Shown piece by piece: positions 1 through 23,370 of a stretch of 23,370 bases of DNA. The stretch covers positions 1-23,370 of the forward strand of contig JBPCJY010000167.1 in NCBI GenBank assembly GCA_051004815.1, in the 5' to 3' direction. Source of the stretch: Ktedonobacteraceae bacterium (GTDB lineage Bacteria; Chloroflexota; Ktedonobacteria; Ktedonobacterales; Ktedonobacteraceae). Position 1 is the first letter of the stretch. Each line of letters opens with the position of its first letter. The translations under genes were made by a program, and so were the position numbers. The notes below the pieces were generated by a model. It saw nothing but the letters and a program-made list of their open reading frames with translations. It had not been told where the DNA came from and searched no databases.

Positions 1-387
1 GAAATGGTACAATACTATCAAGGCAAACCTGCCAAGTTAGCAGAGGAACTGCGCTGGATGGGGATTGTCCTGCGTCGGGTCAAAACGCTACCACGCAGCG
101 CAAAGCGTGAGATTGAGGAGCGATTGAATATGTGGGACGATTTAATGGAGCGTGATCCCAAAATGAAAAAGATCCGCAAAGAGAGCGAAGCCAAAGGTCT
201 TGCAGAGGGGTTACAAAAAGCTGTCATCACGGTCGTGACCTTGCGCTTTCCGCCGCTCACGGAGTTGGCGCAACAGAAGGTTTCACGAGTACGTCACCCG
301 GACACGTTGAACCTGTTGCTCAAACAAGTGACGTCTGTTCCTGACGAGGAGGCGGTCCGTTTGCTCCTTGATGGCATTGCCGCCTAG
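1..387 (+). CDS. DUF4351 domain protein, the C-terminal module of Rpn-family PD-(D/E)XK putative transposase/recombination-promoting nuclease proteins. The ORF is open to the window edge, so the 5' end is probably missing.
   Basis: Translation ...KGLAEGLQKAVITVVTLRFPPLTELAQQKVSRVRHPDTLNLLLKQVTSVPDEEAVRLLLDGIAA matches the typical DUF4351 pattern. No stop codon lies before position 4, so the true start is likely upstream of the window. Confidence 0.55.
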   Translation, partial: EMVQYYQGKPAKLAEELRWMGIVLRRVKTLPRSAKREIEERLNMWDDLMERDPKMKKIRKESEAKGLAEGLQKAVITVVTLRFPPLTELAQQKVSRVRHPDTLNLLLKQVTSVPDEEAVRLLLDGIAA

Positions 388-466
388 AGAGTCAGACAGC
401 CAATAGTCAGGCAAGGTACAAAATTTGTAAGGAAAGCCACGCAGCACAGCTTCATAGAGAAGGTGT

Positions 467-2062
467 TCATCCGCCAGCCATCAGGTTATCGTCGGTAGGC
501 GGGCGGAATGTCCAATTGGGCGTGGCTGGCGTGCTGTCATCATACTGATCTACCTCGTCATATGGGAAGCCGCCACTGAATTGTTGCTCGACAGTGGCCT
601 GCTCTTCATACATAGCTGCTCGTGCAAACAGGACTTCGGCGGCTCGTGCTGCATCGAAGCTGGCCGTGCGGCTGGCTTCAGGATCGCTGGCAAAACGCTG
701 GAAATCCGCTGCTGTATGGCGAATAATGTCCGGGGAGGTGATCTTCCCTGCCTTTATCTGTTCATAGGCGTTGATAAGAACACTCTCTTTCGGCAATTTG
801 CCTGCCGTGGGCTGCTGCATAACGGGATTGGGCACTTGGCCCATCGTGGGCGGTGGCATAACCGGATTAGGCATTTTGATGGTTGTTGATGTCGCTCCCG
901 CTGGATTTCTATCTGACGCTATTTTAATCGGCGACTGCTGCGTCTGGAGAGGTGGTGCCGCCACCGGGTTTGTAGGTGGATGTAAATCTGATAGTTGATC
1001 GGTGATATCTTGCCCTGAGCCGCGTGGCGTCACTGTAATATCACGGATGTGAACCCAGTTGACGAGTACACCCCACGGAGCCACCTTATCCCTCATGCGT
1101 TGAAACAGGATCGTGTTGATACGTTCCCAGCGCGATTCTTCCGTCATGCCGGCATGATTCTGCGTTGTGATGTCTGGCTTTGAACGTAGGCTCTGCTGCC
1201 AGGTGATGAAATCGTCGGGTGTTAATTGATTTGAGATAGTCTGAAGCATAACCTCGAAGAGACTATGGAGCGACTCCTCCCACTCATCCACTTGCGTAGT
1301 AGCACCATAGGCGTCTTCCGGTATCAACTGATAGGAGATCATAGCTTTAAGGTGGACATCTTCATCACGCGAAATGGCAACCTGCTGCTCCGGGCATATC
1401 CATTGTCGTTCCCGTGTGTGCAGGTGGACATCAACCCATTCCCAAGGGAAGAGGAAATTGAGGCCGGGAAAGAGGGTGCGGCGATATTTTCCAAATGAGT
1501 AGACAATATCTACAGAACCCTCCGCTACCGGACGCATATATAAGCGGGCAATGATAGCACTGAGAATGATGAAGACGACGAAAAGCACGAGGGTAAGAAG
1601 AGGTCCAAAGGCTGCGAAACAACCTGCGAGGAGAAAGAGGAAGAAGCCGCCAATAATGCTAAGCGTCCAGTATACGTTGTTGGAACCAGCATAATACAGC
1701 ATCATGCATTGCAACACGGCGATCGCGAAGAAGCCCAGCCCAATCGCTGCCAGGTGTCCAGGGGAAAAGGAAGCCCTGGGTATCAGAGGCAAAACAATTA
1801 AGAAGGTGATACCGCCGAAAAGCAGCGGAGCCAGGATGGGAGAAAGTTGCTGCCCAAGTTGCTGTAGAAATTCAAAACGCGAGGAAGAAGGTCGAACCAT
1901 CCTATCTAATTCGTCGTCTGGGATGGCGGCAGGAGTGTCGTACATGGCCTCTGCTTCGTCCTGGTCATAGGGTTGCAGAGATTCATCCTCCCCTGCATCA
2001 TCCCAACCGAGCGCGTTGGAGTCACGCCATACTGCATTGGTGTTGTTCTGATCTGGTGACAT
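467..2062 (-). CDS. SPFH/band-7 (stomatin/prohibitin/flotillin-like) membrane protein with an acidic N-terminus, about 4 TM helices, an SPFH domain, a Pro/Gln-rich linker and a C-terminal domain of unknown function
   Basis: Hydrophobic helices at residues ~75-175. A band-7-like segment follows: VDIVYSFGKYRRTLFPGLNFLFPWEWVDVH...AISRDEDVHLKAMISYQLIPEDAY...NTILFQRMRDKVAPWGVLVNWVHIRDITV. ATG at 2062 is preceded by GGAGGAAGG. Confidence 0.7.
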   Translation of the reverse strand: MSPDQNNTNAVWRDSNALGWDDAGEDESLQPYDQDEAEAMYDTPAAIPDDELDRMVRPSSSRFEFLQQLGQQLSPILAPLLFGGITFLIVLPLIPRASFSPGHLAAIGLGFFAIAVLQCMMLYYAGSNNVYWTLSIIGGFFLFLLAGCFAAFGPLLTLVLFVVFIILSAIIARLYMRPVAEGSVDIVYSFGKYRRTLFPGLNFLFPWEWVDVHLHTRERQWICPEQQVAISRDEDVHLKAMISYQLIPEDAYGATTQVDEWEESLHSLFEVMLQTISNQLTPDDFITWQQSLRSKPDITTQNHAGMTEESRWERINTILFQRMRDKVAPWGVLVNWVHIRDITVTPRGSGQDITDQLSDLHPPTNPVAAPPLQTQQSPIKIASDRNPAGATSTTIKMPNPVMPPPTMGQVPNPVMQQPTAGKLPKESVLINAYEQIKAGKITSPDIIRHTAADFQRFASDPEASRTASFDAARAAEVLFARAAMYEEQATVEQQFSGGFPYDEVDQYDDSTPATPNWTFRPPTDDNLMAGG

Positions 2063-2116
2063 TTACCTTCCTCCATCTCATCAACAAGTGTGTGCGTATT
2101 TTCTGCCTAAAAATAA

Positions 2117-3145
2117 TCAAACTTGCGTACGCTTAATGCCACATGATCCACAGCCACCACCCTTACTACCACACTTTCCACCGCCGCCTGCGCCACAACT
2201 ACCGCACCCACCGCCAGTTTTGCCACAACTGCCGCATCCACCACCACTACTACTCCCGCTGCTACCGCACCCACCGCCAGTTTTGCCGCAACTGCCACAG
2301 CCGCCCTTGCCCATTTTTTCCGGCTCGTCCAGCCGATGCGCGGGTACCTGAATGGTAGCTCCGCTCTCTAACATCACCTCTACCGAGTTCTGCGGTACAT
2401 TGACAGCAACCACTTTGCCAGAGCCGCTGGGCGTATTGAGAAATGCACCGATTTGCGGCATGGATTGTTTGGCCTGAATATAGTTATCGTTTTCATAAGA
2501 GAGACAACAGAGCAAACGACCACATACACCGGAAATCTTCGCTGGATTAAGCGGCAATCCCTGCTCCTTTGCCATCTTGATAGAGATCACCCCAAAGTCC
2601 GCGATCCATGAACTACAGCACAGCGTTTTGCCGCATGGTCCCAGACCACCTTGCAACTTGGCCTGGTCACGCGCCCCGATCTGGCGCAGTTCGATGCGCG
2701 TACGAAAAGCGGTAGCCAGATCGCGCACCAGTGCGCGAAAGTCTACCCGTTCATCAGCCGTAAAATAAAAGGTCAGTCGGCTCCCATCGAACGTATACTC
2801 CGCCTCTACCAATTTCATGGGCAAAGCATGTTGTTTCACGCGCTCCGCACACTTGACCAGGGCTTCCTTTTCCTTCGCTTTGAACGAAAGCATCATCCGT
2901 AATTCGTCTTCGCTCGCCAGGCGCAATACTGGCTTGAGGGGATCCATCAGGTCACTTTCGGCCAACTTCTTAGAAGCAATGACCACGCGTCCCGCTTCCA
3001 CACCCCGTACTGTTTCAACGATGACATACTGGCCATTGATAAAAGATTGGCCCCGCGGATCAAAGTAATAGATACGTCCAGCCGGACGAAAACGAATACC
3101 AACAATGACAACAACGTTCTCTATACTTGTTGCTGAAACCATCAT
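2117..3145 (-). CDS. PSP1 C-terminal domain protein (RicT/YaaT-like) with an unusual ~70-aa Gly/Cys/Ser-rich C-terminal tail containing repeated CGSCG (CxxC) motifs
   Basis: Conserved PSP1 core: GIRFRPAGRIYYFDP...YVIVETVRGVEAGRVV...FRTRIELRQIGARD...GPCGKTLCC...ISGVCGRLLCCLSYE. The tail is GKGGCGSCGKTGGGCGSSGSSSGGGCGSCGKTGGGCGSCGAGGGGKCGSKGGGCGSCG. The gene ends 54 nt upstream of the SPFH gene start on the same strand, so the two are probably co-transcribed. Confidence 0.8.
   Translation of the reverse strand: MMVSATSIENVVVIVGIRFRPAGRIYYFDPRGQSFINGQYVIVETVRGVEAGRVVIASKKLAESDLMDPLKPVLRLASEDELRMMLSFKAKEKEALVKCAERVKQHALPMKLVEAEYTFDGSRLTFYFTADERVDFRALVRDLATAFRTRIELRQIGARDQAKLQGGLGPCGKTLCCSSWIADFGVISIKMAKEQGLPLNPAKISGVCGRLLCCLSYENDNYIQAKQSMPQIGAFLNTPSGSGKVVAVNVPQNSVEVMLESGATIQVPAHRLDEPEKMGKGGCGSCGKTGGGCGSSGSSSGGGCGSCGKTGGGCGSCGAGGGGKCGSKGGGCGSCGIKRTQV
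2165..2310. repeat. 63-bp in-frame tandem repeat (~2.3 copies) inside the 3' end of the PSP1 gene, encoding the GGCGSCGKTGG... tail
   Basis: ACCGCACCCACCGCCAGTTTTGCC occurs at 2201-2224 and again at 2264-2287 (period 63 = 21 codons), with related flanking copies. The other reading frames give the spurious Pro-rich ORFs 2088..2351 and 2143..2358. Confidence 0.85.
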
Positions 3146-3195
3146 TTTTTATATCTTTACCAGGCAAAGCAATGGTGTGGCGGCGTTGCCACAAT

Positions 3196-3768
3196 TTACA
3201 TTTCGTTCGTGAGTAAGATCGCTTCCGCGACCTCGCGCATGGATTTCCGGTTGTTCATGCTCGCCTTCTGAATTTTGCGGAACGCCTCCTGTTCGGTCAG
3301 TCCCTGCTTCTCCATCAGGAGTCCTTTGGCCCGTTCGACGACTTTGCGCGTTTCCAGTTGCTCTGAGAGGGTACGTGTTTTTTCTTCGAGGGCGCGGAAC
3401 TCATTGTAACGAGCAAGTGCCACTTCTATGGCTGGTGTCACTTCGCTTTCCCGCAGTGGTTTCACAATATAGTTGACCACTCCTGCCTCTTTAGCGCGTT
3501 CAACCAACTCTCCATCACCGAAGGCCGTGAGCAACAACACTGGTGCTATCTTCTCCTGGGTTAGCGTCTCGGCGGCGGCGATGCCGTCCATATCGGGCAT
3601 TCTTATATCCATGATGACCAGGTCTGGCCGTGTTTCGCGCGCCAGGTTGACTGCACTCAGTCCATCACCGGCCTCGCCTACAACCAGATAGCCCTGCTTG
3701 GTCAGCACATCTTTCAGGTCCATGCGCTGAATCGTTTCGTCATCAGCGATAATCACTCTTGTCGGCAT
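3196..3768 (-). CDS. Two-domain response regulator with a REC receiver and an ANTAR RNA-binding antiterminator domain (PdtaR/AmiR-like). Start trimmed to the internal ATG.
   Basis: REC domain: RVIIADDETIQRMDLKDVL...DLVIMDIRMPDMDG...VLLLTAF. ANTAR domain: VERAKGLLMEKQGLTEQEAFRKIQKASMNNRKSMREVAEAIL. ATG at 3768 (MPTRVIIADDE) is preceded by GAGGTGA 5 nt upstream. The longer 219-aa ORF has no RBS and 29 non-conserved residues. Confidence 0.85.
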   Translation of the reverse strand: MPTRVIIADDETIQRMDLKDVLTKQGYLVVGEAGDGLSAVNLARETRPDLVIMDIRMPDMDGIAAAETLTQEKIAPVLLLTAFGDGELVERAKEAGVVNYIVKPLRESEVTPAIEVALARYNEFRALEEKTRTLSEQLETRKVVERAKGLLMEKQGLTEQEAFRKIQKASMNNRKSMREVAEAILLTNEM

Positions 3769-3925
3769 ACGTATCACCTCTATTGTCCTCATCCAGCCCC
3801 GAGGCCGAATTTGCCAGTCCACATAACCAGTGCGGTCAATGAATACATTGCCCATGGTTCTGGGTGCTTACATATGAAGAGTATACCATACAATAGTACT
3901 TGAGTCGATATGTGCGCTTGCGTGC

Positions 3926-4992
3926 TTATGCCACATATGAGAGCTTCTTGTCTCCTGCCATCATTTGAGCCAGCAGACGAGTGTCATAGACGACCTTTGC
4001 TAATTGTTCGGCTGTAATCGACTGGCGACCATCACACAATGCACTATTGGGGTCGGGATGGACTTCAAGGATAAGCCCTTCTGCCCCGGCGGCAATGGCG
4101 GCACGCGACATCGTGGGAACGAGTTCACGTCGCCCTGTGGCATGGCTTGGGTCAACAATTACTGGTAGATAGGTCAGTTCGTGCAGCAGGGGAACGCAGG
4201 CCAGATCGAGGACATTGCGCGTTTGCGGGTCAAAACTACGAATTCCGCGCTCGCACAAAATGACGTGCGGATTGCCTGCCGCGACGATGTATTCCGCGGC
4301 CAGCAACCATTCGTCAATCGTGGCGGCCAGTCCGCGTTTGAGCATCACGGGGCGACGAGCAGCGTCTCGACCAGCAGCCAGCAGTAGCGGGAAATTCTGC
4401 ATGTTGCGACTGCCAATTTGCAAGATATCCGCGTATTGCGCCACTGTTCCCACCAACTCCGGTTCCATCACCTCGGTAATGACTGGTAGTCCGGTCAACT
4501 CGCGTGCCTCAGCCAGCAAGCGCAGCCCTTCAATCCCTAATCCCTGAAACTGGTAGGGCGACGTACGCGGCTTGTAGGCCCCGCCACGCAATACTTGAGC
4601 ACCTGCCGCTTTCACGGCTTGCGCAGTCTCCAGTAATTGCTCCCTATTTTCGACGGCACAAGGGCCAGCCATAATGAGCGGGGCCGCATGACTAATCGTC
4701 ACGGCGGTGCCACCAAGCGCGTCCCCCACCACCATACGGCTGTCAGCGGACAGAAAGGCGCGGCTGACTAACTTATAGGGCGTCTTTATTGGCGTGAGCC
4801 GCTCGACCGCTCGTTGTTGTGTAAGCAATAAGCGGGCTTGCTCATCACATTGGTTGCCATCCAGTGCAATCACCTCGTGACCATCAATATGGGTCGGCGT
4901 GATCGGGCGTTGGCTGCCAGTGATGCGACAAAGCAATGTCATAAGTTGGCCGCGTTCCTCGCTGCTGGCCTGGGTACGAATGCTGATAATCA
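3926..4992 (-). CDS. 3-deoxy-7-phosphoheptulonate (DAHP) synthase, type I-beta (KDOPS-like) with an N-terminal ferredoxin-like regulatory domain
   Basis: [15 protein letters not shown]...[19 protein letters not shown]...VITEVMEP...[11 protein letters not shown]...LKRG...DPSH is characteristic of I-beta DAHPS. ATG at 4992 (MIISIRTQ) has a GAGAGGA RBS 8 nt upstream. The ORF-track start at 5083 would read through the leader terminator. Confidence 0.9.
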
Positions 4993-5015
4993 TCAAAAAA
5001 GTCCTCTCTACTTTG

Positions 5016-5050
5016 GAACAAACAAAGAACAAACAAAGAACAAACAAAAA
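5016..5050. repeat. 11-bp tandem repeat AACAAACAAAG (two perfect copies plus one degenerate) in the DAHPS 5' UTR. On the mRNA it forms a U/pyrimidine-rich tract CUUUGUUUGUU x3 between the terminator and the RBS.
   Basis: Direct reading: 5016-5026 and 5027-5037 are identical; 5038-5050 is AACCAAACAAAAA. Confidence 0.8.
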
Positions 5051-5072
5051 AGCAGAGGTATAAACCTCTGCT
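5051..5072 (-). terminator. Intrinsic terminator-like hairpin (9-bp stem, 4-nt loop) followed on the minus strand by UUUUUUGUUUGUUCUUUG. It lies inside the DAHPS leader, about 60 nt upstream of the start codon, making it a candidate attenuator terminator.
   Basis: AGCAGAGGT-ATAA-ACCTCTGCT is a perfect inverted repeat at 5051-5072. The U-tract is only on the minus-strand side. No upstream minus-strand gene exists that it could terminate. Confidence 0.6.
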
Positions 5073-5075
5073 TTA

Positions 5076-5133
5076 TCCAGCATGATTGGTGATCATTTTT
5101 TGCTCAGCCTAAAAGGCCCACCATCATGCTGGA
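5076..5133 (-). promoter_or_regulatory. Leader RNA hairpin (15 bp with one bulge, enclosing 26 nt) directly abutting the terminator. Its 5' arm contains the stop codon of the leader peptide, so it is a candidate alternative (antiterminator or pause) structure of an attenuator.
   Basis: Plus-strand 5076-5091 TCCAGCATGATTGGTG pairs with 5119-5133 CACCATCATGCTGGA (RC = TCCAGCATGATGGTG). A possible 4-bp extension (5072-5075 with 5138-5141) would invade the terminator's 5' arm. Confidence 0.45.
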
Positions 5134-5192
5134 GGGCTAAACCAATACCAAAAACTGTATTGTTGGGTAATCGTTCTTTGTGAACTGAGCAT
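5124..5192 (-). CDS. Candidate 22-aa leader peptide MLSSQRTITQQYSFWYWFSPPA, with Tyr/Phe/Trp codons clustered as Y-S-F-W-Y-W-F, upstream of DAHP synthase
   Basis: Codon-by-codon reverse-complement of 5192..5124: ATG CTC AGT TCA CAA AGA ACG ATT ACC CAA CAA TAC AGT TTT TGG TAT TGG TTT AGC CCT CCA GCA TGA. Six of seven consecutive codons are aromatic. The stop lies in the hairpin arm and 132 nt before the DAHPS ATG. Only a weak GGA lies upstream of the ATG, which is typical of some leader peptides but lowers confidence. Confidence 0.5.
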   Translation of the reverse strand: MLSSQRTITQQYSFWYWFSPPA

Positions 5193-5291
5193 TTGATTAT
5201 TCCGTCTTATGGACCGACTGCTACGTCGGCGTATTACCTATTTTGATTATAGCGGGCGAATATGGTTGTGTCAAGGGGAAAACCGTAAAAT

Positions 5292-5393
5292 CAGATATTT
5301 GGAGAGAAGGGCTGTCATTCTTCGCGGCGCTCAGAATGACAGCCAGGACCCCTCTCCAGTCCGCTCACGGGAAGCCTTCTCTCCAAATATCTG
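5292..5393. repeat. Nested palindromic repeat (REP/MITE-like element) in the divergent ROK/DAHPS-leader intergenic region
   Basis: Outer 19-bp perfect inverted repeat CAGATATTTGGAGAGAAGG (5292-5310) / CCTTCTCTCCAAATATCTG (5375-5393). Inner inverted repeat GCTGTCATTCT (5311-5321) / AGAATGACAGC (5333-5343). It shares the core CGCTCAGAATGACAG with the element at 12619-12744. Confidence 0.85.
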
Positions 5394-5502
5394 GCGCAAA
5401 TTTGAATCTAGCGCAAAATATGGTATACTAATGCCGCTACCTCAGTTCGTTAGGATGGATCGTGCTAGAGCGATTGTAACTCGATCGGGGGAAAGAAAAG
5501 CC

Positions 5503-6597
5503 ATGTCTACACAGCATACTTCAGATTGGAATACTGGCCCTTCGGCATTCTCGGCGCAGCCGGGAAGTAAGAGGATCACAGGAAATTTGCTTGCGACACA
5601 GGGATACGTCGTTGGTGTGGAGATTAGCGGCAGCGGTTCACGTCAATCGGTGGCACTGGCAGACTTGAATGGTACCATACTGCACCGGGTACGACGCCCT
5701 TTAGAGTATGTTCCGAACGCGACAACGGTCTTGGAACTACTCGATGAAATGCTGTCCGAGGTTATGACGGCGGATCGCTTGCAAGATGGGCGCGTGTTGC
5801 GCGTCGGCGTTGCTGTCGGCGGGCTGGTTGATGCTGCCCAGGGCATCGTAAAAACGCTGCATCATGCTCATGGCTGGGATGACTTTCCCTTGCAGGATTA
5901 CCTGGAAGAAAAACTTGCTGTACCTTGCATAATTGATAATAACGCGAACGCGGCAGCACTGGCGGAGGTACAGTCAGGTGCGGCCTGTATCACCACCGAT
6001 GGCGGGTCACGCAAAAATGAGCGAGTCGTGCTGTACGTGGGATTGGGTAGGGGTATTGGTGGAGGACTGGTCGTTAATGGCAAGATTTACCATGGCGCGA
6101 CCTGCATGGCGGGTGAAATAGGACATGTGTTGGTCAAAGAAAACGGACCAAAGTGTTCTTGTGGTGGCTTTGGACACCTGGAGGCTATCGCCTCGGCACA
6201 GGCCATCTCCCGTAGCATGATCGGTCTCTCGATAGAATACCCGGAGACAGAGGCGGCAATTCGCCGGGTCACGGGCTCACGGGCCGAACGGATTACTGCC
6301 GAGCAAGTGTTTCAGCTTGCCGCGGAAGGCGACCCTATCGCACAGCACATTGTTGCTGATGTTACGAAATATCTGGGTATAGCCCTGGCAAATATCGTCT
6401 CTTTCATTAATCCCAGTTGCATTATTCTCGGCGGGCAGGTAGCGCAAGCGGGAACGTTACTGCTACAACCGCTCCAGGCACAGGTGAATGAATTGTGCTT
6501 GCCAGCTATTGGTCAACCAATACGTATTATCCAGGGGCAGCATGGTTCAGAGGCAAATATTGTAGGGGCGGTCACGCTGGCCCTACAGGATGTTTAG
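5503..6597 (+). CDS. ROK-family sugar kinase (glucokinase-like, no N-terminal HTH)
   Basis: GVEISGSGSRQSVALADLNGTIL..., DNNANAAALAE..., GLGRGIGGGLVVNG..., and the ROK zinc motif GHV...CSCGGFGHLEA. ATG at 5503 (MSTQHTS) follows GGGGGA. The ORF-track start at 5209 would translate the palindromic repeat and is rejected. Confidence 0.75.
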   Translation: MSTQHTSDWNTGPSAFSAQPGSKRITGNLLATQGYVVGVEISGSGSRQSVALADLNGTILHRVRRPLEYVPNATTVLELLDEMLSEVMTADRLQDGRVLRVGVAVGGLVDAAQGIVKTLHHAHGWDDFPLQDYLEEKLAVPCIIDNNANAAALAEVQSGAACITTDGGSRKNERVVLYVGLGRGIGGGLVVNGKIYHGATCMAGEIGHVLVKENGPKCSCGGFGHLEAIASAQAISRSMIGLSIEYPETEAAIRRVTGSRAERITAEQVFQLAAEGDPIAQHIVADVTKYLGIALANIVSFINPSCIILGGQVAQAGTLLLQPLQAQVNELCLPAIGQPIRIIQGQHGSEANIVGAVTLALQDV

Positions 6598-6623
6598 GAA
6601 CTTCTCAAGTTGCGAGGCACATT

Positions 6624-7802
6624 GTGGAAATAGGCCAGGTTATTGGCGGACACTACCTGCTACAACGACTGATACAGCAGGGGCCGTACTCGACCGTCTT
6701 TCAGGGCGTCGATCAGTCATTTCAACGCGTCGTGGCCGTGAAAGCTGTGTCCGCCGCTTATATACCCATGTACAGAGCAGCCGTGCGGAAAACATCACAA
6801 CTTTCCTATCCCCATATTACCATGCTGTACGATCTTGTGATCGAACCGGATCGACTGTACCTGGTTGAGGAGTATGTGGAAGGTGATGACTTTGCCACGC
6901 TATTACAAGCGCAACTGCAACCGTTTGATGTGGCCGAGTATGGTCGCCAGATATGTTCCGCCTTGCTCTATGCCAGTAGCCCTACCCGCCGCATCTGTCA
7001 TGGCGACTTGACACCAAGAGCGATCTTGCGTGATCGTCGTGGGCTTATACGTGTCAACAATTTTGCCTTGCCCACTGATATGCAGTATTTTGCCGCTTGG
7101 AGCAAAGTCGGTGGCGAAGGCAGAGATGTCTCTGATACAAGCTTGCCATGGGGTGCGATGAGTCCTGGACGCCAGGCCGATGATACCCGCGCTGTTGGGC
7201 TCCTCCTCTACCAACTCCTTGCCGGTCGTCCACCCAATGCCACGACAGTCGAACCACCCATTGATGGCCGTTTACGCTTTATGCGCAATATCCCCCCGGA
7301 ATTGTGTGAACTGGTTGCTCGCACAGTCATTCGCGATCATCCACAACACATTACCACCGTGGAAGTACTCCATGATGAACTGAATGCCTTGACAGAGACT
7401 TTGGACCCCTCGTCCTCCATGGCTGCCGCCAATATCCCTCTCTATCAACCAGCAGAGGTAGCAAGCCCGCGCCAATACTCAGCACCGTCACCTGGCGGAA
7501 AGATGATGAATCCGCTGCCAGCGGGACAACCTGGTCGTGGACTCGCCAGCTATCAGAAAGAGAACAGTGTCAAACTGGCTACCCCTGCGCTTGATCCAGC
7601 AGCTTATGCGGCCCCTACCACCGCCGACGCGTCGCTGTTGGTAGCCCCTATACGCCAGCCAGACACCTTCCTCCCAAGCGAAGAAACACCCGCGGCAGTG
7701 CGCCGCTCTCCGCTGCTCATGTGGCTGGTACTTGGCCTGATTGCCTTTGCCCTGTTCTTTGTCATTGGCTACTACGCGGGAATACTATTGATACACCCGT
7801 GA
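6624..7802 (+). CDS. Membrane-anchored Ser/Thr protein kinase-like protein, a predicted pseudokinase, with a C-terminal TM helix
   Basis: Kinase-like subdomains are present: VAVKAV (VAIK lysine) and ICHGDLTPRAIL (HxD kept, but Lys and Asn of the catalytic loop are lost). The DFG motif is replaced by NFA (RVNNFALP) and the Gly-loop is degenerate (QQGPYSTVF). C-terminal TM helix LLMWLVLGLIAFALFFVIGYYAGILLI. The start is uncertain: the in-frame GTG at 6624 (VEIGQV) is chosen because the long ORF overlaps the ROK gene. Confidence 0.55.
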   Translation: MEIGQVIGGHYLLQRLIQQGPYSTVFQGVDQSFQRVVAVKAVSAAYIPMYRAAVRKTSQLSYPHITMLYDLVIEPDRLYLVEEYVEGDDFATLLQAQLQPFDVAEYGRQICSALLYASSPTRRICHGDLTPRAILRDRRGLIRVNNFALPTDMQYFAAWSKVGGEGRDVSDTSLPWGAMSPGRQADDTRAVGLLLYQLLAGRPPNATTVEPPIDGRLRFMRNIPPELCELVARTVIRDHPQHITTVEVLHDELNALTETLDPSSSMAAANIPLYQPAEVASPRQYSAPSPGGKMMNPLPAGQPGRGLASYQKENSVKLATPALDPAAYAAPTTADASLLVAPIRQPDTFLPSEETPAAVRRSPLLMWLVLGLIAFALFFVIGYYAGILLIHP

Positions 7803-7842
7803 GATATAGGCTTATACTTCGCTTCACAACATGTCTGGCCTG

Positions 7843-10596
7843 TTATTCGGCTCGTAGCACATCCATCATTGGCAAATGGTTAATGGCGCGGATAGCGGGA
7901 AGGGTCGCCAGTCCAGCCACCGCGAGCATCAACACGACCGCTCCGACACCAACAAGGGGAGCCGGAATGCTTCCCTGGGCGGCATGCTCCGCCGCGAGAA
8001 TCCACAAAGCCATCAGTACCCCCGGCACCGCACCCAACACTGCCAGCGTCAAGCCTTCTTGCACAAACAAACGCTGTACGATGTTCGACCGCCAGCCCAC
8101 CGCTTGCAGCAGACCAATCTCTTTCTGGCGTTCGCGCACCTGGATCAGCAGAAGGTCTGCTACACTCAGAAAGGTTAAGAGCACGGCGAAGCTGGCTCCG
8201 GCCAGTTGGGGAACGGCTGTTTGCAGAAGGACATAATCCCCCAACAAGGTGCCTTGCAGCGTTTGACGAAAGGCCAGGATGCCATCGACCATGACCGTTA
8301 AGAGCACCGCCGACAGGAAAAGGCTACCAATGGCGATGACCGCTCGTAAGCGCGAACGCGTCAGGTTGCGTAAGGCCATGCTGCCTACAGCGGGCAGCCG
8401 CGACCAGAGAGCGGCACTCCAGCGGTTGAGCCGCGAGGTAGCGGCAGCGGAGACGGTCGTGCCTTCGCGCAATGCCTCTGCCGGGCGGAGATGCCAGAGA
8501 TGCCAGAGGGGATAGAGCGCACTGAGCAGAGCGAGTGCCAGTACGATCGGTAGCGTCCAAGCCACGATGAGCCAGGGCGGACTGGAGCCAATGAGGAAGA
8601 CCAGCAGCAGAGCCAGCCCGATACCACCGAGACCGCCTCCCATAGCAAGCAAGAGTGTTTGGCCCAGGAAAGCCCCCACCGGGTGCCAGGGTCGCCAGCC
8701 CAGGGCACTGAGCAGGGCCAGTTCACGACGTTGGAAGGCAACCAGAGAGCTAAGAGTGACGGCTAAGTAGCCCAGACAAACGAGTAGGACGGCTCCTAAA
8801 AGCAGGGTTTGGGTTTCACCCAATTGGTTAAGGTAGAGGATGCCCGCGCCAACTGAGATCCAACGCTCTTCCACCCAACCAAGGGGGGCGATATCTTGCG
8901 CGGCTCCATTAACTCCTTGTTTGGTGCCTGGAATATACACAAGTGTGGGTTGGGGGGAGGAACCAAGTGTGACGATAGCTTGTAACCCGGTGCGTTGCTG
9001 AATCTCTTGCGCTACCTGTGCTACATGCTTCCATCCCGCATCGTCAGGAGTGACGTTGCCCGCAACTCGCACACGGATAATGCTAATGCAATGGTCGCCA
9101 CGAATCTGTTGAGCCGCCGCTAATGTGGTGAGTGCTAATGGCGATTGGAGTGTGAAGCCTGCCGGATTGGTCGTAGGCAACAGGGTGGTTGGTTTGATAG
9201 GGTTCCCTTGTGCATCATAGCGCAATACCGTTGGAGAAGGCGTATAAGTATTCTCAGGCAACCAATTCAGGGCGTTGGTGAACTCGGCTGAAAGCCTTTT
9301 GCCATCAAATTGACCAACAGGTTGCACCGTGTAGGTCGCTCCATTGTAGATAGTGTCATACACAGCCTGATAGGTATACCCAATCGTTCCATTCTGTTGC
9401 TGCATATCGCCAGGAAGCGGCTTGAGATCGCGAAAAGCTACTTCGTTCCCATGGAGGTTCTCATCATTGCCTGTATTGTTTGGTACAAGGGTATATGCAG
9501 GAGACGTTCCGCCTTTGGGCGGAGTTGCTGGTTGATAGGGCAGGCTGGAAGGACTGGCAGTAAAGTTCAACGCAAAGGATGGATTGCCATAGCTCTGAAC
9601 TTGCAGGGAGCTTCCCTGTTGCGCAAGCGTTGTGCCTTTCGTAAAAATATGGAGGTCGTTTTGCGGAATAGGAACGTTTCCAGAAAAGACTGTTTGCTGA
9701 GGAAGGTGAGCAAGATAAGAACTACCACCATGTATCGCTATCTGTTGTGGGTCCGTTACATTCGTTGAAAGATGTACAAAGGAGGCATGGAGCGCAATCT
9801 GACCTGGAGGCTGCGTATTGATCAGCAACGGTACGTCATAATTTGGAACCTGTTCGTTAGCATTCATACCCTGGATACTAGGCTGGCTCGCATCTAATGA
9901 AAGTGTGGGCTGCTGAGGAAGTTGGGCTCCCGCTACAATACTTCGATCCAGGTGTACAAGTTGATTTTCTGCATCAGGATCGATGGCGGCCAATAAAAAT
10001 GTGCCTGGATCAGGTACTCCGGTAAGATAATTCCCATTTTTTGTAAAGAAATAATCATTGACGCCTATAGAATTCAGTGTTTGCTGCTGTTCACTGCTGA
10101 GGTTGCACAGTCCTGAGCATGCGTCTGAAGCATAGACGTTCACACTTGCCTGGTACTCTGTAATAGAGCGTTGTCCATTAAAGGCAGTGAGAGTCCAATT
10201 CAGTCGGTAAAAGCCGGGTGCAGGGTGCGAAGACCCCAATTGAATGACGGTTGTTGGGAATTGGGCGTAGCTGATAAAGGCGATAGGAGCCGCCACAGCG
10301 ACTCCCGCAAGTTTTTTAATTTGTTCATACTGCTGTATGCTGATGCCACCATCGTACCCCTCGAACTGATCGGGGGCAATAGCTTTGCTGGCAGGGACGT
10401 GTGTTCGCGGTGGAAGGACCACTAAGTCGTAGGTGGAACGCCAATTATGGCTAATGATCTGGGTAGCTTGTAACACCGTGGTTTGCGTCGTGGCACTCAG
10501 TAGAATCAGGGCGCAAGCGGCCAGGAGGAAGCCCGTGCTGGTAAGGAGACTCCGGCTCCGCTGTCGTCGCAGCATCAGAAAGATATAGTGGAGCAT
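7843..10596 (-). CDS. Large ABC-transporter-type permease with two FtsX/MacB-like 4-TM domains and a ~550-aa extracytoplasmic domain. No ATPase domain is fused and no ATPase gene is adjacent.
   Basis: The N-terminus LHYIFLMLRRQRSRSLLTSTGFLLAACALILL is a typical FtsX-family start. Two TM clusters each end in an FtsX-like signature (...LRPAEALREG; ...PAIRAINHLPMMDVLRAE). ATG at 10596 has AAAGGTG upstream; the ORF-track M at 10611 is actually a GTG. Confidence 0.8.
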   Translation of the reverse strand: MLHYIFLMLRRQRSRSLLTSTGFLLAACALILLSATTQTTVLQATQIISHNWRSTYDLVVLPPRTHVPASKAIAPDQFEGYDGGISIQQYEQIKKLAGVAVAAPIAFISYAQFPTTVIQLGSSHPAPGFYRLNWTLTAFNGQRSITEYQASVNVYASDACSGLCNLSSEQQQTLNSIGVNDYFFTKNGNYLTGVPDPGTFLLAAIDPDAENQLVHLDRSIVAGAQLPQQPTLSLDASQPSIQGMNANEQVPNYDVPLLINTQPPGQIALHASFVHLSTNVTDPQQIAIHGGSSYLAHLPQQTVFSGNVPIPQNDLHIFTKGTTLAQQGSSLQVQSYGNPSFALNFTASPSSLPYQPATPPKGGTSPAYTLVPNNTGNDENLHGNEVAFRDLKPLPGDMQQQNGTIGYTYQAVYDTIYNGATYTVQPVGQFDGKRLSAEFTNALNWLPENTYTPSPTVLRYDAQGNPIKPTTLLPTTNPAGFTLQSPLALTTLAAAQQIRGDHCISIIRVRVAGNVTPDDAGWKHVAQVAQEIQQRTGLQAIVTLGSSPQPTLVYIPGTKQGVNGAAQDIAPLGWVEERWISVGAGILYLNQLGETQTLLLGAVLLVCLGYLAVTLSSLVAFQRRELALLSALGWRPWHPVGAFLGQTLLLAMGGGLGGIGLALLLVFLIGSSPPWLIVAWTLPIVLALALLSALYPLWHLWHLRPAEALREGTTVSAAATSRLNRWSAALWSRLPAVGSMALRNLTRSRLRAVIAIGSLFLSAVLLTVMVDGILAFRQTLQGTLLGDYVLLQTAVPQLAGASFAVLLTFLSVADLLLIQVRERQKEIGLLQAVGWRSNIVQRLFVQEGLTLAVLGAVPGVLMALWILAAEHAAQGSIPAPLVGVGAVVLMLAVAGLATLPAIRAINHLPMMDVLRAE

Positions 10597-10717
10597 GAAC
10601 GCACCTTTCACGTTGGCTCAAAAAATATTATGGATGCAGGGTAGCGAAGATACAGATCGTCTCTTGCACTCATAAAAGAGAGAAAGAGTTGTACACCGCT
10701 CCAGAATTGTTCATAAG

Positions 10718-10742
10718 TAGTGGCTCTTACAGCCACTACTAT
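10718..10742 (-). terminator. Possible weak terminator hairpin 7 nt downstream of the isoaspartyl peptidase stop codon
   Basis: GTAGTGGCT-cttaca-GCCACTAC inverted repeat. The following minus-strand sequence is only moderately U-rich (UUAUGAACAAUUC). Confidence 0.3.
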
Positions 10743-10748
10743 TTACAC

Positions 10749-11666
10749 CTAGACGCCCGCGATAGGTTCTGTGAGTTCCTCGTTCATGTAGGCATACGCC
10801 ATGTGTTCGGTGTTCCAGGCAAAGCCAACATTGCCTTTGCGGTCAACGGTAATGAGTCCGCCTTGTCCTTCGGCCTTCGCACCTAGCAGTGCAATGGTAG
10901 CTATTGCCGCGTCGCGTGCGGTCATCCCTTGCGCCACACAGTCAGCAGCCCGTTTGGCGATCAGCAGACGTATGAAATCTTCTCCATGACCTGTGCAGGA
11001 AATAGCGGCCTCGTCATCAGCATAGAAACCACAACCCACCAGCGGAGAATCGCCCACGCGCCCCGGAAACTTATTGAGCGTACCGCCAGTTGAGGTAGCC
11101 GCCGCCAGGTAGCCAGAGGCGTCAAGGGCAACTGCGCCCACCGTACCATGTTTATCTTCCCGCTCTGATAACGGCTGCACTTCGCGGCGGTGGTAGCGCG
11201 GTTCCTCCGTTTCCCGGTGGCTATCTTTCCAATTCGTGTATTGTCGCTCCGTTAACAGGTCATTAAAGGTACAGAGGGCAATGTCCTGCTCCAACGCAAA
11301 TTCTTGCGCCCCTTTCCCAACCAGCAAGACATGAGGACTTTCCATGACTTTACGTGCCAGCGAGATAGGATGTTTAATCAGTTCGACGCCTGCCACGGCT
11401 CCCACGCGCAGCGTGTGACCCTCCATCATGCCAGCATCTAACTCGATATTGCCCTCTGTAGTTAGACAGGCACCGGTCGCTGAGTTGAAATTAGGGTTAT
11501 CTTCCAGCGAACGCACGGCGGCTTCTACTGCCTCAAGAGCCGAACCGCCATCTTGCAAAATACGCCAACCTGCCAGCGTCGCCTCTTTACAACCCGCCTG
11601 AGCCGTATCAAAGCGATCCGCACTGATCTTGCCAGCTCCACCATGTACAATAATAGCAATGGGCAT
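10749..11666 (-). CDS. Isoaspartyl peptidase / L-asparaginase (Ntn-hydrolase, plant-type asparaginase family)
   Basis: MPIAIIVHGGAG..., autoprocessing site DKHGTVGAVALD (Thr nucleophile), and GGLITVD. AGGAGA RBS before the ATG at 11666. Confidence 0.85.
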   Translation of the reverse strand: MPIAIIVHGGAGKISADRFDTAQAGCKEATLAGWRILQDGGSALEAVEAAVRSLEDNPNFNSATGACLTTEGNIELDAGMMEGHTLRVGAVAGVELIKHPISLARKVMESPHVLLVGKGAQEFALEQDIALCTFNDLLTERQYTNWKDSHRETEEPRYHRREVQPLSEREDKHGTVGAVALDASGYLAAATSTGGTLNKFPGRVGDSPLVGCGFYADDEAAISCTGHGEDFIRLLIAKRAADCVAQGMTARDAAIATIALLGAKAEGQGGLITVDRKGNVGFAWNTEHMAYAYMNEELTEPIAGV

Positions 11667-11704
11667 CGAGAGATTCTCCTATCACTTAGCAGTAGTCTGT
11701 CCTA

Positions 11705-12592
11705 TTACAGGCTCCCCACAAAATCATTCAAAGCACTGGCCACCGCATCAGGCGCATCGAAGAGGATCAGATGACCAGCGTCAGGAATAATGACCAACCG
11801 CGATTCAGGAATATCACGATGGAGCCGTTGGGCGTACTCTAGCGGTATCTGCTGATCTTTCTCGCCCCAGATAATCAGCGCTGGCTTGCCCATATGTTTC
11901 AAATCGGAGGCGACCGAATTGGTATAGCTGGGAATTAACAGGCGAATATGTTGAAAAAGGACCTCTTTGCCCTGCTCGCTATCCCACTGCTGAATATAGT
12001 CGTCCATGAAGGCATTGAAACGCTGTGGATTCACCGAGGCATTAGACAACGTCTCACGCAAAATACTCATCATGTCTTCAAGTTTGGTCTCTTTAGGAGC
12101 ATCATAGTCCTGGCGTTTCGCCATCTCGGTGAGCGGCCAATTGGGGGCGTAACTGTGCAGGAAACAATTGGTGTCAATTAACACGAGAGCCGCCACGCGC
12201 TCATGGCTCAAGCGTGTAGCCAAAACTTGGGCCACCGCACCGCCCAGCCCATGACCAACCAGGATAATATTGGTGAGATTGAGCTGCTCGAAGAGCATGG
12301 AGAGATTGTCGGCATGCCCCCAGTTGGAGGTATCGGCAGGCCAGGGATGCTCGGACAGTCCATAACCGAGCATATCAATGGCATAGACGGCGCGGTTCGT
12401 CACGGCGAGCTGCGGCATCACATCAGCCCAGGTGAACGCACCACCCGCGATATCATGCAGCAAGACAATGGCTCCATCGGTGCCGTATTCTTGCCCCTGG
12501 ACAACATAACTCAAATCGTAGTGAATAACATGGGCCACATGCCGCTCAGGTGCCTGGCTGACCTCGTTATCCTCGGAAGTATCCTTTATCAT
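11705..12592 (-). CDS. Alpha/beta-hydrolase fold protein in which the nucleophile-elbow Ser is replaced by Gly (GHGLGG)
   Basis: Alpha/beta-hydrolase signature LVGHGLGGAVAQ plus the C-terminal His motif DAGHLILFDAPD. The Gly codon GGG was verified in the DNA (GGT CAT GGG CTG GGC GGT). Confidence 0.7.
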   Translation of the reverse strand: MIKDTSEDNEVSQAPERHVAHVIHYDLSYVVQGQEYGTDGAIVLLHDIAGGAFTWADVMPQLAVTNRAVYAIDMLGYGLSEHPWPADTSNWGHADNLSMLFEQLNLTNIILVGHGLGGAVAQVLATRLSHERVAALVLIDTNCFLHSYAPNWPLTEMAKRQDYDAPKETKLEDMMSILRETLSNASVNPQRFNAFMDDYIQQWDSEQGKEVLFQHIRLLIPSYTNSVASDLKHMGKPALIIWGEKDQQIPLEYAQRLHRDIPESRLVIIPDAGHLILFDAPDAVASALNDFVGSL

Positions 12593-12618
12593 AAAAACCT
12601 CCCTTTAAAATACACCTG

Positions 12619-12744
12619 ATGAAAATTAACAATCAAAATCGGCAATGTCATTCTGAGCGAAGCGAAGAATCTCACTGCCACACCGAGATTCTTCGCTTCG
12701 CTCAGAATGACAGATCATTGCCGATTTTGATTGTTAATTTTCAT
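12619..12744. repeat. 126-bp near-perfect palindromic element (arms ~55 bp, 11-nt central loop, one 5-nt bulge) between the enolase stop and the hydrolase start. It probably also acts as the enolase terminator.
   Basis: Outer arms ATGAAAATTAACAATCAAAATCGGCAATG (12619-12647) / CATTGCCGATTTTGATTGTTAATTTTCAT (12716-12744). Inner arms TCATTCTGAGCGAAGCGAAGAATCTC / GAGATTCTTCGCTTCGCTCAGAATGA. It shares the CGCTCAGAATGACAG core with the 5292-5393 element. Confidence 0.85.
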
Positions 12745-12772
12745 TAGGGGCCGATCAATCGCGCCCTACAGA

Positions 12773-14194
<1,422 letters not shown>

Positions 14195-14198
14195 CTAT

Positions 14199-15380
14199 CT
14201 ACTCAGAATCGGCGTCGACAAAAATTTGCGTGGGGCGACGAATTAATGAGTTACGCGGGGAGCCGTTGGCTCCATTGCGCAATGGCCCGCTGCCGCCGCT
14301 AAACTTCGTCTGCGAAGGAGGTTGCACCGTTGGCTGTCCATTGGGCGTCTCAGGATTGCGCTCTCCCGCAGGTTGCATCATCTCCAGTCCGCGACGCAAA
14401 GTCATCATATCGCGTAGGAAACATGCCACGGCGGAGGCAGCCGATCCCTTTTCTTTTGAATTGTCAAAACGTCTGGCAGTGGCCTCGCCGGCATCTTGCG
14501 CCGCCTGTGCCATCGGATCAGAGGTTTTAGCGGCGTAGGCATCCTGGAAGATGTCATCCCACCCTGACCATCGGCCACGGAGAGGTTTCCAACCGAGTTG
14601 GCTATCGCTGACAGTACGCCACTTCTCTTCCGTGAATTGTACCCAATCGTCCATGAGCCGTGTAAAGGCTGCGAGTTGCTGGCGCAACCGCTCCTCTTCT
14701 TCCGAAGGACGTTGTGGGAAAGACTGTGGCAACCCATCGGTAGTTTGCTGGTTCACAAAATCATTGCCGCCACTCATCTGCCCCATCTGGGGATAGCCCG
14801 TCATTTGCTGGCCGTTAAATCCATTGGCCATGCCAGGATAGTGACTGGCATTAGCACCGGGGAACATGCCAGAATTCGCGCCAGGAAAACCACCCGCAGC
14901 GTTGAACGCCGAGAAATCAGGAGAGAGTTGCCCATTTGCCATACCCAACAAGGGGATTTCGGTACCGGCAGGCAACTCACCAAGCACATGGATGCCACTG
15001 GCGGTCAACATAGGGCTTAGCACGGTCGTGCCATCCGGCAGCATCAAATTTTCAGCGTAGTTGGGCATACCACCGATGACTATCTCTTCATGCCCAACCG
15101 CGTCAAGAATGCGCCAGGCTAAACGGGGATGTTTCATAGCCCACCAGACGCGCCGGGAGATAAATGTGCTGGCAAAGGTGAAGTTCACAATCAGCCAAAC
15201 GACTCCACGTACTGCCAGCCAGTTGACTAAGCCAATGGCGATAATCCAGTACCAGGCGTCGTGTTGTCCTGCCTCTTCAATAAACGTAAGTACAACAGCT
15301 ACGGTCAAGCTAGGATCGCGTAATGGATTGATAAAATCCAAAACGCGCCAAAACCATCGTCGATCTATCTTAGGTTTCAA
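14199..15380 (-). CDS. Hypothetical membrane protein with an N-terminal 2-TM region, a globular segment, a G/N/Q/M-rich low-complexity linker and a C-terminal domain of unknown function. It uses a TTG start.
   Basis: Long ORF with TTG at 15380 preceded by GAGAGGAG 8 nt upstream. The low-complexity stretch is FPGANSGMFPGANASHYPGMANGFNGQQMTGYPQMGQMSGG. No recognisable family signature. Confidence 0.5.
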   Translation of the reverse strand: MKPKIDRRWFWRVLDFINPLRDPSLTVAVVLTFIEEAGQHDAWYWIIAIGLVNWLAVRGVVWLIVNFTFASTFISRRVWWAMKHPRLAWRILDAVGHEEIVIGGMPNYAENLMLPDGTTVLSPMLTASGIHVLGELPAGTEIPLLGMANGQLSPDFSAFNAAGGFPGANSGMFPGANASHYPGMANGFNGQQMTGYPQMGQMSGGNDFVNQQTTDGLPQSFPQRPSEEEERLRQQLAAFTRLMDDWVQFTEEKWRTVSDSQLGWKPLRGRWSGWDDIFQDAYAAKTSDPMAQAAQDAGEATARRFDNSKEKGSAASAVACFLRDMMTLRRGLEMMQPAGERNPETPNGQPTVQPPSQTKFSGGSGPLRNGANGSPRNSLIRRPTQIFVDADSE

Positions 15381-15613
15381 TAGGATCTCCTCTCGACCCC
15401 GCCGTTGGTCCGACAGGACAATAACTTCTCAGGTTCACGATGGGAAATTCTAGCATGAGTCCTGAATATCTGCAAGCTTACCTTCTTTTTAGGGAAGAAT
15501 GGGTCATCCTGGCACACTATGTTGCTTCTTCATTACTCAAAACGATCCGTTCATGCCAGTTGGGCGTAGTCCGGTACTTTGGTACCAGCCTGTCCAGTAG
15601 GAACAAGGGGCCT

Positions 15614-16324
15614 CTACAGGTATTGTTGTTGTAGGGCCAGGAGTTCGGTGATGCCCTGCTCCGCCAGGTCGATCAGGCTGTTCATGGTTGCGCGGCTGAA
15701 AACACCACCTTCGCCCGTGCCTTGTACCTCAATAAACTCGTGTTCCGCGGTCATTACCACATTACAATCAACGTCCGCACGCGAATCTTCGGCGTAACAC
15801 AGATCAAGGATGAGGTTGCTTTCAAATACGCCGACGCTCGTGGCGGCAACTGCCGTGCGAATGGGGTGCGTGGTAAGTAGTCCTCGTTGCACCAACAGCG
15901 AACAGGCGCGATGCAATGCCACGTAGGCTCCGGTGATGGAAGCGGTACGGGTTCCGCCATCAGCCTGGAGGACATCGCAGTCAAGCGTGATGGTACGTGG
16001 CCCCAGGGCTTGCATATCCACGGCTGCTCGCAAGGAGCGGCCTATCAGGCGTTGGATTTCCTGTGTGCGCCCACTGATCTTCCCGCTGCGTTCGCGACCG
16101 GTGCGGGTATGCGTTGCACGGGGCAACATATTATACTCGGCAGTCACCCAACCTTGTCCCTTCCCCTCCAAAAAAGGCGGCACTTTCTCTTCAACCGTGG
16201 CGGCACATAGCACGCGTGTCTTGCCTGTCTCTATCAGTACTGACCCTTCGGCATAGTCCAGGACATCAACCGTGAGCCGTACAGGACGCAGTTGGTTGGG
16301 CAAACGCCCATCTATTCGTGTCAT
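15614..16324 (-). CDS. rph: Ribonuclease PH
   Basis: [13 protein letters not shown]..., GSVL...[32 protein letters not shown] and [26 protein letters not shown] at 16324 (MTRIDGR) has an AGAGG RBS; the longer ORF-track start is rejected. Confidence 0.9.
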
Positions 16325-16730
16325 AACGCAACCTCTTTTTCTTTTTGTATGCAAACCATTGTACTACAGAACAAAGGCAACAGGATAACTTCGGGACATT
16401 TGAGTCCAACATTGCTCATAAAACGTGCTATATACAGAATGTTCAGTTGACATGTGCATTTGGTACATCGTAGTAGCGGATAAATAGAAGAGGATAACTA
16501 TACAACCCGAAACTCCATAGCTGATTGTGACATATGACCGTGAAGTTTTCTCCCAGCTTCATTGGAAATGTGTTATTATACTAAGGGGTTTTTTTGTGTG
16601 TCGATATGCGCACTCCCATATGTTCTTGTGTCAACTTGTGCCACACTTTCATTGGTAGTCTGAAGCTATGAGGTACTGCGTTTTTTGGTGCCTCAGAACA
16701 GCGTGCGCCTGTCAGAAAGGATAAACCCAT

Positions 16731-18317
16731 ATGCCTACACAGATGACAATACATACAACTCCTTTACGAACTCAACCACAGCAGATACATGCCAACCGCC
16801 TCATCATTGCAACCAACCGTGGGCCAGTTGAATATTATCTGAGCCAGAATCAGGAGTTAAAGTACCGACGCGGTGCTGGTGGTATGGTCACTGCACTGAT
16901 CGACGCTGGCAACAGCATGGAAGTAACGTGGGTCGCAATGGCGATGACCGAAGGTGATCGGATCGCCTTGAAGGAAGCCCAGAAGAACAATGACGGTCTG
17001 ATGCAATCTCCACTGCGCGGACAAAAAATGCAGTTGCGCTATGTCGCCGTCTCCAAGGCTGCCTATCGTAAGCACTACGAGTCTATCAGCAATCAAGTCC
17101 TATGGTTTTTACAGCACTACCTGTACAATCCCAACGAAGATACGGCCATCACACGCCGTATGCAAGATGCCTGGGTGAACGGCTATTGTGTCGCGAACCG
17201 GGCGATTGCCGATGCGGTTTGCGCGGAAATTGAGCGCGAAGATAGCTCTGCCGTGGTCATGCTGCACGATTACCATCTCTATCTGGCCCCTGGCATGATC
17301 CGCAAAGCTCATCCTTCGGTCACTATACAGCAATTTATCCATATTCCCTGGCCCGATGTGCGCTGTTGGCATTTCTTACCGAGCAATATTACGCAGGCTA
17401 TCTATAGTGGCCTGGTGGGCAATGATATCATTGGCTTCCAGACGGAGCGCGATGCACATAATTTCCTGGAAGGAGTTCGCACATTACTCGAAGGGGCTGT
17501 AGTTGATTTCGAGGAAGAGGCCATTTGGTATCAAGGACGGCGCATCCAGGTTCGTGCCTATCCTATCTCTATCTCTGTGACCGAGGAACGCCGTGTGGTC
17601 AACAGCGTGGCGGGTAAACGCGCTAGCGAGAAAATCGTGCCGCTACTGGGCAAAAAGACGATCATGCGCGTAGACCGTATCGAGCCTACCAAGAATATCT
17701 TACGTGGTTTCCAGGCTTATGGACAAATGTTGGATGAGCATCCTGAGCTACAGGGTGAAGTCAATTTCCTGGCATTTCTTGTACCCTCGCGTCAGGCACT
17801 GCCGATCTATCAACGCTATAATACTGATGTTTTGAAAACAATTGACGAGATTAACCAGAAGTACGGTACGGAGCAATGGAAGCCTATTCACGCCTTTTGC
17901 GATAACGACCGCACACGGGCACTGGCAGCCATGCAGTTGTACGATGTCCTGCTCGTCAACCCTATTATTGACGGCATGAATCTTGTCGCCAAAGAAGGGC
18001 CAGCCGTCAACAAGCGCGACGGCGTCCTGGTGCTCTCACGCACAGCCGGAGCGTTCCAGCAGCTGGAGAAAGCAGCCATTCCGACCTCTCCGACGGATGT
18101 CACGGAAACTGCCCAGGCTCTTTACCTCGCCTTGACATTGCCAGATGATGAACGAGCGGCGAAGGCGAAACTGGCCCGGAAGAGCGTTGAGGAGAACGAC
18201 CTTAACATGTGGCTCACACGCCAAATTCGCGATCTCAACGAATTGCTTGATCGCAACTTACCCACACTTCATAGTCGTAGATATTTGTCCACTCCATTAG
18301 TAGCGAGCATGGGGTAA
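16731..18317 (+). CDS. otsA: GT20-family alpha,alpha-trehalose-phosphate synthase-like glycosyltransferase (OtsA-like; a related glucosylglycerol-phosphate synthase cannot be excluded)
   Basis: NRLIIATNRGPVEY, LHDYHLYLAPGMIRK, DIIGFQTERDAHNFL, RVDRIEPTKNI and VNPIIDGMNLVAKEG. AAAGGA sits 6 nt before the ATG. Confidence 0.75.
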   Translation: MPTQMTIHTTPLRTQPQQIHANRLIIATNRGPVEYYLSQNQELKYRRGAGGMVTALIDAGNSMEVTWVAMAMTEGDRIALKEAQKNNDGLMQSPLRGQKMQLRYVAVSKAAYRKHYESISNQVLWFLQHYLYNPNEDTAITRRMQDAWVNGYCVANRAIADAVCAEIEREDSSAVVMLHDYHLYLAPGMIRKAHPSVTIQQFIHIPWPDVRCWHFLPSNITQAIYSGLVGNDIIGFQTERDAHNFLEGVRTLLEGAVVDFEEEAIWYQGRRIQVRAYPISISVTEERRVVNSVAGKRASEKIVPLLGKKTIMRVDRIEPTKNILRGFQAYGQMLDEHPELQGEVNFLAFLVPSRQALPIYQRYNTDVLKTIDEINQKYGTEQWKPIHAFCDNDRTRALAAMQLYDVLLVNPIIDGMNLVAKEGPAVNKRDGVLVLSRTAGAFQQLEKAAIPTSPTDVTETAQALYLALTLPDDERAAKAKLARKSVEENDLNMWLTRQIRDLNELLDRNLPTLHSRRYLSTPLVASMG

Positions 18318-18319
18318 AT

Positions 18320-18377
18320 AAATAAAGAGATGGCCCTCATCCTGGCGCACGCCAGGATGAGGGCCATCTCTTTATTT
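18320..18377. terminator. Bidirectional terminator between convergent genes, a 27-28-bp perfect hairpin flanked by A/T runs on both sides
   Basis: AAATAAAGAGATGGCCCTCATCCTGGCG-ca-CGCCAGGATGAGGGCCATCTCTTTATTT. The otsA-like stop lies 3 nt upstream, and the macro-domain stop codon sits inside the right arm. Confidence 0.75.
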
Positions 18378-18911
18378 ATCTGCTTGTACATCCCGCAAAG
18401 CCCTCTCGTAGGCCTGATAGGCCTCATTGCCATAGAGTACCATCGTCACATGTTTGAGGGTGGTAGGCTGCTGAATGTGTGCGATAATCGTGCGCAAAGC
18501 CACCGGGGCCGCCAGTTCCAGCGGATAACCATAGACGCCTGTGCTGAGCGAAGGAAAGGCGATGCTCTCTATGCGGTACTGCTCCGCCAGCTTCAGACAA
18601 CTTTGGTACGCGCTTGCCAGCAATCTTTCATCTTCCTTGCTTCCCTGGTAGATTGGCCCCACGGCGTGAAAGACGTATTTAGCGGGTAGTTTGCCAGCGG
18701 TGGTGGCTACCGCGCTGCCGGTGGGGCAAGTGCCTATCTTGCGGCACTCCATCATGATATTTGGCCCACCTGCATGGTGAATCGCACCATCCACGCCACC
18801 TCCACCACGCAGACCGGAATTAGCGGCGTTGACAATCGCGTCCGCCCGCACTTTGACAATATCTCCCTGCAACAGTGCCAGGGTCACACCATTCATCGTC
18901 AGCGTTGACAT
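18372..18911 (-). CDS. Macro-domain protein, MacroD/YmdB-type (O-acetyl-ADP-ribose deacetylase / mono-ADP-ribosyl hydrolase)
   Basis: GDIVKVRADAIVNAANSGLRGGGGVDGAIHHAGGP, AKYVFHAVGPIY and SIAFPSLSTGVYGYP. ATG at 18911 has a GGAGAGG RBS and lies 23 nt after the E2 stop. Alternative starts at 18935 (ATG) and 18938 (GTG) would overlap the E2 stop. Confidence 0.85.
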   Translation of the reverse strand: MSTLTMNGVTLALLQGDIVKVRADAIVNAANSGLRGGGGVDGAIHHAGGPNIMMECRKIGTCPTGSAVATTAGKLPAKYVFHAVGPIYQGSKEDERLLASAYQSCLKLAEQYRIESIAFPSLSTGVYGYPLELAAPVALRTIIAHIQQPTTLKHVTMVLYGNEAYQAYERALRDVQADK

Positions 18912-18934
18912 AAACACCTCTCCCCAATTTTGCA

Positions 18935-20257
18935 TCACAACATCAAGCCAAATGGCTCCTCCAGCAGACGCTTCACTTCTTGCAAGAAACGGGCCGCCAA
19001 GGCACCATCAATCGCACGATGGTCGGACGAGAGCGTCACTTTCACGCGGCTGCGTACAACTACCTGACCATCCACTACGACAGGCGTTGGCGTAATCGTA
19101 CCGATGGCAAGAATGGCGGACTCCGGTGGATTAATTACCGCCGTAAAGCTCTCTACATCGTACATACCAAGATTGCTAACGGTGAATGTACCGCCGCTGA
19201 AATCCTCCGGGCGCAATCTCCCTGCGCGGGCCGCGTCAGCCAGCCGACGCGTCTCATGTGCGATATCCAGGATGCCGCGCACATCCGCGTTACGCAAGAC
19301 AGGTACAATCAAGCCCTCTTCAAGGGCCACAGCCACACCAATATGTACCTGCTTCTTCATCAACAAGCGGTCTTCCGCGAAGGAGACATTGACCTGTGGC
19401 ATGCGTAGCAACGCCTTAGCAACGGCCTTGATGATCAGATCGTTGTAGCTGACCTTGACGGGTGCTGGGTCATTGGCGGCATACTCGTTGATCTGCTGAC
19501 GCAGCAGTGCCAGTTTCTCCGTGTCGATTACGGTGGTCACAAAGAAGTGAGGGGCCGTCTGCATACTCTGGCTCAATCGTCGTGCGATAGTACGGCGCAT
19601 GGCGGTAAGCGGGACCTCGACCACATCATCGGCAATGGCTGGAACAATGAACGGCTCTTGTGCGGGAGTCGCTGAAGCGGGTATAGCAATGGCTGGCGGG
19701 GTCACAGGAGTTGGTGCAACAGTAATGCCAGCTTGCACCTGGGCCAGGGCTGCCTCAATATCCATTTTGATAATGCGCCCGTTGGGGCCGGTCCCTTGCA
19801 GCGTCGCATAATTCAGTTGGTGCTCCTCAGCCAGGCGACGTGCCAGGGGCGAGATAAAAATACGCCCTTCCTTGCCTGTTGTGATAACAGGTGGGGAAGC
19901 TAGTGCTGTCGCGACACTCGCGGTAGCCCTCTCTTTAGTGCCTTGCCCATTGTGAGCAGAGCTGGTGCCAGGCGCGTGTGTTGTCGTCCCATTGCCACCG
20001 AAGTTGCCGGGCAAAGGTTCATCGGCAGCACCAATCAGGGCGATCTCCGCGCCTACCAGGGCCGATGCCCCTTCGGGAACTACTATCTTGCGTAGCAAAC
20101 CGCTCGCGAAGGCCTCGATCTCAATATTGACCTTATCGGTCTCCACTTCCGCCAGCGATTCCCCTTTTTTGACCGGGTCGCCCTCTTTTTTAAGCCAGCG
20201 TAGAATCTTGCCCTCTTCCATGCTGTCGCCCATCTTGGGCATTTCCACTTTTTTCAT
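18935..20257 (-). CDS. Dihydrolipoyllysine-residue acyltransferase (E2) of a 2-oxo-acid dehydrogenase complex with a single lipoyl domain, most likely pyruvate dehydrogenase E2
   Basis: Lipoyl domain MPKMGDSMEEGKI...AEVETDKVNIEIEA, a peripheral subunit-binding domain, and a catalytic domain ending ...SSDHRAIDGALAARFL. Confidence 0.9.
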   Translation of the reverse strand: MKKVEMPKMGDSMEEGKILRWLKKEGDPVKKGESLAEVETDKVNIEIEAFASGLLRKIVVPEGASALVGAEIALIGAADEPLPGNFGGNGTTTHAPGTSSAHNGQGTKERATASVATALASPPVITTGKEGRIFISPLARRLAEEHQLNYATLQGTGPNGRIIKMDIEAALAQVQAGITVAPTPVTPPAIAIPASATPAQEPFIVPAIADDVVEVPLTAMRRTIARRLSQSMQTAPHFFVTTVIDTEKLALLRQQINEYAANDPAPVKVSYNDLIIKAVAKALLRMPQVNVSFAEDRLLMKKQVHIGVAVALEEGLIVPVLRNADVRGILDIAHETRRLADAARAGRLRPEDFSGGTFTVSNLGMYDVESFTAVINPPESAILAIGTITPTPVVVDGQVVVRSRVKVTLSSDHRAIDGALAARFLQEVKRLLEEPFGLML

Positions 20258-20394
20258 GTTAAATTCTTTCCGATTCCATGGCCTACCAGGACGCGATGAT
20301 GAAGTTTAACCCATTACATGGGATAATCACACAACCAGGACGGGCCGATAAATCGGCCCCTACGCTGATTTCGTTACGGCTCATCGTTGCGTCC

Positions 20395-21393
20395 TTACTG
20401 GCGCACGAGGGCGGCGGGTACTATTGCTTTGACGGCATCAATGATTTCGCCCTTCCGGGGAATAGCGGCGCGTTCCAGGACTTTTGAGTAGGGCATGGGT
20501 ACATCGGCTCCGGTCACATGTTTTATGGGCGCGTCCATGTAGTCGAAGGCGTGCTCGTAAATCAGCGCGGCCAATCCTTGTCCGGTACCGTAATACTTCC
20601 AACCTTCTTCAGCGATTACCACGCGATTCGTCTTCTGCACGGAATCAACGATCAGGTCAATATCGATAGGACGAATGCTGCGCAGGTCGATGACTTCGGC
20701 ATCAATCCCTGCTTGCGCCAGGTCTTCTGCTGCCTGGAGGACGACATGCAACATGCGCGAAAAGGTAATGATGGTCACGTCGCGCCCTTCACGTTTCACT
20801 TCGCCACGATTAAGCGGAACCAGGTATTCAACGCCCTCGTCCGGCACCTCGCCCTTGACGTTGTAGAGCAGTTCGTGCTCGATAAAGAGCACGGGGTCAG
20901 GGTCGCGCACAGCAGATTTGAGCATGCCCTTGACATCGTAAGGGGTGGCAGGCATCACCACCTTTAGTCCAGGAATATGGGCATACCATGACTCGAACAT
21001 CTGAGAGTGCTGGGCCGCTCGTTGCGCACCACCGCCCGCGGGCGTGCGCACCACGAGAGGCATAGCGGCCTGTCCACCGAACATGTAGCGCATCTTGGCC
21101 GCGCTATTGACGAGTAGATCGCTCGCGAGCAGACTAAAGTTGATGGTCATGATTTCCAGGATGGGTCTCAGTCCGCCCAGGGCAGCACCAATAGCGGCAC
21201 CGGTGATGACCTCTTCCGCCAGGGGAGTATCACGCACGCGTTTCTCGCCGAACTCCTCGACCAGGCCCTTGCTGACGGCATAGGTGCCACCATAGCCGGC
21301 AATATCTTCGCCCAGGATAAAGACACGCTCGTCACGCAACATCTCTTCGCGGATGGCTTCACGCAGCGCGTCACGATAGGTAAGTACACGCAT
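20395..21393 (-). CDS. 2-oxo-acid (pyruvate) dehydrogenase E1 component beta subunit
   Basis: MRVLTYRDALREAIREEMLRDERVFILGEDI..., transketolase-like Pyr and C-terminal domains. The start lies 6 nt after the E1alpha stop, with the RBS inside the upstream gene. Confidence 0.9.
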   Translation of the reverse strand: MRVLTYRDALREAIREEMLRDERVFILGEDIAGYGGTYAVSKGLVEEFGEKRVRDTPLAEEVITGAAIGAALGGLRPILEIMTINFSLLASDLLVNSAAKMRYMFGGQAAMPLVVRTPAGGGAQRAAQHSQMFESWYAHIPGLKVVMPATPYDVKGMLKSAVRDPDPVLFIEHELLYNVKGEVPDEGVEYLVPLNRGEVKREGRDVTIITFSRMLHVVLQAAEDLAQAGIDAEVIDLRSIRPIDIDLIVDSVQKTNRVVIAEEGWKYYGTGQGLAALIYEHAFDYMDAPIKHVTGADVPMPYSKVLERAAIPRKGEIIDAVKAIVPAALVRQ

Positions 21394-21399
21394 CGCAGG

Positions 21400-22425
21400 C
21401 TATTTCCTCTCGTAGCGGTAAGTGAGAGCGGTAGAATTATCGACCAGCACATCGGTAAAGAGTTCTTCCGGCGCGGGGTCAGGACTATTTTCGGCGAATT
21501 CGGCGGCTTCTTCGGAAATCTGGGTGGCGCGTGCATCGTTTTCATCAAATTCGGACTGGTTCGCCAGGCCGGCCTCTAACAAGCGTTTCTCAAAAATGCC
21601 GATGGGGTCGCGGGTGGAACGCCATTGTTGTTCTTCCTCGCGGGTACGATAATAGGCGGGGTCGGTCATGGAGTGGCCGCGGAAACGGTACGTTTTGATC
21701 TCTAACAGCGTTGGGCCTTCACCGTCGCGAGCATGCTCGACGGCGCGTTTCATCCCTTCGTATACTGCCAGTACATCCATACCGTCGATCTGCTCACCGG
21801 GCATACTATAAGCGGCAGCTCGCGGCAACAGGCTATCTACGGACCAGGCTTTAGTAACCGCCATGCCCATAGAATACTGGTTATTTTCGCAAATGTACAC
21901 GACTGGTAGTTTCCAGATGGAGGCCAGGTTGAGGGATTCGTGAAAAGCACCTTCATCTACGGCACCATCGCCGAAGTAACAGGCTATGACGGTATCCTCT
22001 CCCTGATATTGGACGGCCAGGGCTACACCGGCGGCGATAGGCATTTGCGCGGCAACAATCCCATTGCCGCCATACACGCCCAGTTCGTTGCTCCACATGT
22101 GCATGGAGCCGCCTTTGCCCTTACTACAGCCAGTGATTTTGCCAAATAATTCGGCCATGACCGCACCCGGTTCCATACCCTTTGCCAGCGCGTGGCCGTG
22201 TTCTCGATAGCTACAGAGAATCTTGTCGCTGGGACGCAAAGCGGCAATGGTGCCCACCCCCACGGCCTCCTGGCCGATATACAGGTGCATGAAGCCACCA
22301 ATTTTACCGCGTGTATACTCTTCGGCACTCTTCTCCTCGAAGCGGCGCAGAAGTGCCATTGTATAATGCATCTCCATTAATGCCGTACGGGGTAATCCCG
22401 CCAGCGTTGCATTGCTAATCGCCAT
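21400..22425 (-). CDS. 2-oxo-acid (pyruvate) dehydrogenase E1 component alpha subunit (TPP-binding)
   Basis: YFGDGAVDEGAFHESLNLA...PVVYICENNQYSMG (TPP motif) and YRFRGHSMTDPAYYR. ATG at 22425 (MAISNATLAG) has a GAAGGGGG RBS. The ORF-track start at 22572 adds 49 non-conserved residues and is rejected. Confidence 0.9.
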   Translation of the reverse strand: MAISNATLAGLPRTALMEMHYTMALLRRFEEKSAEEYTRGKIGGFMHLYIGQEAVGVGTIAALRPSDKILCSYREHGHALAKGMEPGAVMAELFGKITGCSKGKGGSMHMWSNELGVYGGNGIVAAQMPIAAGVALAVQYQGEDTVIACYFGDGAVDEGAFHESLNLASIWKLPVVYICENNQYSMGMAVTKAWSVDSLLPRAAAYSMPGEQIDGMDVLAVYEGMKRAVEHARDGEGPTLLEIKTYRFRGHSMTDPAYYRTREEEQQWRSTRDPIGIFEKRLLEAGLANQSEFDENDARATQISEEAAEFAENSPDPAPEELFTDVLVDNSTALTYRYERK

Positions 22426-22583
22426 AGGCCCCCTTCTGAAGTGTAAAACGTAGATATATGCCCAGACCGCCATACGGCATTGTATGCGTTGAGGCCTTTT
22501 CCTCTCACAGCACTGTGATCTTTCGTTTTGTATTGTACCGCAAAGAAGTTGAGATGCATAGAGAGATGCCAAAAATAGTGAAA

Positions 22584-22644
22584 CCTCTTGCAGAGATTGG
22601 CTTATGGAACCTTACTAATTCCATAAGCCAATCTCTGCAAGAGG
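22584..22644 (-). terminator. Terminator for the HU gene, a 26-27-bp perfect hairpin followed on the minus strand by UUUCACUAUUUUUGG
   Basis: CCTCTTGCAGAGATTGGCTTATGGAA (22584-22609) / TTCCATAAGCCAATCTCTGCAAGAGG (22619-22644), loop CCTTACTAA. It sits between the HU stop (22747) and the pdh promoter region. Confidence 0.65.
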
Positions 22645-22746
22645 TCAAGACTCTCAGGCAGTGAGGGGAATGGGTGATGCTGTGGATACGCCTCTGTTGG
22701 TATTCCCGAAGAAGCACCCCAGCATCGTATATCCGCAGGGATCACC

Positions 22747-23070
22747 CTACTTTTTGACGACAGCGTCCGCGAGTTCTTTTCCGGGGAAGAAACGCACACG
22801 TTCTTTCGCGGGTACCTCGATGGGTTTTTGGTCGCGTGGGTTCACTCCTTTGCGTGCCGCGCTCTGGCGCACTTTGAATGAGCCAAAGCCAACCAAACGC
22901 ACCTCATTACCGCTCTGAAGAGCCTCACGAATGGACTTCAAAGTAGCTTCTAAGGCTGCTTGGGCCTGCTTCTGGGAGATGTCCGCCTGTTGAGCAATGC
23001 GCTTTGTCAGTTCCTGTCTACCAACGGTACTCAGGGTCGATTCGGTTTTTGCCTTTTTCTCTGGGGCCAT
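22747..23070 (-). CDS. HU/IHF-family nucleoid-associated DNA-binding protein with a short Lys-rich N-terminal extension
   Basis: LTKRIAQQADISQKQAQAALEATLKSIREAL...VRLVGFGSFKVRQSAARKGVNPRDQKPIEVPAKERVRFFPGKEL. ATG at 23070 (MAPEKKAK) has an AAGGAGGA RBS 10 nt upstream. The ORF-track start at 23154 is rejected. Confidence 0.85.
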   Translation of the reverse strand: MAPEKKAKTESTLSTVGRQELTKRIAQQADISQKQAQAALEATLKSIREALQSGNEVRLVGFGSFKVRQSAARKGVNPRDQKPIEVPAKERVRFFPGKELADAVVKK

Positions 23071-23173
23071 GGGTTCAAAGTCCTCCTTACAACAATCAAC
23101 GCACGCCGCCTCTCGTCCCAAATTCGTATTGTTGGGCCTGTGAAGCGGCATCACAACCTCACTGCCGTTTAGG

Positions 23174-23202
23174 AGTATAGCACGCGATTCTCAGAAATAC
23201 AA
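23174..23202 (-). promoter_or_regulatory. Candidate sigma70-type promoter of the HU gene: TTGTAT, 17-nt spacer, TATACT
   Basis: Minus strand reads cTTGTATttctgagaatcgcgtgcTATACTcc, about 100 nt upstream of the HU ATG. Confidence 0.4.
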
Positions 23203-23370
23203 GCGTGTAAACTTGCCCCAGGGCTAGGTTTATGTCTTCCATCGGCCTGGGAAGCCGGTTTACAGCAAACATCCAGACAGAAAATTGGCTTCTTGAGCGG
23301 CCCCAAACCGCCTCTCGACACGTTGTACAAGAGTGCCAGGGCGACCGCGAGGGTCGCCCCTACTATACTA

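Follow-up and report, generated by a model that had tools for sequence, protein, structure and literature searches.

Does the short, aromatic-codon-rich reading frame upstream of a DAHP synthase (3-deoxy-7-phosphoheptulonate synthase, DAHPS) gene of a Ktedonobacteraceae bacterium belong to a transcription attenuator, and by what means would a ribosome stalled in it act on the terminator downstream? The original prediction, drawn from the 23,370-nt stretch of DNA that we call the window, had proposed such an attenuator, and all the elements that it listed were found on the minus strand upstream of the gene. Its central part, a leader peptide and a terminator forming one unit tied to aromatic amino acid biosynthesis, is well supported by sequence comparison; the switch expected to go with it, an antiterminator sharing bases with the terminator, is not. 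The architecture of the leader is thus unusual, unlike that of the textbook trp and phe attenuators.

The gene (3926..4993, minus strand, ATG at 4993) encodes a DAHPS of type I-beta, as had been stated, with an N-terminal regulatory extension; the ORF matches TIGR01361 (360 bits), PRK08673 (416 bits), and PF00793, and its ribosome-binding site is GAGAGGA (5008-5002). The gene immediately downstream codes for an ANTAR RNA-binding response regulator. The leader transcript has a sigma-70 promoter of perfect consensus (5246..5274, minus strand), overlooked in the original prediction, with TTGACA at 5274-5269, a 17-nt spacer, and TATAAT at 5251-5246 (12 of 12 consensus matches); related loci carry a TTGACA-type -35 element at the equivalent relative position. 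Next comes the leader ORF, ORF1 (5192..5124, minus strand; 22 codons, MLSSQRTITQQYSFWYWFSPPA; stop TGA at 5126-5124), with a GGA (5203-5201) upstream of its ATG across a gap of 8 nt (8-11 nt as a range). Six of the seven codons of its regulatory run, TAC AGT TTT TGG TAT TGG TTT (Y S F W Y W F; 5159-5139), are aromatic, and all three of Phe, Tyr, and Trp are represented. Also overlooked was a second frame, ORF2 (5127-5104, minus strand; MMVGLLG, stop TGA), whose ATG overlaps the ORF1 stop (gcATGA).

The ORF1 stop lies, as had been noted, within the 5' arm of a 15-bp hairpin, B:D (5133-5076, minus strand; 58 nt), which contains the whole of ORF2 as well. Its 5' arm (TCCAGCATGAT-GGTG) and 3' arm (CACC-a-ATCATGCTGGA) pair over 11 + 4 positions interrupted by a single bulge; a small apical stem tops the structure, and its folding energy is -26.7 kcal/mol (z = -5.6 relative to shuffled sequences). 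The start-codon region of ORF1, segment S (TGCTCAGTT, 5183..5191, minus strand), pairs with segment C (AGGCTGAGCA, 5101..5110, minus strand, paired at 5109-5101), which carries the ORF2 stop and may be the partner either of S or of the apical stem; until D has been transcribed, it is helix S:C that closes the fold of the nascent RNA. The predicted intrinsic terminator (5042..5074, minus strand) consists of AAAGCAGAGG, a TTTATA loop (or a 4-nt loop), CCTCTGCTTT, and the T-run TTTTTTGTTT; the hairpin spans 5074-5049 and is followed by TTTTTTGTTTGTT. It has 11 pairs, counting A-U pairs, around the core GCAGAGG/CCTCTGC, folds at -16.4 kcal/mol (z = -6.5), and with its T-run occurs only once in the window. 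The terminator had been placed 60 nt before the DAHPS start; its existence stands, and the distance is corrected to 56 nt from the end of the stem to the ATG and about 49 nt from the T-run. Judged from the sequence, it sits between the leader ORF and the DAHPS gene with no room for another promoter, and its stem begins 55 nt after the ORF1 stop and 35 nt after the ORF2 stop, the latter being in the apical part of B:D. A bidirectional terminator, or one that ends the upstream gene, was rejected since that gene, of the ROK family, is divergent from the leader and the other strand has no T-run. The 11-nt pyrimidine tandem repeat reported ahead of the ribosome-binding site is there too (5016..5048, minus strand; RNA unit UUUGUUUGUUC, 3.0 copies, 100% identical) and prolongs the U-rich tract; one related leader (L001) carries a single copy, and the repeat is confined to this genome and probably lies outside the conserved unit.

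The original prediction had suggested aligning orthologous DAHPS upstream regions, and in these the aromatic small ORF, the hairpin, and the terminator are found together in more than 90 distinct leaders. Of 80 related genome loci collected by protein similarity, about 35 have the unit upstream of DAHPS, as do about 60 metagenome contigs, and its carriers are nearly all Chloroflexota, among them the cultured relatives Dictyobacter kobayashii Uno11 and D. arantiisoli Uno17. The DAHPS proteins of relatives sharing the whole unit are only 47-94% identical, and it is mainly this conservation upstream of diverged genes that excludes a chance origin. An aromatic-rich short ORF is kept in 26 Ktedonobacterales-type leaders and in more than 60 others; its run stays aromatic, but which of F, Y, and W occur and in what order varies, as do the synonymous codons (FWYWF, FYYWF, WYYYYF, FYF, FFFY, and others), the peptides of a GC-rich subtype centering on F-Y-F, and the N-terminal part of ORF1 varies freely. 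In Ktedonobacterales, the stretch TGG TTT AGC CCT CCA GCA TGA and on through the hairpin is near-invariant even at synonymous sites. The terminator stem GCAGAGG/CCTCTGC with its T-run is identical in 32 of the 80 DAHPS loci and near-identical in 3 more, around a loop of 5 to 9 nt that varies in length and sequence. The same type of leader precedes genes for an I-alpha-like DAHPS, AroH chorismate mutase, and prephenate dehydrogenase, always in cis and directly upstream of the aromatic biosynthesis gene. The two leaders of Phe/Tyr-branch genes (chorismate mutase and prephenate dehydrogenase) have no Trp codon, and leader L127 shows a precise 3-nt deletion of TGG; the absence of Trp codons on this branch fits sensing at the level of the codon.

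Pairing of B with D is supported by covariation within types 1 and 2 (the window's subtype and the GC-rich one): in 60 leaders, bases have changed in both arms and yet 98% of cells pair, a figure that drops to 34-54% once the partner is slid. Arms of other subtypes differ wholly in sequence but are complementary (e.g. CGCGGCTTGGGCG/CGCCCAAGCCGCG and CCCTCCGGCT/GGTCGGAGGG). Helix S:C is retained in 25 of 26 Ktedonobacterales-type leaders, two of which (L009 and L179) carry compensatory changes. B:D and the terminator have no bases in common, and the 4-bp extension of the upstream hairpin (CCUC with GAGG) that had been suggested to invade the terminator is absent from the GC-rich subtype.

Folding of the leader with masked ribosome footprints, as the original prediction had advised, gave no stall-dependent loss of the terminator, which forms at P ~0.98 at equilibrium whatever the position of the ribosome. 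Because equilibrium folding also missed the known trpL switch, we added a second test on the RNA as it stands before the terminator is complete; this test detected the E. coli pheL and trpL switches (control sequences entered by hand), and five of seven unrelated aromatic leaders from other phyla showed the classical direction in it. Both tests predict secondary structure only and approximate co-transcriptional kinetics no more than roughly. In 93 leaders, the pre-terminator test showed no pairing of the terminator 5' arm induced by stalling; paired fractions of the arm in the stalled as against other states were 0.46 versus 0.52-0.59 in type 1, 0.35 versus 0.48-0.72 in type 2, and 0.44 versus 0.65 in type 4. 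Upstream partners of this arm reached about -8 to -10 kcal/mol at best, and the subtypes had no such partner in common. With no conserved pairing that competes with the terminator, the classical 1:2 / 2:3 / 3:4 mechanism is not supported, and the folding models argue against it.

What is conserved is a set of three spacings. In 65 of 81 diverse leaders, counting from the first base of the last aromatic codon, B begins to pair 6-8 nt further on, an offset that in ribosome footprints corresponds to the mRNA entrance of a ribosome with that codon in its A site. Between B:D and the terminator helix there are only 0-4 unpaired nt (0 in 37 of the 81), and at least four of the five basal pairs of B:D are G-C in 58 of these leaders. 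In types 1 and 2, the ORF1 stop always follows four codons after the last aromatic one, and the final stop, reached via the ATGA-overlapping ORF2, lies 30-37 nt before the terminator. In type 4, ORF1 itself runs on to a stop 26-40 nt before the terminator; a restart ORF is absent from type 3, a minority subtype whose stop is 57-62 nt away from it. An in-frame ORF2 stop is present in 55 of 55 leaders of the GC-rich subtype (TGA in 23, TAG in 30, TAA in 2), where stop triplets by frame number 55/3/2 against a shuffle expectation of 0.07; in the window's subtype, it is kept in 23 of 26 leaders and missing from L009, L086, and L106. In E. coli, a terminating ribosome that is far enough away no longer represses an intrinsic terminator, termination being maximally efficient beyond 30 bp (PMC4824070). 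The gap of 30-37 nt from stop to terminator matches this 30-bp distance rule.

From these parts, we infer a ribosome-mediated attenuator that would report the supply of charged Phe-, Tyr-, and Trp-tRNA, with B:D sterically blocking the terminator on stalling, a reading that we hold to be about as probable as its negation. Transcription would begin at the consensus promoter and a ribosome would translate ORF1. When aromatic amino acids are replete, the ribosome would pass the aromatic run, enter the B arm, terminate at the TGA, restart on the overlapping ATG, and halt within the hairpin top, where the stop of ORF2 is still 35 nt short of the terminator; B would be kept from D, the RNA ahead of the terminator would stay single-stranded, and the terminator would fold and stop RNA polymerase before DAHPS. 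At a hungry aromatic codon, the ribosome would stall with its leading edge just short of B, and the GC-clamped B:D would form. As its base would then stand 0-4 nt from that of the terminator, the lower part of the terminator hairpin could not, we propose, finish forming inside the RNA exit channel, and the polymerase would therefore read through into DAHPS. In a further hypothetical step, the looping out of 58 nt as the hairpin would also hold the stalled ribosome beside the junction of B:D and terminator. Whether ORF1 and ORF2 are translated as supposed and whether the sign of regulation is as drawn are parts of the same model. That an abutting helix would block termination is a proposal of the model; in the E. 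coli pheA attenuator, whose terminated form is given by the Rfam consensus, only 3 nt separate helix 1:2 from the terminator, so that adjacency alone does not always prevent termination, and a steric model leaves the invariant sequence of the terminator stem unexplained. The three leaders without an ORF2 stop, and type 3 with its distant one, also speak against the model. We therefore suggest only tentatively, as a possibility that we would not bet on, that the aromatic regulon of the Chloroflexota employs a distinct mode of attenuation in which an abutting helix and a stalled ribosome block the terminator sterically while ATGA mini-ORFs carry the ribosome to the limit of repression.

The leader might be a classical attenuator after all, with a weak, kinetically acting antiterminator that pairs with the terminator 5' arm on stalling and that our tests missed, as equilibrium folding did for trpL. 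Candidates are a D:E hairpin (ACC..UC..UGCU with AGCA..GA..GGU) and pairing of the apical CCUUUG with CAGAGG: masking of B lets D pair with the terminator arm in the window (P 0.83), and most Ktedonobacterales leaders have, in the apical loop, 6 nt that are complementary to that arm (-8.2 kcal/mol). The best sub-threshold Rfam match is moreover Phe_leader (RF01859; 27.6 bits, E 0.007 in a 221-nt search, below the gathering threshold of 55 bits). Yet D:E needs B to be masked, hence a ribosome at the stop codon and not on the aromatic codons, which is the wrong sign for a classical switch; pairing of the loop with the arm would have to span a 16-bp helix on a linker of 0-4 nt, which seems geometrically implausible; neither candidate is common to the subtypes although the terminator arm is invariant; and the pre-terminator test, able to detect trpL and pheL, saw no stall-induced pairing. 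We thus consider a hidden classical switch unlikely. Pseudoknots of the apical or terminator loop were rejected, these loops varying without covariation and the short linker being unfavorable. At face value, the folding tests favor the opposite sign. Termination might be the default and read-through need ongoing translation, or there might be no amino acid switch but a constitutive partial terminator tuned mainly by the small ORFs. In the models, the terminator arm is freest with a stalled ribosome and most sequestered in naked RNA or after the ribosome has moved on (0.35 versus 0.71-0.72 in type 2). The pairing behind this prediction, aromatic codons with the terminator arm (C UUC UAC UU resembling the 3' arm C CUC UGC UU), is however no better than in codon-shuffled controls (mean z -0.2) and would be covered by the stalled ribosome; shutting off the first enzyme of the pathway during aromatic starvation is physiologically implausible, and aromatic codon enrichment with loss of Trp codons in Phe/Tyr-branch leaders indicates amino-acid-specific sensing. 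A reversed or absent switch is accordingly very improbable in our judgment.

Invariance of GCAGAGG/CCTCTGC and of much of B:D in AT-rich and GC-rich lineages alike is unusual for helices that need only to pair, and could mean that a protein or uncharged tRNA recognizes the terminator hairpin or B:D in trans, the leader ORF providing a second input or timing. The ANTAR gene next to DAHPS would supply a candidate, but it is linked only in Ktedonobacterales (15 of 90 loci). By the description attributed to Ramesh and colleagues (2012), an ANTAR target is a tandem pair of hairpins, each with a hexanucleotide loop (first base A, fourth base G), of which the second overlaps the terminator; the variable terminator loop here has no conserved A/G pattern and the two hexaloops are absent, so ANTAR control was rejected. 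TRAP control was likewise tried and rejected, the array of (G/U)AG triplets being absent. For a T-box riboswitch, there was no Rfam match even at E up to 10, nor was another Rfam family detected, and T-box-like sequence occurred only in the Firmicutes DAHPS loci among those compared. Since B:D sequences also differ completely between subtypes, we regard a trans-acting factor as decidedly unlikely. The strong conservation, including near-invariant synonymous sites in Ktedonobacterales, might instead reflect a function in trans of the terminated leader RNA (~190 nt) or of its peptides, for which the trp attenuator RNA and peptide of Sinorhizobium (rnTrpL/peTrpL) offer a precedent in the literature. 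This would be compatible with the attenuator reading, but the peptide is unconserved apart from its aromatic residues and the part imposed by the hairpin, no target is known, and the element always lies in cis before an aromatic biosynthesis gene; we give the idea very little weight. A nascent-peptide arrest motif (Pro-Ala-stop) was rejected because other subtypes have unrelated residues there (SRGLGV, SGGT, TRPAML); conservation near the ORF1 stop follows the RNA helix, not the peptide. Hungry-codon frameshifting through the terminator was also dropped, the +1 frame being open in only some leaders and the -1 frame stopping at once in Ktedonobacterales (TTTAG).

Among known systems, E. coli pheL-pheA resembles the window's leader in its short ORF rich in aromatic (Phe) codons, a large stop-containing hairpin, an intrinsic terminator within a few nt, and an aromatic biosynthesis gene downstream. 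In pheL, however, helix 1:2 takes up the Phe codons in its 5' strand, whereas the aromatic codons of the window are upstream of the helix, and a copy of the terminator 3' arm just after the stop forms an overlapping antiterminator, of which none was found in the window; the window's leader, for its part, combines Phe, Tyr, and Trp codons and adds a second, restart ORF. Leaders of the E. coli trpL and hisL type also couple the position of a ribosome on regulatory codons to an intrinsic terminator, and termination in them needs a ribosome at a defined stop; their mutually exclusive antiterminator overlaps the terminator, whereas the regulated helix and the terminator of the Chloroflexota family do not. 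The aroF product of Corynebacterium glutamicum is a DAHPS not known to be of the I-beta type. Its gene is controlled by ribosome-mediated attenuation through the leader peptide aroR (Phe-Tyr-Phe) (PMC11802643; PMC4046766), which responds, according to a review, to Phe but not Tyr. Attenuation of a DAHPS gene thus has a precedent. The Chloroflexota leader family itself has no match in Rfam 15, and we found no description of it in the searchable literature (the whole window has no Rfam match at gathering thresholds). F-Y-F is central in the GC-rich subtype too, in a different phylum, a comparison that extends to the Phe-Tyr-Phe description of aroR only. In pyrBI-type, ribosome-proximity repression (Li et al. 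2016, PMC4824070), a ribosome near the polymerase prevents terminator function without alternative pairing, as it would here; there, it approaches along the RNA, whereas our model would bring it beside the terminator by the hypothetical loop-out of the 58-nt hairpin. A pyrBI-type blocked terminator in the strict sense, with an ORF running into or within ~20 nt of the terminator, was rejected on the stop distances in the window and across types 1 and 2.

Leader-peptide attenuation is a textbook mechanism that is known in detail, to our knowledge, from only a few Proteobacteria and Actinobacteria. The leader family reported here would extend it to the Chloroflexota and to type I-beta DAHP synthase, and marks out DAHPS, chorismate mutase, and prephenate dehydrogenase as a small aromatic regulon whose codon content is tuned to the branch of the pathway; it also provides more than 90 natural variants of an attenuator apparently without an overlapping antiterminator. 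If the abutting-helix mechanism is true, it would be a new way for RNA structure and a stalled ribosome together to control intrinsic termination, would bear on how upstream RNA context sets terminator efficiency, and may furnish synthetic biology with a small part open to design. Should a classical antiterminator have stayed hidden instead, the leaders would still make a useful new RNA family for annotating the genomes of a poorly studied phylum.

The leader in the window lies wholly on the minus strand, and the three parts originally described ahead of the DAHP synthase (DAHPS) gene, a small aromatic-codon ORF, a hairpin and a terminator, are confirmed there. It opens with a perfect sigma-70 promoter (TTGACA-17-TATAAT, 5274-5246, 12 of 12 consensus matches), followed by ORF1 (5192-5124), whose translation is MLSSQRTITQQYSFWYWFSPPA and which contains the aromatic codon run TAC AGT TTT TGG TAT TGG TTT (5159-5139). 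The ORF1 stop falls in the 5' arm (B) of a 58-nt hairpin, B:D (5133-5076, -26.7 kcal/mol, z -5.6), and is overlapped (gcATGA) by the ATG of a restart mini-ORF, ORF2 (5127-5104, MMVGLLG). The intrinsic terminator (AAAGCAGAGG-loop-CCTCTGCTTT then T-run, 5074-5042, -16.4 kcal/mol, z -6.5) belongs to no upstream gene, because the upstream neighbour, of the ROK family, is divergent. Its T-run is directly continued by 3.0 copies of an 11-nt unit at 100% identity (5016-5048; RNA, UUUGUUUGUUC), then by the RBS and the type I-beta DAHPS gene (4993-3926; TIGR01361, PRK08673, PF00793). No Rfam family reaches threshold in the entire window; for the Rfam Phe_leader model the score is 27.6 bits (threshold 55).

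Several features of the surroundings deserve mention in their own right. The 11-nt unit, present as 3.0 copies in the window, is single in the closest relative (L001), and in the full-leader fold the repeat pairs with ORF1 codons 5-8 (CAAAGAAC). A 102-bp element (5292-5393), 18 nt upstream of the leader-promoter -35 and missing at the same site in L001, is bounded by perfect inverted repeats of 19 bp (CAGATATTTGGAGAGAAGG) and encloses a 17-nt palindrome; it looks like a MITE-type insertion. Downstream on the minus strand (2117-3855), DAHPS is followed by genes for an ANTAR response regulator (3855-3196) and a PSP1-domain protein (3145-2117) that ends in a C-terminal Gly/Cys-rich repeat (GGCGSCGKTGGGCGS...). 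This order is kept in 14-15 Ktedonobacterales loci and not elsewhere.

A DAHPS protein search, with one genome per species, yielded 80 loci, 32 of which carry the exact motif GCAGAGG-N(3-10)-CCTCTGCTTTT just upstream of DAHPS, with 3 further loci having a variant T-run behind the terminator motif. All but one of the motif-bearing genome loci are assigned to Chloroflexota (Ktedonobacterales, Limnocylindria and unclassified groups). Wherever the locus is complete, a short ORF carrying an aromatic run is present together with a stop-containing hairpin, and usually a TTGACA -35 element as well. A metagenome scan using the terminator motif as query retrieved 120 contigs; DAHPS is preceded by the aromatic leader in ∼60, and the remainder are ordinary gene-end terminators from unrelated organisms. 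Dropping duplicates left 93 distinct leaders. The terminator stem is invariant throughout the sampled leaders, the protein-based genome set included, an invariance that is partly ascertainment because the metagenome loci were retrieved with the same motif. Nor is the motif exclusive to the leader family: three contigs without an aromatic leader (L095, L098 and L164) have the terminator GCAGAGGAGAAATCCTCTGCTTTTTTG behind a gene end and a GTACC..GGTAC hairpin.

Four subtypes can be recognized. In type 1 (Ktedonobacterales, the window included) ORF1 has 19-29 codons ending [FY][YW]YWFSPPA-stop; in type 2 (GC-rich Chloroflexota) it has 11-12 codons, MxxxFYFRxPA-stop; in type 3, whose leaders have a CCCTCCGGCYTGA arm, it ends ..SPPA-stop or ..CPPA-stop; and in type 4 ORF1 continues to a stop in the hairpin top. 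When leaders are compared, the aromatic positions of ORF1 swap among F, Y and W and among synonymous codons yet remain aromatic, while the N-terminal part varies freely. The residues behind the run (SPPA, RxPA, SRGLGV, SGGT, TRPAML) differ and track the hairpin-arm sequence, which argues against an arrest peptide. Leaders of this type also precede a DAHPS with I-alpha-like motifs that the I-beta query did not detect (L107), a type I chorismate mutase (L127) and a prephenate dehydrogenase (L189). Both of the latter, Phe/Tyr-branch leaders lack a Trp codon; compared with DAHPS-linked relatives, L127 has had the 3 nt of TGG cleanly removed. This absence of Trp codons, in two cases only, is what codon-level sensing predicts, and together with the conserved aromatic positions it is evidence, at the level of sequence, that ORF1 would work through its codons.

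The B:D helix is conserved as structure. In an alignment of 60 leaders of types 1 and 2, 98% of its cells are paired (34-54% in a control with the partner slid), three pairs are changed on both sides, and in types 3 and 4 the arms are unrelated in sequence and still complementary. Type 1 leaders have a second helix, S:C, in which the segment around the start codon (S, 5191-5183) pairs with that around the ORF2 stop (C, 5109-5101); 25 of 26 leaders retain this helix, and compensatory changes occur independently in two relatives (L009 and L179). S:C crosses B:D and, by folding, closes the nascent-RNA fold ahead of D transcription; it might shut the leader ORF against late ribosomes.

Spacings are likewise constrained. 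In 65 of 81 diverse leaders, pairing of B begins 6-8 nt beyond the start of the last aromatic codon, the point of mRNA entry for a ribosome with that codon in its A site. Whichever aromatic codon holds the ribosome, B:D is therefore free to form, and the ribosome enters it on advancing. The bases of B:D and the terminator stem are 0-4 nt apart (0 nt in 37 of 81), and at least 4 of the five basal B:D pairs are G-C in 58 of 81. In types 1 and 2, reaching the stop in the hairpin top requires a restart at the ATG overlapping the ORF1 stop (gcATGA). ORF2 has an in-frame stop in 23 of 26 type 1 leaders and in all 55 of type 2 (TGA 23, TAG 30, TAA 2), 48 of these at codon 7; stop triplets across the three frames in type 2 number 55, 3 and 2, and in shuffled sequences an in-frame stop at codons 5-8 is expected with P 0.07. 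In type 4, ORF1 itself extends to a stop in the corresponding position. Between the final stop and the terminator stem downstream there are 30-37 nt in types 1 and 2 and 26-40 nt in type 4. In Escherichia coli a nearby stop codon represses a terminator, which attains its maximal efficiency when the distance exceeds 30 bp (PMC4824070); the ribosome would thus go as far as it can without shielding polymerase from the terminator.

The original prediction of a Phe/Tyr/Trp ribosome-stalling attenuator proves right in kind, and the leader is very probably an aromatic-responsive leader-peptide attenuator. The mechanism suggested with that prediction, a hairpin extension invading the terminator stem, is unsupported in detail. 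Folding tests revealed no overlapping antiterminator. B:D and the terminator have no bases in common, and when the footprint of a ribosome is blocked out on any one of the aromatic codons or on the stop, the predicted P of the terminator stays at about 0.98 throughout. The strongest pairing of its 5' arm with an upstream segment is about -8 to -10 kcal/mol, and the best partners differ by subtype; the most tempting candidate, a B:D extension pairing the aromatic codons with the terminator arm, did no better than codon-shuffled controls. On E. coli controls equilibrium folding detected the pheL switch and missed trpL. Because it can miss such kinetic switches, we added a pre-terminator test, which asks whether the terminator 5' arm has found a partner while the 3' arm is still to be synthesised. 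This pairing rose from 0.17 to 0.39-0.64 for trpL and from 0.25 to 0.88 for pheL, and of 7 aromatic leaders of unrelated type before I-beta DAHPS in other phyla, 5 showed the classical direction. In the Chloroflexota family stalling gave a flat or opposite effect (stalled versus not stalled, 0.46 versus 0.52-0.59 in type 1, 0.35 versus 0.48-0.72 in type 2 and 0.44 versus 0.65 in type 4). By these folding models, the family is without a classical switch.

The conserved spacings indicate that the regulated variable is the state of B:D. As a hypothesis, a stall at the aromatic codons would let B:D form, and a ribosome running on to the final stop would keep it open; since the regulated gene is biosynthetic, formed B:D must mean read-through. 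Because B:D cannot compete with the terminator for bases, we propose a steric effect, in which the rigid, GC-clamped B:D, directly adjoining the terminator stem on its 5' side and with the stalled ribosome at its foot, would block the lower terminator pairs inside the RNA exit channel. For the hypothesis as a whole the chances seem about even, and for the steric step taken alone they are lower; a point against that step is that the Rfam consensus for E. coli pheA, as drawn for the terminated form, has helix 1:2 stopping 3 nt short of the terminator. We consider it less likely that a weak antiterminator went undetected, that a trans-acting factor reads the invariant hairpin, or that regulation is reversed or absent.

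The nearest families are the pheL/trpL/hisL class and the aroR-aroF attenuator of Corynebacterium glutamicum, whose leader contains Phe-Tyr-Phe (PMC11802643, PMC4046766). The outline of working is alike, but that class is defined partly by an overlapping antiterminator, which the window leader lacks. Eight loci from other phyla (L040, L048, L050, L054, L060, L069, L075 and L079) have unrelated aromatic-rich leader ORFs before I-beta DAHPS (e.g. ..TYYYYYYVPF.., ..SLFFFFFT.., ..FFGWYYYF..), with a terminator detectable in 7 and none found in L079; most are classical in the pre-terminator test. Firmicutes DAHPS loci (L037, L046, L047, L053; L038, L045, L055, L071, L077) show either T-box-like GGGTGGTACCGCGG or (G/T)AG triplet arrays, the triplets being spaced like TRAP binding sites. 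We found no published account of the Chloroflexota family in the literature searched on attenuation and leader peptides in Chloroflexi or Ktedonobacter, or in a large premature-terminator survey. Aromatic leader ORFs unrelated to this family, each with a terminator, stand before I-beta DAHPS at loci of Acidobacteriota, Nitrospirota, Rokubacteria and Desulfobacterota as well; the general idea is therefore widespread, and what is new in the Chloroflexota is this architecture.
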